The notes under the pieces were generated by a model. That model was given only the letters and a program-made list of their open reading frames with translations, was not told where the DNA came from and made no database searches. Positions 1-64,000 of a DNA stretch of 64,000 nt are shown here, piece by piece. The stretch comes from an uncultured Pseudomonadota bacterium (GTDB lineage: Bacteria > Oederibacteriota > Muellerivitia > Muellerivitales > Muellerivitaceae), in the NCBI GenBank assembly GCA_963843375.1, contig CAWJKT010000010.1:160237-224236 (forward strand), read 5' to 3'. Positions within the stretch are counted from its first letter, which is position 1. The number at the start of each line of letters is the position of its first letter. Position numbers and translations under genes: made by a program.

Positions 1-1
1 G

Positions 2-577
2 GCTCAAACCGTTGGGCTCCAACTTCCCGAAGACGCGGCCCAACTCTTGATCCAAAAAGTTGGGTCCGACATCGCTTATCTCAAAAGCGCCCTGGAGCAA
101 CTTTCCATTTACGCCCATCCGCAAAAATCCATTTCGCATCAATTGGTAATGGAGCTTCCTGTTCCCGGGATAGAATCCGGTATATTTCAATTTTTGGATG
201 CGGTTGGGCTGCGTCAAACCGAAAAAGCTCTCAAAGTGTTGAACCAGTTGGAAGACGGAGTGGACGCCGGAACCGTCATCATGCTTTATGGAAGGGTTCG
301 GGAACTGCTTTTAATCGCCCTGGGTCGGTCGAAAGGCTGGGACCAAACGAAGACAGCCGAGAATCTGGGTTTGCATCCCTTTCGACTTAAAAGTCTTTGG
401 GATCAAGCCGCCCAATTCTCCGTGGAAGATCTCAAAAACGCCTTAATGGATTTAACACATCTTCAAGCGGGGGTTGTCACAGGGCGATTGGGCAAAGCAG
501 TGGCCCCGGTTTATCTGGAATGTTGGGTTTTAAAGTGGGGAAAAAACCGGATGGCCCTGAAAGCGGCCACCCGGTGA
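2..577 (+). CDS. holA: DNA polymerase III delta subunit, 5' truncated by window edge
   Basis: Frame is open from base 2. C-terminal pattern LGLHPFRLKSLWDQAAQFS..DL..AL..L is typical of HolA, and the gene is convergent with rpsT (common holA/rpsT arrangement). Confidence 0.8.
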   Translation, partial: AQTVGLQLPEDAAQLLIQKVGSDIAYLKSALEQLSIYAHPQKSISHQLVMELPVPGIESGIFQFLDAVGLRQTEKALKVLNQLEDGVDAGTVIMLYGRVRELLLIALGRSKGWDQTKTAENLGLHPFRLKSLWDQAAQFSVEDLKNALMDLTHLQAGVVTGRLGKAVAPVYLECWVLKWGKNRMALKAATR

Positions 578-579
578 TT

Positions 580-840
580 TTACTTTTTGAACTTTTTGTG
601 GATAAAAGACGAAAGACGGGAAACTTTGCGGGAAGCGGTGTTTTTCTTAAGAATCCCGTGGGATTGGGCCTTATCCAGGACATGCATGGCTTCCTTCAGC
701 TTTTGGGCCGCTTCTTCAGCTGTTTTGGCGGCAAGAACGGCCTTCATGGCAGTGCGGAGTTTGTTCTTTTCAGCGGAATTACGCGCCGTACGCGTTTTAG
801 TGCGGCGGACGTCTTTGATCGACGACTTAATGATCGGCAT
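580..840 (-). CDS. rpsT: 30S ribosomal protein S20
   Basis: 86 aa; MPIIKSSIK..R....R..RN...K..LRTA.K and LDKA...GILKKNTASRKVSRL motifs. Confidence 0.97.
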   Translation of the reverse strand: MPIIKSSIKDVRRTKTRTARNSAEKNKLRTAMKAVLAAKTAEEAAQKLKEAMHVLDKAQSHGILKKNTASRKVSRLSSFIHKKFKK

Positions 841-907
841 GGATCCTCCAAAAAATTAATCAGCGGCTTCCTAAAATGGAGGCATATCGTAAACGAAGGG
901 GGAGACA

Positions 908-2545
908 GTGTCAATCACGGTTCCATCACCCCAGTCTGAGCCGAGCCAAAATGACGCGAAGACCCGTTTGGGCGGGCATTTTCGACTGGTCACAACCGCC
1001 ACGTCCATCAGCCGTATCGCGGGATATTTGCGAGATACCTTGAACGCGAATCTTTTTGGCGCGGGTCTGGTTTCCGACGCCTACTTTATGGCGGTACGAA
1101 TACCCAGCCTGCTTAGGGACCTATTTGCGGAAGGTGCTCTTTCGAACGCTTTCGTTCCCGCCCTGACGGCCCGGTTAGAGAAGGAAGACCACCAAGACGC
1201 TTGGGAATTGATGTCTCAAGTTTTTTCACTTTTATTCCTCGTAACGGGTTTGTTGACGGCCTTGGGTATTCTTTTGGCCCCTCAAGTGGTGGGAGTAATC
1301 GCCCATGGTTATGTGAAAGATGTCGACAAGTTTCAGCTGACCATTCAGTTGACCCGCATCTTATTTCCGGTCTTGATGTTTGTTTCTTTTGCCGCTCTTT
1401 GGATGGGAGCCCTCAATTCCATGCACCGCTTTGCGACACCGGCGTTCGCTCCCGTGTTCATGAACTTGACGCAAATAGCCATGGGAATTGCGCTTTTGAA
1501 GTTTTGGAAAAGCAACAACCCGCAAGAGGAAATCCGGAACATACAATTATGGGCCTGTTCCATGACCCTTGGGATGTTTTTTCAGTGGATTTCGCAACTT
1601 CCAGAGGCTTGGAAGGCTGGAATCAAGGTCGTTTGGTCCTGGCCTCCCCGACATCCCGGAATCGGGGAAATGATGAACCTCATGGGACCCGCCATCGTCA
1701 GCCAGTCAGTCCTGCAAGTCAACTTACTGGTTAACCAGTTCTTTGCCTCCTTCCTCACTACCGGCTACGTCAGTTATCTTTATTATGGAAACCGGCTTTT
1801 CCAACTACCCTTTGGAATTTTGGGAGTTTCCATCGCCACCGTGACCTTTCCGCTTTTGGCCCGCCAATCCAACACCGGAAAGATGGAAGAATTTTCACAA
1901 ACCTTAAGCCGGGCGTTATCTGCGGGGTTATTTCTGATGATCCCTTGCACCGTGGGAATTTGGATCGTGGCCAAACCGGCATGCCGGCTGGCCTTTGAAT
2001 ATGGCCGCTTCACTCCTGAGGCGACGCAAATGGCCGCCGAGGCAACGGCTCTATATGCTCTTGGCTTGGTGGGATATACCGGCGTCAAGATACTTTTACC
2101 CGCTTACTACGCCCGTCGCAATGCCCGTAAACCCCTTGCTACATCCTTGGCGGCGATAACGGCCAATGCCGGATTAAACCTTTTGGCATTTTTAACCGTG
2201 AATGATTCCCACATCCGTTTTTGGGGATTGGCGCTGGCTTCCGTCCTGGGTTCCTTAATCAACTTAATTCTTCTTCTATGGGGAATTGAAAAAATCAACA
2301 TCCATCTGGATTGGAAATTTTTGAGGTTGGAAGCGCTAAAGATCTTATTGGCCTCCACGCTGATGGGCCTCGTCACTTGGGTCACACTTCAAGAAATCAC
2401 AAAAATTCATTTACCCGGTAGCCGGCTTTTTGATTTTCTAATTCCGGTAATGCTTGGGGGAATAGTATATTTCGGTTTGGCAAAAACGCTGAGACTTAAT
2501 GGGTTGGAGTGGGTTTTGGGACGGGCCAAGGGCAAGGTCGCGTGA
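908..2545 (+). CDS. murJ: Lipid II flippase MurJ (MviN)
   Basis: SRIAGYLRD, FGAG..SDAY..A.RIP.LLR.LFAEGALS.AFVP and LYYGNRLFQLP.GI.G motifs; GTG start after GGAG. Confidence 0.96.
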   Translation: MSITVPSPQSEPSQNDAKTRLGGHFRLVTTATSISRIAGYLRDTLNANLFGAGLVSDAYFMAVRIPSLLRDLFAEGALSNAFVPALTARLEKEDHQDAWELMSQVFSLLFLVTGLLTALGILLAPQVVGVIAHGYVKDVDKFQLTIQLTRILFPVLMFVSFAALWMGALNSMHRFATPAFAPVFMNLTQIAMGIALLKFWKSNNPQEEIRNIQLWACSMTLGMFFQWISQLPEAWKAGIKVVWSWPPRHPGIGEMMNLMGPAIVSQSVLQVNLLVNQFFASFLTTGYVSYLYYGNRLFQLPFGILGVSIATVTFPLLARQSNTGKMEEFSQTLSRALSAGLFLMIPCTVGIWIVAKPACRLAFEYGRFTPEATQMAAEATALYALGLVGYTGVKILLPAYYARRNARKPLATSLAAITANAGLNLLAFLTVNDSHIRFWGLALASVLGSLINLILLLWGIEKINIHLDWKFLRLEALKILLASTLMGLVTWVTLQEITKIHLPGSRLFDFLIPVMLGGIVYFGLAKTLRLNGLEWVLGRAKGKVA

Positions 2546-3096
2546 AAAGTCGAAGTTGGTTTTTGAGTGCAAAGTGGGGATTTTTCCGAACAACCGGTGG
2601 ATGGTGCGCGGCCGCTTGGACCCGCAAGGGACTTTCGGTTTTGGTATTACCACAAAAAAGCAGGGCCCAAGCCTTAAAAAGGATTCATGAATATTTGCCC
2701 CCGGTTCCCGAAAACTTCTGGATTACCCCGCCTGCGAAGGTTCCTCAAAAATTTCAACGCCAAACCCGGGCCGCCTTAAAGGGCAACCCCTTTCGCATGA
2801 CCGATTTTGACCTTTCTTTCCTCACCTCATTTCAACAAAGGGTTTTGGTCGCTACCTGTCAAATTCCATGGGGACAGTTCCGGACTTATGGCTGGGTCGC
2901 AAGAAAAGCAGGGTCTCCCCGAGGCTTTCGTGCTGCGGGTCAGGCCTTAAACCGTAACCCCATTCCCATCTTCATTCCCTGTCATAGAGTTATCGCGGCG
3001 GATAATCAAATCGGTGGTTATGGAGGAGGCCTCAAATGGAAGAGAAAACTCTTGAAAAATGAAGGCGTAACGGTAAATCAAAGCCTCGTATGGTAG
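2542..3096 (+). CDS. ogt: Methylated-DNA-protein-cysteine S-methyltransferase
   Basis: TYG.VA, RAAGQAL..NPIPIFIPCHRV active-site motif, GGYGGG. Likely GTG start at 2542 overlaps the murJ stop (GTGA). Confidence 0.93.
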   Translation: MKSRSWFLSAKWGFFRTTGGWCAAAWTRKGLSVLVLPQKSRAQALKRIHEYLPPVPENFWITPPAKVPQKFQRQTRAALKGNPFRMTDFDLSFLTSFQQRVLVATCQIPWGQFRTYGWVARKAGSPRGFRAAGQALNRNPIPIFIPCHRVIAADNQIGGYGGGLKWKRKLLKNEGVTVNQSLVW

Positions 3097-3153
3097 TTAC
3101 AGAGCCGAAAAGCTTTGATAAAATACCAACCTACGACTTTTCTAGGGGGCCTG

Positions 3154-4962
3154 ATGCTTCAGGGGAACATTGATAAATACAAGCTCCTCGAGATCAAGGG
3201 AAGCGGCACTTTTGGAACGGTTTGGTTGGCCGAGGATACCTGGATCGGGAAAAAAGTAGCAATTAAAATCCCCCACAATCAAAAAGAAGAATTCACCACC
3301 CTCATTGCGGAACCCAAGCTTTTGGCTTCCCTGGACCACCCCAATATTGTCCAAATCCTAACCGTGGACAAAGCCGAAAACATCTTTTTCATGGTCATGG
3401 AGTATGTTGACGGGAAAAACCTGGCCCAATTGATCCAGGAAACACCTCTCACCTACAAAGAAGCTGTTGATATTGTCATTCAAATTCTAACAGCTCTCCA
3501 ATATGCCCATGAGAAAAACGTCATCCATCGCGATCTGAAACCCGGTAACATCCTCCTCACTTCCGATCGAAAAGCGAAGATTACCGATTTCGGGACCGCC
3601 TTCATTCAAGCGGGAAAAACCGGTGCGGGAATCGGCGGAACCCTTTATTACATGGCTAAGGAACAAGTCCTGGGCCACCCGGCAAAAGCCTCGGACGTCT
3701 ATTCGGTGGGAGTCATTCTTTATGAGATGGTGACCGGGAAACTTCCCTTTTATGACGAAGTTCCGATGGTGGTCCTGAACAAAATATTGAAAGATGACGT
3801 ACCCGAACCCCACAAAATGAATCCCAGCATACCCAAAGAACTAGAAGCGGTTATCATGAAGGCACTGCAAAAAGAGGTCTCGAAACGATATCAATCCGCT
3901 TTTGAAATGAAACAAGACTTGGAAAAACTTCCACCTGGAATTCTCACAGCCCCAATCGGAATCGGAAGCAAAACCCAAGACGTCCTCACTCACACCATTA
4001 TTCAAGAGGCCGATAAAAAACAAGCCATCAAAGAAGTGGGGGACATCAACACCCTTAGGTATCAGGGCTACCATTACAAGTTGGTCCGAACAATCGGGAC
4101 TCGGGGTAAAGAAGAAGGAAATTTTATTTCCCCGGTGGGGGTGGCCGTCGATTCCCAAAAGAGAATTTATGTTTGCGACTCCATGAAATGCTGCGTCCAG
4201 GTTTTTGATTTTGAGGGAAAAATCCTTTACTCAGTCGGAAAATTCGGGAAAGAAGTGAGTGACCCTAAAGAGGTTTCCTTTCTCATGCCCGCTTCAGTTG
4301 CGGTGGACCAAGGAGGAAATTTAGTCGCCTTGGATGCCAAGACCTGCAACGTCCAGATTATTGGGAAAATGGGCCAGCTTCTGGCGAAATTCGGGGAACC
4401 TGCTTCTCCAACCACGGGAAAAATAGAAATCGGAACGGGGGGCTTTTTCCATCCCCAAGCACTGGCGTTAGACGATAAGGATAATATTTATGTTTCCGAC
4501 ACGGGAAACCATCGTATCCGGGTTTTTAATCCCGCGGGAAAGGTTTTGAATAAATTCGGTATTCAGGGGGCCCGTTTGGGCGAATTTAATTGTCCCGCCG
4601 GATTGACGTTGGATAACGCTCAAAATTTGCTGGTAGTGGATGAAAAAAACTACCGCGTTCAAATTTTCACCACAAAAGGTGTATTTAAAAACAAATTCGG
4701 GAAGAGGGGAACGGGCCGGGGAGAGTTTTCCGCTCCTATCGGCGTTGCCACCGATTCCAAACGAAATATTTTCGTGACAGACCGGGATATGAGGATTCAA
4801 GTTTTCGATCCCGAAGGGTATTATTTAACTGAATTTGGGACGCCCCAGGGCAATTACAAAATAGCGCCCAAGTATTATGGCCTGACCATCGACGCCGAAA
4901 ACAATCTCTATGTTACGGATATCGCCAATTGTTCCGTTTTAGTTTATGCTTTGAAGAAATGA
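3154..4962 (+). CDS. Hanks-type Ser/Thr protein kinase fused to an NHL-repeat beta-propeller
   Basis: GSGTFGTV, VAIK, HRDLKPGN, DFG. C-terminal half has about six F..P.G.A.D..GN.YV.D..N.RIQVF repeats. No TM segment seen. ATG 3154 follows AGGGGG. Confidence 0.93.
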   Translation: MLQGNIDKYKLLEIKGSGTFGTVWLAEDTWIGKKVAIKIPHNQKEEFTTLIAEPKLLASLDHPNIVQILTVDKAENIFFMVMEYVDGKNLAQLIQETPLTYKEAVDIVIQILTALQYAHEKNVIHRDLKPGNILLTSDRKAKITDFGTAFIQAGKTGAGIGGTLYYMAKEQVLGHPAKASDVYSVGVILYEMVTGKLPFYDEVPMVVLNKILKDDVPEPHKMNPSIPKELEAVIMKALQKEVSKRYQSAFEMKQDLEKLPPGILTAPIGIGSKTQDVLTHTIIQEADKKQAIKEVGDINTLRYQGYHYKLVRTIGTRGKEEGNFISPVGVAVDSQKRIYVCDSMKCCVQVFDFEGKILYSVGKFGKEVSDPKEVSFLMPASVAVDQGGNLVALDAKTCNVQIIGKMGQLLAKFGEPASPTTGKIEIGTGGFFHPQALALDDKDNIYVSDTGNHRIRVFNPAGKVLNKFGIQGARLGEFNCPAGLTLDNAQNLLVVDEKNYRVQIFTTKGVFKNKFGKRGTGRGEFSAPIGVATDSKRNIFVTDRDMRIQVFDPEGYYLTEFGTPQGNYKIAPKYYGLTIDAENNLYVTDIANCSVLVYALKK

Positions 4963-4969
4963 GATTCCG

Positions 4970-6541
4970 ATGACCACATCCACCACTCCCGAGCCAGCCA
5001 TTCCCGGAAGAATTGTTCTTACGCCGCCAAAATCGGGTGGAAAACCACAAATTATCATTACGGTTCTGGCCGGTCCCGAACAAGGGCATGTTTTCAAAAT
5101 CGCTCGGCCTACAACGACGATGGGTCGTTCCAACACCTGTGAGGTGGTCATTACCGACCCTTTGGTTTCCCGCCAACATTGTCAAATTTTATTGGGAATG
5201 GGAGGGATAACCCTTAAAGATTTGGGCAGTACAAACGGCACTTTCCTGAATGGCGTAAAAGTTAACGAAAGTCCCTTACGAAACCAGGATGTTATTTCCG
5301 TCGGAGGTACGAGGTTACGCTTCGCGGTTGAGGTAACCAAAGATGAGACGGATTCGAAGACGCCCAAAATCGATGAGTTAGCCCATAAAAAACTTTTAAC
5401 GCTTTACGAAGTCGGAAATATCGTCAATTCGGTACTAGAACTAAAAACCCTTTTAAACATCATCATGGCCATGGCTATCAAGGTCATGCAGGCCAACCGC
5501 GGATTCCTGCTTTTAAGGGAAAAAACCGGAGAACTGAAACCTGTAGCCACTCATGCTTTGACGCCAGCGGAGGCGCAGGCACCTTATAGCCAAACCATCG
5601 TGGACACGGTCTTAAAAGAAAGGGTTCCAGTGCTGGTTCTGGACGCCGTTCATGATGTCCGTTTCGCCAACAGGGACAGCCTCAAGGCTCTGCCGCTTTC
5701 TTCGGTCATTTGCGTGCCCATTTGGGAAAGAGAAAATATCGTCGGGGTTATCTACGTCGACAAGGCGGAAGGAACCACCACCTTCAACGAAGAGGATATG
5801 TACTTCCTTTCGGCCTTCGCCAACCAAGCGGCGGTGGCCATAGCCAACGCCAAGCTCTTTGACGACGTGAGAAGGGAAGAGCGCCTTCGGACATCACTCC
5901 AGCGGTATCTTTCACCCAACATTGTGGACGACATGGTTCAAAATAACGATATTGCCAGTTCCCTGGGCGGCGCCAAGAAAAAAATTTCCGTCTTATTCTG
6001 CGATATTCGGGGATTCACGACCTTGACTGAAAAAGAACCTGTGGAAACGATCGTTAGTCTTTTAAATGAATATTTCAGTGCGATGTCGGACGTGATTTTT
6101 GCTAACCACGGCACCTTGGATAAGTTCATCGGCGATGCCATCATGGCCATTTATGGAGCGCCTTTGGAATTGGCAGATGGTGCTTATAAATGTGTAAAAA
6201 CAGCCATTGAAATGAGAGCCAAGTTGGCCCTCTTAAATGAAAAGTGGAAGACCGAAAAGAAACCTCAAATTCAAGTCGGGTACGGTATCAACACGGGGGA
6301 AGCCATCGTGGGCAACATCGGTAGCGAACGACGAATGGAATATACCGCTATCGGCGACATGGTTAATGTCGCGGCTCGGGTAGAAGGGGAAACAGAGGGA
6401 AACCAAATATTTGTAACCGAAGAAACCTTTCAGGAATTGGGAAATCGCGTGCAAGTTAAAAAGCTTAACGCCGCCAAGCTCAAAGGTAAAACTTCCAAGG
6501 TCCAAATTTACGAAGTTACAGCATTAAATCCTGTTCCTTAA
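4970..6541 (+). CDS. FHA-GAF-class III adenylate cyclase
   Basis: FHA (GRS...VSRQH...DLGSTNGT), GAF (SVICVPI...GVIYVD...FNEED...LSAFANQAAVAI), cyclase (FCDIRGFT, DKFIGDAIMA, YTAIGD.VN.AAR). Confidence 0.94.
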   Translation: MTTSTTPEPAIPGRIVLTPPKSGGKPQIIITVLAGPEQGHVFKIARPTTTMGRSNTCEVVITDPLVSRQHCQILLGMGGITLKDLGSTNGTFLNGVKVNESPLRNQDVISVGGTRLRFAVEVTKDETDSKTPKIDELAHKKLLTLYEVGNIVNSVLELKTLLNIIMAMAIKVMQANRGFLLLREKTGELKPVATHALTPAEAQAPYSQTIVDTVLKERVPVLVLDAVHDVRFANRDSLKALPLSSVICVPIWERENIVGVIYVDKAEGTTTFNEEDMYFLSAFANQAAVAIANAKLFDDVRREERLRTSLQRYLSPNIVDDMVQNNDIASSLGGAKKKISVLFCDIRGFTTLTEKEPVETIVSLLNEYFSAMSDVIFANHGTLDKFIGDAIMAIYGAPLELADGAYKCVKTAIEMRAKLALLNEKWKTEKKPQIQVGYGINTGEAIVGNIGSERRMEYTAIGDMVNVAARVEGETEGNQIFVTEETFQELGNRVQVKKLNAAKLKGKTSKVQIYEVTALNPVP

Positions 6542-6631
6542 TCTTTTTCATTAATCCTCCTAAGACCTTTAAAACAACCGTACTTTTGACTAAATTGAGC
6601 TTGCGCTATCCCGATTTGACCACTGGAATCC

Positions 6632-8476
6632 ATGTCCAAAATAAAAACCCTCCCTGAAAAAGTCATCAACCAGATCGCTGCGGGCGAAGTGGTGGAAAGG
6701 CCTTCTTCCGTCATTAAAGAGCTCATGGAAAACGCCTTGGATGCCAAAGCCACATGGATCGAAGTGGAAATTAAGGAAGGTGGCCTCAAGCTCCTTAAAG
6801 TAACTGACAACGGAGAAGGAATGACCCCGGAAGATGCATTACTATCCATTCAAAAACACGCCACCAGTAAAATTTTCTCGGTTGATGACCTTTCGAACCT
6901 TAATACATTCGGCTTTCGTGGGGAGGCCCTGGCCAGTATCGCTTCGGTATCTCATTTTGAGTTATCCACCCAAACCAAAGACTCGCTTTCAGGTATTTCG
7001 GTCAAGATCATGGGTGGAGGTGCTCCCAAGAGCTTCGAAACAAGCCGCCCGGTTGGGACGACCATCACGATTGCCAATCTTTTCTTCAATACACCCGCCC
7101 GGTTAAAATTCATGAAAAAACAATCCACCGAGGAACACCATATTCACACGGTGGTAACAACTTATGCATTAGCCTTTCCGCAGGTCGGCTTTAAATTAAC
7201 GATTGATGGCAAGGAATCGCTCCAAGTTACTCCCTCTGATTTTCCCGCCCGTCTTTCCAAGATTTTCGGCAAAGAATTAGCTTCCTCATTTCTCCCGTTG
7301 GATTTCCAGGGGTCAGGTCTCAAAATCCATGGAGTAGTCAGCGCGCCCACCGTGACCAAGCCAACCCGCGAAAACATGCTTTATTTCGTCAATCAACGTT
7401 GGATTTCCAATATCTCCCTGGGCCACGCGCTCATGACGGCTTTTCATTCACTTCTTCCCACCCGCCGGTTTCCAGTAGCTGTACTTTTCCTGGAAGTGGC
7501 GAAAGATCAGGTGGATGTAAATGTCCACCCCACCAAAAAAGAAATAAAATTCGCAAAAGATCGGGAAATATACGACGCGGTGGTCCGTTGCGTTCGCAAC
7601 GCTTTACTTTCCGCCCCAGGATCATTGCAACCAAGCGGTTCAAATCCATTACCAAGTCCTTCTTTTGCCCCAAGCCATTCGAGATATCCTCACAATCCCT
7701 CCCAACCCTTTGTTTTGCCCGAAGGCACCCCAGTCTTGTCTTCCGGTCCTCCGGCCGAAACTCTCCTTGACCGAATTGCCCAAAAAATCCTTCCCGAAGG
7801 AGGCAGGCAAAGGGAAGAACATGTATCCTTTGATTCACTCGGCTTTGAAAAAACCACCTTACAAGCCCGAAGGATCGATTCACATACCCCGCTTTACAAT
7901 TTCAGCCAGCTCTTTAATACCTTTATTGTTTTCCAATCCGACCAAGAAATGTTTATTGCGGACCAGCACACCGTACACGAGAGGCTTAATTACGAAAGGT
8001 TGATGAAAGCCGTTCGGGAAAGGAAACTGGAAATCCAACCTCTCTTAGTCCCCGTCACGGTTGAATTGAGCGCCAAGGAAGCCCAAGTTCTCAAAAACAA
8101 TCAAGAAATCCTGATGGAACTTGGGATGGAAGTTACGCCTTTCGGCGGAAATACTTTTTTGGTCCGTAGCGTTCCCGCTGACCTGGCGGGAAAGAACTTG
8201 GTGACCATTGTGAAAGATTTGATTGATGACTTGGCTTCCCAGGACGCTTCCGGAATCAAATCAGCTAACCGCCTAGATCAAGCCAGGGAAAGAACCGCCA
8301 CCTTCATGTCTTGCCGTAGCGCCGTTATGGCGGGGGATCGCTTGAACGAAGACCAAATGAAAAGACTTATCGATCAGATGCGCGAGGCCAACCTCCCATT
8401 TACATGCCCTCATGGAAGACCCACGATTCTTTCGATTCCTCTTTCCGACCTTTACCGGCGTTTTGATAGACACTAG
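6632..8476 (+). CDS. mutL: DNA mismatch repair protein MutL
   Basis: NQIAAGEVVERP, GFRGEALASI, VDVNVHPTK, DQH..HER..YE endonuclease motif, CPHGRP. Confidence 0.98.
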   Translation: MSKIKTLPEKVINQIAAGEVVERPSSVIKELMENALDAKATWIEVEIKEGGLKLLKVTDNGEGMTPEDALLSIQKHATSKIFSVDDLSNLNTFGFRGEALASIASVSHFELSTQTKDSLSGISVKIMGGGAPKSFETSRPVGTTITIANLFFNTPARLKFMKKQSTEEHHIHTVVTTYALAFPQVGFKLTIDGKESLQVTPSDFPARLSKIFGKELASSFLPLDFQGSGLKIHGVVSAPTVTKPTRENMLYFVNQRWISNISLGHALMTAFHSLLPTRRFPVAVLFLEVAKDQVDVNVHPTKKEIKFAKDREIYDAVVRCVRNALLSAPGSLQPSGSNPLPSPSFAPSHSRYPHNPSQPFVLPEGTPVLSSGPPAETLLDRIAQKILPEGGRQREEHVSFDSLGFEKTTLQARRIDSHTPLYNFSQLFNTFIVFQSDQEMFIADQHTVHERLNYERLMKAVRERKLEIQPLLVPVTVELSAKEAQVLKNNQEILMELGMEVTPFGGNTFLVRSVPADLAGKNLVTIVKDLIDDLASQDASGIKSANRLDQARERTATFMSCRSAVMAGDRLNEDQMKRLIDQMREANLPFTCPHGRPTILSIPLSDLYRRFDRH

Positions 8477-8529
8477 GAAATTTTATAACTTAAATGTTAT
8501 GTTTTAAATTCAAAGGCGACAATCCACCC

Positions 8530-9468
8530 ATGTCCGATAACTCAAACCTTATTACCTTAAAACTAAAAATGCCTATTCTGGTCGGTCCCACCGGGGTGGG
8601 TAAATCCGAGATTGCTTTTCTTTTAGCGAAACGGTTGAAAGCCGAAATCATTTCAGCGGACGCCTTTCAAGTCTATCGGGGCTTAGAAGTGGGAACAGCC
8701 CAACCCTTAAAAGAATGGCAAAAAGAAATCCCTCATCATTTAATCGGAACTAGGGATCCCGGGGAAAATTGGAACGCCGTGGAGTTTGCCCGGGAGGCAA
8801 AAAAAATAATAGATCACCACTTGAACCTGGGAAAGTCTTTAATATTGGTGGGGGGAGCTGGTTTTTACATTCGAGCCTTGGTGGAAGGGCCTCCCGGCGG
8901 AAATTCTCCCCGACCTGAACTCCGGTCCTTTGTCCAAGAAAAAGTAAAGGAATTGGGAAATGAAAAGGCCCTAGCGTGGCTTCGGGAAAAAGATTCTGCC
9001 GCCGGGGAACGTCTTCATGTAAATGATATTCAAAGGATTTGCAGGGCCTTGGAAAAAACCTTTGAAACAGATGTAACGAAAATGGATTACATACCTATCG
9101 GGGCAGAAAATGTTTTGTTTTTTGGTTTTGAAAAGTCCAGGGATAAACTGGATGAACTCCTGCGGATCCGGAGCGAATCTATGTGGCGGCGCGGTTTACT
9201 GAACGAGGCCAAAAAACTCATGGAATCGGGATTGCCTTCGGATCATCCTATTTGGGGAACAATTGGTTATTCCGAAGCCGTTTTGTTTTTGAAAAACCAG
9301 CTTTCAGAATCACAAGCCTTAGAAAATATCTTTAGGAGAACGCGCCGGTATGCCAAAAGACAATTGACTTGGTTCAAGCACCAACATAAAGTTCAGTGGT
9401 TGAATTTGGATGATTTTTCAGGGCCGTCCGACATCGTTGATATTTTGGAAAAAAAAATAAAAACTTAA
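8530..9468 (+). CDS. miaA: tRNA dimethylallyltransferase
   Basis: GPTGVGKS, EIISADAFQVYRGL, TRRYAKRQLTWF; classic mutL-miaA pair. Start could be 8530 or 8569. Confidence 0.96.
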   Translation: MSDNSNLITLKLKMPILVGPTGVGKSEIAFLLAKRLKAEIISADAFQVYRGLEVGTAQPLKEWQKEIPHHLIGTRDPGENWNAVEFAREAKKIIDHHLNLGKSLILVGGAGFYIRALVEGPPGGNSPRPELRSFVQEKVKELGNEKALAWLREKDSAAGERLHVNDIQRICRALEKTFETDVTKMDYIPIGAENVLFFGFEKSRDKLDELLRIRSESMWRRGLLNEAKKLMESGLPSDHPIWGTIGYSEAVLFLKNQLSESQALENIFRRTRRYAKRQLTWFKHQHKVQWLNLDDFSGPSDIVDILEKKIKT

Positions 9469-9481
9469 AAGTGAGCTTAAA

Positions 9482-9925
9482 TTGCAAACCATTCGAATAA
9501 GGGTCGCCGGAATCCTTCTCAAAAACGACAAAATACTCCTTGTGCGCCACGAAAAAAACGGAAAAAGCTATTGGCTTCTTCCCGGCGGAGGAATTGAATT
9601 TGGGGAGAGCGCCGAAGAAGCGCTCATCCGTGAATTCCAGGAAGAAGTTGGACTTGCCATCAAGATAGGCAAGCTGGTTTTGGTTCACGATTCCATTCCG
9701 CCAAACCGACACCGTCAGGTCTTAAATCTTTACTTCACCTCATCCTCGGAAATGTTCGATATCCACGTGACACCTGATTCGGTATTGCGGGACGCCGCTT
9801 TTTATCCACTCTCCGAGTTCCGCCAAATGATGGTGAATCCCGATGTTAAACAGGAAATTTTGGATGGCATTCAATCCGACTGGTCAGGCGGCTGCCGTTA
9901 TCTCGGGAATCGGTGGAAGGATTAA
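9482..9925 (+). CDS. NUDIX hydrolase
   Basis: Nudix box GGGIEFGESAEEALIREFQEEVG. Confidence 0.92.
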   Translation: MQTIRIRVAGILLKNDKILLVRHEKNGKSYWLLPGGGIEFGESAEEALIREFQEEVGLAIKIGKLVLVHDSIPPNRHRQVLNLYFTSSSEMFDIHVTPDSVLRDAAFYPLSEFRQMMVNPDVKQEILDGIQSDWSGGCRYLGNRWKD

Positions 9926-10050
9926 GGACTAAAGATTCCTGAGTTTTCTTGGGGGTTTGAACATTTCTTTATATACTATCCGGCGGACCAATGAGGGTTT
10001 CTTCCGGCAAGTGGCAAAGCCGGTATTTTTCCAGGATAGGGAGGCTCGCC

Positions 10051-10932
10051 GTGAAAAAACACGCGTCACTGCTTTTATCCGGTTTATTATTGCTGTTTCC
10101 AGGTGTTCCCCAAGCCTTAACCGACAGTGAAATTCAAGATCGCAAGGAAATCGCCCAAGTTTGGGTGGACCGCCATAACGCCAGTCTTACCACGGATGTT
10201 CAGCGATTCATTAAGCAAATTAGGGCTAAAAAACACCGCTTCACTATCCCCTCATGGCACAAACACACGGTTCATTTAAGACGGCTGCGTTTGGACATGG
10301 CTACCCGCTGGGGAGTTGCTCAAGAAACTAAAAGCCACGATGGCGCTATAGTTCCGCTGATTGCCCTTTATTTTTCCCAAGCCGGAACCGAAAAGTTTTT
10401 AACCGCCGACTATGCGGATGAATTGGACAAACTCCATTCCAGTTCGGATATTTATATTAAAATCGGCCTTCAATACAAACTTCTCTTTCACGGGGAGGGT
10501 TATCCTGGATGCGCCCGTTTGATCACCCTGGGTAAAACATCACCTTACTTTTTTGAAGTTGGCGTCTTTGGAGGGGGAACCCGTGTTGATAAGACTTTTT
10601 ATCGCCTGGACACGGACGCTCTCAAAGGCAAAGAGGACCAGCTATTCGACCATCCCGAACTCATTGATGTTCAGAAGTACGTCAAAGAAGAGCTAAAGGT
10701 TAATAATTGGTTGGAGGGATATACCCTCTATCAGGATTTGAGCAAAGATGGAAACCTCGAAATAGTTAATAGCACCGATGTCTACTACCCCGATGACTTA
10801 AAAACCAGGGTTAAGGATCGTTACAATATGGTCGACAATGATTTCGGCATGGCCTTCAGGCAAACAGTTTCAATTTACCAGTGGAACAATACCAAAGCCA
10901 AGTTCGAGGACCTGGGCGATTACTATTATTGA
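10051..10932 (+). CDS. Hypothetical secreted protein
   Basis: GTG at 10051 after GGGAGG gives a signal peptide (MKKHASLLLSGLLLLFPGVPQA). No family recognised. Confidence 0.7.
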   Translation: MKKHASLLLSGLLLLFPGVPQALTDSEIQDRKEIAQVWVDRHNASLTTDVQRFIKQIRAKKHRFTIPSWHKHTVHLRRLRLDMATRWGVAQETKSHDGAIVPLIALYFSQAGTEKFLTADYADELDKLHSSSDIYIKIGLQYKLLFHGEGYPGCARLITLGKTSPYFFEVGVFGGGTRVDKTFYRLDTDALKGKEDQLFDHPELIDVQKYVKEELKVNNWLEGYTLYQDLSKDGNLEIVNSTDVYYPDDLKTRVKDRYNMVDNDFGMAFRQTVSIYQWNNTKAKFEDLGDYYY

Positions 10933-11067
10933 CCCGTCGAATAAAAGCTTTCGGTTTTCTGATCGACATATCCAATAATTCCATTAAAAAGATGTGAAGA
11001 CTTATTTTGAAATTCTAAAAATATTAATAAGGTCGAATTTCAAACTACCTTATGCCTCCGTGATGAA

Positions 11068-12441
11068 ATGGGTTTTGAAATGATTTCTAAAGTCTTTTCC
11101 GCTTTTATCTTTCCTTTATGTTTCTTTTGGGTTGCACTTCCTTCCCATGCCTATCAAATTCTTTTTTATTACAATAGTTCCGATGGAACTGAGGGTGGCC
11201 TTTTGGAATGCGTGAATATCCTTCGCGCCGGGGGAAATCACGTCACAACCATTGACGTCAAAAACGAAAACCGGGACCCAACCGGGGATAATTGGGGAGC
11301 CCCTTACGACCAGGTTTGGGACATGCGATTTATCGATCGTGATACCCATTCCTGTGGAGAAGGATTGCCCGGTTCCGCCGATTACTTTGATGACCACTGG
11401 CGCAAAAAAGCTATATTCTTCCTGAATCATTGCGGCAAATTATTCATTGCTGCCGAACATTATCAACTAGGAGACAGGGATGAGGGTCTTTATCGGTTTT
11501 TAAAGGAAATTGGCGCTGTTAAAAACACTTATGACTCCTGTCCACCCTCCCCGAGTGGAAATAGCACAACCGATGGGGCGGCTTTTTATCCGGTCCATCA
11601 CGGACTGGGTCCAACTTCCTTCTTCGGTGCTTTTGTCGGCGGGATTCCACTTGCCCAATTGACGGGGGAGAACTTCGTGGATACCGGCGAGGATTGGGAA
11701 GGGGATGACCAGGTCGACCGGTCGATTGTCTCAGGATGGAAGGGGGCTCAGTTGGGTGAACTTATTCACCCTCCTTCCTGCGGCGACGAAAGGCTGTTCA
11801 TGGTTTGGGATGCCACTATGTGGACCCTTTGGCAACCCGGGATGGAGCAGCAAAACCAACCGGATGGACCCATTTGGGACGAATCCGGTTGGTTTTCCTA
11901 CAACGCCGACGGAACCGCAAAGGGAAACATCCGTGATTTTGTGAAGGCCAAAATTGTAACCCGCAAATTTTTTCCTGCCATTGCTAACTGGCTCGGGGAA
12001 AGAATAAATTGCCCTTGTGCCGAAACGGGCAATCGACTCCCGGGTTTATCCACCCAACCCACAGGAACCCCTTCCATGAACATCCCTCTTTCAATTCCAC
12101 CAGCTCAGAGCCGTTTAGCCGCCGACAATCGAACAGCTACGATCATTCCTCCATCGAATCTCAATGCTCCTTCCACCATAATGTTCAATTCTCTTCCAGT
12201 TAATATCTATATGCTTTTCCTAGATGGCATCGGAACTTACCAGTTGGAAATAAGGTCAGGGCAGGATAGGCCGATAAAAATCATTTATGAAAAAACCATT
12301 TCAACCCAAAAGGACGATTGGGCCTCTTGGGACGGAACCAATGGGGAAGGAAAAACCATGGGCTTGGGAACCTATTATGCGATTCTTTCTAAAGACGGCC
12401 GGATATTGCGAAAAATCGCCTTAACCTGGGTTAACCCCTAA
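11068..12441 (+). CDS. Secreted protein with C-terminal FlgD-Ig/T9SS-CTD-like domain
   Basis: Signal peptide, Cys-containing N-terminal domain, Pro/Ser/Thr linker, C-terminal WDGTN.EG....GTYY motif. Confidence 0.7.
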   Translation: MGFEMISKVFSAFIFPLCFFWVALPSHAYQILFYYNSSDGTEGGLLECVNILRAGGNHVTTIDVKNENRDPTGDNWGAPYDQVWDMRFIDRDTHSCGEGLPGSADYFDDHWRKKAIFFLNHCGKLFIAAEHYQLGDRDEGLYRFLKEIGAVKNTYDSCPPSPSGNSTTDGAAFYPVHHGLGPTSFFGAFVGGIPLAQLTGENFVDTGEDWEGDDQVDRSIVSGWKGAQLGELIHPPSCGDERLFMVWDATMWTLWQPGMEQQNQPDGPIWDESGWFSYNADGTAKGNIRDFVKAKIVTRKFFPAIANWLGERINCPCAETGNRLPGLSTQPTGTPSMNIPLSIPPAQSRLAADNRTATIIPPSNLNAPSTIMFNSLPVNIYMLFLDGIGTYQLEIRSGQDRPIKIIYEKTISTQKDDWASWDGTNGEGKTMGLGTYYAILSKDGRILRKIALTWVNP

Positions 12442-12461
12442 AGACATCAAACTTCTTGATA

Positions 12462-12490
12462 TTGCATCGGTTTTAGCGGTCTGTTACCAT
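12462..12490 (+). promoter_or_regulatory. Putative sigma70 promoter of sppA operon
   Basis: TTGCAT-17 bp-TACCAT with TG at the extended -10 position; 9 nt upstream of the ATG. Confidence 0.45.
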
Positions 12491-12499
12491 AGCTTTTCC

Positions 12500-13480
12500 A
12501 TGAAACTCGCCCCAAACCCGGTGATTGAACCACCTAAAAAAAACAAGACTATTCTTTATGTCGTAATTATTTTTGGTGGTTTTTTCGTTTTCAGCTTTAT
12601 TTTTTTGGTTATTGCGATCCAACACTTATTCGGTAAAACAGGTGCCGGCTCATTGCTTTCCTCAAGTAGCGAAATATCCCTCATTGAAATCGAAGGGCCG
12701 ATTTATCAAAGTGACGATCTTGTACGTCTGATCAAACATTTCCGAAAAAGTTCCCAAAAAGCTTTAATCCTTCGACTGGACAGTCCAGGTGGGGTGGTGG
12801 CGCCTTCCCAAGAAATTTATTCCGAAATTTTAAGCGCTCGTCAGGATAAAAAAATTGTGGTGGCCAGTATGGCGAGCCTGGCAGCCTCTGGAGCCTATTA
12901 CATTGCATCAGCTTGCGACAAAATCGTTGCAAATCCTGGAACTTTAACTGGATCCATTGGTGTCATTTGGCATGTCCCCGAGGCTTCTGGACTATTCAAA
13001 AAAGTGGGCTTGAACTACCAAACCATTAAAAGTGGGAAATTCAAAGATACTGGTTCGATGGATCGACCCATGACCCCGCAAGAAAAGCAATATGTTCAAG
13101 AAACGATTAATGAAGTTTTTGAGCAATTTTTAGACGCCGTAATCCAAGGACGAAGGGAGGCCTTTCAAAACCATATGGCAAAAGGCTTAGGTAAAAAACC
13201 TCAAGATATAACCGACCTTGAAATCAAAAATTATATTCTTCCATATGCGGATGGGCGTGTTTTAACAGGAGAAAAGGCGTTTGAGTTGGGCTTTGTTGAT
13301 CAACTGGGCAATTACGAAGATGCGGTTCGATTGACGGCCGATTTAGCCGGAATAAAGGGCGAGCCAACCGTTCGTTTTGACAGTCCGGCTCGATTTGAAC
13401 AATACCTTAAAGGCTTATTGCCCTTTTCCATTTTCTCAAAATGGGACGGGCAAAATTTATTGGAATATAGGGCTTTTTAA
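12500..13480 (+). CDS. sppA: Signal peptide peptidase SppA (S49, 36K type)
   Basis: LRLDSPGG, AASGAYYIA, TGSIGV, KSGKFKD, DGRVLTGEKAFELGFVD. Confidence 0.95.
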   Translation: MKLAPNPVIEPPKKNKTILYVVIIFGGFFVFSFIFLVIAIQHLFGKTGAGSLLSSSSEISLIEIEGPIYQSDDLVRLIKHFRKSSQKALILRLDSPGGVVAPSQEIYSEILSARQDKKIVVASMASLAASGAYYIASACDKIVANPGTLTGSIGVIWHVPEASGLFKKVGLNYQTIKSGKFKDTGSMDRPMTPQEKQYVQETINEVFEQFLDAVIQGRREAFQNHMAKGLGKKPQDITDLEIKNYILPYADGRVLTGEKAFELGFVDQLGNYEDAVRLTADLAGIKGEPTVRFDSPARFEQYLKGLLPFSIFSKWDGQNLLEYRAF

Positions 13481-13524
13481 CTCGGGTTATTTTTTAATTG
13501 ATAATCGATCCAAGGGAGGCTTCA

Positions 13525-15417
13525 GTGGCCGAAACAATCAATCCATCACCTAATGCTCCGGTTGTCCCAGCGGCTCCCGATCCCATTCCAGCAGCACCGG
13601 GTTCCCCCGCAAAACCCAAAGTCAAATCCCAGTGGCTAAATAAACTGTTAAAAATGATGACCACTACAACTTTTTTAATTCTGGGAATGGCTTTTATTAT
13701 TCTGAGTTTACTTGTTAAATTTCATCCCGCCGTGATCCCTTCTTTTTTGCAACCCACCCTGGATCAAATTTTTAAACACTTAACTTATTTTATTATTGGA
13801 ATTGGCTTTTTCTTTTTGGCATTGGCCAGAAGCATGGCTTCCCAGGAATACACCTCCGCAAGTAAAAAAACCAAAAACTATTCCCACTCCTGGAAGATTC
13901 CCTTGATTTCAGCCCAGGCTTTTTTCTTTTACGTAGCCTGTTTTTACTCATTTTTGGTTGCCTTTGGCGGCGCCAAACCCATCACGAACCTCATGAGCCT
14001 TGTTTTTCTTTTGTTCCTTTTCTCCCTTTACGTTTTATGGTATCTCGTGGCGCATGCCACGAACCGCTTGCCGGCTCTCGCAGGGCTCCGAATGGCCATC
14101 GTTGCTCTTATTCTGGCCGGTCTTTCTTGTTCTCTTTGGGTTTTGGCTCAAATGGTATTTCCAAGCCTGTTAGTTGGATCTCTAGCCTTGATAGCGATCT
14201 TAATCAGCGTGCTTATAAAAGTTAAGGGAGTCGAGGAAATTCTCCCTTGGCCCAAAATAACCTGTTTAGTCATTGCGGTGATTTTATTAGCCCATGTGGG
14301 TTGGCATGCCTTGCCTTTCTCAAATCCACAGGCCAACTTGGTTGGATTGATTCCAACCTCTCAAGGTCACAAAGGCACCATTACCTCGTTGAATTATTTT
14401 CAAAACGAAGCAAAACCGGATGATATTAAAATTGCAATTTCGCAAAAAGATTCCGAAGGCTGGACACTTCAAGTGGAGGACCTAAACCAGAATCCCGAGA
14501 TCCCGACACTTCCATCGTTTAAAGTTTCTGCGGGAGAGCAAGATTTTCGTTCGATTTTCGTGCAACATGGAAACTTTCTCTTAATAGATGAAGTGAAAAA
14601 TGGACAACGGGGCATTTGGAAAGTTAACGCCACTACCGGGAGATCAACGCCCTTAAAGATACAAGGTATCCAACCCATTGAGGACGGGGTGCCTTGGTCC
14701 GATAAAAATGGTCAGCTACTTTTTGTCACACAAAACGGCGGAAGGTATCAATTAAAAGTCTGGACCCTCGCTACAGGAAAATCGAAACTACTTTTAACCT
14801 CCGAAAACCCCATTCATACTCCTTCTTGGGTTAATATCGAAAATCCCCAAAACACCCCATCTTGGTCCAAACATGACGAAGAAATCGCCTATGCGGATGG
14901 GGTCCACGGTTTGTTTTATGTTCTTAATTTGAGGACGAATCAAAAGGAATTATTAAAATCAGATTTGGAGAAAATGGAAGGACCCAAATTCTCTCCGACT
15001 GGAACCGTACTAAAAGTCATCCCCTCCCCAGACAGTTTCCGGTATCTTTATCTAACCCAAAAAGAGAATAAGAGTATTATTTCGATTGTTCGCAATGACG
15101 GAACAAGGCGGGATAAATTATACGAAACCACCGCATCCATAGGCTCCCTGGCATGGCACCCGGATTCACAACAAATCATTTTCGAAGAAAAACGTGAGGG
15201 CTTGTGGCAAAGTATGGATCTTGGGTTTTTAGGATCATTTACCAACATTAAACTTTTGGACGCGAATCTTGGAACAGTCGTGAACCTTATTCCTGCGCAA
15301 ATCTCAAATCATTCACCCGCGATTTCCCCCGACGGAGCCAAGCTTGCCTTTGTCGCGAGCGAGGGATTATGGTATCCCTCATTCGGCCATTGTATTTGGG
15401 TTGCGCTTCTCCGGTAA
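13525..15417 (+). CDS. Polytopic membrane protein with C-terminal TolB/PD40-like beta-propeller
   Basis: About seven hydrophobic helices, then PSW, SPD, LAWHPDS and PAISPDGAKLAF repeats. GTG 13525 follows GGGAGG. Confidence 0.7.
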   Translation: MAETINPSPNAPVVPAAPDPIPAAPGSPAKPKVKSQWLNKLLKMMTTTTFLILGMAFIILSLLVKFHPAVIPSFLQPTLDQIFKHLTYFIIGIGFFFLALARSMASQEYTSASKKTKNYSHSWKIPLISAQAFFFYVACFYSFLVAFGGAKPITNLMSLVFLLFLFSLYVLWYLVAHATNRLPALAGLRMAIVALILAGLSCSLWVLAQMVFPSLLVGSLALIAILISVLIKVKGVEEILPWPKITCLVIAVILLAHVGWHALPFSNPQANLVGLIPTSQGHKGTITSLNYFQNEAKPDDIKIAISQKDSEGWTLQVEDLNQNPEIPTLPSFKVSAGEQDFRSIFVQHGNFLLIDEVKNGQRGIWKVNATTGRSTPLKIQGIQPIEDGVPWSDKNGQLLFVTQNGGRYQLKVWTLATGKSKLLLTSENPIHTPSWVNIENPQNTPSWSKHDEEIAYADGVHGLFYVLNLRTNQKELLKSDLEKMEGPKFSPTGTVLKVIPSPDSFRYLYLTQKENKSIISIVRNDGTRRDKLYETTASIGSLAWHPDSQQIIFEEKREGLWQSMDLGFLGSFTNIKLLDANLGTVVNLIPAQISNHSPAISPDGAKLAFVASEGLWYPSFGHCIWVALLR

Positions 15418-15445
15418 TTTACTGTTCGCCCTTTGAAGGGTTTGT

Positions 15446-18400
15446 ATGAAGTTTTTTTCCCAGATCCTGCTCATTCGGTTTCTTTTTTCTTTCCTTTTAT
15501 TTTTATTTGTTGTCGGATCGAAAGCCCAAGACCTGGGTTTCGGGCCCAATAAGGTCCGGTACCACGCCGATCATCATTGGAAAATCCTCGAAACCGCGCA
15601 TTTTCAAGTTTATTATCTACGATAAATGCGAAGTACTTACACAAACTGCGGCGGATGACGCCGAAAAAGCTTTCTTAAAAACCTGCCAAGCCTTTAATTT
15701 TGTTCCCCGAACCAAAATCCCATTATTTGTTTATGCTACGCCTATGGAATTCGAGGAAACCAATATCACGCCCGAAATATTACAAGAAGCCGTAGGTGGT
15801 TTTACCGAAGTGTTTAAAAACCGGATCGCCGTTCCTATGGATGGTTCCTATCACGAATTCGAAAAAGTTATTCATCATGAATTGACCCATGCCTTCCAAT
15901 ACGATTTGATCTATGGGGAAGGATGGAGGTCGGTCAATTTATTCAAAGCCGTTTTCGTTCCCAATGGATGATGGAAGGAATGGCGGAGTGGAACGCCCAA
16001 CATCTTGGATGGTCAAGGCGAAATGGTTTTAAGGGATGCAATCCTAAATGACCAAGTGATGCCCCTCAATCTGATGGAATCTTTCGATCATTTTGAGCAA
16101 GTTTATATTGCTTATAAAGAATCCCAGAGCCTATTGGATTATGTCACCCAGGTTTACGGGGAGGGAAGAGTAGTCCAAATTTTCAAGCGAATGGCGGCAA
16201 ACCAGCCTCCGGATACCGCCATTAAAAACGTTTTAGGGATTTCCCTTAACGATCTTTACAACAATTGGCATTTTTATATGAAATCGCAAACTTGGTCAAA
16301 AATCAGTGGAATGCCGGTGCCGGAACGTTACGGCGAATGCCTGGAAAAAGACGTCTTCAAGTCAACTGTCTCTCCTGATGGAAAAGAAATCGCAATCCTC
16401 AAAAACGAGGAGTTGGATTTATATGATGTGGCAACGAAAAAAAAGAGGAAAATCTTAAATCGTCATTTCGGAATACAAGGGTCTGGCTTGGCTTGGTCTC
16501 CGGATGGAAATTTCCTGGCATTTACCGCCAGCCAGGAAGGGGAGTATGGACTTTACAAATTGGAAATGAAAAATCTTCACCTTTCGGAATGTCCCTTAAC
16601 CGGGCTTCCAATGGTTTACTCCCCAACCTGGTCACCCGATCAGCGGTATATCATTTTTTCGGGATTCGACTATAAAACGGTTGATTTATACCGATACGAA
16701 TTGGCTACAAAACATGTAGACCGTTTGACAGACAATCAAGCAAGTGAATCTTGGGCTTCTTATTCCGTGGATCAAAAATCTCTTTATTATTTATCCGAAG
16801 AGGATGGAAATACCCAAATAAATAAGTCACTTTGGGAGATAATGGATTACCCCGAGGCCAGCCTATTGACGATCGGTAAAGAACTCGGAACGATTTCCTG
16901 TTTTCGAGTTACGAAAAAATGCGATCTATTTCACCTCAAATCGGGATAAAGGAATTTTTAACTTGTATAAAATGAGTCTCGATGGCGACTCCTTAATCCA
17001 ATTAACCCATACTTTTGCAGACATTTTAAATGTTTCTCCATCCCCGGATGAGTCGGTTTTTTATGCAACTCTTTATCAACATTCCAAAGAAAATCTTTAT
17101 GCCTGTCCAGCGGAAAAGTTGGAAAAAAACGAAAACCCCCCCTTCAATTTAAAATATATCGCTAACTCGTTTGAAATCGCGGGTAAAATTCTCCCTGAAA
17201 CTGCCTCAAAAGACACCGTTAATGATTTTGAGATACCCCTTAACTCCGACCATGATCGGGACGAACCAGAAGTCGTCAGGAATAAAAAACCGCCGACCCA
17301 ACCCCCCGCCGTTGTCACCCATTTGGAAGTATCGGAAGCAACAAACCTCGTCCAACTTCAATGGCCCGCTCTCAAATGCCGAAACGGATTCGGTTGATAG
17401 TTACAAAATTTATCGATCTACTTCAGCTGGCGCAAGATTTGCCTATCTCGCCACAACCTCCAACACAAAACAAGGGCGATATGTGGATTATGACGTTCAA
17501 AACAACGGAACTTATTTTTATTACGTAACCGCAGTTAATAAAATGGGGGAGAGCGATCCATCTCCCATCGCCGAAGTTCACCCCTCCTTTAAAATGACTT
17601 CGCACGATTATCAATTAACCCTCTCACCCGACATTCTTCTTTTTTTGGCGGGGTATGACAGTTCTTTTGGATTTGTCGGAGGAGGAATCGCCCAAATGAG
17701 CGATTATTTAGGCGATCAGCAATTGGGCATATCTAGGTGACACCATTCCCGGAGTCCAAACGGGAATCCAGGCAGATTATGAGTTTTCTCAATGGCGGAC
17801 AACGGTTGATTTGGATTTTTTTTATTATCAAAATTATTTTAACATTTACGATCTTCAAACCGGCGACATCGTTAATGAATACCGAAACAACGAAAATGGA
17901 TTTTCACTGAATTTCAGTTATCCGATCAATACCAGCACCCGGGTTGAATATGGGGTGGGAACACAGCGGTTTTTAGGAAGTCCCATTTATCTTCAGTTTT
18001 CGGAAGGAATATCTAATTATTCCCTTAACACCGATCAATGGAATGTGGCAAATTACTATCGACTCTCTTTTGTTCAAGACAAAAGAAAAGGAACCCAATT
18101 TTGGCCCAGCAGTGGTTACGCCTTAAATTTCACGCTTTTACACGCCTTGCCTGTTTTGGACTCGAATGTTTCGTTTGCCAATCTGCTTTTTGAAACACAG
18201 ACTTTTGCCGACATCAGTTTTTTAAACCATTTAATTTGGGCAAATCGTTTCATCGCCATGACATCCCAAGGCCCAAATCCCCAGACTTTCTTCATTGGAG
18301 ACGACGCCCCCTTCCAGGCTTATTTCACGACCATCCGAGGTTATGGAGCGAGTACGTTTTTCGGAAGTAACTTAGGCCTCCTGAACACTGAATTGCGCTA

Positions 18401-18675
18401 TCCCATCGCCACAAACATGAATTTCATACCGCAGCCTCTTTCCTTTTTCTTGATCAAAGACATTGAATTGGCCGCTTTCATGGATGCGGGTATCGTGTCC
18501 AACCAATTACAAGATTTTTCAGATTCCCAAGTTTTAAGCAGTATCGGAACCGGCATCCGTTTTTATACTTTTCTTTATCAAAGGGCTTTGGTTATGTTCC
18601 GATTTCGATGTTGCCTGGCGATTGGACCAATCTCTTCCGCCCACATTTCATTTTAACTTAGCCCCAATGTTTTAA
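15446..18675 (+). CDS. Omp85-family protein: gluzincin (HExxH) peptidase + PD40 propeller + FN3 + Omp85 barrel; multiply frameshifted in this sequence
   Basis: Joined frames read signal peptide-FGPNKVRY..W..LET.HF.VYY, HHELTHAFQY, W.MEGMAEW, WSPDG repeats, YKIYRS...YVD..V.N..TYFYYVTAVN..GES (FN3), IRGY, FMDAG, SIGTGIR, ending FNLAPMF*. Track fragments start at 15507, 16005, 16963, 17171 and 17811. Confidence 0.8.
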
Positions 18676-18799
18676 GTTAAACCGGGCGTATTTCCCATTT
18701 TGCGTTTGGGGAAGATGGTAAAAAGCAGTTGGTGACTCCCAAGGGAGCCGTTATAATGAGGCGCTTCAAAACGATCTTAATCCTTTAAGGAGCCGGTTT

Positions 18800-19463
18800 T
18801 TGAAAAAACTCATTATCTTCTTCACTTTTTTTGATTCTTTTGTTAACCAGCTCAATAATTGCTAAGCCCGCTCCAGATTATTTCATTTACAAATTATGAA
18901 TCAACCGATTTGGACTTTTTAAGGTCCCATTACACCGAGATAAACAACGGTCGGCTTATACAAATTACCGGTTATTTCTCCTCCTACAAATGGTTGTCTC
19001 CTTACGCTTACCAGGAACGCTTAAGTGCAATCGGCGACAATGTTAGGGATTACAATCTTTTGCAGTTTACGATCGAAGAAAAGGATAACTTCCATTATTC
19101 ATTCCCGATTCTTTTGATCCACACAAGCGTCGGAGATCTTCACGAATTGGAACAATTGAAAAAAGGAACAAAAATCGTGGTTTATGGAAAGTTTTATAAT
19201 TTGAAAAATCAGAATACGCCATTGAAACCGACGTTATTGAAATGGCCAATGTTATGACCCGAGTTAATATTGAAGGAACACCTTCTTTTGAAAATGGCGG
19301 TCACGATACGGAAGTCCTGTTGGATGCGCGAGTTTCGCCAACCGCAACTGTTACGCCTACTGTTACACCGACTCCCGCGCCCAGTTTGTGGCAAAAAATT
19401 AATAATGTTATCAATCCCAAGGAAACCATTACCCCAACTGGAACGGTAACTCCAGGAACCTGA
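18800..19463 (+). CDS. Hypothetical exported protein with Thr/Pro tail (frameshifted)
   Basis: AAGGAG RBS then TTG-KKLIIFF. Frames 18859 and 19242 join into one protein ending in TPT repeats; the core may be OB-fold-like. Confidence 0.55.
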
Positions 19464-19488
19464 TCCCATCCAAAACACCAGGTTTTAA

Positions 19489-20448
19489 TTGATAAAACGT
19501 GTCTTAATCACCAACCGAATTCCATCATCAGCTTTTAAGAATCTTTCGCGACATTACAAGGTCACTTGGAATAAACAACAATTAACCGAAGTACAGTTAA
19601 CCCTAAAAGTAAAACCCTTCCACGCCCTTTTAACCACATTGGCCGATCCCATATCTAATAAAGTTCTTCAAGCCGCAACCAAATTGAAATGCGTGGCTAA
19701 TTACGCTGTCGGTTACAACAATATCGATATCGAATCCGCGAAAAAACGTGGCATCTGGGTTACTAATACACCCGATGTTTTAACCGAAGCCACCGCCGAT
19801 ATCGCCTGGGCATTGCTTCTTTCCTGCGCAAGGCGGATCCCGGAAGGCGAAAGACTTGTTCGAGCCGGAAAGTTCAAGGGTTGGCAACCCTTGTTTCTTT
19901 TGGGGTTGGATTTAAAAGGTAAAACCTTAGGTATATTTGGTTTTGGCCGAATTGGTCAAGCCATCGCAAGGCGGGGAAGGGGATGGGATATGCAAATTCT
20001 TTACCACCAGCGGCATCGGCTTTCCAAAGCCATCGAACGACGATTAAATGTCAAGTTTGTTTCGTTTGAGAAGCTTTTAAAGCGTTCCGACTTCTTAAGC
20101 GTCAACGCCCCCCTGACTCCCCAAACCCGCCACCGATTCACACTAAAGGAATTTAAAAAAATGAGGCGGACTGCCATTTTCATCAATTCAGCTCGTGGTC
20201 CTATTCATAATGAAAAAGACCTAGCCCAATCCCTTAAAGAGGGAATTATTCATTCGGCCGGGTTAGATGTCTATGAATTTGAGCCTATGGTCCATTCCAG
20301 GCTACTTCGGCTTGATAATTGCACACTTTTACCCCATTTGGGGAGCGGAACGGTTGAAACCCGTAACCAGATGGCACTTTTGGCAGCCGAAAATATCAAT
20401 TTGGTTTTATCGGGGCACAAACCCAAGACACCCGTTTTCGCTTTGTAA
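19489..20448 (+). CDS. D-glycerate dehydrogenase / glyoxylate reductase (D-2-hydroxyacid dehydrogenase)
   Basis: AVGYNNID, VTNTPDVLTEATAD, GFGRIG, INSARG, GLDVYEFEP, LPHLGS. Confidence 0.93.
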   Translation: MIKRVLITNRIPSSAFKNLSRHYKVTWNKQQLTEVQLTLKVKPFHALLTTLADPISNKVLQAATKLKCVANYAVGYNNIDIESAKKRGIWVTNTPDVLTEATADIAWALLLSCARRIPEGERLVRAGKFKGWQPLFLLGLDLKGKTLGIFGFGRIGQAIARRGRGWDMQILYHQRHRLSKAIERRLNVKFVSFEKLLKRSDFLSVNAPLTPQTRHRFTLKEFKKMRRTAIFINSARGPIHNEKDLAQSLKEGIIHSAGLDVYEFEPMVHSRLLRLDNCTLLPHLGSGTVETRNQMALLAAENINLVLSGHKPKTPVFAL

Positions 20449-20518
20449 AATAATAAACTTTAAATGCTAATGTAAAACTTTAAGATTGACCCGTTAATTA
20501 ATGATTTAAAAGGCAACT

Positions 20519-21295
20519 ATGGCGGTCCCACATATCAATTCCAGCACACTCGGATCAGGCAAACCCGTTGTTCTCTTGCATGCATTTCCCCTTTCCCACC
20601 ATATCTGGTCAGATCTTAAACCTCCACCAGGTTTTCAGTTGGTTTTGCCCGACTTTCCCGGTTTTGGTAATTCGCCTTTAACTCCTCCGGGTCTTTCAAT
20701 GACCGAAATAGCCCAAAGTCTTGAAAATCATTTGATTGCAAAAGGAATTACAGGGCGGATTATTCTCTCGGGGATTTCAATGGGTGGTTATTGGGCCATG
20801 GAATTTATCCGCCAATTCCCGGAACGGGTCGCCAGGGTTTTGCTGATATCAACCCGTCCCGGATTGGATAAACCGGAGGCTAAACAAAATCGTCTTAAAA
20901 TGGCCGAAAGGGTTGAAAAAGAAGGTATTGATTTCTTGTCACCGGCCATGATCCCGGGGCTTTTGGGGAAAACAACCTTGGTAGATAGACCTGGCGTTGT
21001 AGCCCAATTAACTGGTTGGATCCAAAAAACCAATCCGGCCGCAGTCGCCTTGGCTCAAAGAGTCATGGCAGAACGCCGGGACCAAACCGACCTCATGCCA
21101 AGGTTCAAAACCAAGACCTGGGTAGTGGCAGGGTTGGAAGATGCCTTAATCCCATCCAGTGAAGCCGAAGCCATGTCTAGTGCCATACCGGCCAGTGAAC
21201 TTCGGTTGCTTGATGGAGTGGGCCACTTAGTTCCTATCGAGGATCCAGTCCGGTTCCAAAAAATCTTCGAGGAATTTCTTTCCGAACACACATGA
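20519..21295 (+). CDS. Alpha/beta fold hydrolase
   Basis: LLHAFP, PDFPGFG, nucleophile elbow GISMGG, GLED, GHL. Confidence 0.92.
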   Translation: MAVPHINSSTLGSGKPVVLLHAFPLSHHIWSDLKPPPGFQLVLPDFPGFGNSPLTPPGLSMTEIAQSLENHLIAKGITGRIILSGISMGGYWAMEFIRQFPERVARVLLISTRPGLDKPEAKQNRLKMAERVEKEGIDFLSPAMIPGLLGKTTLVDRPGVVAQLTGWIQKTNPAAVALAQRVMAERRDQTDLMPRFKTKTWVVAGLEDALIPSSEAEAMSSAIPASELRLLDGVGHLVPIEDPVRFQKIFEEFLSEHT

Positions 21296-21343
21296 AGAAT
21301 CTGGTTTTGTGTAAGTTCTTCTTGCGTTGCCATAATTGTCTAA

Positions 21344-21982
21344 TTAAAGCGCACTGAGTTCTTGAGTATAAATCCAAGTGACCGGCAAGCTAGCAACGGG
21401 AACCACCAACGCAATTACAGAATATTGAGTTACCACGATTTCGGGTGTGGGAGTAACTCCAGGGAACGATGGGCCCACAATAGGATTATTATAAGTTTCC
21501 AATAAACATGAAACAGACATTTCGGTGGAGGTCCAGCATACACTTTGTGGAATGGTTCCAAAACCAGGATTACCCGGGATTGGTTCGGAAAAGGTATAGG
21601 CCTGTACATTTATCAAAATCATTTGGGTACTAAAATTGACCGGAGGGGTGGGAGCGGAGGTGGCTCCATAATAGTTTTGCCAGTCTGAAAGGCTGCGAAT
21701 GACGTAATCAGTCCCCGGGACAGGGTTTCCAATCGCCAAACCCGCTTCGGAATTGGGAATAGGTGGAGTCACTGGGGTAGGAATAGTAACAAAGCTGAAT
21801 CCGCACCCAGGTGTAGAAACGAAGGTAACGGTAGCGGTCGCGGTTGGAGTTGATGTAAGGGTTTGTGTCGGGGTATTTGTCGGGGGTAAACCCGGAACCG
21901 GTGCAACTGGGTATTTCCGATCACAAGCCCAAGAAGCCAGGCCCAAAACTATTAAAAATAAACTGATAAGAAACTTTTTCAT
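21344..21982 (-). CDS. Lipoprotein with Thr/Pro linker and PrcB-C-like domain
   Basis: MKKFLISLFLIVLGLASWA-C lipobox, TNTPTQT linker, VIRS..DW..Y....P.VNFS.QMIL pattern. Confidence 0.55.
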   Translation of the reverse strand: MKKFLISLFLIVLGLASWACDRKYPVAPVPGLPPTNTPTQTLTSTPTATATVTFVSTPGCGFSFVTIPTPVTPPIPNSEAGLAIGNPVPGTDYVIRSLSDWQNYYGATSAPTPPVNFSTQMILINVQAYTFSEPIPGNPGFGTIPQSVCWTSTEMSVSCLLETYNNPIVGPSFPGVTPTPEIVVTQYSVIALVVPVASLPVTWIYTQELSAL

Positions 21983-22149
21983 GGACACTTTCTAATTCAT
22001 ATTGCTCAAATTATACCACTATTCAAAATCTTCAACTCGATAGTCCTCTAAAGAAAAAAAACTAAAGATTTTCGTGCTTTAATGGCGGGCTCAAGCTGTT
22101 TTTTGCTCGATTAGCAAAGCTATAAATTTTTGCTTGTTTTTTTTGTTTC

Positions 22150-22179
22150 TATTTCATATAACTATAATTATATGAAATA
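22150..22179. promoter_or_regulatory. Candidate dif-like tyrosine-recombinase site (perfect 12-bp inverted repeat, 6-bp spacer)
   Basis: TATTTCATATAA CTATAA TTATATGAAATA. The 11-bp arm TTATATGAAAT matches the E. coli XerD arm TTATGTTAAAT at 9/11, and the site overlaps the recombinase ATG. Confidence 0.65.
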
Positions 22180-23233
22180 TAAAACAACTAATGAATCGCA
22201 TAAACCGTCCGAAAACTTAAATGAGCTTGAACCTTACCAGGGTTTTCTTGCTCTGTGCAAATCCCATCACACCCATTACAACTATCATCAGGATCTACGG
22301 GTTTTAAAGCAATTTTTGGATCAAAGCGACATTTCAAATCCAGTAAAAGTTCAGCCTATCGATTTGACACGTTTCGTAGGCCAATTAACCAAGCCTGGGT
22401 TAACACCCACTGGCAAGGACCGGCCAGCCTTTTCAACCCGTTCCATGAAACGCATCTTAGCCTCGACTCGATCCTTTTATCGGTATTTAGCCACAACGCA
22501 ACAAATCCTGTCTGATCCAACAGCCGTCTTTCATAACCTGGCAATCCGCAGCCCTCAACGCAATCCCCACCCGTTGCCACTAAATGATCGTATGGCCCTA
22601 GTAAAAAGTCTTCAAACGGGCGATTTGGAGGGTCAAAAAATCAGCCTGACCGTCCTGCTAGGCTTCCATTGTGGTCTGCGAGTTTCGGAAATAACACATA
22701 TTAAAATCCGGGATTTGGATCTAACTCAAGGACTTGTCACCGTCATAGGCAAAGGCGACAAGGAACGTATTGTTCCGATGACGGAGGCCTTACGAGAGCT
22801 CCTTAAACTTCACTTGAACCAGATGGAAAAAAAGGGGCCTTATCTTTTTCCAAGTCCAAGAAACAATCAAAAGCCTATCCATTTGCGATACCTTGAGTTG
22901 TGGGTCAAAAAAGCCGCTCAATGGGCTAATCTAGAGCACTCCAATGAGTTGACCGTCCACGTGTTGCGACACTCCTTTGGCACCCAATTGGCCGAATCGG
23001 GCGCAAGTGTCTATGAAATTCGGGACCTAATGGGCCACTCCAGCATCGTGGTCAGTGAAAATTATGTAAAGCTTGCCTCAACAAAGGGCCGGCAGGCCCA
23101 CCGAAAAGCTTTTGAGGAGGGCTACAAGGTCCATTCTTTGAATATGGGAGCATTATTTGGAATCGAATCGGTCTTGAAACGCTTCCGTGATATCAAGCGT
23201 AAGGCTTTACCGGGAAAACCCCAAAAGTACTAA
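22172..23233 (+). CDS. Xer-type tyrosine recombinase (353 aa)
   Basis: N-terminal S..T...Y..DL, catalytic residues in GLRVSE, GKGDKER, HVLRHSFGT, LMGH, ENY. No other mobile-element genes nearby. Confidence 0.93.
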   Translation: MKYKTTNESHKPSENLNELEPYQGFLALCKSHHTHYNYHQDLRVLKQFLDQSDISNPVKVQPIDLTRFVGQLTKPGLTPTGKDRPAFSTRSMKRILASTRSFYRYLATTQQILSDPTAVFHNLAIRSPQRNPHPLPLNDRMALVKSLQTGDLEGQKISLTVLLGFHCGLRVSEITHIKIRDLDLTQGLVTVIGKGDKERIVPMTEALRELLKLHLNQMEKKGPYLFPSPRNNQKPIHLRYLELWVKKAAQWANLEHSNELTVHVLRHSFGTQLAESGASVYEIRDLMGHSSIVVSENYVKLASTKGRQAHRKAFEEGYKVHSLNMGALFGIESVLKRFRDIKRKALPGKPQKY

Positions 23234-23583
23234 AAGTCCTTAAAAAGTCTCGAAATCGAAAACTAAGTCGTCTTTAAGTTTTTATTTATCAAATTAAATC
23301 TACTCTTCAATTAGGATCAATAAGGCCAAAACTGAGAATCCAATTTGGAAGAGCTCAAAACTAGTCGATTTTACATTTAAACTATGTTTATTTGAACGAT
23401 TATTAACCAGTACCAATCTTTGTACCTTTCGCTCAAGGGTCTAAGTTCAGTCAAAATTCAGTCCGTTTAGACCTTCGTTAACCAGAATCAATTTTTCGAA
23501 ATCAAACCTCGAATGGTAAAAAGAAGGCAAAAATAAGGAAAAGGCGTGATTATCCGTCCCGTAATTTGCCAACAACCATTTTT

Positions 23584-23616
23584 AAATTTACCCACCCGTC
23601 CTAATTGGGTAAATTT
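23584..23616. repeat. Perfect 11-bp inverted repeat with 11-bp spacer
   Basis: AAATTTACCCA-cccgtcctaat-TGGGTAAATTT, about 55 bp upstream of the aminotransferase. Confidence 0.6.
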
Positions 23617-23670
23617 CCTTTAAAATCCAGCCATTGAAAGATAGCTAAAGTTTTACTTTAAGGCGGCTTT

Positions 23671-24831
23671 ATGCAATTTTCTTACCGAACACCGCATGAT
23701 CTTTCATTAAATTCCATTTCGAAAACCCTGGAAACCGTGTCGAATGGTTCCATTTTGGATCTTACCCTGTCCAATCCCACCCAGTGCGGGTTTAAATACC
23801 CTTCCGATTTACTTCAATCCCTCGCTTCCCCATCCGGCCTGAACTACGAACCAACTCCCTTTGGTCATATTGGGGCAAGGAAGGCAGTTGCGGAATATAT
23901 GAAATCAAAGAAAGAAGAAGTTTCACCAGATAACATCCTACTTACCTCCAGCAGCAGCGAGTCCTATTCCTACCTTTTTAAACTTTTAGCCGATCCAGGT
24001 GACTCGTTTTTGGTACCTACTCCTGGTTATCCCCTCCTCGAACACCTTATTCGGTTGGAGGGGGTAAAACTAATTCCCTATACCCTTAAAAAGGAGCTTC
24101 ATTGGCCGGTCCATCTAGAAGGCATCGAAACCTCAGCAAGGGCTCGAGTCAAGGGATTGGTGGTCGTAAATCCCCATAATCCCACCGGAACCTTTTTAAG
24201 TGCAAATGACCAAAAAGCGCTTGGAAAACTTTGCCAACAAAGGGAATGGTCATACATTTCCGATGAAGTTTTTGGGGATTTTGCCTATCCCGGTGAGGCC
24301 ATAAGTCCGATAGTCCCTCAAGAGTTTCTATCTTTTCGGCTAGGGGGGCTTTCCAAAAGCCTGGGACTTCCTCAACTCAAGTTGTCCTGGGTCATTTTGG
24401 ATGGTCCACGGGATCTCTTAATCGAAGCCAGGGAGCGGCTGGAACTTATTGCCGACACTTATCTTTCGGTCGGAACGCCGGTTCAACTGGCCCTGAATGA
24501 GCTTTTACGGTTTGCCCCAAACTTTCAAAAACAGGTCCTGGAAAGGGTTCTTTCCAATCGCTTCCAACTCATGAAAACCTTTAAATCCTCACCCCACCTA
24601 AAAATTTGGCCTTCACAAGGCGGTTGGTACGCTTTATTGGAAGTGTTGAAACCCGGGGCAAAGGATGAGGAACTGGTGATTCAATTGCTAAAAAAAGAGA
24701 GGGTATTCATTCAACCTGGCGGCTTTTACGATTTTGAAAACGGTTGTTTCTTGGTGGTGAGCCTTTTAACCCAAACTGAGGTTTTCAAGGAAGGAATTGG
24801 GAGAATCTTTAGTTTTTTTGATAAAAGGTAA
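23671..24831 (+). CDS. PLP-dependent aminotransferase class I/II
   Basis: VVNPHNPTG, ISDEVF, GLSKSLGLP.LKLSW. Confidence 0.92.
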   Translation: MQFSYRTPHDLSLNSISKTLETVSNGSILDLTLSNPTQCGFKYPSDLLQSLASPSGLNYEPTPFGHIGARKAVAEYMKSKKEEVSPDNILLTSSSSESYSYLFKLLADPGDSFLVPTPGYPLLEHLIRLEGVKLIPYTLKKELHWPVHLEGIETSARARVKGLVVVNPHNPTGTFLSANDQKALGKLCQQREWSYISDEVFGDFAYPGEAISPIVPQEFLSFRLGGLSKSLGLPQLKLSWVILDGPRDLLIEARERLELIADTYLSVGTPVQLALNELLRFAPNFQKQVLERVLSNRFQLMKTFKSSPHLKIWPSQGGWYALLEVLKPGAKDEELVIQLLKKERVFIQPGGFYDFENGCFLVVSLLTQTEVFKEGIGRIFSFFDKR

Positions 24832-24832
24832 A

Positions 24833-25531
24833 TTAAGATTGAAGATTTTTCAGCCGGCGTTGGGCTTCTTTGCCCCAATTGGAATCGGGATCGTTTTTGG
24901 CAACCAAGTTCAATTCTTCCAGAGCTTTGACTTTGTCGTTACTTTTTAGGTATATATCGGAGAGATTCAGTCTTAATTCCGACATGATAAAACTATCTGG
25001 ATGTTCCTTCAGAAAGGTTTCAGCCAAGGTAACTGCCTGGGGTAATTGATTTTGGGCCTCTAAACAAAGGATTTTCCCAAAATAAGCCTCATCTCCCAAG
25101 GGGTTATCTCTAAGTTGCTGGCTGGCTGAATCAAAACTGCCGTAGGCCTGCTGAACTTGTCCCAAATCATATTGGCACTTCGCAACGTAATAACGCGCAA
25201 TTCTGCTGGTCTTCGTTCCCGAATAATCGGTTAGAATTCTTTGGAATGTTTGTAAAGCGTTTTGGGTTCTTTCAACCACACTTTTAAAGGGCCCTTTTAC
25301 GGGATCAACTTCGGAATGAAGATAATACTGCCCGAGGCTTAAAACACCCTGGGCATCCTTTTCATTTTGGTCCTGGCTGTGAAAATAATACGGAATCCCG
25401 ATTCCCAGCAGCAAAAGAACAATGACCGCGATGGCAATAATTTCCTGGTGGGCTTTGGCCCAATCCAAGCCTTTTTCAGCAGCCGTCTTTTCTTTAGTAA
25501 GAGGATTGAATTTGCCCAATAGAGTCGCCAT
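24833..25531 (-). CDS. Membrane-anchored TPR protein (YfgM-like)
   Basis: One N-terminal TM helix followed by TPR-like helices. Confidence 0.7.
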   Translation of the reverse strand: MATLLGKFNPLTKEKTAAEKGLDWAKAHQEIIAIAVIVLLLLGIGIPYYFHSQDQNEKDAQGVLSLGQYYLHSEVDPVKGPFKSVVERTQNALQTFQRILTDYSGTKTSRIARYYVAKCQYDLGQVQQAYGSFDSASQQLRDNPLGDEAYFGKILCLEAQNQLPQAVTLAETFLKEHPDSFIMSELRLNLSDIYLKSNDKVKALEELNLVAKNDPDSNWGKEAQRRLKNLQS

Positions 25532-25631
25532 GGATGCTGCCTTTTGAAGATGAATTTAAACGGGCCCATTGCCGATTTGCCACGTTGTTCAGCTAAAAGT
25601 GAAGCCTTCCCCCAAGGGAAGGCCCCATCGT

Positions 25632-25708
25632 TGGTACCCTCGACGCGAATCGAACGCGTGACCTACCCTTTAGGAAAGGGTCGCTCTATCCAACTGAGCT
25701 ACGAGGGC
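25632..25708 (-). tRNA. tRNA-Arg(CCT)
   Basis: GCCCTCG...ACCCT-TTCCTAA-AGGGT...GTTCGATTC...CGAGGGT-ACCA cloverleaf, 77 nt. Confidence 0.96.
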
Positions 25709-25749
25709 CTGTTCCTTTGAACCCTCTGGGATCTGGAAACCCGGCAAAA

Positions 25750-26262
25750 TCAGTAGTGGATTATAGAGTAGATGGGGATGCTTTTCAATTTTTCGTGGCC
25801 GTTCAAGAAGGTCAAATGGATTAGAAAACAAGCCTCAACCACCTGTCCGCCGGCCCTCTCTACCAACCGGATGGTCGCAGCGGCCGTTCCCCCTGTCGCC
25901 AGAACGTCATCTAAAATTAAAATACGGTCGCCTTTGGAAATGGAATCTTCATGAATTTCAAGGGTATCCTTACCGTATTCCAGTTCATAGGTTTCCTGCA
26001 AAGTCTTCCATGGAAGCTTTCCAGGCTTTCGGACAGGTATAAAAGAAACTCCCATCTGAGTCGCCAAAGCCCCGCCAAGAATGAATCCACGGGATTCCAT
26101 GGCCACGATTCCTTTGATATTTTGATTTTGATACCGGGAAACAAGTTGTTGAATCACTTCTTGAAATGCTTTTGGATGGATCAACAATGGGGTAATATCC
26201 TTAAAAATAATTCCTTTTTTAGGAAAGTCCGGAACATCGCGAATGAATGACTTGAAATCCAT
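25750..26262 (-). CDS. apt: Adenine phosphoribosyltransferase
   Basis: [45 protein letters not shown]. Confidence 0.97.
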
Positions 26263-26349
26263 GGGGCATCCTTTAAAACGAATGTTTACCAATATGACTT
26301 ATTATTTTTTTATTAAAGAGAATAAAAACAGGAACGAATGGTAGGAAGT

Positions 26350-27315
26350 TTACACAAATTCGTTTAAAAGTTCACGATATTCTGTGCCATTGGATTTCAT
26401 CAGGGACCTGATTTTTTGAAGGGCCTTTTCCTCGATTTGACGGATTCTTTCGCGTGTAACCCCCAAGACATGGCCGGCTTGCTCCAGGGTTTTAGGCTGA
26501 TCTTGATCAAACCCAAACCGCATCAAGATGACTTTTTGTTCCTTGTCGTTCAGGTTAAAGATTAGACGTTTCAATTTCTCGGTCCGCAATTGATCGAAAA
26601 CGTTTTGGGCTGGACTGGCAATGGACTTATCCTCGATGAAATCTGAAATGGATTTTGAATTAGCCTCGTCCCCCACCGGCACCTCAAGGGAGATATCGCG
26701 CTGGGCCAGGCGCTGAAGTTTGTGGATCTTCTCGAATTTCAATTTGGTGGCTTTAGATATTTCCATTAAATTGGGATCGCGGCCCAGTTTGCGGGTCAAA
26801 TCCCTCGAAATCCTTTGAACCCGGTTAATGTCCTCGGAAACATGAACCGGAACCCGAACGGTCCTTGATTGATTCGACAGCGCCCGGGTAACCGCCTGGC
26901 GGATCCACCAAGTCGCGTAAGTGCTGAACTTAAACCCACGACGCCACGAAAATTTTTCACTGGCCTTGATAAGTCCCAAATTTCCTTCTTCGATGAGATC
27001 CTGAAAAGCGAGACCTTGGTTCATATATTTTTTGGCTACTTGAATGACTAAGCGAAGATTGGCCGAGATCAACAATTGTTTTGCCTTCATATCACCTTTT
27101 TCAATCCGTTTGGCCAAAACCACTTCTTCCGGACCGGTCAACAATTTGACCCGGGAGATTTCCCTGAAATAAAGTTTCAGGCTATCGGTCGTGACTCGTT
27201 CCTGGGCATGGGTTTCAATCGATAATTTCTTTTTCTTTTCAACTATAGGAATCAGGGGTGCAATGATATGGCGGGTAGTTTTGGCTTTCAGTTTTAAACG
27301 ATTTTTGGTTTTCAT
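26350..27315 (-). CDS. Sigma-70 family factor without region 1.1 (group 2, RpoS-like)
   Basis: DSLKLYFREI (1.2), ANLRLV..AKKY, DLIEEGNLGL, FSTYATWWIRQ, TRERIRQIE. Short basic N-terminus. The likely start at 27315 avoids overlap with acyP. Confidence 0.9.
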   Translation of the reverse strand: MKTKNRLKLKAKTTRHIIAPLIPIVEKKKKLSIETHAQERVTTDSLKLYFREISRVKLLTGPEEVVLAKRIEKGDMKAKQLLISANLRLVIQVAKKYMNQGLAFQDLIEEGNLGLIKASEKFSWRRGFKFSTYATWWIRQAVTRALSNQSRTVRVPVHVSEDINRVQRISRDLTRKLGRDPNLMEISKATKLKFEKIHKLQRLAQRDISLEVPVGDEANSKSISDFIEDKSIASPAQNVFDQLRTEKLKRLIFNLNDKEQKVILMRFGFDQDQPKTLEQAGHVLGVTRERIRQIEEKALQKIRSLMKSNGTEYRELLNEFV

Positions 27316-27328
27316 CACAGGATCCCGT

Positions 27329-27604
27329 TTATCCTCGAATTTGAAAGCTTGTGAATTCTTCAGGTTCTTGAAGCCATTGGAAATTCGTGTTTTCCACCCG
27401 GCTACCAATTGGACCTGTCTTTAATCTTTGCATAAACTGTTCCAACGCCGATATTGGCCCAACCGCCATAATTTCCACGTTTCCATCAGGCAAATTTCTC
27501 ACCCAACCCGTTAAATTCAGCACCTCTGCCGTGTTTTTCGCGAAATATCGGAATCCAACCCCCTGAACTCGGCCTTTTATTACTCCGGTGAAAGCGTTAA
27601 ACAT
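27329..27604 (-). CDS. acyP: Acylphosphatase
   Basis: GRVQGVGFR and GWVRNLPDG.VE motifs. Confidence 0.96.
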   Translation of the reverse strand: MFNAFTGVIKGRVQGVGFRYFAKNTAEVLNLTGWVRNLPDGNVEIMAVGPISALEQFMQRLKTGPIGSRVENTNFQWLQEPEEFTSFQIRG

Positions 27605-27799
27605 GGTCCGCGAATCCTTGAAAATTAAAGGTTAATTGTCAGTTTTCTGGATATTTTGGGTTATTTTTTGACTTTTTAAAAAGTTGTGGTATAGGCCCGG
27701 AGAAAAGTAACCCCGAGGAAGATAAAAGGGGCCTGTTTGAAGTGGGGACATGATAAAGAGAAACTTGCCGTTTGAGACTAAACTTCATCTTTCAAAAAA

Positions 27800-27876
27800 T
27801 GGTCGGGGCGGCAGGATTTGAACCTGCGACCTTTTGCACCCCATGCAACTGCGCTACCGAGCTGCGCCACGCCCCG
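27800..27876 (-). tRNA. tRNA-Pro(GGG)
   Basis: CGGGGCG...TTGC-ATGGGGT-GCAA...GGTTCAAATCC...CCCCG-ACCA. Confidence 0.95.
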
Positions 27877-27948
27877 ATGACCGTTAAATTTGAAAGATTT
27901 CCCTTGGAAAAACTGGGTTGATCATAAGACCAAGCCAGAATAGTTTTC

Positions 27949-28024
<76 letters not shown>

Positions 28025-28055
28025 TCCAGAAAACCACAGCTCCAAAGGGAGGGAT

Positions 28056-28084
28056 AATATAGGTTAAATAAAGGCCCTGTTCAA
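28056..28084 (-). promoter_or_regulatory. Putative sigma70 promoter for the tRNA-Pro pair
   Basis: On the minus strand, TTGAAC-17 bp-TATATT, about 30 nt upstream of tRNA-Pro(CGG). Confidence 0.55.
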
Positions 28085-28112
28085 GAAAAGAAGAGGTTTA
28101 AACCCTTTCGTT

Positions 28113-28583
28113 TTAGGCCAAATTATATTTTTTTAAAATCTCACGGGTAGAGGTAATGAGTGTTTTAAGCTCTAAAACTTTATCCGGTGAAGAAAAAAGG
28201 GACGAGGGGTGACCCGCAATCCTCTGGACGCTAGAAGAATGCTCTTCCGTGGAAAGTTCTATGGGTGAGACCGGTTGAATCGTTTCGGCTTGGATTGAAC
28301 CTGCGCCCGTCGAAGCTTGGGGCGAGTCTAAGCCTTGTTTTTCTTCTAATTCTTCAAGCTTTTTGACGGCTCCGGCTATGGTGTATTGTTCATCATAAAG
28401 AAGCCGCTTGATTGTCAAAGCAATCTGCAAGTCCTTTTGACGATAGACCCTTTGACCCGTCACGGATTTTTGGGGATTAAGCTTTCGAAATTCAGTCTCC
28501 CAATACCTTAAAACATAAGGCTTCACATCTACGATTTGAGCGACTTCACCGATGGTATAAAATAACTTATCTTCCTCGGTCAT
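28113..28583 (-). CDS. MerR-family transcriptional regulator
   Basis: [24 protein letters not shown]...GQR.Y; conserved ihfA-merR-tRNA-Pro context. Confidence 0.93.
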
Positions 28584-28616
28584 CCATTCCCCCAAAACCA
28601 TTGAGAATAGTGAAAC

Positions 28617-28889
28617 TCAGTCTTTGAGCCTCTTTTTAAACAGAGGCCCCGGCTTAAAAAACAGCACCTTTCTCGCCGGCAAAGGTACCCTTTTTCCTGT
28701 CTTGGGATTGCGGGCCAATCGAGCGCGTCTTTGACGCCATTCCCACGTCCCCAATCCTACTATAGAAACTTTTTTCTCCTCCAGCAAGGCAGTCACAATC
28801 GAGTTAAAAAAAGACTCCACCGCCAATCCAGCTTGCCTTTCCGTTAGCCCTAGACGGGTAAGACTTTTTATTAAATCTTTACGGGTCAA
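28617..28889 (-). CDS. ihfA: Integration host factor alpha / HU family protein
   Basis: TRKDL, GLGTW, ARNPKTG...PARKV.FFKPG. The alpha assignment comes from synteny with merR. Confidence 0.75.
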   Translation of the reverse strand: MTRKDLIKSLTRLGLTERQAGLAVESFFNSIVTALLEEKKVSIVGLGTWEWRQRRARLARNPKTGKRVPLPARKVLFFKPGPLFKKRLKD

Positions 28890-28905
28890 AGAATTTCCTT
28901 AAGGG

Positions 28906-29910
28906 TCAACCCAAAGGTTCTTGTTCGGGTTTTGCCGAACGGGACAAAAGGGATTTAGCGGCTTCTATTGCGGATTTTCCCTGGAAAAGAACCTCGTAAA
29001 CTTCCTGGGTGATGGGAACTTCCACCTTGAATTGTCTCGCCAGTTCCAAGGCCACATGGGAAGTTTTCATTCCTTCGGCTACCATGACCATCTCCTTTAA
29101 AGCCTGCTCCAAACTGGTTCCCTTTCCCATTTTCTCTCCTAAAAGCCGGTTGCGACTATGGCGACTGGTGCAAGTGACAATCAAATCTCCCATTCCCGCT
29201 AACCCGGCAAAAGTTTGGGCTTGGGCACCCAAAACCACTCCAAGGCGTGTAATTTCATGGAGCCCCCGGGTCATGATGGCGGCTTTTGAATTATCTCCTA
29301 GGCCCAAGCCATCCGTAATGCCTGCGGCAATGGCGATGATGTTTTTTAACGATCCACCCAATTCCACACCCGTTACATCGGAGGAGGTATAAACCCGAAA
29401 ATAATCGGAATGAAAAACCTCCTGAACTATTATAGAAAGATCAGGATTATTTGAAGCGGCCACCACGGTTGTTGGCATTTTTCTTGAAACTTCTTCAGCG
29501 TGACTTGGCCCTGATAATACAGCAATTGATATATCTTTCCTCAAACTTTGCTTTAGCACCTCGCTCAGGCGCAAATTGGAATCTTCTTCCAACCCCTTGC
29601 TCACGCAAACCACCCAGCCACCTACCGGCCAATGCTGTGAAGCTTTAACTGCAGTGGATCGAACCACATGGGAAGGCACCGCCACGACCACTCCTTCCCT
29701 TTGCGACAAAGCCTCTTCAATGTCCCCAAGAACTTGGATTTCTTTAGGAAGAAGAATCCCCGGTAGAAGTTTTTTGTTTTCTCTTTCCCGTTCCAGGAGG
29801 CTGGCTTTAACAGGGTCATGATCCCACAAGGTCACCTCGTGCCCCGCGCGTTTAAGATGTAAACTTAAAGCAATTCCCCAACTTCCGGCCCCTAAAACAC
29901 ATAATTTCAT
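28906..29910 (-). CDS. gpsA: NAD(P)H-dependent glycerol-3-phosphate dehydrogenase
   Basis: GAGSWG, SGPSHAEEV, GVELGGSLKN, GDLIVTC.S.HSRN. Confidence 0.97.
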   Translation of the reverse strand: MKLCVLGAGSWGIALSLHLKRAGHEVTLWDHDPVKASLLERERENKKLLPGILLPKEIQVLGDIEEALSQREGVVVAVPSHVVRSTAVKASQHWPVGGWVVCVSKGLEEDSNLRLSEVLKQSLRKDISIAVLSGPSHAEEVSRKMPTTVVAASNNPDLSIIVQEVFHSDYFRVYTSSDVTGVELGGSLKNIIAIAAGITDGLGLGDNSKAAIMTRGLHEITRLGVVLGAQAQTFAGLAGMGDLIVTCTSRHSRNRLLGEKMGKGTSLEQALKEMVMVAEGMKTSHVALELARQFKVEVPITQEVYEVLFQGKSAIEAAKSLLSRSAKPEQEPLG

Positions 29911-30521
29911 GGTTTTTTCACCGATTTATTTTTCCCAATTTTACGTTCCGTGCCATTCATGATTCTTTTGATATTTTCCCTATGGGTCCACCAGATCATC
30001 CCTGCGGCGGCAAGGGATAAGCCTGAATACCAGGTAATTCCCTTGCAATGGTAAAAAGTAAGGGCCGCCATCGCCGTGACTCCCAAGAGACTCCCAACCG
30101 AAATCATCCGGGTTAAAAGTAGGGCCAGAACAAACAAACCGGTTCCCACAGCGCTTTCTATCGGCAGAAGACTAAAAAACACCCCCACACTCACCCCAAT
30201 CCCTTTGCCCCCTTTAAATTTGAGAAAAACGGAAAAAACATTTCCCAGGAGAACCCCCAAACCTCCCAGGACGACCACCGGGTCGTTATCCGGGTTCAAC
30301 CTTCGCGAAATCCAGACGGCCAAAACGGCTTTGCCAATATCCAAAAGCAACGTTGCTATTCCCCACCCAGCCCCCGCCACTCTCCAAACGTTGGTCATTC
30401 CAATGTTTCCGCTACCCTCTTTTCTTACGTCAACCCCTTTGACCCATTTCACCAGCAAGAATCCAAAAGGAATCGAACCCAAAAGGTAGGCGACAAGAAT
30501 GGCAGCCAAGGCGTTGAACAT
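29907..30521 (-). CDS. plsY: Glycerol-3-phosphate acyltransferase PlsY
   Basis: YLLGSIP, GSGNIG.TN, F.GGKG, HRENI.R...G.E. Confidence 0.96.
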   Translation of the reverse strand: MFNALAAILVAYLLGSIPFGFLLVKWVKGVDVRKEGSGNIGMTNVWRVAGAGWGIATLLLDIGKAVLAVWISRRLNPDNDPVVVLGGLGVLLGNVFSVFLKFKGGKGIGVSVGVFFSLLPIESAVGTGLFVLALLLTRMISVGSLLGVTAMAALTFYHCKGITWYSGLSLAAAGMIWWTHRENIKRIMNGTERKIGKNKSVKKP

Positions 30522-30532
30522 AAATCTCCTGA

Positions 30533-31957
30533 TTACGCTTCTTTATTGGGCTGGGGGGCTCTGTAGCGATGCTTCGTGGGATTAAAGTTTCGCTTAAAAG
30601 TTTTCTTTTTATGTTCATGTGTATCAGCTTTTTCTTTTAGGACAACCTGCATGGGGGTAGATTCCATCTCAAAAGCCTTTCGAAGTTCCGCTTCCAAATA
30701 ACGCATGTAAGCCGGCGAGGCGCTGGCAGCCTGGTTGACCATGATCTCAAAGGCAGGGGGATGGCCAACCCTTTGGTAACCGTAGAGTATTTTAATTTGG
30801 TTTCCCTTTCGAAAAGGAGGCGATTGTTGGGAAACTGCTTCTTGAAGAGCAAGATTTACCTTGCGGGTTGGTATTTTTTTGAGGCTTTCCTCGTAGACGG
30901 CATAAGCCGTTGAAAGGACCCGATCCAGATTTTGCCCGGTTTTAGCTGAAATAAACAAAACAGGGGCAAATTGAATGTGCCTCAGTTCCCTTTTGGTAAT
31001 CCTCTCCGCACGAGCCTGTTCGGCGGCCAAAGGATGGATATCCCACTTGTTAATCAGAATGACGACAGGTCTGAAAGCCTCACCAATGATCCGGCTGATT
31101 GTCACATCTTGGTGGGTAATCCCTTTTTCACCATCCAAAAGCAGAAAGGCCACTTGGCAGGTTTGAAGTTCGTAAAGAGCCTGTTCCACGCTTAAATGCT
31201 CAATGCGGCTGTCTTGCTGTTTGGATTGACGTATTCCAGCCGTATCCACCATGACCAATGGTTCTTCCTGGGTCTCAATAATAACGGGGATGGCATCATG
31301 GGTGGTTCCGGGCAAATCGTCGACCAAAAGGCCTTTCTTACCCGATATGGCGTTCACCAGCGAAGATTTTCCAACGTTAGGCTTGCCCAATATAGCGATT
31401 CGAAGGGGCCGAGGTTTTTCGGCTTCGGGCCCCGTTTTTTTGGTCGACATTTTCTCCAGGGCCGCCGTCAAGGAGTCCAGAAAGTCATCCAAACCAATAC
31501 CATGCATAGCTGAAACCGGAAAGCTTTGTTCAAAGCCAAGTCTCACGAAATCGGCGGCGGTTTCGGACTGTTTTTCGTGTTGGTCGGCCTTATTGACCAC
31601 CAACCAGGTGGGAATCCCGTATTTTCGAATGGATCGGGCAATCAATTGATCGGCCGGAGTGATTCCTTCCAACCCATCCGCCACCATAACCAATGCTGAT
31701 ACTGTTTTTATTTTGGCTTCCAACATGGCCCCGACTTTCATCGCGATCGTTTCCTTTTCGCCCGGAACCCATCCGCCTGAATCGGTAACGATAAAGTGAA
31801 CCCCGTTCCATTCAATGTCAAAACTCCTTAAATCACGAGTGGAACCAGGCTGATTGTCCACCAGAGCCAAGGATTTACCCGCCAAACGGTTGAAAAGTGT
31901 TGATTTTCCAACGTTCGGCCGGCCGACGATAAGCACTTCAGGCAAAAGGGACGGCAT
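30533..31957 (-). CDS. der: Ribosome biogenesis GTPase Der (EngA)
   Basis: Two G domains (GRPNVGKS, GKPNVGKS; DTAG; NKAD/NKWD) plus KH-like C-terminus; der-plsY-gpsA cluster. Confidence 0.97.
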   Translation of the reverse strand: MPSLLPEVLIVGRPNVGKSTLFNRLAGKSLALVDNQPGSTRDLRSFDIEWNGVHFIVTDSGGWVPGEKETIAMKVGAMLEAKIKTVSALVMVADGLEGITPADQLIARSIRKYGIPTWLVVNKADQHEKQSETAADFVRLGFEQSFPVSAMHGIGLDDFLDSLTAALEKMSTKKTGPEAEKPRPLRIAILGKPNVGKSSLVNAISGKKGLLVDDLPGTTHDAIPVIIETQEEPLVMVDTAGIRQSKQQDSRIEHLSVEQALYELQTCQVAFLLLDGEKGITHQDVTISRIIGEAFRPVVILINKWDIHPLAAEQARAERITKRELRHIQFAPVLFISAKTGQNLDRVLSTAYAVYEESLKKIPTRKVNLALQEAVSQQSPPFRKGNQIKILYGYQRVGHPPAFEIMVNQAASASPAYMRYLEAELRKAFEMESTPMQVVLKEKADTHEHKKKTFKRNFNPTKHRYRAPQPNKEA

Positions 31958-32054
31958 GACATCTCCAATCGAGTTGGTTGCGGTTGGATTTTACTTTAAA
32001 TTCGAGGTAAGAAACACCTATTTCCCAGGGTTATAAGACACAAAAGAGGTAGGG

Positions 32055-32762
32055 TTATGGCTGTTCGTCTTTCATTACGGCAAAATTTTGCATGGGAAGA
32101 GTTTTGCGGATTCCTGTTTGGCTATCGTCGATCAGACATTGGTAGTAATAAATTCCCTCGGGGATTTTTTTGAGGCTCCAGAGGATATCGAAAAGGGTGC
32201 CTCCCTCTCCTTCTAATTCGTCAACCTTAGTGAAGAAGCGATCGTAAATAATGATATGCGCCTTGGCGGCGCTTGAGTCCATCACCCGAAAAATGACCTT
32301 ATCACCCCACACGGGATTGGGAATGGTGGTCACTTTGGGTAACGAGACCTTTGCGCTCCGGTCAATTGGTTTGGGTGTTGCGGTGGGGGTTGGTGTTTTT
32401 TTTGAGTTTTTATCTGGTGATGCCGTGATCGTAGGGGTTGAAGTCACGGTTGGGGTAAGGGCTACGATTCGAGTAGCCGTTAAGGTTGGTTTGGGTGTAA
32501 AGGTAGCCGTGGGGGTTGGACTGTTTTTCTTTTTTAGGATTTTCTTATTTTTAACCCGTATCTCGGTCTTTTGGGGGAGCGGCTTAGGAAAAGAGAGATG
32601 GGGTGTTTCATCCGGTAAAGGTCCCGAAAGGACATCTTCATCAGCGAATACCGGAACAGCCAAAGCGGATATGACGGTAAAGACAGAACTAAGCCAAAAG
32701 AAACCCCAAAATGTAGGTATAAATAATTTTCCACCATTTAAAAACAATATTTGAATTTTCAT
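32055..32762 (-). CDS. Secreted protein: Thr/Pro linker plus T9SS-CTD/FlgD-like C-terminal domain
   Basis: Signal-like N-terminus, TPT repeats, then IPNP...IYD...W.....EGIYYY. Confidence 0.65.
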   Translation of the reverse strand: MKIQILFLNGGKLFIPTFWGFFWLSSVFTVISALAVPVFADEDVLSGPLPDETPHLSFPKPLPQKTEIRVKNKKILKKKNSPTPTATFTPKPTLTATRIVALTPTVTSTPTITASPDKNSKKTPTPTATPKPIDRSAKVSLPKVTTIPNPVWGDKVIFRVMDSSAAKAHIIIYDRFFTKVDELEGEGGTLFDILWSLKKIPEGIYYYQCLIDDSQTGIRKTLPMQNFAVMKDEQP

Positions 32763-32771
32763 ATTTATCTT

Positions 32772-33710
32772 TTACCCGGTGACTTTGACTGTCGCCGAAA
32801 GACTTTTGAGGTCCTCCACGTTGGAAACCCTGTTGTCGGTATCCACTTTGCGCACGAGAGGTCCATAAACCTTGCCCGGTCCCACTTCCACCCATGTTCG
32901 GAAACCCCGTAAATTGACGGCTTTGACGGTGGCGATCCAGTCCACTGGCTTGGAATATTGCTTGATTAGGATGTCCCGCACCATATCAATGGTTCCCACA
33001 TATTCGCCGTCCGTACAACGGTGGAAGGATATTTTGGGATTTTTCAGTTTGGCCTCCCCCAGGCATTGGGTTAAAAGCTTGTCGAATGGCCCTTCCAACT
33101 CAGCCGCAAGGGGGGAAAATAAAGGTCCTCTGGGAAGCTGCGGATTCGTTTTGATTTGCCGGTTCCCCTGAGCTTCGGTTTGAAGGGAATTTACGGCCTC
33201 CGTGGGTCCCCAAACTACAAAAGTATCGGGTGCCATGAAATGGGTGATGATTAATTCACCTTCCTCCCGGGTAAGTATGGGTTGCAATTGCTCCAATGTG
33301 ACACCGGAAATGGCTAAGGCCGAACCACCGTGTTTTTGTGCGAAAGCCTCCAAAAGCGCCGCCCGTTTAACGACGTATTGAAGAGCGTTAACATAGGGCA
33401 GGCATTCGGCGGCCACCAACGCGGCCACTTCCCCGACACCGATTCCTGTCAACAGTTCCGGCTTCCGGCGGTTTTTAATTAGTGGATCCAGAAAGGCCAC
33501 GTCGCAGACGAAGGTGATGAGATGGGCATTCACCAGTTTATCCTGGTCTTCCTTGGGTCCTAGGAAGCAGGTTTTGGCGATTTTGAGCTCCAGAAGTTTT
33601 TCCGCTTTGTCGAAAAACTCCCGTGCGGTAATGGATTTAGCGTAGAAATCTTTTCCCATTCCAACGTAATGGGAGCCTTCGTTTGGGAAAATAGCGGCGA
33701 TTCGGGACAT
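32772..33710 (-). CDS. Malonyl-CoA:ACP transacylase (FabD)-like protein with degenerate active site
   Basis: FabD layout throughout (FP..GS..VGMG, PV.W, VEVGPGKV), but GHSxG is replaced by GIGVG. Confidence 0.8.
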   Translation of the reverse strand: MSRIAAIFPNEGSHYVGMGKDFYAKSITAREFFDKAEKLLELKIAKTCFLGPKEDQDKLVNAHLITFVCDVAFLDPLIKNRRKPELLTGIGVGEVAALVAAECLPYVNALQYVVKRAALLEAFAQKHGGSALAISGVTLEQLQPILTREEGELIITHFMAPDTFVVWGPTEAVNSLQTEAQGNRQIKTNPQLPRGPLFSPLAAELEGPFDKLLTQCLGEAKLKNPKISFHRCTDGEYVGTIDMVRDILIKQYSKPVDWIATVKAVNLRGFRTWVEVGPGKVYGPLVRKVDTDNRVSNVEDLKSLSATVKVTG

Positions 33711-33815
33711 TTGAAATCCTAAAAAGTTAAAAAATAAAGGCGTATTTTAGCATAGGCGCCAAGGATCTGGTTTCAATTGATACGGAAAAAGCGGTGTCAG
33801 GAATGAACCCTCCCG

Positions 33816-34919
33816 CTAAAAATGATAGAAGTTCAATGCCACTCCCGCCTCAAAACCCGTGAAATCGATTGTTGTGTAATGTTCATTATTAGCGTTCGTG
33901 ATATTTGACGGCAAATCGATGTCAACCACGCCGTTGGTCCCTGTTGCCAGGCCAAAATTCCCAGCCACAGCGTTGGCATCTAATAACCTTCCCTGGAAAT
34001 TCGAAATTCGGGCATAACGGCCCTTGGCAAATAACACGAAGCCAAAGCGGTCACTGATGGCAAATTCCCGGCCCAATCCGGCCTGAAAACCCACGGCGGC
34101 CGACGAGACGTTACCCGACCAAATATCACCCCCTTGACCCCCAGGCGTGTTGTTCAAACCAAAAAAATTATCATTGGTTATATTCCCTTGAATGTTTTGG
34201 CTGACCCGCACATTGGCAATGTAATAGCCCGCCCCCGCACTCAAGAAGAAACGTCCGTCCCCGTCGGGTAGGAAAAAATAATAATCCAGGGTTAGGGGCA
34301 CCACAGTGGGAAGCAACGTCACGGATTCCGAATCCTGGTCGGTGTTGTTGTAATTCACATTTGCGATATATTGATTGGTTTGAAGGTAATGGGCGCCAAA
34401 TGCAATCCCACTGTAAGGATTTAAAAGCAGTCCTAATTCGAAACCCAGTCCTACCCCGTTACGGCTGGCCGTAGCTGAACCCGAATAACTTAGAAATGAG
34501 ACGCCCGCAGGATTAACGTAGGTTTGATTGTTAATTGGGGCCGCGCTATTCAAAAGTTCGTTTTGGATGGCGTAATCGTAACTTGTGTCAAACTTTGTCC
34601 AATACCTGGCATGATCGATAGGGTTCAAATGATCCGCGAAAATTGTTGAGGGAGAAGATACCAAGGCGGAAGGGGTCGCTGTTTGGAAAAGAGGATTAAC
34701 TTGTTTGACGGATGGTGCAGGAGGGGTCGGTGAAGTTTTGGAGACTGGACTTGAGGTTGGGACCGCCTGCGTTTGCAAGACCGGCGTGCTTGTTGCGAAC
34801 GGAAATACAGGAACAGCCGTCGGGAATGTGATTGCGCTCGGCGAAGAAACTACATCCGCTTTTAAAAGCGAAGGCACTAAAAAGCTTAAAAATAAAAAAA
34901 CAAATTTTATTCGAAACAT
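33816..34919 (-). CDS. Outer-membrane beta-barrel protein
   Basis: Signal peptide, Pro/Thr linker, amphipathic strands (FFLSAGAGYY, GFQAGLG), C-terminal ALNFYHF. Confidence 0.7.
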   Translation of the reverse strand: MFRIKFVFLFLSFLVPSLLKADVVSSPSAITFPTAVPVFPFATSTPVLQTQAVPTSSPVSKTSPTPPAPSVKQVNPLFQTATPSALVSSPSTIFADHLNPIDHARYWTKFDTSYDYAIQNELLNSAAPINNQTYVNPAGVSFLSYSGSATASRNGVGLGFELGLLLNPYSGIAFGAHYLQTNQYIANVNYNNTDQDSESVTLLPTVVPLTLDYYFFLPDGDGRFFLSAGAGYYIANVRVSQNIQGNITNDNFFGLNNTPGGQGGDIWSGNVSSAAVGFQAGLGREFAISDRFGFVLFAKGRYARISNFQGRLLDANAVAGNFGLATGTNGVVDIDLPSNITNANNEHYTTIDFTGFEAGVALNFYHF

Positions 34920-34929
34920 GATTCCCCCA

Positions 34930-36963
34930 TCAAAAGTTCAGTGTCGTGCCAACCTCAAAATATCTACCCGGCATCAGCAGGCCTTGTATCGTGGCATATT
35001 GTTGGTTTAAGAGATTCTTGAAGGATAAAAAGGCCTTGGTATCACTCCCGATCTGCGTCTTGAAATCGGCATTCAAGATGGAATAGGCGGAAGCGATAAT
35101 TACAGGTGGAAGGTCCTGAAATCCTGTATAAATGGCCGGATTGCGGTCCACGTACTGATCTGAAATATTCAGCTCCGTGTCTTTCCAGAACCGGAACATG
35201 ACCCCAACGTTCCCCTTATCGCGCATTCGTCCCGGGATGAGCTGATTGTTTTGAGTGTTTCTGGAATCCGCGAAAGTATACCCACCATATAAAGTGCCCC
35301 ATTTCGAGAAATCCCAATTCAGATTTGTTTCAAAGCCAATCAAGTGGGACTGGGGTACATTCTCAAAAGACCAGTATTGGGTTGGGTTAGTGAGAGTAAC
35401 ACTTTCACCGTTTTCCGTTACAGTGACGGGGAAAACAGGGGAATTAAAAGGAATTTCGGCCGGGATAATCAAGTTCGTATAAAAACTGGCAAATCCGTCG
35501 GTTTTAAAGGAAAGGTTTTTCCACTTCATTTCCGTTCCGGTTTCGAGATTGACCGAATTCTCAGGTTTAAGGTCGGCATTTCCCACTTCGCCCCAGCCAA
35601 ACTCGAAAGGTGGGGGCGAATCGGCGATGGAAACATAATCGATTTCGGGATGGTACAGTTCGTCAAAATCTGGATAACGGAACCCTGTCCCGGCCGAGAA
35701 ATAAACATCCTGATCCTGGGTCCATTCGTATTTTAAAGTTCCCTCGGGATTAAAGGCCGCGATGTCGTAGGTGTTGTACCAATCCACTCTTCCACTCCAT
35801 TGAAGTGAAAGTTTTTGGGTGAAATCCAATAATCCTTTTGTTGAAAAAGAGGTTACATCGTTCGTTCGAACGCCGTCCCCCAAACCCTCCGTTCCTTGAA
35901 CCTGCTCTCTCCTGAACTCGAACCCAAACGATAAGGTATGAAACCAATCTTGCCACTGGGAGGACCCGGTGGAAAGAAAATCAAAAGTATTGTAGATATT
36001 CTGATCCGTTTCGGGGACCCCCGAGGCTGCGTCCGCGCCTAGTGGATTGAGACGAAGAACATTTGCGTAGTTGCAAGAAAAGGATGGATTGAAAGTCCAA
36101 CTGCCCATCGTCCTTTCATCGCTCAAGATCGTGGAGAAAGCCTGTTTTTTCTCCCGGTCATCGGTATCAAATTGTCCCGTGTCAAAGGCCGATAGGCTGT
36201 CGCCATTGGGCGAACCGCCGTTTTTGTAAACGTAATCGGCCGTCAGGGCCAATTGATCCGGCCCCAGGTTGAAACGGGAGGAATGATCCACTTCCCAATT
36301 GACCAAGTCGGTGTTTGCCGTATAACCGTTGGTGTTGAACCCGTTTCCGCTAAGAGACCCCTGCCAAGGGCCGATCTTCCAATCCCCCGTAGAACCGTGC
36401 AATTGGTAGGTGCCGAAGTCCCCTACCGAGGTGCTAAGGCTTCCACCCTGGTTTTGGATTCGGGTGATGATGTTGATCACCCCTCCTGTGGCGTCGGGGC
36501 CATAGGCTAGGGCGGCGGGTCCTTTAATGACTTCGATGCGTTCAATGTCCTCGGTGGGAATCATCGACAGGTCAAAACCCTGGTTGGTCCTTTGACCGTT
36601 CAAGAGGACCAAGGTTTGGTTGGTGGCCGACCCTCGGATACTGACGTTGGCGAAACTTTTGGCGATACCCAGGCCCTCGGTTTCCAAACCCGAATTTTGA
36701 TCCAACAGGTCTCCCAGCCGGCTGTCGGCCTTAATTGAATCAAGGGCTTTTCCCTCAATGACTTCACCACTCTCCATGGCACCAGTAACCACGACTTCCG
36801 GCATTTGGAAGGTTTGTATTTCCGGAGTGAGTGAAGGGCTAACTTGCAAAACCATTCCGGAATTCGTCACCGTTGGCGTCGCGGTCTGACTCCAAGCCGC
36901 CCCCATCGGAAGGCAGAGCAAAAAAAACGTGGCCCAGCCATTCCACCGTAAAGGTTTTGCCAT
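34930..36963 (-). CDS. TonB-dependent receptor (BtuB-like)
   Basis: EVVVTG, SIRG....TLVLLNG, IERIEVIKGP.ALAYG..A.GGVINIIT, NADLKPE, NLLN..Y, GR.F..G...F. Confidence 0.92.
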   Translation of the reverse strand: MAKPLRWNGWATFFLLCLPMGAAWSQTATPTVTNSGMVLQVSPSLTPEIQTFQMPEVVVTGAMESGEVIEGKALDSIKADSRLGDLLDQNSGLETEGLGIAKSFANVSIRGSATNQTLVLLNGQRTNQGFDLSMIPTEDIERIEVIKGPAALAYGPDATGGVINIITRIQNQGGSLSTSVGDFGTYQLHGSTGDWKIGPWQGSLSGNGFNTNGYTANTDLVNWEVDHSSRFNLGPDQLALTADYVYKNGGSPNGDSLSAFDTGQFDTDDREKKQAFSTILSDERTMGSWTFNPSFSCNYANVLRLNPLGADAASGVPETDQNIYNTFDFLSTGSSQWQDWFHTLSFGFEFRREQVQGTEGLGDGVRTNDVTSFSTKGLLDFTQKLSLQWSGRVDWYNTYDIAAFNPEGTLKYEWTQDQDVYFSAGTGFRYPDFDELYHPEIDYVSIADSPPPFEFGWGEVGNADLKPENSVNLETGTEMKWKNLSFKTDGFASFYTNLIIPAEIPFNSPVFPVTVTENGESVTLTNPTQYWSFENVPQSHLIGFETNLNWDFSKWGTLYGGYTFADSRNTQNNQLIPGRMRDKGNVGVMFRFWKDTELNISDQYVDRNPAIYTGFQDLPPVIIASAYSILNADFKTQIGSDTKAFLSFKNLLNQQYATIQGLLMPGRYFEVGTTLNF

Positions 36964-37052
36964 CGGCACTTTACCTTTCGTAAAACCCTAATACCAAAAT
37001 TTCATCCAGAACTTCGGAAAAGTGTACACCCGTTGGGATTCTCAAGGAAGGT

Positions 37053-39251
37053 TCAGAACTGTTGGGACAACTCGGCAAACAGCCCACGACGCGGACCATA
37101 TTGAGGGGCAAATTCTCCCACGCTGGTGCCGCTGCGCAACAAATAGATTTGGTCGAAAACATTGATAGCGCTCAATCGCAAGGTTAACAGTTTCTGGTTA
37201 TGCCAAGGGTCAAAAGAACAGGCCACTGCGGCGTTGAACTGTGTATAGGGCGGCTCGTTTTGCTCGTTGATGGGACCCGCCGCCAGCCCGCTTCCGTAGA
37301 TACCATCTAAACTGGCGAGCAAGTTGTGCCAGCGGTAGGAGGTGCCGAAGGAAGAAGTAACTCGCTGAGCGTCCGAGGAAGGAACGTAATTGTTGGCGAT
37401 ATAAGCGAACGCCTCTGGATCGATCAGGTATTCGTTCGAAACCACATCCTCAACCTGGGTGATCTCGTAAGACAAATTGCCGTAGGCGCGGAAGCCTCCG
37501 TTGAAATAGTTGATCTTGAATTCCAGGCCCTGGCTGTTGCCGTTGGCATAATTGAATTGGTCCAACACTACCGACGAACCGAACGTGGCGTCGTCCAGGG
37601 TATCGGTCGAAACTTTGTAATAGGCATCCAGACCCGCGGCGAGGCCAGGCAACAACTTTTGATCCACCCCGGCGTCGAAATACCAAGCCCGCTCCGGTTG
37701 AACCGGGTCCTCGAAAGGGATCGCCGGCTGTTGCGTGGTGTTTTGGAACAGGACGAGATTGTTTGGTGTCGATTGTGCCTGCATGGGCGGAGTGAAATAA
37801 CGTGATACCCCGACATGAAAGTCTGTGCCAGAACTATGGTTGAAGATCAAGCAAAGCCGCGGACTTAACTGGTTTGCCGTGACGAATTGGCTCATCCAGT
37901 CAAAGCGCAGACCCGTATTTAAAGTCAGTTCCGGAAGGAGCCGCCACTCGTCCTGAACATAGGCTCCCGCGATCAAACCAAGTTTCGTGGTGTAGTCATT
38001 CACGGTTTCGGGATTGGGCAAGGGGGTCCCGCCGGAATCCAATGGAAGGACAGTGGACAGGTCGTCCACCTGCGTATTTTCGCCGCTGAACACGGCCCCT
38101 GCGCGCAAGGTATGTTCATCGCTAAGACGCTCGGCGGCGTCGAACTGCAGTCCGCCCAAAAGGCTTTGGCGCGAAACATCGGAAGCTACGTCATTGAATA
38201 CCAAGTCGTCATAGACATCGGGTACGTAGCGGGTGGAGGCATATCGCGTATAGACCGACATCTGGGTGTCCAGGTTTTCCTGGTGCATCTGCAGCGCCAG
38301 GATGCCGAAATAGGCTTGGTCAGTTTCGTTGTCATTAATCAAGGTCGAATCCAGGGCACTGGGACCATAATCCCCATCCGGTACCTGGCCGGCGATGTCC
38401 GGGATCTGAAATTGGCCCACAAACACGCCGGCCATGTAGGTGAGGCGGGTGGAATCTCCAAAGAGGGTTGATCCATACCCGAAGAACCGGCCCTGGGTCG
38501 TGTTGTCGTGGACCGGGTCGGCGGTGGGCATGGCATTCTCCAGGCCCTGCTGACTTTGAAGGAAACTCCCCGTGAAAAAATACTGAGTCCGGCCGCTACC
38601 GCCACCGTACTCAAAGCTCGGACTGAAGGTCTCCCAAGTTCCGCCGTAGAGATCCAGGTTTCCTCCCGGATCGAACTCGGTTTTCGTGGTAATGTCAACA
38701 ACTCCCGCGGTACGCAACCCGTATTGGGCGGGCAGTGCCCCGTCAAGCAGGTTCAGGTTTCCAACAAAACCCGTTTCAAGGATGGGACCTAGCGCGGAGA
38801 CACCGTCCGGGAGTTGGATACCGTTGATTCGGTACTGGACGTTCGTGTATTCGTTACGAACGTGAAAATTGGGGTTGCTGATCGCCGAATCGTAGGACAC
38901 ACCCGGGGCCTGCAACAGCACTTTGTCGATCGGGGTGTTATCGCCCTGTGGCAAGGCTTGAAGTGATTGCTCGTCGATGTTGTAAGTGGTGGAGCCGAGT
39001 TTGGGCAAAAGATTCTTTTCCCGCGACTCGTCCAGCTCATTGTTCTTTTGCCAGAGCTCTTCGGAACTTCCAAGGACGGTCACCTCCGGCAGGGTCACAG
39101 CTACTCCTTGCGTCGCCGGATTGGATAATGTAACCGCCGTAGTAGTGTTTGAGGAAGCATCCGCAGTAAGGCTTCCATTTTGCTCCTCCGCTGCCAATAA
39201 TCGAAGGGGCAATATTAAAAAGCACAAGACGACTGCCGCGTTTTTTAGCAT
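37053..39251 (-). CDS. TonB-dependent receptor
   Basis: LPEVTV, LLQAPGV, GALPAQYG..TAGVVDITT, NTGLRFD, SPR, QPER, NVFD..Y, C-terminal F. Confidence 0.9.
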   Translation of the reverse strand: MLKNAAVVLCFLILPLRLLAAEEQNGSLTADASSNTTTAVTLSNPATQGVAVTLPEVTVLGSSEELWQKNNELDESREKNLLPKLGSTTYNIDEQSLQALPQGDNTPIDKVLLQAPGVSYDSAISNPNFHVRNEYTNVQYRINGIQLPDGVSALGPILETGFVGNLNLLDGALPAQYGLRTAGVVDITTKTEFDPGGNLDLYGGTWETFSPSFEYGGGSGRTQYFFTGSFLQSQQGLENAMPTADPVHDNTTQGRFFGYGSTLFGDSTRLTYMAGVFVGQFQIPDIAGQVPDGDYGPSALDSTLINDNETDQAYFGILALQMHQENLDTQMSVYTRYASTRYVPDVYDDLVFNDVASDVSRQSLLGGLQFDAAERLSDEHTLRAGAVFSGENTQVDDLSTVLPLDSGGTPLPNPETVNDYTTKLGLIAGAYVQDEWRLLPELTLNTGLRFDWMSQFVTANQLSPRLCLIFNHSSGTDFHVGVSRYFTPPMQAQSTPNNLVLFQNTTQQPAIPFEDPVQPERAWYFDAGVDQKLLPGLAAGLDAYYKVSTDTLDDATFGSSVVLDQFNYANGNSQGLEFKINYFNGGFRAYGNLSYEITQVEDVVSNEYLIDPEAFAYIANNYVPSSDAQRVTSSFGTSYRWHNLLASLDGIYGSGLAAGPINEQNEPPYTQFNAAVACSFDPWHNQKLLTLRLSAINVFDQIYLLRSGTSVGEFAPQYGPRRGLFAELSQQF

Positions 39252-39284
39252 AACTCTCCTAAAAATAAAATGATTTCACAGCAG

Positions 39285-39863
39285 TTACTGAATGTCTTTT
39301 AATCGAAAGCGAACCGGAATTTTAATGGTGGTGGAAATGGCAATCCCGGCTATCTGAGCCGGTTTAAATTGCCAGTCTTTCACCGTTGTAACAGCGGCCT
39401 CATCCAGCAACGGAAAGCCCGAGCTTTGGCTGATGGATATCGAAGCCACCTTCCCCTGCGCATCAACGGCCGTCTGAAGCACCACCAGCCCCTCTTCTTT
39501 AAGTTCACGGGCTTCAGCGGGATAGGGTGGAGGCGGATTACGATAATAAGACGGAACTTCTAACGCACCGCTTGAAGCGGGGCCACCCACACTCGTCGCA
39601 ATAACCGGCTTGGGTTTCACGACATGTTCCACAGGGTTGTCATCCGGGGCGTCGTTCAATTCAATCGTCTGTTCTATCGGTTGTTCCGTTGATTGTGGTT
39701 TTCCACCCCCCGCGATGGCGCCCGACATCCCATATTCCATTTGGTGGGACATTAAGAAATTCCCCCCCACTAAAATGGAGGCATGAAAAGTAATGGCGAA
39801 AAAAGCGCATAGGAACCACCGGGTGTCGTTGCCGTTGTTTTTGAGGTACTCACGGATTCCCAT
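39285..39863 (-). CDS. tonB: Energy transducer TonB
   Basis: TM with FHA, then NPPPPYP.EAR...EEG.V...V...G...SSG...LDEAA...V..WQFKPA. Confidence 0.9.
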   Translation of the reverse strand: MGIREYLKNNGNDTRWFLCAFFAITFHASILVGGNFLMSHQMEYGMSGAIAGGGKPQSTEQPIEQTIELNDAPDDNPVEHVVKPKPVIATSVGGPASSGALEVPSYYRNPPPPYPAEARELKEEGLVVLQTAVDAQGKVASISISQSSGFPLLDEAAVTTVKDWQFKPAQIAGIAISTTIKIPVRFRLKDIQ

Positions 39864-39870
39864 AAACTCC

Positions 39871-40284
39871 TTAATCCGTTGCCCGGGTAGTCCGAATCGC
39901 CGTGTGTTTGACGCCAGCCTGCCGGACCGCGTCCAAAACGGAAACAATCACACCAAAATCGGCCTTTTTATCCCCATGAATGAAAACCTTGGCGTCGCCA
40001 TCGGTAGCCGTCAAAGCTTTTAGTTTTTCGGGAAGCGCGTCCAAAGTGGTTTCTTCCTTGTTCCAATAAATTTTCCCCTCTTGGTTCACGGTTACGGCAA
40101 CCGAAGCTTGTTGACTATCCGCTTTGGCCGAATGGGCCGACGGCAGGTTCACCGGGACGCCCAGGTTTTTCATCATGGAAAGCGACACCATGATGAAAGT
40201 TGCCAGAAGGAAGAACATGATGTCGATCAAGGGAATGATCTCGATGCGGGCCCGACGTTTTGGATGGCTGGAGGGAATGATCAT
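39871..40284 (-). CDS. exbD: Biopolymer transporter ExbD
   Basis: IEIIPLIDIMFFLL..F, VNLP, GDKKA.FG.IV.VLD. Confidence 0.93.
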   Translation of the reverse strand: MIIPSSHPKRRARIEIIPLIDIMFFLLATFIMVSLSMMKNLGVPVNLPSAHSAKADSQQASVAVTVNQEGKIYWNKEETTLDALPEKLKALTATDGDAKVFIHGDKKADFGVIVSVLDAVRQAGVKHTAIRTTRATD

Positions 40285-40285
40285 C

Positions 40286-40888
40286 TTATTTTTGGTTCTC
40301 GCGCAGGATTAGTTCCACTTGAGTTCCGGTGTCCTCTAACTCACGCCGAGCCTGTTCCAACCGTGAATTCAAATAGTTGTAGGGAACCAAGGCTGTTACG
40401 GCTATGACAAGGCCGAAGGCAGTGGCGATGAGAGCCTGGGCGATGCCGCCCGTCAGGGCCGTAGGCGCTTGCAGTTCCTGGTCACCCAATAAACCGAAAG
40501 AGCGGATTAAGCCCGTCACCGTGCCTAAAAGCCCCAAAAGAGGCGCCAAAGTAATGACGGTGTCCAAAGTGGACAAACCCCGGTTAAAACGGCCTAATTC
40601 CCGGTTGGCCGCCTGCAGATAGGCATTGGAGAGGGAAACCTTCCGGTGTTCCAGGGCATAGGCCAAAACTCGGACCACAAAATCAGTGGATTTGGATCCC
40701 AAGGACCGAGCTTCACCCTCATTCCCTTTTTCCAGGTTCGCCATGAAAGCTTCAAGGTCGTTTGAGTTCCTCAATTGCGCCTCGCGCCATATGAACCATA
40801 GGCGTTCCAAAACCACCGTCAAAGTAATGACGGAAACCAATAACAAGGGCCACATCACTGGCCCGCCTTTGATAAAAAGTTGAATCAT
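40286..40888 (-). CDS. exbB: Biopolymer transporter ExbB
   Basis: GG.VMWPL, APLLGLLGTV.G.I..F, GIAQAL.ATA.GL..A. Confidence 0.93.
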   Translation of the reverse strand: MIQLFIKGGPVMWPLLLVSVITLTVVLERLWFIWREAQLRNSNDLEAFMANLEKGNEGEARSLGSKSTDFVVRVLAYALEHRKVSLSNAYLQAANRELGRFNRGLSTLDTVITLAPLLGLLGTVTGLIRSFGLLGDQELQAPTALTGGIAQALIATAFGLVIAVTALVPYNYLNSRLEQARRELEDTGTQVELILRENQK

Positions 40889-40923
40889 GTCATTTCCTTA
40901 CCCCAAATTACCAACCAACCGTT

Positions 40924-40942
40924 GATAATGATAATCAATTTC
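40924..40942. promoter_or_regulatory. Fur box upstream of exbB
   Basis: GATAATGATAATCAATTTC is 17/19 to the consensus GATAATGATAATCATTATC. It overlaps a minus-strand TTGACT-16-TATCAT promoter. Confidence 0.85.
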
Positions 40943-41087
40943 ATTTTAAAGTCAATCAATATCGCCCCATCCCTGAAGGAAGAATAAAAAAAGCGGCACA
41001 ACCGGAGTTAAAGTTCGAATCCGACGATATTTTTCTTGGTGGTCCAATAGTTTTTGAAACCCGTAGCAGAAGGCCGGGGGCGGTGAT

Positions 41088-41684
41088 TCAATTGGCCTTT
41101 GTCTTCGGAGGGATGCACTTCAATAGCGATTCTGTCTCAGGCCCATTAAGGAACCGCCATGTTCCGAGTTCAATATCCATAGTCAGGGGCCCCAAGTGGG
41201 TCCGTTTCAATTCAAGCACTTTGATGGGGCGGTTCGTTTTCGAATCCCTCAACCCCGCGAACATCCGGCGGATGTGTCGGTTCTTCCCTTCCCCCAAAAC
41301 TACTTTCAGGCTCGTTTGAGGACCCGATTCGCCAAGTATTTCGACCGCCTTGGCCTTGAGAAATCCAATAGGGGATTCAACGCCGGATGATATCTTTTCT
41401 AAATGTTCAGGTTGGACTCTTCCCCAAACCAATACTTCATAGACTTTGTCAACCGTGTGGGGTTTTTGGAGCCGTGAGACGAGAAAACCTTCCTTGACGA
41501 ACAACAAAAGACCCGTCGAATCCTTATCCAACCGCCCCACCGGCATCCAGCGTTGCTCATGGAATTCCGGAGGCAGAAGCGCGTAAACAGTTTTCTGCCC
41601 GGGATAGGCTTCACTCTGAAGGATTTTAGGTCGGGTAACTTCAATTCCCTTGGGCTTATGAAGCATAAGCATTCGCTCCATCAT
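41088..41684 (-). CDS. RsuA/RluE-family pseudouridine synthase (no S4 domain)
   Basis: HKPKG, PVGRLDKDSTGLLL, K.Y.V, EGKNRHIRRM. Confidence 0.92.
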   Translation of the reverse strand: MMERMLMLHKPKGIEVTRPKILQSEAYPGQKTVYALLPPEFHEQRWMPVGRLDKDSTGLLLFVKEGFLVSRLQKPHTVDKVYEVLVWGRVQPEHLEKISSGVESPIGFLKAKAVEILGESGPQTSLKVVLGEGKNRHIRRMFAGLRDSKTNRPIKVLELKRTHLGPLTMDIELGTWRFLNGPETESLLKCIPPKTKAN

Positions 41685-41803
41685 TTAACCCGCCTTTTGG
41701 TTTAGAGAGTTTTCTTGGGCTTAATCCGTTGTGGTCACAAGCGATAACAAAAAAGAAATATAATTCTTATGGACGGGGTCGTAAACTTTTTAATATTTTC
41801 GAC

Positions 41804-44800
41804 TCACCGAAAGACGAGAATCTTGAAAATCTTAATGGTGGTGCTATTCCCCGCGACCGCCTTTACTCGGATGTAGTAAAGCCCGTCGGCCACCGGAACA
41901 CCCCCCTTATCCTCCAAATTCCAGGTCAGGAAATTGCTTCCAGAAACCGGTTGAAATCCCTCGTTCACCTTACGAAAAGCAATGGTGAAAACTGCCCAGG
42001 TTAGATTTGCGCCAGGCGGGCTTTGAATGGCCATGGTGACGGGCCCCGAACCCTCAACCGGATTGGGATAGGGCGGACCTATCACGATGGTAGCCGAAGT
42101 GGATGTGTTAGTAGGCGTCGGGGTACCCGTATTCTGCGGGGTATTGGTGATAGTCGGAGTGTTGGTGAGAGTGAAAGTATTGGTTACCGTTGAAGTCACG
42201 GTAACCGTCGGGCTGTTGGTTGGAGTAGAACTAAGAGTAGGCGAGAAAGTGGGCGTCCAAGTAGGGGTGTTCGAAAAGGTCCAGGTCGGGGTTCCCGTTG
42301 AGGTAAATACCGGCGTAACCGTCGGGGTGCCAGTTGGAGTAAACGTAGCCGTCTGGGTAAAAGTAAGGCTGTTGGTCGGGGTTCCCGTGGAAGTGAAGCT
42401 CGCAGTGGCCGTCATGGTGTTCGTTACCGTCCCCGTGTTGGTAAAGGTGGGCGAGGAAGTATCCGTTGAAACCGGTGTATTCGTGGGACTCAGGGTCGGA
42501 GTCGAGGTTGGTGTCAGAGTGTTTGTAACGGTTGGGGTACCTGTGAGGGTGGAGGTGGCGGTTGTCGTGAGGGTTCCAGTTGGGGTGGAAGTGATGGTGG
42601 GCGAGGACGTCACAGTGAAGGTCGTCGTTTGTGTGGGACTCAGAGTTGGTGTGGATGTGGGAGTAATCGAAGCCGTCCCGGTAGGTGTTGCAGAAGCGGT
42701 CGCCGTTAGGGAATTTGTGGGTGAAGAAGTTACCGTATTTGTGCCTGTCGCTGTCGGGGAATTTGTCGAGGTGCCGCTGGGCGTGATCGTCGCCGTCCCG
42801 GTCACCGTGAAGGTGGGTGTCTTCGTGACGGTAATGGTCGGGGTTGAAGTCGGGGTCGGGGTTGCCGTATTGGTGATGGTCAAGTTTGGGGTAAAGGTGG
42901 GCATTAGGCAGCAGGCGGCCTGATAGACGTCGTCGTTGTTAAAGACAGCGACTGCGCCATTATATGGCAAGACGTTGGTGGAGTATTCACTCGCGGCTCC
43001 GAAGGTTCCACCCGTGTTCGTCTCTGTCCAATTGGCCCCGTCCTGGGTCACCCAAACATCCGACACCGCCCCCGAAACAGTGGTACCGCCAAGTACCCAA
43101 AGTAAATTGCCGCAAACGACGGAAAGGGCCCCGTAACGGGCGGTAAAAATCGAAGTGTCCGGGCTAACCTGGCTCCAATGGGCGCCATCAGTTGAAGTCC
43201 AAACGTCGTTTACCAGGGTGGGCCCGGACGGATTCTCCCCCCCGATGACCCACATGGCTCCGTTAAAAACAACGCAGGTCATTTTTTCACGCGCTGAAAA
43301 AGCCGCGGTCATGGTAACCGGGCTCCATGTCACTCCATCGGGTGAGGACCAGACATCATTAGTGACACCGCCCGAGGAAACCAGCCCCCCGATGACCCAC
43401 ATTTTCCCGTTATAAACCATGGTGCCGAAATCCGCCCGAGGGCTGAAAGCCACGCCGCTTGAAGCTTTCACAAAGTTTGATCCGTCATAAGATTTCCAAA
43501 CATCGTTCATGGTGGCTGGCGCGCTGGTAATCCCCCCCAGAAGCCAAAGATAACCGTTGAAGGCAGCGACACCATAATTGGTCCGGTTCGTGACAGGTGT
43601 TGAGGTTACATAGGTATTTACGACACCGTCGGCCAGTTGGTAATCAACTACAATTCCCCCGTCGTTTCCCCCGACCAACCAATCACTAGGACCTTTCCCG
43701 TCATGGGCGTCGAAAAGGGCGCTCCCCTGGGCGTCCAGGGGCAGGCCAACAGCCGAAGCGACCCAGCTATTACCCGGTTGTCCCGCAGTGCAGGCGGCAG
43801 GGATGGCCGTGGGGGTGGGAGTGAAGGTTACCGTGGGGGTCAAGGTGGGCGTCGGCACCGCAGTCACAGCTGCGGAAAGTGCCGCCTGCAAGTTCAGTCT
43901 TCCATAACCGAAGGTGACACTATAGTTTGGCTGGCCGTTGATTTTGGTGGCGGTGCTCTCAAGAATTTGATTCACCTGAGAAGACGATAACTGGGGATTC
44001 ACGGCCAGCATCAAGGCCACCGCCCCGCTGACAAAACCTGCCGCGGGAGAAGTGCCCGAACCAATGCAGTAATTATTGTCACAAGGGTCTAAGACGATAT
44101 TGGGATTAAAAGTAGTCCCCAACGAACAACTGGGGTTCACAGCGCAGCTGAAAACCATTTCCGCGGTATCGTAGGTTCCGGTGACAGTCATACCCGACCC
44201 ACCGGGGGCCACTAAACTCATGGTCACTCCCCCTCCGTTCGAGGCGATGTTCTCGTAAGTGGCCAGGGCATTGGCCGGGCCGACCGCCCCAACTGAAATT
44301 ACCCCCGGGAAGGCCGCGGGATAAGCCATGGGCTCGTTATCACCCTCATCCCCGGTCGCAGCCACTTCGATGCAGCCATTTTGTAGGGCGAAGGTCACCG
44401 CCTCCCCAAGAAACGCCGGACCCGTCGTGACGTAAAACCCCAGGGACATGTTCAAAATTTTAGCCCCGTTTTGGACTGCATAATAAATACCATCGACAAC
44501 TTCGGCAGAAGTGGTCATGCCGGGTGGAACGCCCCCGCTGTTGGACCCCTGAAGCACCTTTACGGGCATCAAGCGAATCAAACCTGGATAGCCTGCCACT
44601 CCCGCCATTCCCCCATTAAAAGGCGGCGCTGGAATTGTCCCATTTGAGCAATAATTTGTCTCTCCGGCGTTGTTCCACTGGGCCGCTATAACCCCAGCCA
44701 TCGCGGTGCCGTGGCCCCAATTATCCAAAGTATCGGTGGTGTCTCCTCCCCAGTCGAAAGTGGCGTTATAGCCCGGAATGAATATGGACGAGGGAAGATC

Positions 44801-45445
44801 AGGTTGGTTTGTCGTCGTAGCGTCCGAAGCGACACCCGAATCAATGAGCGCCACTGTAACGGGATTGGCCGCCGGACAGGAAAGAACCGCACCCAAAGTG
44901 GCCCAAGCGGCGGGGGCGTTGATGAGAGTGAAAGGCCAATTCATGTTTCCGGTTCCCGTTACCCCCGCGCAGAGACTCACCGGATCGGCGGCGCTGTTGT
45001 AATAGGGATCCGTAATGGAAGTCGGGACCGAGCAGACCTGGAAATCATAGCCGAGGTAATTGGGCTCAGCCAACAAAACCGCAGGGTCCTGTTTGATCCT
45101 CCGGATAGCCTCTTCCACCGAGAAGCCCTTGTTCATTTTGACCCGAAGGACATCGGAGCGAAAGTGAAGCGCATGCGGCTCTCCAAAGGCCTTTCCCACC
45201 CGGGCCTTATCCGCAGGGGAATAACCGGGCTTAAGTTCCACCAGAAATTCGTTCGAAACGTAGGTGTCGATTTTGGGAGAAAACTGCGCGCGAAGAATGA
45301 AAGGATTCCAAAAAATAAAGAAAACCAAAAGAAAAGAAAAATGGATTAACGAAGTTTGAAACGATTTCCGAAAATAGGTTGTCTGATTACACCTAAGCTT
45401 CATACTGGTTGACCCTTTCAGAATTTCCGCAAAATAGGTTTTCAA
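41804..45445 (-). CDS. Secreted S8 subtilase with kelch-like propeller, long Thr-rich linker and CTD
   Basis: Triad motifs VALIDSG, GHGTAMAGVI, SGTSPAA; repeated WVIGG...NDVW.S.DG..W; about 270 aa of T-rich repeats; PYPNP...GLYY C-terminus. Start may be 45403. Confidence 0.92.
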   Translation of the reverse strand: MKTYFAEILKGSTSMKLRCNQTTYFRKSFQTSLIHFSFLLVFFIFWNPFILRAQFSPKIDTYVSNEFLVELKPGYSPADKARVGKAFGEPHALHFRSDVLRVKMNKGFSVEEAIRRIKQDPAVLLAEPNYLGYDFQVCSVPTSITDPYYNSAADPVSLCAGVTGTGNMNWPFTLINAPAAWATLGAVLSCPAANPVTVALIDSGVASDATTTNQPDLPSSIFIPGYNATFDWGGDTTDTLDNWGHGTAMAGVIAAQWNNAGETNYCSNGTIPAPPFNGGMAGVAGYPGLIRLMPVKVLQGSNSGGVPPGMTTSAEVVDGIYYAVQNGAKILNMSLGFYVTTGPAFLGEAVTFALQNGCIEVAATGDEGDNEPMAYPAAFPGVISVGAVGPANALATYENIASNGGGVTMSLVAPGGSGMTVTGTYDTAEMVFSCAVNPSCSLGTTFNPNIVLDPCDNNYCIGSGTSPAAGFVSGAVALMLAVNPQLSSSQVNQILESTATKINGQPNYSVTFGYGRLNLQAALSAAVTAVPTPTLTPTVTFTPTPTAIPAACTAGQPGNSWVASAVGLPLDAQGSALFDAHDGKGPSDWLVGGNDGGIVVDYQLADGVVNTYVTSTPVTNRTNYGVAAFNGYLWLLGGITSAPATMNDVWKSYDGSNFVKASSGVAFSPRADFGTMVYNGKMWVIGGLVSSGGVTNDVWSSPDGVTWSPVTMTAAFSAREKMTCVVFNGAMWVIGGENPSGPTLVNDVWTSTDGAHWSQVSPDTSIFTARYGALSVVCGNLLWVLGGTTVSGAVSDVWVTQDGANWTETNTGGTFGAASEYSTNVLPYNGAVAVFNNDDVYQAACCLMPTFTPNLTITNTATPTPTSTPTITVTKTPTFTVTGTATITPSGTSTNSPTATGTNTVTSSPTNSLTATASATPTGTASITPTSTPTLSPTQTTTFTVTSSPTITSTPTGTLTTTATSTLTGTPTVTNTLTPTSTPTLSPTNTPVSTDTSSPTFTNTGTVTNTMTATASFTSTGTPTNSLTFTQTATFTPTGTPTVTPVFTSTGTPTWTFSNTPTWTPTFSPTLSSTPTNSPTVTVTSTVTNTFTLTNTPTITNTPQNTGTPTPTNTSTSATIVIGPPYPNPVEGSGPVTMAIQSPPGANLTWAVFTIAFRKVNEGFQPVSGSNFLTWNLEDKGGVPVADGLYYIRVKAVAGNSTTIKIFKILVFR

Positions 45446-45800
45446 CTATTACGCCGTTCACCTCAACGGTGAAAATAAACAAAAGATCCAGACTTGTTTA
45501 CTTGGCGTTATTGACGCTATGTCGTCCAAGTGCCGTTATAGATTCACGATAAAAGATAAATAGATGCAGTTTGCCTGCCAAACCTAACGGCCCATTTTGG
45601 CCCGAATTTAGTGGAATGAGGGCTAAAATCGGAACCCATAGGGTCGGAAAAGTGAAATTTTGGACTTTTAAAGGGAAAATGCCACATATTCAACAAGGAT
45701 CTTCGGTTTTGAGGATATGGTTCTGAAACTCTTTGAGCCAGGCCCTCGTCAAACTGGCGGGTCATTTAAGTCCTAATATAAGCTGAAAAAGGGAGCAAGC

Positions 45801-46016
45801 ATGAAAAGATTAAGGTTCGTTTTATTGGCTTTATTGTTTTTGGGAGGTACGGGGATGGTTTTGGCGAATACGGCAAGTCCCAAGGTGACCAAGACTTCCA
45901 AACACCACAAAAGCAAGAAGGGAAAAAAGAACGTGGCCATCAACCCTCAACCGCTTCCACCAGCCAAAGTTCCAATCAATGGCGTCACGACCGGATCGGC
46001 GAATAAGACTCAATAA
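45801..46016 (+). CDS. Small secreted basic protein with INPQPLPP motif
   Basis: GGGAG RBS, signal peptide, KHHKSKKGKK, followed by a terminator. Confidence 0.7.
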   Translation: MKRLRFVLLALLFLGGTGMVLANTASPKVTKTSKHHKSKKGKKNVAINPQPLPPAKVPINGVTTGSANKTQ

Positions 46017-46047
46017 ACTTCAAAGCAGTTTGACCGAGGCGTTCATC

Positions 46048-46083
46048 AAAAGCCCTGAGGTTCTCCCCGGGCTTTTCTTTTTT
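46048..46083 (+). terminator. Intrinsic terminator (possibly bidirectional)
   Basis: AAAAGCCC...GGGCTTTT-CTTTTTT between convergent genes. Confidence 0.65.
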
Positions 46084-46093
46084 CCAGGGCTAT

Positions 46094-46888
46094 TTATTTC
46101 GAATCGGGTAAAGGCGGCAAATTCAATGATCCAACTGATGGCACAACGGATGGGTTTGGGCTTTGATTGGGTAAGTTGGGTATCGGGGGCATGTCCCCTT
46201 TGGGTGGAGCGAGTTCCATTGGAAAAGTTGTAGAACCGGAATTATCCATGGGCAGTGGGGGAAGAGTCTTGGCGGAACCCATGGGTCCGATTCCTGGTAT
46301 CGGGGGAAGGTTGGAACCGGTGGAAACCTTGGTTTCGTTGCTTGGCAAGGGAGGCAAGGAGTTCGGAGTGGTTTTTTCATACTTTACTTTCCTCGTTCGG
46401 GTCCTTCCGGCAGAGGGGATAGGCCATGGTTTCGCGGCGGGCTCGACGCTGGGAAGGAAAAAATTCTTGGGAAGTTGCTTTTGAATCTGCCGGGTGATCT
46501 TTTTCACGATGAGATCCGTGGTCGGATCAACGGTTAATTCCAGGTATTCAAAGGAAGCAGTGAATCTTTGCAAGTATTGAACGCGAATAAAACCAACCGG
46601 TTCACCCTTGGGTGTAAAAAGAGCGAAGACGTCCCCTTTTTGAACTCCTCCCACTTCTCCAATATCGATTTGGTCGATCCCCCCCTGCCTCACGGTACCA
46701 ATCACTTGTCCGCCAAGGATATGGGGTTGGTCAAACAACCGCTTGAGAAGAGTCCGGCTCTTCACAGAAAGAGGAAGGTCTTGGCCCGTGGAGGGAGGCA
46801 TTTGATAGGTGTCGTAGGCCAAAACGGGCAAAGCCAAGACCCAAAAGACAAAAGTCAGCCGAGCGATAAGAAAGTCAGTCGATTTCAT
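46094..46888 (-). CDS. Hypothetical exported protein with Pro-rich tail
   Basis: Signal peptide, IDIG..GGVQKGD.F segment (FlgT-C-like), five [LM]PP[LI]P repeats. Confidence 0.6.
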   Translation of the reverse strand: MKSTDFLIARLTFVFWVLALPVLAYDTYQMPPSTGQDLPLSVKSRTLLKRLFDQPHILGGQVIGTVRQGGIDQIDIGEVGGVQKGDVFALFTPKGEPVGFIRVQYLQRFTASFEYLELTVDPTTDLIVKKITRQIQKQLPKNFFLPSVEPAAKPWPIPSAGRTRTRKVKYEKTTPNSLPPLPSNETKVSTGSNLPPIPGIGPMGSAKTLPPLPMDNSGSTTFPMELAPPKGDMPPIPNLPNQSPNPSVVPSVGSLNLPPLPDSK

Positions 46889-47571
46889 GGATACCTTTCT
46901 GGCGGCTAAGCTAAACTTTTCCGAAGCACTTTGCAAAGCCTAATAGTCCCTTTTCCCTTGTTTTTTTGAAAAAGGAACCCTAAGTCTTTATTCTTCAAAA
47001 TCATTTCCAACAAGAACTAAGCCCTTTTGTTTATTTCCAGTCATTTGGTTCTGAAATTTTTCAAAATCAAAAAATTTCCTCAAAACTTGTCATTTTTACA
47101 TTTAAACGGCTTTTATTTAAGAGATAATTAAGGGGGATCACCCCAATGTCATTCCCACAAATCGCTCAAAAGGTTTTTTAAAGGCAGAATGATCCCATTT
47201 TTATCCCGGAGAATTTGGCCATAAATTAAGGGAAAACATTCATATAGGGATCACCACAACCAAAAGACAACATTACAAACCGCAAAAAACCAAACCATCC
47301 GTAATCAATTCTTCCCCGTCCGTTTCCAAGTAGGATTTTAAAAGCTAAAGTCGCCAAAACAGTCGAAAAGGCTTTTAAATAAATGTTTTCCAAAAAAGTT
47401 AAAGTAATGCTTGAAGTTAATTTAGATTGTTTTGGGGGAGCACGGTGAGAATTTCATTCCGCGGAATCTTTGAACCCGGGACGGAAGAGCCTTTGGGAGA
47501 GTCTCACTATGAGGTATCTCATATTCGCGGAAAGAACTTTTGATTAAAGTAGCGCCTTTTACGGAGGCCCT

Positions 47572-48615
47572 TTGCAAGAAAACCCAACTATCCCGATCCC
47601 CATGGCCGATGCCAAAAGGATCATCCAGGACTTGTTTGATCCCAATCCCCTTTTCTATTGGGCGGACTTTTTGTTCCACGATCTCTTGGGCTGGGCCGCT
47701 TTTGTCCTAGCGACAAGGGCTCGAGACTTCTCACTTCTGCAGTTTACCGCCTTTATTGTGGCCGGATTTGCCCTCTATCGGGCGGTCCTTTTCATCCACG
47801 AGTTGTCCCACCTAAAAAAGGGGACTTTCCGGGTTTTCCTCTGGGTTTGGAACCTGGTTTGCGGCTTTCCTCTCACACTTCCATCCTTCCTTTATTTGGG
47901 GGTTCACACGGAGCACCACAAAACCCAGATTTATGGAACCAAGGACGACCCCGAGTATTTCGCATTCGCCCTGGCGAAGCCTTACCGGATTTTTTTGTTC
48001 CCCTTGACCATGTTGGTGGCGCCAACCTTCTTCCTCTTGCGGTTCCTGGTCCTGGCACCTCTATCCTATCTCCTGCCGCCCTTGCGAAAACCCCTTTGGG
48101 TGCTAGGCTCTTCCCTAGCGGCTGGCGGAAGCTATCGGCGTCCTCTTCCCGACGAAAAAGAAAAAATGACGGCTCGGATACAGGAATATATAACGTTTAT
48201 CTACCTGGCCACCGCCTTCACCTTGATGGTCAAGGGAATCCTTCCCTGGAAAGTCCTGGTCCTTTGGTACCTGGTAGCGGTTTTCATTTTGGTCGCCAAT
48301 AGCATAAGAAGCCTTGCGGCTCATTGCGACCGGAACCCGCCCGACCACGTGATGAGTTTCGACGAACAAATCCTGGATTCCACCGACATACCCGGCAACC
48401 TGTTCCTGACCGCCCTTTGGGCTCCGGTGGGCCTTCGATACCATGCTACCCATCACCTCTTCCCCGCCATTCCATATCATTCGTTGGGCGAGGCTCACCG
48501 GCGGCTGATGAGGGAACTTCCCAAAAACAGCAGCTACTGCTTAGCTTTTCGCAAAAGCTTATGGAGCGCCTTATCCGAATTGTGGAAGGATGCCCGTCGG
48601 AACAACGGGAACTAG
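47572..48615 (+). CDS. Membrane fatty acid desaturase family protein
   Basis: His boxes HELSH, HTEHH and HATHHLFP, plus TM segments; TTG start after GGAGG. Confidence 0.9.
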   Translation: MQENPTIPIPMADAKRIIQDLFDPNPLFYWADFLFHDLLGWAAFVLATRARDFSLLQFTAFIVAGFALYRAVLFIHELSHLKKGTFRVFLWVWNLVCGFPLTLPSFLYLGVHTEHHKTQIYGTKDDPEYFAFALAKPYRIFLFPLTMLVAPTFFLLRFLVLAPLSYLLPPLRKPLWVLGSSLAAGGSYRRPLPDEKEKMTARIQEYITFIYLATAFTLMVKGILPWKVLVLWYLVAVFILVANSIRSLAAHCDRNPPDHVMSFDEQILDSTDIPGNLFLTALWAPVGLRYHATHHLFPAIPYHSLGEAHRRLMRELPKNSSYCLAFRKSLWSALSELWKDARRNNGN

Positions 48616-48655
48616 CACCGGAAGCCGTTATCTTTTCTGGAAAATTCTGAACATT

Positions 48656-49570
48656 TCATCCCTTAAAAAAACGGCTCGCTTCATCCAGTTCGTTCACTTG
48701 GGCCGGGTTCAGACGCCACCCCATGGCGCCGGAGTTTTCCATAACTTGGGCGGCGGTCTTTGCGCCTGGGATGGGAAGGGCTCCCTTGCACATGAGCCAA
48801 TTCAAAGCGACTTGGTTCACTGTTTTTCCCCCGTTCGCTTCCCCCAATTGCTTGAGCTTACCTACCAGGGTTTGGATGCGCCCCAATTGCCCGAAATAAA
48901 ACAAGCGGCGAGGACCCGAGGGCGGATGCTTGGGAGAATATTTTCCCGAAAGCATGCCCATTCCCAAGGGGCTATAGGCGATGAAACGGATATTCGTTTT
49001 TTTGCATTCCTCCAACAGGCCATTAAGGTCGTTCTTGCGCCGGACTAGGCTATATTGCATTTGGTTGGAAGCCAGAGCAACCCCGTGAGCGGCTAGGGCC
49101 TCCTGGGCGCGAAGCATTTGAGCCCGGTTAAAATTGGAAACGCCCACCTCCGAGGTCAACCCTTCTTTGACCGCCTGCGCCAGGGGCTCCATCCAGGCTT
49201 TAATGGAACGAGGCGGGCTGGGCCAGTGAATCTGGTAAAGGTCCACCGACTTCAAACCCAGCCGGGAGAGGCTGGCCTTCAAGGCTTTCAACAAATGGGA
49301 GGTACTGACCCGCCAGGGCATGGGTGCGAACTTGGTGGCCATATGGATTTTTTCGGGTTTTATTTCCCCAAGGAACTGTCCAAGAAAACTTTCCGATTCA
49401 CCCTCGCCATAGACTTCCGCCGTGTCAAATAGCTGGATGCCCGAATCCAGGGCCGTTTGAAAGGTTTCTTTCAGGTCTTTGTCGTCATATCCCTGCCCAT
49501 AACCCCAAACTTTTCCCTTTCCCCAGGCCCAGGTGCCCAGGCCCATCTCGCATTGGCTTAAAAAGCTCAT
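48656..49570 (-). CDS. Aldo/keto reductase
   Basis: GLGTWAWG, DTAEVYG.G.SE, DLYQIHWP, VGVSNF, AYSPLG.G.L, PIPG. Confidence 0.95.
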   Translation of the reverse strand: MSFLSQCEMGLGTWAWGKGKVWGYGQGYDDKDLKETFQTALDSGIQLFDTAEVYGEGESESFLGQFLGEIKPEKIHMATKFAPMPWRVSTSHLLKALKASLSRLGLKSVDLYQIHWPSPPRSIKAWMEPLAQAVKEGLTSEVGVSNFNRAQMLRAQEALAAHGVALASNQMQYSLVRRKNDLNGLLEECKKTNIRFIAYSPLGMGMLSGKYSPKHPPSGPRRLFYFGQLGRIQTLVGKLKQLGEANGGKTVNQVALNWLMCKGALPIPGAKTAAQVMENSGAMGWRLNPAQVNELDEASRFFKG

Positions 49571-49664
49571 GATTTACCTTTCCGTGAATCCGGAGAGTTT
49601 TATTCCCATCCCCTTAAACGATAGTCACTATATCATTCCACCCCAGGGAACTTCATGTGCCGAA

Positions 49665-50717
49665 TCATAAAGGCGTTTCGTCCACGGGCGACTTCAGCAA
49701 GGTTCTCATGGTGTCTAAATAAAGGGCCGCGGAAATTGCCAGGGGAATCAGATAGTAGACCAGCCGAAAGAGGATCGCTGCCACGAGGGTCTGCTCAAAA
49801 CCCACCCCCAGCAATTTGAAGATTAAAGCCAAAAGGGATTCGCTGACACCAAGTCCGGCAGGCACCGGGTTGACATTGGACGACAGGAACATCACCGTGA
49901 ACCCAACTAGGAGCAGACCCAGGGGTAGGTCCAGCCCGGCTGCATGAAAGCAAAAATAAAAAGTCAGGGCCATCAGACACCAGTTCACGGCCACCCAAAA
50001 AAAGACCATCGGGAGCCGGGACCGTCCGCGCCGCAGGAACTCCAATGTGGTTTCCACCTGGTCAAAGGCTTCCACCCACTTTCGGTCGTCGCTTTTCTCC
50101 TGTGAAATCATTTGGCTAATTCCATGGCCCGCGCGGAATATCCGGCGGAGAACCCATCGGCGGAAAGTTTCGGTGGAAAAAAATCAAAACCAGACCCGCT
50201 ACGACCAGCAAGAGGCCCCCCATGAAAAACAAAAGCAGCTCTTGTTTCGGGTCCGCCCAGGAACTCGGGATGCCCATGAAGGTAGGCCAGCCCGCACAAG
50301 CAAATGCAGGAAAGCACCAGGTTAAAGATCATATTTTGGGCGAGGGACAGCGGAATTGAAACCGAATAGGGCACTTTTTCCTGTTTGAGTAGAAAGGACC
50401 GGTTCGCGATGCTGGACATACCGCCGGAGGAAAGGATGAAATTGACCGTATCCGAAATAAACATGATGGAAAAAAATTGGGGAAAGGGGATACGGAAGGG
50501 CGTCAGCCCGAAAAGCACCCGGAATGACAAGGCGGAGGCCAAATAGGCGCTGCCCCGCGGAAAAGAGAGCCAAAATAAAAGGGCCCATGTCCAAATGGCT
50601 GAAAACTACCTTGAGCTTGGAAAAATCGCTTAATAGGGCCGCGGCCACCGCAAGAACCATAATCCCCACCAGGACCAAGGAAACAATGATAAGAGCTTTT
50701 TTATTCGCTGGATTCAC
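49665..50717 (-). CDS. Lysylphosphatidylglycerol-synthase-TM (flippase-like) membrane protein, frameshifted
   Basis: Three track fragments (50322-50759, 50108-50542, 49665-50111) join into one hydrophobic protein with PAGLGVSE...A.ILFRL..Y.IP. Likely GTG start at 50717. Confidence 0.75.
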
Positions 50718-50845
50718 AAAGCTTTCCTTTAATTGGGTATCCCCTCGGCTGGACGGCACTATAGCATTTCTGTTTTTAGGATTTAATGCGCTCGATCATA
50801 AAAGCACACCGGAAGAGAGGACCTCCCCAAACCATCCGTGATAGG

Positions 50846-51799
50846 ATGGCCTTATGCGAACCAAATCTCCCGCCTGTTAAAAAATTAATTTTGGGTTTGG
50901 ATATCGGCGGGACCAAGTGCGCGGTTGTTTTGGGTGATGAAAGGGTTCGGATAGTCGACCGCCTTTCCTTCCCCACCTTACCCCATCGGGGATGGAAAAT
51001 AATCATGCGACAGTTATTCCATGGGATCGATGAAATCACCGATCGGAATGGCCTCAAACCTGGTTCTATTATTAAAGCGGGTGTCAGCTGCGGCGGCCCC
51101 TTGGACAGCCAAAAAGGACTTATCCTCTCGCCCCCCAATCTTCCGGGTTGGAACAGGGTTCCCATCATTCGCCTGCTCCAGGAAAAACTCAAGTGCCCTG
51201 TCCGGCTCGAGAACGATGCCAACGCCTGTGCGGTGGCGGAGTGGAAATTCGGCGCAGGACGGGGTTGCCGCAACCTGATTTTTCTCACCTTCGGAACCGG
51301 TTTGGGCGCCGGACTAATCCTGGACGGACGCCTTTACAGGGGGGCCAACGACATGGCGGGCGAGGCTGGCCATATCCGCTTGGCGAAAAAGGGTCCAATG
51401 GGTTACGGCAAAAATGGTTCCTTTGAGGGCTTTTGCAGTGGGAGCGGAATCGCCTGGACAGCGAAAAGCCGAGGCAGCAAAACCATTACGGCCAAAGACC
51501 TTTGCGAAGCCGCCAACAGAGGCGATCAAACCTCCCGCCGCCTTCTACGCGCCAGCGGAAGCTACCTGGGATTGGGCTTATCCATCCTGATCGACCTTTT
51601 GAACCCCGAACGGATTATCCTCGGTGGAATCTATTCGAGAAATGAAAAACTTTTCCGCCCGGCGGCCTTAAAGGTCGTTCGAAAAGAGGCCCTGGCCCGT
51701 TCCCTTTCCGTTTGTCGGATCGTCCATTCGGGACTCGGCGAGAAGATCGGCGAAAAGGCGAGCCTTTGCGTCGCGCTCATGAGTAAATGGGAGGCTTAA
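50846..51799 (+). CDS. ROK family sugar kinase
   Basis: GLDIGGTK, LENDANA.A.AE..FG, TFGTGLGAG, GEAGH, LLNPE.IILGG. Confidence 0.92.
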   Translation: MALCEPNLPPVKKLILGLDIGGTKCAVVLGDERVRIVDRLSFPTLPHRGWKIIMRQLFHGIDEITDRNGLKPGSIIKAGVSCGGPLDSQKGLILSPPNLPGWNRVPIIRLLQEKLKCPVRLENDANACAVAEWKFGAGRGCRNLIFLTFGTGLGAGLILDGRLYRGANDMAGEAGHIRLAKKGPMGYGKNGSFEGFCSGSGIAWTAKSRGSKTITAKDLCEAANRGDQTSRRLLRASGSYLGLGLSILIDLLNPERIILGGIYSRNEKLFRPAALKVVRKEALARSLSVCRIVHSGLGEKIGEKASLCVALMSKWEA

Positions 51800-51886
51800 A
51801 ATCCACCCCCCTTGGGTGTAAGGCTTATATTGTTTTTAAAAAGTTTGATCAGCGATAAAAATATTTAATTTCATTTAAAGAACCCA

Positions 51887-53035
51887 CTATTTTCCGGTAT
51901 TTTCCCGGGCTGAGCGCCAAGCCCAAAGCTCCACCACGCACATCATAACGTGGTACATCGAGCTGGCCGGAACCGGGCCGTCTTGGACTCTTCCGTCTGC
52001 GTCCAACCGGTCGCACCAAGAGCCCATGGGCTTGCGGGTGAAATAGCGGCTCAAAAGGTTGGACTCCAACTCGGCGATTCTTCGTTCACGGTCGAACTCC
52101 TTCGACGTCTTTGCGGACAAGCCAAGCCTTGAGGAGCTTCCGTTTGAACCCAAAGCCGATGGGTCGGCTGGGTGACCTCCCCCTCGTCGCTTACCTGGTC
52201 GTAAACGAGCCCGGTGACAGGATTGACGCCAAATCGATCGGCGAAACCTAGAATGCCCTGGATCAAATTGGCCTTGAGGGGGATTTCCTTTTCCGGCCCG
52301 TGAGAGAAGCCAAGCCCATTCGTAATGGTGACCGGGCTCCACAAGAAACTTTCCCCCTTCCTGAACCGGCTTCCATTGATTGTCGAAAAGTTCCCGCAAG
52401 GCGCCGGTCTTGGGTTCGATGACCGATTCTTCCATCCGGCCATAGATTCTCAAGATTTCGTCAAGATAGCGCTGGTCCTGGGTCCCCTCGAAGCAGAGGA
52501 GCATGGCCTCGAACCAGTGCATATTCGGATTCTGGCGGAGCGTTTCCCTGTCCCCGGCAGATTGCCGGTAGCCTTTTTGAGCAGGGGTGGCGAGCCCCAA
52601 TCGGACCATGGAAAGGGTAGTTTCGATGAGTCCAAGGGCTTCCCGGTCCCGGCTCATCCGGTAGTAGGTCGCCAGCCCCAGCACGATGAAGGCCGTGTCA
52701 TAAAGATCCAATTCGGCGTCGAGAATGGAACCGTCGCGGGAAAGCCGCCGGACCCAATTTCCGTTAGGAGCCCGACATTTTGTTTTGAGGAAAACATAGC
52801 CATGTTCGGCGAGGGCTTCCGCTTCCGGGTGCCACCCCAAAATCGCCGCAGTGGCAAAGGAGAAAAGCTGGCGTCCCTGGACCCGGACCCGTTTGAATCC
52901 CACGCTGGAGGGGCCTCCATCCTGGTTTAGTTCCTCCACGAACCCGCCATACTGAGGGTCCACTCCGCGCGAGGCCCATAAAGGCAGGGCTTCCTCGCGC
53001 ATCCAGGAAACCAAATTTTTTTGACCTAGTTCCAT
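51887..53035 (-). CDS. AGE-family epimerase/isomerase (N-acylglucosamine 2-epimerase / mannose-6-phosphate isomerase type)
   Basis: R.RVQ.RQ, DLYD.AF, QNP.MH..EA, EPGHHYEWAWLL, SSMYH. Segment ~52130-52295 is in another frame (RLWVQTE). Confidence 0.88.
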   Translation of the reverse strand: MELGQKNLVSWMREEALPLWASRGVDPQYGGFVEELNQDGGPSSVGFKRVRVQGRQLFSFATAAILGWHPEAEALAEHGYVFLKTKCRAPNGNWVRRLSRDGSILDAELDLYDTAFIVLGLATYYRMSRDREALGLIETTLSMVRLGLATPAQKGYRQSAGDRETLRQNPNMHWFEAMLLCFEGTQDQRYLDEILRIYGRMEESVIEPKTGALRELFDNQWKPVQEGGKFLVEPGHHYEWAWLLSRAGKGNPPQGQFDPGHSRFRRSIWRQSCHRARLRPGKRRGGGHPADPSALGSNGSSSRLGLSAKTSKEFDRERRIAELESNLLSRYFTRKPMGSWCDRLDADGRVQDGPVPASSMYHVMMCVVELWAWRSARENTGK

Positions 53036-53184
53036 CCTTCACCCCGTTTTTCTAATTAGGAACGACCACCCTGTTTTTTCCATCCATTGTACCCTTTCTT
53101 TTGAGGGCAAAATTTCATTTAAGATAAACTTGGTCGGCCGTTAGAAGTATCAGAAGACGGGAAAATTTCGGTTCAAAACCGGGG

Positions 53185-53466
53185 TCAGCTTTCTTCCACC
53201 TGGGTGATCAAATGAATCTGGTCCAGGATGGCCGCCACCCTGTCGCACTTTTCCTTTGGACCGATATAAACCGCGGCTTTACCGTTCTGATGAACTTGAA
53301 GTGTAAGCTCCACCGCCCTCTCCAGCGAATAACCCGTAGCTTTTTGGATTTGCAGGATTACTTCATCGAAACTGTGGACCTCATCGTTAAACAACAAAGT
53401 CATCCAGGGGTTGCCAAGTTGAGTCTTGGTTTCGGTAACGGTCGTTTCATGTGGAAGGGTTGTCAT
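53185..53466 (-). CDS. clpS: ClpS adaptor protein
   Basis: LLFNDEVHSFDEVI...A....LQVH..GKA.V. Confidence 0.9.
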   Translation of the reverse strand: MTTLPHETTVTETKTQLGNPWMTLLFNDEVHSFDEVILQIQKATGYSLERAVELTLQVHQNGKAAVYIGPKEKCDRVAAILDQIHLITQVEES

Positions 53467-53520
53467 GGGTCCAATTGTCTCTTTCGGGAAACTTGTTGAT
53501 CTAAGGGAAAACAAATGGAC

Positions 53521-54228
53521 CTAAGCCGTTTCCGCCTTTTCCATCTGCTCTTTGGCGATCTGCATCATGTCGCGGGTCATGTTGGCGATTTGGGGAAAGC
53601 TCTTGATCTCTTTGCTCATTACGGCCCGGCCGTAATAGTTGCGAGCCTCCTTATATAAACCCTGACGACGGTAAAGTTCCCCGATCAGGTAAAGAATTCC
53701 GGGTTCACCCAGCTTTTCAGGCAAGTCCCCCCCTTTTTCGTGGAATTCTTCATAGGCCAGGACCGCTTGGGCCATGGCCTCTTTTTCTTTTTTATAATCC
53801 TGCCGCAGGCGGTTGATCCAAACCAAATGCATGTAAAGGCCGGCCAGAGTTCCCAACTCGGAGTAGGTGCGCATTTTGGTAAAGGCAATGGCTATTTCAT
53901 GGCGCTTAATGGCGACCTCCGGAGTCATAGTTCCTAACCCGAAAATATCAGGTTTGGATTTTCCCGATTGCCGGATTAGACGGGTGGCTTCCAGGACCTT
54001 GGGTTCATAATCGGCTCGGATAGTGTCGAAATCCTTGTTTAAAGCCGCGAAGGTGCATTGGGGGCAGACGGTGACGGCGTAAAAATAGGGGCATTCCCCT
54101 TCGTAGATGTTCCCGAAATCGGTCATCTTATCCTTGATTTTGATGACCGTCGCGCGCATGCGGGTGCTTTCAAATTCAAAGGCACAGAATGGACATTTCA
54201 ATTTTTTGTTCCAAAGGGTGGTACTCAT
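53521..54228 (-). CDS. DUF2225-family protein (zinc ribbon plus TPR-like)
   Basis: CPFC...F and Y.V.VCPQC.FA motifs, then YLIGEL.RR.G. Confidence 0.8.
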   Translation of the reverse strand: MSTTLWNKKLKCPFCAFEFESTRMRATVIKIKDKMTDFGNIYEGECPYFYAVTVCPQCTFAALNKDFDTIRADYEPKVLEATRLIRQSGKSKPDIFGLGTMTPEVAIKRHEIAIAFTKMRTYSELGTLAGLYMHLVWINRLRQDYKKEKEAMAQAVLAYEEFHEKGGDLPEKLGEPGILYLIGELYRRQGLYKEARNYYGRAVMSKEIKSFPQIANMTRDMMQIAKEQMEKAETA

Positions 54229-54317
54229 GGTTTTACGTCTCCCGGGCAAAATATATCATGCTACCTATCTATTGGAAACCGAAAGAACCGGCCACAAAGT
54301 TCTTAAAAACTATTCGC

Positions 54318-55082
54318 CTAATTCTTTAAACTAAAGGAAAAACTGATGACTCCCGATTGGTCGACCTGGGTAATGTTGGGGGCCAAGGGCTGAAATTCCC
54401 ATTGGATCAAAGCGTCGTAAACCACCCGGTCCAATTCTCGGTATCCCGAAGTCTGTTCCAGTTGGAGATCCTCTTCTTTTAGCAAACCGTTCGGGAGGAC
54501 CGTCAACCGGAATTTTACCGTGGCTTCCACGCCTTGTTTCTTAGCCCAATCAGGATAAGCGGGATTCACCTGGTTTTTGATCGCCCGAGCAGCCAGTTCC
54601 CCTTCAATGGTGGGATTTCCATCCGAGGTTCCGGCTACTCCGGACCGACCTAGGCCCGTCGTCGTTTTGATGTCCGCCGTAACATCCTTTTTATTTTCCA
54701 AGCCGATCGGAGCCTCATGGGTCAGGTCTTCCAAATAAGCCTCACTCTGAGCGTTTCCAGCGTGCTTTTGGGGTTTCAGGGGTTTGTTGAGGGCGACCTT
54801 TGGCCTTTGGACCCGGTCAATGGGTGGATTGGCCGGAATGGCCTTGGTGGTTCCAAAATCGCCGTTGGTGGAGGCAACTGGTTGTTGGCTGGGTATTTCG
54901 CCGCTTTTAGCGGAGAGGGACCCCAATCCCGAACCTTGCGACATTTGGCCGATCAATGTCAAATCCATCATGAGCGGCGTATGGACGACCAGGAATGACT
55001 GGTAGATAAGGAAAAGGATCAATAACAGGACCGCGTGAAAGCCGGTGGAGTAAAGAATCGATTTTCGAAATTGCTTATCCAT
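54318..55082 (-). CDS. TonB/TolA-like energy transducer
   Basis: N-terminal S...H TM signature (STGFHAVLL); C-terminal PAYP.WA...G.E..V...TSGY.ELD...W.F.P. Confidence 0.85.
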   Translation of the reverse strand: MDKQFRKSILYSTGFHAVLLLILFLIYQSFLVVHTPLMMDLTLIGQMSQGSGLGSLSAKSGEIPSQQPVASTNGDFGTTKAIPANPPIDRVQRPKVALNKPLKPQKHAGNAQSEAYLEDLTHEAPIGLENKKDVTADIKTTTGLGRSGVAGTSDGNPTIEGELAARAIKNQVNPAYPDWAKKQGVEATVKFRLTVLPNGLLKEEDLQLEQTSGYRELDRVVYDALIQWEFQPLAPNITQVDQSGVISFSFSLKN

Positions 55083-55229
55083 TTTTTCTTGCCTAATTTG
55101 CTGTCATTGCGAGGAATTTCAGCCCAATAATTGGGTGTTTAGAGCGAAGCGGCCTCAACATAAATATGTTTTTTTTCCATGCCATTTTTAAATTTTCTCC
55201 GTTAAATCTTTTCGTGTGCCCGCCTGTTT

Positions 55230-55667
55230 TCACTTCACGGAAACCGCTGAAGTGTCGTTATCGGACAATTCCACCGCGATGCCGACCTTGGTGACCCCGG
55301 CCAGATAGGCTTTCGACATGACCTCGGCAACGGAACCATGGGACACGTTTTTATCGGCATTGATCATGACCAGGGCCTGGGGCTTCAGTTTCATTAAATC
55401 CTCGAGTTGGGCTGTAATAGCGTCCAAGGAAGTTTCCTTGTCGTTTAAATAAATTTTATCCCCCTGAGTGACGGTAAGCGTGATTGTCTCTGGCAATTGG
55501 GGCGAAGGCGCCGAGACTTTGGGCAACTTCACCTGGAAATCCCCCTGGAACAAGAAGGGGGTCGTGACCATGAAGATCACCAAAAGCACCAGCACCACAT
55601 CGGTGAACGGAACCATGTTGATTTCAGCAATTAGTTTGGATTGCGTTCTCAGTCGGCTTTGCATCAC
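55230..55667 (-). CDS. ExbD/TolR family protein
   Basis: AEINMVPFTDVVLVLLVIFMVT.P, ADKNV.HG.V. Confidence 0.92.
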   Translation of the reverse strand: MMQSRLRTQSKLIAEINMVPFTDVVLVLLVIFMVTTPFLFQGDFQVKLPKVSAPSPQLPETITLTVTQGDKIYLNDKETSLDAITAQLEDLMKLKPQALVMINADKNVSHGSVAEVMSKAYLAGVTKVGIAVELSDNDTSAVSVK

Positions 55668-55673
55668 GACCTC

Positions 55674-56288
55674 CTATTTTCCCAAGCGTTCGTTTATTTC
55701 GGAAATGACGATTTCGGCTTCTTGGGCTATGGCGTTCAAGCGAGCCTGGAATGTGTTGTAGATAAAGACCGCGGTGATTGCCACGAAAAGGCCGGTCGCG
55801 GTCGCAATCAGGGCCTCGGCGATCCCCTGTGAAACTACCGCCGCTCCCCCGGCATTGGCCAAGGCGAGATCCCGGAAGGCGCGAATGATGCCCAGGACGG
55901 TTCCGAACAGTCCCACAAATGGGGCGATGGAACCGATAGTGGCCAGCAAGGGCAAACGTCTTTCGAGTTTGAGCAACTGGATTTTGGCTTCCCTTTCCAT
56001 GGCTTGTTGAATGTCTGTCTTATCCGATTTGGCTTTAACTCCAGCCCGAATCACTTGGGCCAAAAGGGTCCCGTTTCGGTCGCAGGCCTCGATGCACTCC
56101 TGAGGGCTTTTACGGTTCAAAAAAGGTTCCAGGCCCGCCATGACTTCCTCTCGGCCTTGGTAATGGGACTTGAAGTAACTCCACCTTTCGTACAGGACGG
56201 CAAACACCAAAATTGAGAGGACGACCAGCAGGCCTATGGTCCATCCGCCTTTGAGCATCACTTGAATCAAGGAAAAATCATGAGTCAT
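55674..56288 (-). CDS. MotA/TolQ/ExbB proton channel protein
   Basis: LATIGSIAPFVGLFGTV.GI, GIAEALIATA.GLFVAI.A. Confidence 0.93.
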   Translation of the reverse strand: MTHDFSLIQVMLKGGWTIGLLVVLSILVFAVLYERWSYFKSHYQGREEVMAGLEPFLNRKSPQECIEACDRNGTLLAQVIRAGVKAKSDKTDIQQAMEREAKIQLLKLERRLPLLATIGSIAPFVGLFGTVLGIIRAFRDLALANAGGAAVVSQGIAEALIATATGLFVAITAVFIYNTFQARLNAIAQEAEIVISEINERLGK

Positions 56289-56370
56289 TTCAAAGCCTCC
56301 AAAATCAAGTTTTTTACATTTTTAATCTTTAATAAAAAATTAGCCATACCTATCCATCCAAACCGCCATT

Positions 56371-58215
56371 CTAGAAGATGATCTCCACCCCCGCACGCAC
56401 GTGATACTCGGGCTCCAAATAACCCGGTTCCAATTCATAGGCGTGCCCGAGGAGGTTGTCCCCGGCCATCCAAAGCGAAAAAGTCTTGCTTAAATGGTAA
56501 GTGGCGTTAAGTCCCACTGTCGCGTAAGCCGGGAGCGTTCCCGGCAGGGACTGATATGCCTGACGGTCCGAGGCCACTTGCAATTCCAGCCGGGCTTCCC
56601 ATTTGTCATCGCCCCGATAAAGAGATAAAACGCCCCGGTCCGTTGGAAGACCAGTGAGGTTCCCGTTCCCCAGTGGATTCAACCCTTGAGTCCATTGGTA
56701 AGTCGCGGCCGCCTGCCAGTCTTTCATGAAATTCCACTGGAGGTTGGCGGCGGCTTTATTTAATTGAACCTGCCCGAGAGTTGAATAGTCTTGGATAAAT
56801 TCAGGAATCGCCGCGTTGATGTCGGTCCACTGGTGGTAGCCCTGGATTTGGGCTGTGGAGCCGGACAAGGATAAAAAGACCGCCTCCGTAAGCTTTTGGG
56901 TGAAGCGTCCACCCCATTCGCTCGTGATTTCGGTCGGGGAGGGAAACCCGTCGACCGGGCTGATGTGTTCCTGAGACATATAGATTTTATTGAAACTATC
57001 CACGGCGCGGCTGCTTAGCCAATAGAGGTTCAACTGACTGTTACCAAATACTCTCCACATGAGATTGAGGGAGGGATAAACCTTCAGCGGCAGTTCCAAG
57101 CCGCTGCCAGCTTGAGCCTGGAGTTGGGCGGCCAAGTTCAAGTTTTCACCCGCTTTAAAGGTGCCGTCGAGGTTCACCCAACCCCAATCGTACTCGGTGG
57201 CCGCAGGAGCTGAAAAATCCGAGGTCGCGTGTCGTTCCCCGATTTCAACGGTTGATTGATCCAAAAAAGATCCCAATGCGTCGGCATTTAATTTCAACTG
57301 CGTCTGGAACTCCTGGGTCTGGCGGCTTAAAAGCCCCTGGTCCCAATAATCTAGGTATGTGGACTGGTTAGAAATTTTAAGCTGGGCTTGGGTCAAGTCC
57401 GATAGTTTCCAGTGAAAGGTCCCGTCCAAATCGATGTCGTCATGCAATTCCCTTTGCGAGCCCTGGTAAGGAAGCTCGGCGTCCAGGCGTTGATAATTCC
57501 CTCCGAGGAGCAGGTTCATCGGTGACGCGGGGAAAAGATCAATCTGGCCGCCATAACCATATCGGCGGTCCCCGTCGAAGCTCGTAACGTTGGTTGTTTC
57601 GCCTCCCCAATTGGAATAGAACCCAGATAAAAGGTATTGAACATCCTTGAATTGCTGGCCAAAAAGCCCCCAACCGCCATAGGTATCCGGAACACCGCCC
57701 CCCATATGTAAAACCAGCGCGGTGTCATTGGCAGGTCCCGCCTCCTCGGTGGCGAGTGCGGTGAAGGTCTTGTTCAATCCGGGCAGGTCGTTAAAAGCGC
57801 GATCCACCCCCGTGAGGTCATGGCTTCCCAGGGTGACGTCATTTTCTCTTATGTCCAGGCGCTTCGCGTCGATGGTCAACTCATTCTCCCCCGTGATCAC
57901 GACTTCCGGCAGAGAGAATTCGGGTACGGCGGTCGGGCGGCTCTGAACCGGGGCCTTTTCACCTTCTCCTTGGGAGGGTTTCGGATTCGCAGAAGGGGCT
58001 TGGGCCGAACCGCTTTCCGTCGGCACCGCTTCGGGCTTGGAAATCGTGACAGGACTTTCGGCGGCGGGTTGATCCGCCGTGGGGGTTTCAGAGGAGAGGT
58101 CGATTTCTCTCGATACTGGGGACGCAACGGGAGTGGGGTTGTCCTGCGCATAAACCGGGCAAAACCCAAAAAGGATCAGTAAAAGTATAAGAACGATTCG
58201 CCCCCAAGTTCTCAT
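56371..58215 (-). CDS. Outer-membrane beta-barrel, TonB-dependent-receptor-like but without a recognisable plug
   Basis: Signal peptide, Pro-rich linker, LPEVVITG, beta strands, terminal DNLL...YE..PGY......AGVEIIF. Confidence 0.75.
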   Translation of the reverse strand: MRTWGRIVLILLLILFGFCPVYAQDNPTPVASPVSREIDLSSETPTADQPAAESPVTISKPEAVPTESGSAQAPSANPKPSQGEGEKAPVQSRPTAVPEFSLPEVVITGENELTIDAKRLDIRENDVTLGSHDLTGVDRAFNDLPGLNKTFTALATEEAGPANDTALVLHMGGGVPDTYGGWGLFGQQFKDVQYLLSGFYSNWGGETTNVTSFDGDRRYGYGGQIDLFPASPMNLLLGGNYQRLDAELPYQGSQRELHDDIDLDGTFHWKLSDLTQAQLKISNQSTYLDYWDQGLLSRQTQEFQTQLKLNADALGSFLDQSTVEIGERHATSDFSAPAATEYDWGWVNLDGTFKAGENLNLAAQLQAQAGSGLELPLKVYPSLNLMWRVFGNSQLNLYWLSSRAVDSFNKIYMSQEHISPVDGFPSPTEITSEWGGRFTQKLTEAVFLSLSGSTAQIQGYHQWTDINAAIPEFIQDYSTLGQVQLNKAAANLQWNFMKDWQAAATYQWTQGLNPLGNGNLTGLPTDRGVLSLYRGDDKWEARLELQVASDRQAYQSLPGTLPAYATVGLNATYHLSKTFSLWMAGDNLLGHAYELEPGYLEPEYHVRAGVEIIF

Positions 58216-61200
58216 GGCGTTGCCTCCCCGCTTGGAGAAGGGACCACGGCGGTGGAACTTTTTTCTGATTTCTTCTTAAGAAAGGGCTGGAGCGCTTTGA
58301 GCCTTTTGTAGGTGGCGTTGCGATAGGCAGGGATTTTGGTGTATTTCAATATTCTTTTATAAGATTCCTCAGCCTTGGGATAGTCCTTTTGTTCCTCGTA
58401 AGTCTCGGCGATCTTGGCAAATGCGGTCACCACCCATTGGTCTTCGGAAGGATACTTGACGATAAGATGATTGAATTCCCTGCGGGAATCGTCGTACTTC
58501 TTCAGTTGTTTCAACAAATCCGCATGGTAAAAGGACGCCTCCACCGCCAGAGAGGTTTCTGGCGACGCCATGGTGATCTCGTATGCCTTCAGCGCCTCCT
58601 CGGGTTTGCCCGTTTTCTCCAATAAGAGCCCCGCTTGGAGGCCTGCTTCTATGGCGAGAGGGTCGTTGCCATAGTCCTTCAGCAGCTTTTGGAAATAAGC
58701 CAGCGCCTTGTCGTTGTGCTTGAGTTGTTTTTCGCAAACCGCGCTGTTGAAAAGGGCATGGGTCGCCAAACGGTGGTCAGGGTAGTGGGTAAAGATGTCG
58801 GTGTAAGCGTCCAAGGCGTCCTGGAACTTGCCGGTTTCAAAATAGACCGAACCCAAACTGAATTGACCCTCCAGCGCCAAGGGATCGCTGGGATATTTCT
58901 TCAGCAGTTCCTGGAAAACCGGGATGGCATTGTCATTTTTCTCGATTTTAACCAATGCCGTTCCCATCCAGAAAAGGGCCCGCGGGGCCTCTGAACTGTC
59001 GGGATATTTGGCCAGAAGATCCTTGTAGGCCTGGATGGCATCATCGAATTTTTCGTCGTGGAAAAGGCCCTCGGCCATGCGGTATTGGACGCTGGAGGCA
59101 AAGGGGCTATTGGGAAATTTTTCGAGGAACTGTTTCGCCACGTTGGAGGAAGTTTCTTTCTCCCCGAGTTTTTCAGCGGACCATTGGAGCCCGTAAAGGG
59201 CGTCAGGAAGCAGCGGATTGTCCGGATAATTGTCCAGGAAGCTTTGATAAGTATCCTTGGAATCTTTAAACCTTTGGAGGTTGAAAAGACAATCCGCTTC
59301 CCGCAGGTGGGATTCAGGCGCCAGTGGGTCTTTGGGATAATCGGTTTCGACTTCCTTGAATTCGCTGGAAGCGTGGTCAAAATCCTTCAACCGGAAATAG
59401 GCCCAAGCCGTCCAATAGATCAGGCGGGACTTCCGGTTGTCGGTGTCGCTTTTTTTGAGTAGGGCTCCCCAAGTATTAATCGCGTCGCTGAACTTTTCCT
59501 GCCGGTAAGCACACCAACCTATTTGTTCCTGGGCGTCCAGCTCAGTGGGCGGTCCGGCGTGATTGTCCACAAGGGAACGATAGGCGTTTTCGGCCTTGGG
59601 GTAGTCATGAAGGTTGTAATAACAATCCCCGGTTCGCAATTGGGATTCCAAGCCCAAAGGCGCAGAAGGATCTTGTCGGACCGCGTTCTGGAAGGCCTCA
59701 ACGGCCTCTTGGTATTTTTCTTGTTGGAAATAACTCCAACCCAAGCCGGAGTAGCAATCCAGTAAAAGGCCTGGGGAAGGCTGGTCTTTAAGGGCTTTTT
59801 GATAATACCCGGCCGCGTCAGCGTAGTTTTTCATCTCGTAGGCCGACTCGGCGGAAGCCCAATCCGCACGGGCTTTCAGGTCCCCCTCAGAGGTCTCAGC
59901 CACTTTCTTGAACTCCTCCAGGGAAAAGTCGTAATGACCCAGGGCGTAATCGCACCAACCCCGCCAATAAGCCGCAGTCTCCTCTACCTCCGACGGCGCT
60001 TTCAAGGCTATTCGGCCATAGATGGCCTTGGCGTCGTCGTACTTCGTTTCCAGGTATTCACATCCGGCCAAAAGGTATTGGGCGTCCCAGTAAAGTCCGC
60101 TTTGGGGTTGGAAATTCGACACGTTCAGAAAATGCCGCGCCGCAGCGTCGTACTTTTGATCGGAATAATCAAGCCACCCCAATCCGTAATCCAAAAGATC
60201 GGCAGGGGCCTTCCCGGCGGCCAATTCCAAACCTTTGGTATAGGCTTGGCGGGCTTTATCGTGGTCCTCCGCCTGATAAGCCTCGGCACCTTCCCTGACA
60301 GCGGCCCAAGGGGCCAATAAATGGGAAGGGAAATCCGTTACGATGCTCTCAAAGGTTTTGATCGCCTCAGGCGGATTCTTTAATTTCTCGAAAGTCCACC
60401 CAAGTCCATAGAGGGCTGGAACCTCCAGGAAATCCTTCGGATATTGCTTTAGGAAAGTTTGATAATTTTTTTTCGCATCAGTGTACTTCTCCATCCGGAA
60501 TTGAGTTTCAGCGACTTGGAACAATGTCAATTTTTTAAGAGTTTCATCCGTCGTCTTCTCTAAAACTTTCGAAAAACTTTCCAAGGAACGGGTGTAATCC
60601 TTTTGCTGAAAGTAGCACCAAGCCTGGAGATAACGAACCATATCGGCATACCGATAATCCGGTTTATTATCCAGGATTTTCCCATACTCTCTTCCCGCCT
60701 CATCATATTGCTCTAATTGGAAATAACATTCGGCCTCCCAAAAATAGAGGTCGCAAAGCGTATCCATTTCGTAGGCTCTTTTTTCCAGTTCCTTGAATTG
60801 GTCAATGGCCGTCGGGTAATTCTTGAGATAAACCAATGAAACAGCGGATTTAAATGCAAGCCCTAAGGCGCCGCTCGTAATGGGATTTAACCGGAGGGAT
60901 TGTTGATAAGCCTGATAGGCCGCCGTGTAATCTTTTTCATGAAACTGGGTCTCCCCAATAAGACGCAGCGCCAGGGCCTTTTCGATATAGTTCTCGCTTT
61001 TTTCCTGAACCAAGAGAAAGCGTTCCATGGCCAGGTGGTAGGCGCGGGACTTCAAGAGAGCCCGGCCCTCGTCGGTGGGCGAGGGGGGGCTGATACCCGC
61101 AGGAAAAAGCGGCCCAGGAAATACGGCAAGGCATATTCCCGCGATGATCCAGCAAGTGGCTATATTCAAGATTTTTGAAGCCGGTTTAAACCCTGTCATT

Positions 61201-61319
61201 CCAAGGCAGCCAAAAGGAAAATTTTTTAAATTTGCTTTTGGGGGGGTGGGATTCGAGGGTTCAACTTTATGCCGGCGACTCCGGAAATCGGATTCGAAAC
61301 GGTTTTTGATCATTTTCAA
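58212..61319 (-). CDS. Large periplasmic TPR-repeat protein (CpoB/BamD-like repeats)
   Basis: About 20 TPR-like units (ALYGLGW, F..YP.S..A). The true start may be ATG 61199. The stop overlaps the start of the barrel gene. Confidence 0.88.
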   Translation of the reverse strand: MKMIKNRFESDFRSRRHKVEPSNPTPPKANLKNFPFGCLGMTGFKPASKILNIATCWIIAGICLAVFPGPLFPAGISPPSPTDEGRALLKSRAYHLAMERFLLVQEKSENYIEKALALRLIGETQFHEKDYTAAYQAYQQSLRLNPITSGALGLAFKSAVSLVYLKNYPTAIDQFKELEKRAYEMDTLCDLYFWEAECYFQLEQYDEAGREYGKILDNKPDYRYADMVRYLQAWCYFQQKDYTRSLESFSKVLEKTTDETLKKLTLFQVAETQFRMEKYTDAKKNYQTFLKQYPKDFLEVPALYGLGWTFEKLKNPPEAIKTFESIVTDFPSHLLAPWAAVREGAEAYQAEDHDKARQAYTKGLELAAGKAPADLLDYGLGWLDYSDQKYDAAARHFLNVSNFQPQSGLYWDAQYLLAGCEYLETKYDDAKAIYGRIALKAPSEVEETAAYWRGWCDYALGHYDFSLEEFKKVAETSEGDLKARADWASAESAYEMKNYADAAGYYQKALKDQPSPGLLLDCYSGLGWSYFQQEKYQEAVEAFQNAVRQDPSAPLGLESQLRTGDCYYNLHDYPKAENAYRSLVDNHAGPPTELDAQEQIGWCAYRQEKFSDAINTWGALLKKSDTDNRKSRLIYWTAWAYFRLKDFDHASSEFKEVETDYPKDPLAPESHLREADCLFNLQRFKDSKDTYQSFLDNYPDNPLLPDALYGLQWSAEKLGEKETSSNVAKQFLEKFPNSPFASSVQYRMAEGLFHDEKFDDAIQAYKDLLAKYPDSSEAPRALFWMGTALVKIEKNDNAIPVFQELLKKYPSDPLALEGQFSLGSVYFETGKFQDALDAYTDIFTHYPDHRLATHALFNSAVCEKQLKHNDKALAYFQKLLKDYGNDPLAIEAGLQAGLLLEKTGKPEEALKAYEITMASPETSLAVEASFYHADLLKQLKKYDDSRREFNHLIVKYPSEDQWVVTAFAKIAETYEEQKDYPKAEESYKRILKYTKIPAYRNATYKRLKALQPFLKKKSEKSSTAVVPSPSGEATP

Positions 61320-61522
61320 ATGGATTCCATAAACGGGGATTTCAGGCCGAATTGAGTCTATAAGAGAAAGAAACGAGCCGCAAGACCACCATTTGACAAA
61401 AAGACGATTTTAACTCCCCACAAGACGTTTTAACCACCTGGTTTACCCACCGATTTTCATTTGAAGAACGAACCGAATCCAAAAACCTGAACAGGCTTGT
61501 CATTTTAAAATTCCCCGGACAC

Positions 61523-61552
61523 AAAAAAGCCTTTCATCACTGATGAAAGGCT
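61523..61552 (-). terminator. Intrinsic terminator after rpsA
   Basis: Minus strand AGCCTTTCATCA-G-TGATGAAAGGCT followed by TTTTT. Confidence 0.85.
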
Positions 61553-61590
61553 CTTGAACCGCTTAAAGAAAACACCAGCAACAAAAACGA

Positions 61591-63053
61591 TTAATACATC
61601 TCCTCTTCTTCGTTTTCTTCATCCGGGGTTTTCGCTTTCTTGAGGAATTTCTTCAGCATTTTTTGGAAAGCGTTTGTTTTGCGGTGAATATGGTTCTCTT
61701 CGTTAGCCTCTTCCTCTTTAGGATCTTTGGATTTTTGGTTCAATGCCTTGATGCTCAAAGCGATCCGTCGCTTACCCGAATCGATGGATAGTACTTTTAG
61801 GGTAACCATATCCCCGGGCTTTAAAGCATCTTCAACCTTTAGAGGCGCAGGAGAGGCGATCTCCGTTTTATGGACTAGGCCTTCAACGTTTTTCTCAAGT
61901 TCAATGAAAGCCCCGAATTCAGCCAAACGCTGAACCTTTCCGGTCATGATTTGTCCCGGTTGGTACTTTTCCTCGATTTTATCCCAGGGATCACCCTCAA
62001 CCTGTTTTAATCCAAGGGAAACACGCTTTTTTTCCAGGTCAATCGCTAGCATTTTAACCGAAAGAGTCTGGCCGATTTTAAATTCCTTTTGGGGAGCTTT
62101 CGTCCGTTTGTCCCACGTGATATCGGATTGATGCAAAAGACCTTCCAATCCATCCTCAATTTCCATGAACAACCCAAAATCCGCGATATTCGTCACGGTG
62201 GCTTGGATATTGGAACCGATTGGATATCGTTGAACGGCGGTTTCCCACGGGCTTTTCTCAAGACGTTTAAAGCTGAAACTGATCTTTCGTTTTTCAAAAT
62301 CCATCTCAATCAACAGGGCTTGCTTTTTTTCCCCCACTTTGAAAATTTCGGCGGGCTTCTTTAATTTTTTGGACCAGGAAATTTCGGTCACATGGCAGAA
62401 GCCCTCCAAATTATCGGCTGTCCTTAAAAACACTCCGTAATCCGCGAAATGAGTGACTTCCACTTCGATGATCTGCCCTACCCGGTAACGTTTATCCGCT
62501 TCGGTCCAAGGGTCAGTCGTCATCTGCTTGATTCCCAGGGATATTTTTCCCTTTTCCTTGTCCACCTGCAGCACCATCACCTTGATGAGGGCGTCCGATT
62601 TGACAAAATCTTCGACTTTGTTAACCCTTCCCCAATCAATGTCGGCGATGTGCAAAAGGCCATCCACTCCTCCCAAATCAACGAAAGCCCCATAGCTCAC
62701 AAGACTTTTGACCCGTCCCTCAATCACATCCCCGGATTCAATTCGTTTAGCCGCTTGTTTCGGTTTTTGCTGCGTTCCACTTCCAACACGGGACGACGGG
62801 AAACGACCACATTGGAACGGCTGCGGTCGATTTTGATGATTTTGAAATCGTAAATCTTTTCGAGATGATCCTCGCCAGCCTCGGGATTTTTGTGAAGGGT
62901 CATTTGACTCGCGGGTAAAAAGGCTTCTACCATCCCCAAATCCACGCGGTAACCACCATTGACCTTTTTGGTGACGCGTCCTTTGATTAGACCTCCCGCA
63001 TTATTCATTTCCTCAAGATTTTGCCAAACTCGGCTTTTGTCCACGTTGCGCTT
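61591..63053 (-). CDS. rpsA: 30S ribosomal protein S1; 5' end missing, frameshift near 62725
   Basis: Tandem S1 domains (AFLPASQ, YGAFVDLGGVDGLLH, EGLLH.SD, RVSLGLKQ). Track ORFs 62724-63044 and 61591-62727 join. Confidence 0.93.
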
Positions 63054-63103
63054 CTACCGGGGAAAGCATATTCTCTCCTGTAGAAGTACAAGGGGGACGC
63101 ACC

Positions 63104-63433
63104 GTGGATCAGCGAATCGACCTTCCACAAGGCACACTCGATCTTCTCATTCTACGAACCGTGGCGCTTGAGCCGCTGCACGGCTGGGCGATATCTTGAG
63201 CGCCTGCAGCAAATCTAGCCAAGGTTCTTCAGGTGCAGCAAGGATCTTTGTATCCGGCTTTGCACCGCTTGGAGCGCCGCGGTTGGATCAAGGCTCGGTG
63301 GGGAGCATCTGACAACAACCGCCGGGCCAAGTTCTATGAACTCACGCGAAGTGGCCGCAAACAACTCGAAGCCGAGGCTGACGCGTGGCGAAAGCTGGCG
63401 ACAGCCGTGGCACAGGTGCTGGAGACGGCATAG
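63104..63433 (+). CDS. PadR-family regulator (acidobacterial type), frameshifted; probably foreign/chimeric sequence
   Basis: GTG-DQRIDLPQGTLDLLILRT...LHGWAI then QQGSLYPALHRLE..GWI...WG.S.NNRRAKFY.LT..GRKQL. Confidence 0.85.
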
Positions 63434-63443
63434 CGGAGGAATC

Positions 63444-64000
63444 GTGCTGAGTGATTTTCTTTTCCGGCTGCGGTGCCTGCCTTGGAGAGGAACTGAGAGA
63501 GAGGGGGCTGGACGGGGGGGGCGGCGCGCCTGGCGGTGTCGGAGCGGGAAGTCGTCGATGGGGCGCTCCGCGCTCGGGGCGGCGGCGGGGGGCGCGCTCG
63601 AGGTGGTGGAACGAGTGAGAGAGAGTGCGCGGGGCGGCGGCGGCTCCGCTGTGTGGAGGGGCGGCCGGCTCGGGCGGTGGGCTCTGTCGCTCGGAGTGTG
63701 TGGCCGGGGGGGCCCCGCCGTCGCCGGTGCTGGCGCGCTCCGCCTGGATCTGGCGCGCGCGCGGTGTCAGCGTGATGATGGTGTCGTCGAGGCTGGCTGT
63801 GCAATCAGAGAGAGAGAGTGAGTGAGTGATGCGGGGCTGGCGGAGGGCCATGGATGTGAGTGTCCTTGCAGCAGTCTTGGGCGGCTGGCCGGAGCACGGC
63901 GGGGTGCTCGGAGTCCGGTGTTGTGATCCAAGGTGTTGAGTGCCAGGTGCAATGAGACATCCACGTCCACGAGGATGATGATCTGGTGATGGGGTGGTGA
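63444..64000 (+). other. Degraded, low-quality sequence resembling the start of an ADOP-type ABC permease gene
   Basis: GGAGG then VLSDFLFRLR, typical of the permease N-terminus that follows this PadR type; decays into G-rich, GA/GC dinucleotide noise. Confidence 0.4.

Follow-up and report, generated by a model that had tools for sequence, protein, structure and literature searches.

In the window (the whole 64,000-nt stretch of DNA that was analysed), an Xer-type tyrosine recombinase of 353 aa is encoded at 22172..23233 on the plus strand. The called protein is the open reading frame that a sequence-only reading had started at ATG 22172, and its catalytic set is intact, with R170, K194, H263, R266, H289 and Y298 invariant in an alignment of 38 homologues. 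Directly upstream lies a dif-type site (22150..22179, without strand assignment), in which two 12-bp arms enclose the spacer CTATAA. The ATG had been placed inside the right arm, which is correct for this genome, but the overlap is seen in only 3 of 30 genomes and is incidental. Just 3' of the gene follows a non-coding element of about 400 bp, composed of an IHF-like box, a 33-bp polar core and a 17-bp palindrome.

The recombinase belongs to a lineage-specific subfamily. It scores under the cut-offs of the XerC, XerD, XerA and XerS models, in agreement with the earlier idea of a divergent subfamily, and the divergent features described at that time (an insert, VVSENY and a C-terminal tail) were all recovered. 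According to the alignment and a structure model (mean pLDDT 85), the insert is conserved at residues 72-87 (22385..22432, plus strand) and is predicted to form a beta-hairpin in the N-terminal domain, while an extra helix is predicted at 331-345. The nearest solved relatives, by sequence and by fold, are XerD and XerA. In a tree with outgroups, from which three outgroup rows were left out, the clade could not be placed relative to XerC or XerD because of long branches. The clade's sister in this tree is a long-branched, prophage-like integrase of G009. This 311-aa protein (L305:4419-5354, on G009:C20) lies in a prophage-like region with recombination and lysozyme-like genes. Dozens of proteins of 600-750 aa with two Xer-like stretches (e.g. 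P0133-P0169) rank just past the clade and are possibly fused double recombinases. Three tandem tyrosine recombinases, a RIT-like trio, are present at G000:C8:94925-98300, preceded by a TTCACATAA-N6-TTATGTGAA dyad, and G013:C19 holds a trio with near-identical scores.

It was confirmed that the arms of the site are identical, over 12 bp, around an asymmetric 6-bp core; the conserved symmetry extends over 11-12 bp. The TTGTTT/AAACAA flanks that had also been pointed out are present here without being conserved: at positions 13-20, pairing is seen in 6-13 of 30 genomes, arm pairing past position 12 is at chance level in these genomes, and the flanks are incidental. Similarly, the 9/11 likeness to the E. 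coli XerD arm holds for this arm type and does not extend to the other arm types. Perfect repeats with 12-bp arms and a 6-bp spacer are not rare, with 20 in the 4.05-Mb genome. At up to three mismatches the site matches once in the window and never in 100 shuffles, and in a genome scan with a matrix from 21 relatives it comes out on top at 34.7 bits, against 19.3 bits for the runner-up; it is thus single-copy in the window as well as in the genome. Three further sequencing runs carry it unchanged.

The order was sampled with 32 genomes, one of which is without the gene and one without the gene's 5' end; site counts use the other 30. In 30 of 30 the palindrome is found directly upstream of the orthologous gene, which answers the question of its conservation raised in the sequence-only reading. 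The inner TATAA is near-invariant. The outer seven arm pairs are complementary in 175 of 210 cells, compared to 103 +/- 9 in shuffles (maximum 143 in 10,000), where the genomes are taken as they are, kinship included, and both arms change together among relatives. No palindromic spacer occurs in the 30 genomes: the spacer ends are T..G in 21, C..A in 8 and T..A in 1. The orientation of the spacer changes at least seven times on the tree, and reverse-complement spacers are found in two pairs of sister genomes (G023/G071 and G021/G072). Template-switch correction of quasi-palindromes could perfect inverted arms and flip spacers without selection, so that arm covariation alone is no proof of selection. 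This process fits the two pairs with reverse-complement spacers and may account for part of the arm symmetry, which counts against a dif function.

On the enzyme side, one position stands out. Codons 237-240 (HLRY; 22880..22891, plus strand) lie at the start of a helix. Residue 239 in this helix varies with the arm type, and among 323 alignment columns this residue is the best arm predictor (z 10.5). An Arg is found with ..TTCATATAA arms (3 genomes), an Asp with ..GGTATAA arms (13 genomes), and His or Asn with ..TCTATAA and ..AGTATAA arms. Residue 239 aligns to XerD Q221, and in XerH, according to excerpts of PMC5241119, the equivalent helix inserts into the outer arm's major groove. Arm class and residue 239 agree in 28/28 genomes, with arm classes drawn post hoc (classes C and D were pooled and a hybrid site was assigned to B), on a tree of 28 rows that was built without the helix of residue 239 and from which one fragment and one protein-less genome were left out. 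Each needs at least four changes on this tree, and four suffice for both jointly. The three R239 genomes do not form one clade (AU p 0.009). Only 2-3 residue-arm pairs are independent (sign test p 0.25-0.5), and the agreement therefore falls short of significance; other columns covary by descent too, 12 of them with z > 4. Since residue 239 tracks the arm type, the enzyme appears tied to the adjacent site, and this covariation may be regarded as the most direct evidence that the recombinase reads 22150..22179.

Viral contigs were searched with the arm types of the site: two types gave 0 matches and one was found in 2 contigs of a single unrelated phage, with a different spacer. In this phage (L322:3001-3026) a dyad with D-type arms and the spacer AAAGTC lies just past the phage's own integrase and is probably an att core.

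Orthologues of the recombinase occur in 29 of the 30 other genomes of the family, the one missing it being 63% complete, and in the only genome (1/1) of the sister family. None of 67 other genomes of the phylum has an orthologue at a comparable score; three of them reach only 158-163 bits, with proteins that fall beside XerC or XerD in the tree. Of the clusters in the protein collection, 111 score E < 1e-55, after which the values drop to 1e-29, and a metagenome scan yielded at least one orthologue. The named records with orthologues are assigned to candidate division FCPU426 or Candidatus Firestonebacteria, or are unclassified. No paper on an FCPU426 recombinase was found in a literature search that had subscription papers mostly outside its range.

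A canonical xerC/xerD pair, whose presence would have spoken against a one-enzyme system, was found in none of five 97-99% complete genomes of the order. With the XerD model, the orthologue reaches 138-155 bits in these five genomes, whereas four of five genomes of other families give two matches of 295-354 bits, and canonical dif is present in three of these same five. The two adjacent recombinases of G013 (194-204 bits) are tentatively read as mobile. Another one-enzyme module may exist in the phylum: in a family with a single Xer found (281 bits), a near-symmetric TATAA-N6-TTATA site (L318:1640-1667, on G026:C9) precedes the xer gene by about 1.4 kb.

The gene order around the locus is conserved across the 23 neighbourhoods examined and the flanking genes are housekeeping genes, so that the absence of phage, plasmid and integron neighbours, noted at the outset, was borne out. 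In G012 and G022 (L055 and L056) the gene order is rearranged, with the breakpoint just past the 3' element. G029, a genome with XerCD, has one canonical xer gene beside the same engA-plsY-gpsA-ihf-merR block, at the terminus/skew switch. Descent in place from a canonical gene is therefore possible, and the recombinase may have originated in this way.

In six of six genomes (G000, G001, G003, G012, G013 and G025) the site lies 2.3-4.1 kb from the point of coding-strand convergence, which places it at the terminus. In the window, this terminus marker (24831..24833, without strand) is 2.7 kb from the site. The raw GC-skew maximum is found 19-32 kb from the site in the same 6/6 genomes, and the codon-position skew flips at the site in the five genomes with long contigs. 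For the present genome (80% complete), the raw skew peaks 28 kb from the site, which fits a dif function less well. The first part of one contig (G000:C10:1-50000) has about 72% G+C, compared to 49% in the rest of the contig, and is an island or a misjoin. FtsK gamma is present in 5/5 genomes. Four near-complete genomes encode one GyrA/ParC-family protein each, and hence no separate Topo IV was found in them. H. pylori is likewise described as being without Topo IV in the available portion of PMC5357621. A long gene (window 15507-18656) that is whole in relatives is split into pieces here, as is gyrA (G000:C11:11473-12795), which suggests frameshift errors in the assembly.

The site also appears to overlap the promoter of the recombinase gene. 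The inner left arm and the first spacer base form TATAAC (22157..22162, plus strand), a putative -10 hexamer that is TATAAT in most relatives. The -35 hexamer, TTGTTT here (22134..22139, plus strand), starts with TTG in 22/30 genomes. A TTG-starting hexamer is positioned 16-18 bp upstream of the -10 in these 22/30, compared to 3/30 on the opposite strand, a control that overlaps the ribosome site and the coding sequence. In this genome the promoter match is weak, and a consensus scan does not pick the -35. The start codon is located 11-17 bp past the arm in most D-type genomes, without a Shine-Dalgarno sequence, and 23-27 bp past the arm in most H/N-type genomes, with one. For difSL-xerS, Le Bourgeois et al. 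speculated on promoter overlap, with autoregulation or a guard against integration (PMC1914069, in the part available). A term search for xerS/difSL autoregulation came back empty, even though that paper discusses autoregulation. The present data give comparative support to the speculation of 2007 that such sites sit in the promoter of their own gene, and make it testable.

Overall, the palindrome most probably serves the chromosome as its dif site, with the adjacent gene encoding the sole Xer recombinase (probability about 0.88), and as part of the same reading the one-recombinase module would have replaced canonical XerCD/dif in this order. The self-contained single-recombinase module for dimer resolution that had been suggested from the letters alone gains support from conservation, single copy, terminus position and the absence of XerC/XerD. 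Conservation, symmetry, terminus position, single copy, XerCD absence, residue-arm covariation and promoter geometry were computed; binding, recombination, FtsK control and autorepression are what we infer for the module. In the proposed mechanism, two sister sites offer four identical arms, each of which would be bound by one of four identical subunits. The strands would then be exchanged across the 6-bp spacer, probably under FtsK control, and a chromosome dimer would be converted to monomers at division. The inner TATAA would serve as shared recognition core and residues 237-240 would read the outer arm, while the spacer, which is always asymmetric, would set the direction of the site. Because the left arm is the proposed -10 box, the bound recombinase would repress its own gene, and an integration at the site would disconnect the gene from its promoter.

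Two other explanations have to be weighed against a dif site. The palindrome could act only as an autoregulatory operator, with recombination taking place elsewhere, e.g. at the polar core of the 3' element (core B), or not at all. It does cover the -10 box, and core B is an imperfect dyad as well, by eye like the arms of difH and difSL. Yet an operator leaves unexplained why the spacer is asymmetric in 30/30 genomes and identical to the difH and difSL centres. Moreover, there are several copies of core B, their spacers differ from one another, and next to the gene the core is absent in G003, G019 and G025, whereas the palindrome is universal, which makes this explanation very improbable. An integrase with the att site of a mobile element, or a remnant thereof, is even less probable and has already been largely refuted. 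It would agree with the long-branched G009 integrase being the nearest outside relative in the tree, and relatives with 39-45% identity and unplaced context exist. However, there is one copy of the site per genome and no second one bounding a cargo region, which had been named as the mark of such an element, was found. The neighbours are conserved in 23 genomes, the recombinase tree broadly follows the genera, the best viral and plasmid matches have an identity of only about 25-35%, and the xer gene by the engA-ihf-merR block of G029 allows for descent in place. The dif site with its single recombinase thus remains the preferred reading.

Taken as such, the module would be a single-Xer dif system that resembles XerS, XerH and XerL in function and is a member of none of them. 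XerS/difSL, the closest parallel in organisation, is also composed of one recombinase of about 350 aa with a site immediately before its gene, the only xer gene, at the terminus and in replacement of XerCD; its centre CTGTAA is the same as some of the spacers found here (PMC2965235, as excerpted), and passages of PMC1914069 show that XerS needs FtsK. The recombinase described here, in contrast, reaches 78 bits with the XerS model (cut-off 267), and the arms of difSL are unequal (TTTCCGAAAA-type and GAAAA-type), whereas the present arms are TATAA-type and near-perfect. XerH/difH of Helicobacter and Campylobacter shares the single recombinase, the linked site, the centres CTATAA/CTGTAA (PMC2731167, Table 2, as far as available) and a host without Topo IV. 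XerH differs in giving only 38 bits to the recombinase, and in the TGAAAA-N6-TTTTCA arms of difH an inserted base makes the arms differ and orders binding (PMC5241119, in part); such a base is absent here. Perfect arms have a precedent in XerL of Legionella and Coxiella, where the accessible part of 10.1101/2021.09.12.459815 reports one recombinase and uninterrupted arms of 10-12 bp for the Legionellales. XerL was set apart by this description: the centre is 4 bp in Legionella instead of 6 bp, the catalytic residue is Y387/Y389 instead of Y298, and, in the same excerpts, the gene does not adjoin the site but is more than 400 kb away or plasmid-borne.

XerC and XerD are nearest by sequence and fold, and the arms here are of XerCD type as far as the consulted sources define it. 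Nevertheless, the recombinase stays below their cut-offs (153/335 and 142/330 bits) and is one protein instead of two paralogues. Archaeal XerA is also near by sequence and fold (134 bits, cut-off 220). XerC/XerD-dif and XerA have a TAA-N6-TTA core in common with the present site, and compared to these enzymes the recombinase adds the beta-hairpin insert and the extra C-terminal helix. With Cre/loxP, the module shares identical arms, an asymmetric centre and the logic of a homotetramer. Cre has only 12-15% identity to the recombinase in fold alignments, and the module is chromosomal with a centre of 6 bp, compared to 8 bp in loxP. The Cre/lox-like tool that the sequence-only reading had in mind may depend on FtsK, which is encoded here and which XerS needs. 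The promoter overlap, the residue-arm code and the three-box flanking element had escaped that reading, and the element is what is new here. The module would be a further case, independent of the others, in which a single enzyme has taken the place of XerCD. As the arms carry no asymmetry, the ordering of strand exchange would be left to the spacer, to FtsK or to accessory DNA. In addition, orthogonal recombinases might be drawn from this natural series of enzyme-site pairs, whose short code is R, D or H/N at a single position.

The element 3' of the gene is composed of box A, which resembles an IHF site (consensus TAAGTCnTTaTTtaTCA; 23272..23293), the 33-bp polar core B (consensus TTTTGCATTTAAA-N5-TTTTTTTGAACGATT; 23369..23401) and the palindromic box C (TTAAAGT-N3-ACTT(T/G)A; 23644..23661), all on the plus strand. 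At window position 23373, two other sequencing runs have G, the consensus base of core B. A second full copy is found 25 kb off, on the plus strand at 46978..47415 (A 46978-46999, B 47094-47126, C 47398-47415), and points away from the site. When the matrices for A and C were trained on other genomes, either one put these same two loci first, with 28.6 versus 19.6 bits for the next locus (A) and 37.9 versus 22.9 bits (C). Core B is present at up to one mismatch in 25/25 family genomes searched and in 0/16 others, with 0 matches in viral contigs. In 23 of 30 genomes the full element lies 3' of the gene, 1.18-1.40 kb from the site, and 18 genomes have a core-only copy upstream, in inverted orientation. 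There is no copy near the site in G003, G019 and G025, and in four genomes a contig end truncates the gene. The 41 copies that flank the site all point away from it, as do 6 of 8 additional ones on the same contigs. Distant copies sit between genes of all orientations, convergent ones included, and share no common neighbour gene.

The spacing of the boxes follows the helical repeat. Box A is positioned at -93 to -134 in 32 of 41 full-type copies, with offsets in steps of about 10 bp, and box C at +212 to +338 in 29 of 41. The offsets of box C show a 10.5-bp phase (Rayleigh test over 29 copies, p 2e-5, a statistic that is inflated because the copies are related by descent). A period scan gives an AA/TT periodicity of 10.5-11 bp out to +330; it was relied on since the jitter control was significant almost everywhere, core-only copies included. 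Ahead of box C there is a further site like box A, in inverted orientation, but it is weak (6/29 above 5 bits). A structured RNA was rejected on folding of four windows on both strands in 14 copies (mean z -0.1 to -0.5). The only Rfam match in 21900-23800, CRISPR-DR40, is at chance level (E 0.96). A sigma-54 or sigma-28 promoter at core B was likewise discarded: by eye, against the consensus, the spacing is off and the conserved bases lie elsewhere. No RNA run was among the matches listed for sequencing runs with the locus. No description of the element and no motif match was found in the literature searched, which had subscription papers mostly outside it.

With somewhat less than even confidence, it is proposed that the element represents an undescribed class of terminus site, i.e. 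a looped nucleoprotein complex in inverted copies around dif that organises or tethers the terminus or traps forks. Like MatP/matS, ZapT sites, Tus/Ter, RTP/Ter and cer/psi, it is terminus-linked, non-coding, polar, present in few copies and apparently bent or wrapped. What sets it apart from all of these is its set of three boxes, spread across about 400 bp; searches for Tus, RTP and ArgR found none of them. If the proposal is true, the element would supply control that the arms of a one-enzyme dif, being fully symmetric, cannot give, and such a site would serve a lineage without Topo IV, Tus and RTP. Systems that organise the terminus are known from few model lineages, and the element could bring one to light elsewhere.

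As to its role, a terminus-organising nucleoprotein site is preferred, albeit tentatively. In this case, IHF would bend box A, specific proteins would bind core B and box C along the same face of the helix, with the intervening DNA wrapped, and the complex would tether or present the dif region at the division site, possibly via a MerR protein of the ZapT type. The occurrence of the full element near the site in 23/30 genomes with an upstream core in 18, the steps of about 10 bp between A and B, the 10.5-bp phasing between B and C, the AA/TT period and the ranking of the same two loci by each of the A and C matrices all point in this direction. A MerR-type gene (28113..28601, minus strand) lies directly after an IHF/HU-family gene (28617..28889, minus strand; best match ihfA, below the cut-off) and is a candidate for the binder. 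The ihf-merR pair is found about 6 kb off in 16/23 neighbourhoods, and ZapA in 13/13 genomes. By excerpts of PMC7188993, ZapT is recognised by a MerR gene after ihfA and ZapA in the genome (for the arrangement also PMC7858052, in part); here, merR follows the ihf gene and ZapA is encoded. However, the binder of the element is only a candidate, the merR gene also occurs in G025, G029 and G036, genomes without the element, and Caulobacter ZapT, described without a consensus site in those excerpts, offers none for comparison. Box A fits the IHF consensus at only 7-8 of 9 positions, and in G003 the three copies of the element are 160-498 kb away from the site.

An accessory sequence that imposes direction or topology on the symmetric site seems unlikely. 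The cer/psi accessory DNA, in the available part of PMC2655662, comprises about 180 bp adjoining the core and works with ArgR or ArcA plus PepA. The upstream cores are indeed 102-255 bp from the site in 15/18 genomes and weakly phased with it (p 0.02), and the wrapped architecture recalls PepA-cer as portrayed there. The full element, on the other hand, lies 1.2 kb off beyond the gene instead of adjacent, is absent near the site in three genomes, and ArgR was found in 0/13 genomes. More doubtful still are polar, Ter-like fork-arrest sites that would form a trap around dif with an unnamed terminator protein. Here 47 of 49 placed copies point away from the site, but the flanking copies are not independent. 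The two strong copies that face the site (G003:C1:332638 and G011:C2:72195) would strand DNA if they blocked forks, and Tus and RTP were each found in 0/5 genomes with positive search controls. Improbable to about the same degree as the accessory role is a strong gyrase site that aids decatenation, or a promoter or regulatory region. The single GyrA/ParC-family gene in 4 near-complete genomes and the long periodic A/T tracts would suit a gyrase site; the gyrase motif is degenerate, though, and is exceeded by the near-invariant bases and three spaced boxes of the element. For a promoter, box C is just before the start of an aminotransferase gene and a weak minus-strand match covers core B. Against it, promoter matches are below chance (1 vs 3.1) and the distant copies lie between genes of every orientation.

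Several further motifs were observed. Stand-alone box C palindromes are located at G000:C10:150680, near the contig's raw GC-skew maximum, and at C11:438729. The left half of core B is found about 0.9 kb upstream of a phage-type integrase (G000:C6:225584) and a degenerate core B after an integrase in G012:C15, both of which may be due to chance. At least seven copies of a REP-like palindrome, TGTCCACGAC..GTCGTGGACA, are found in G000:C6 and C9, and other long dyads lie at C11:58037 and C10:93817 of G000.
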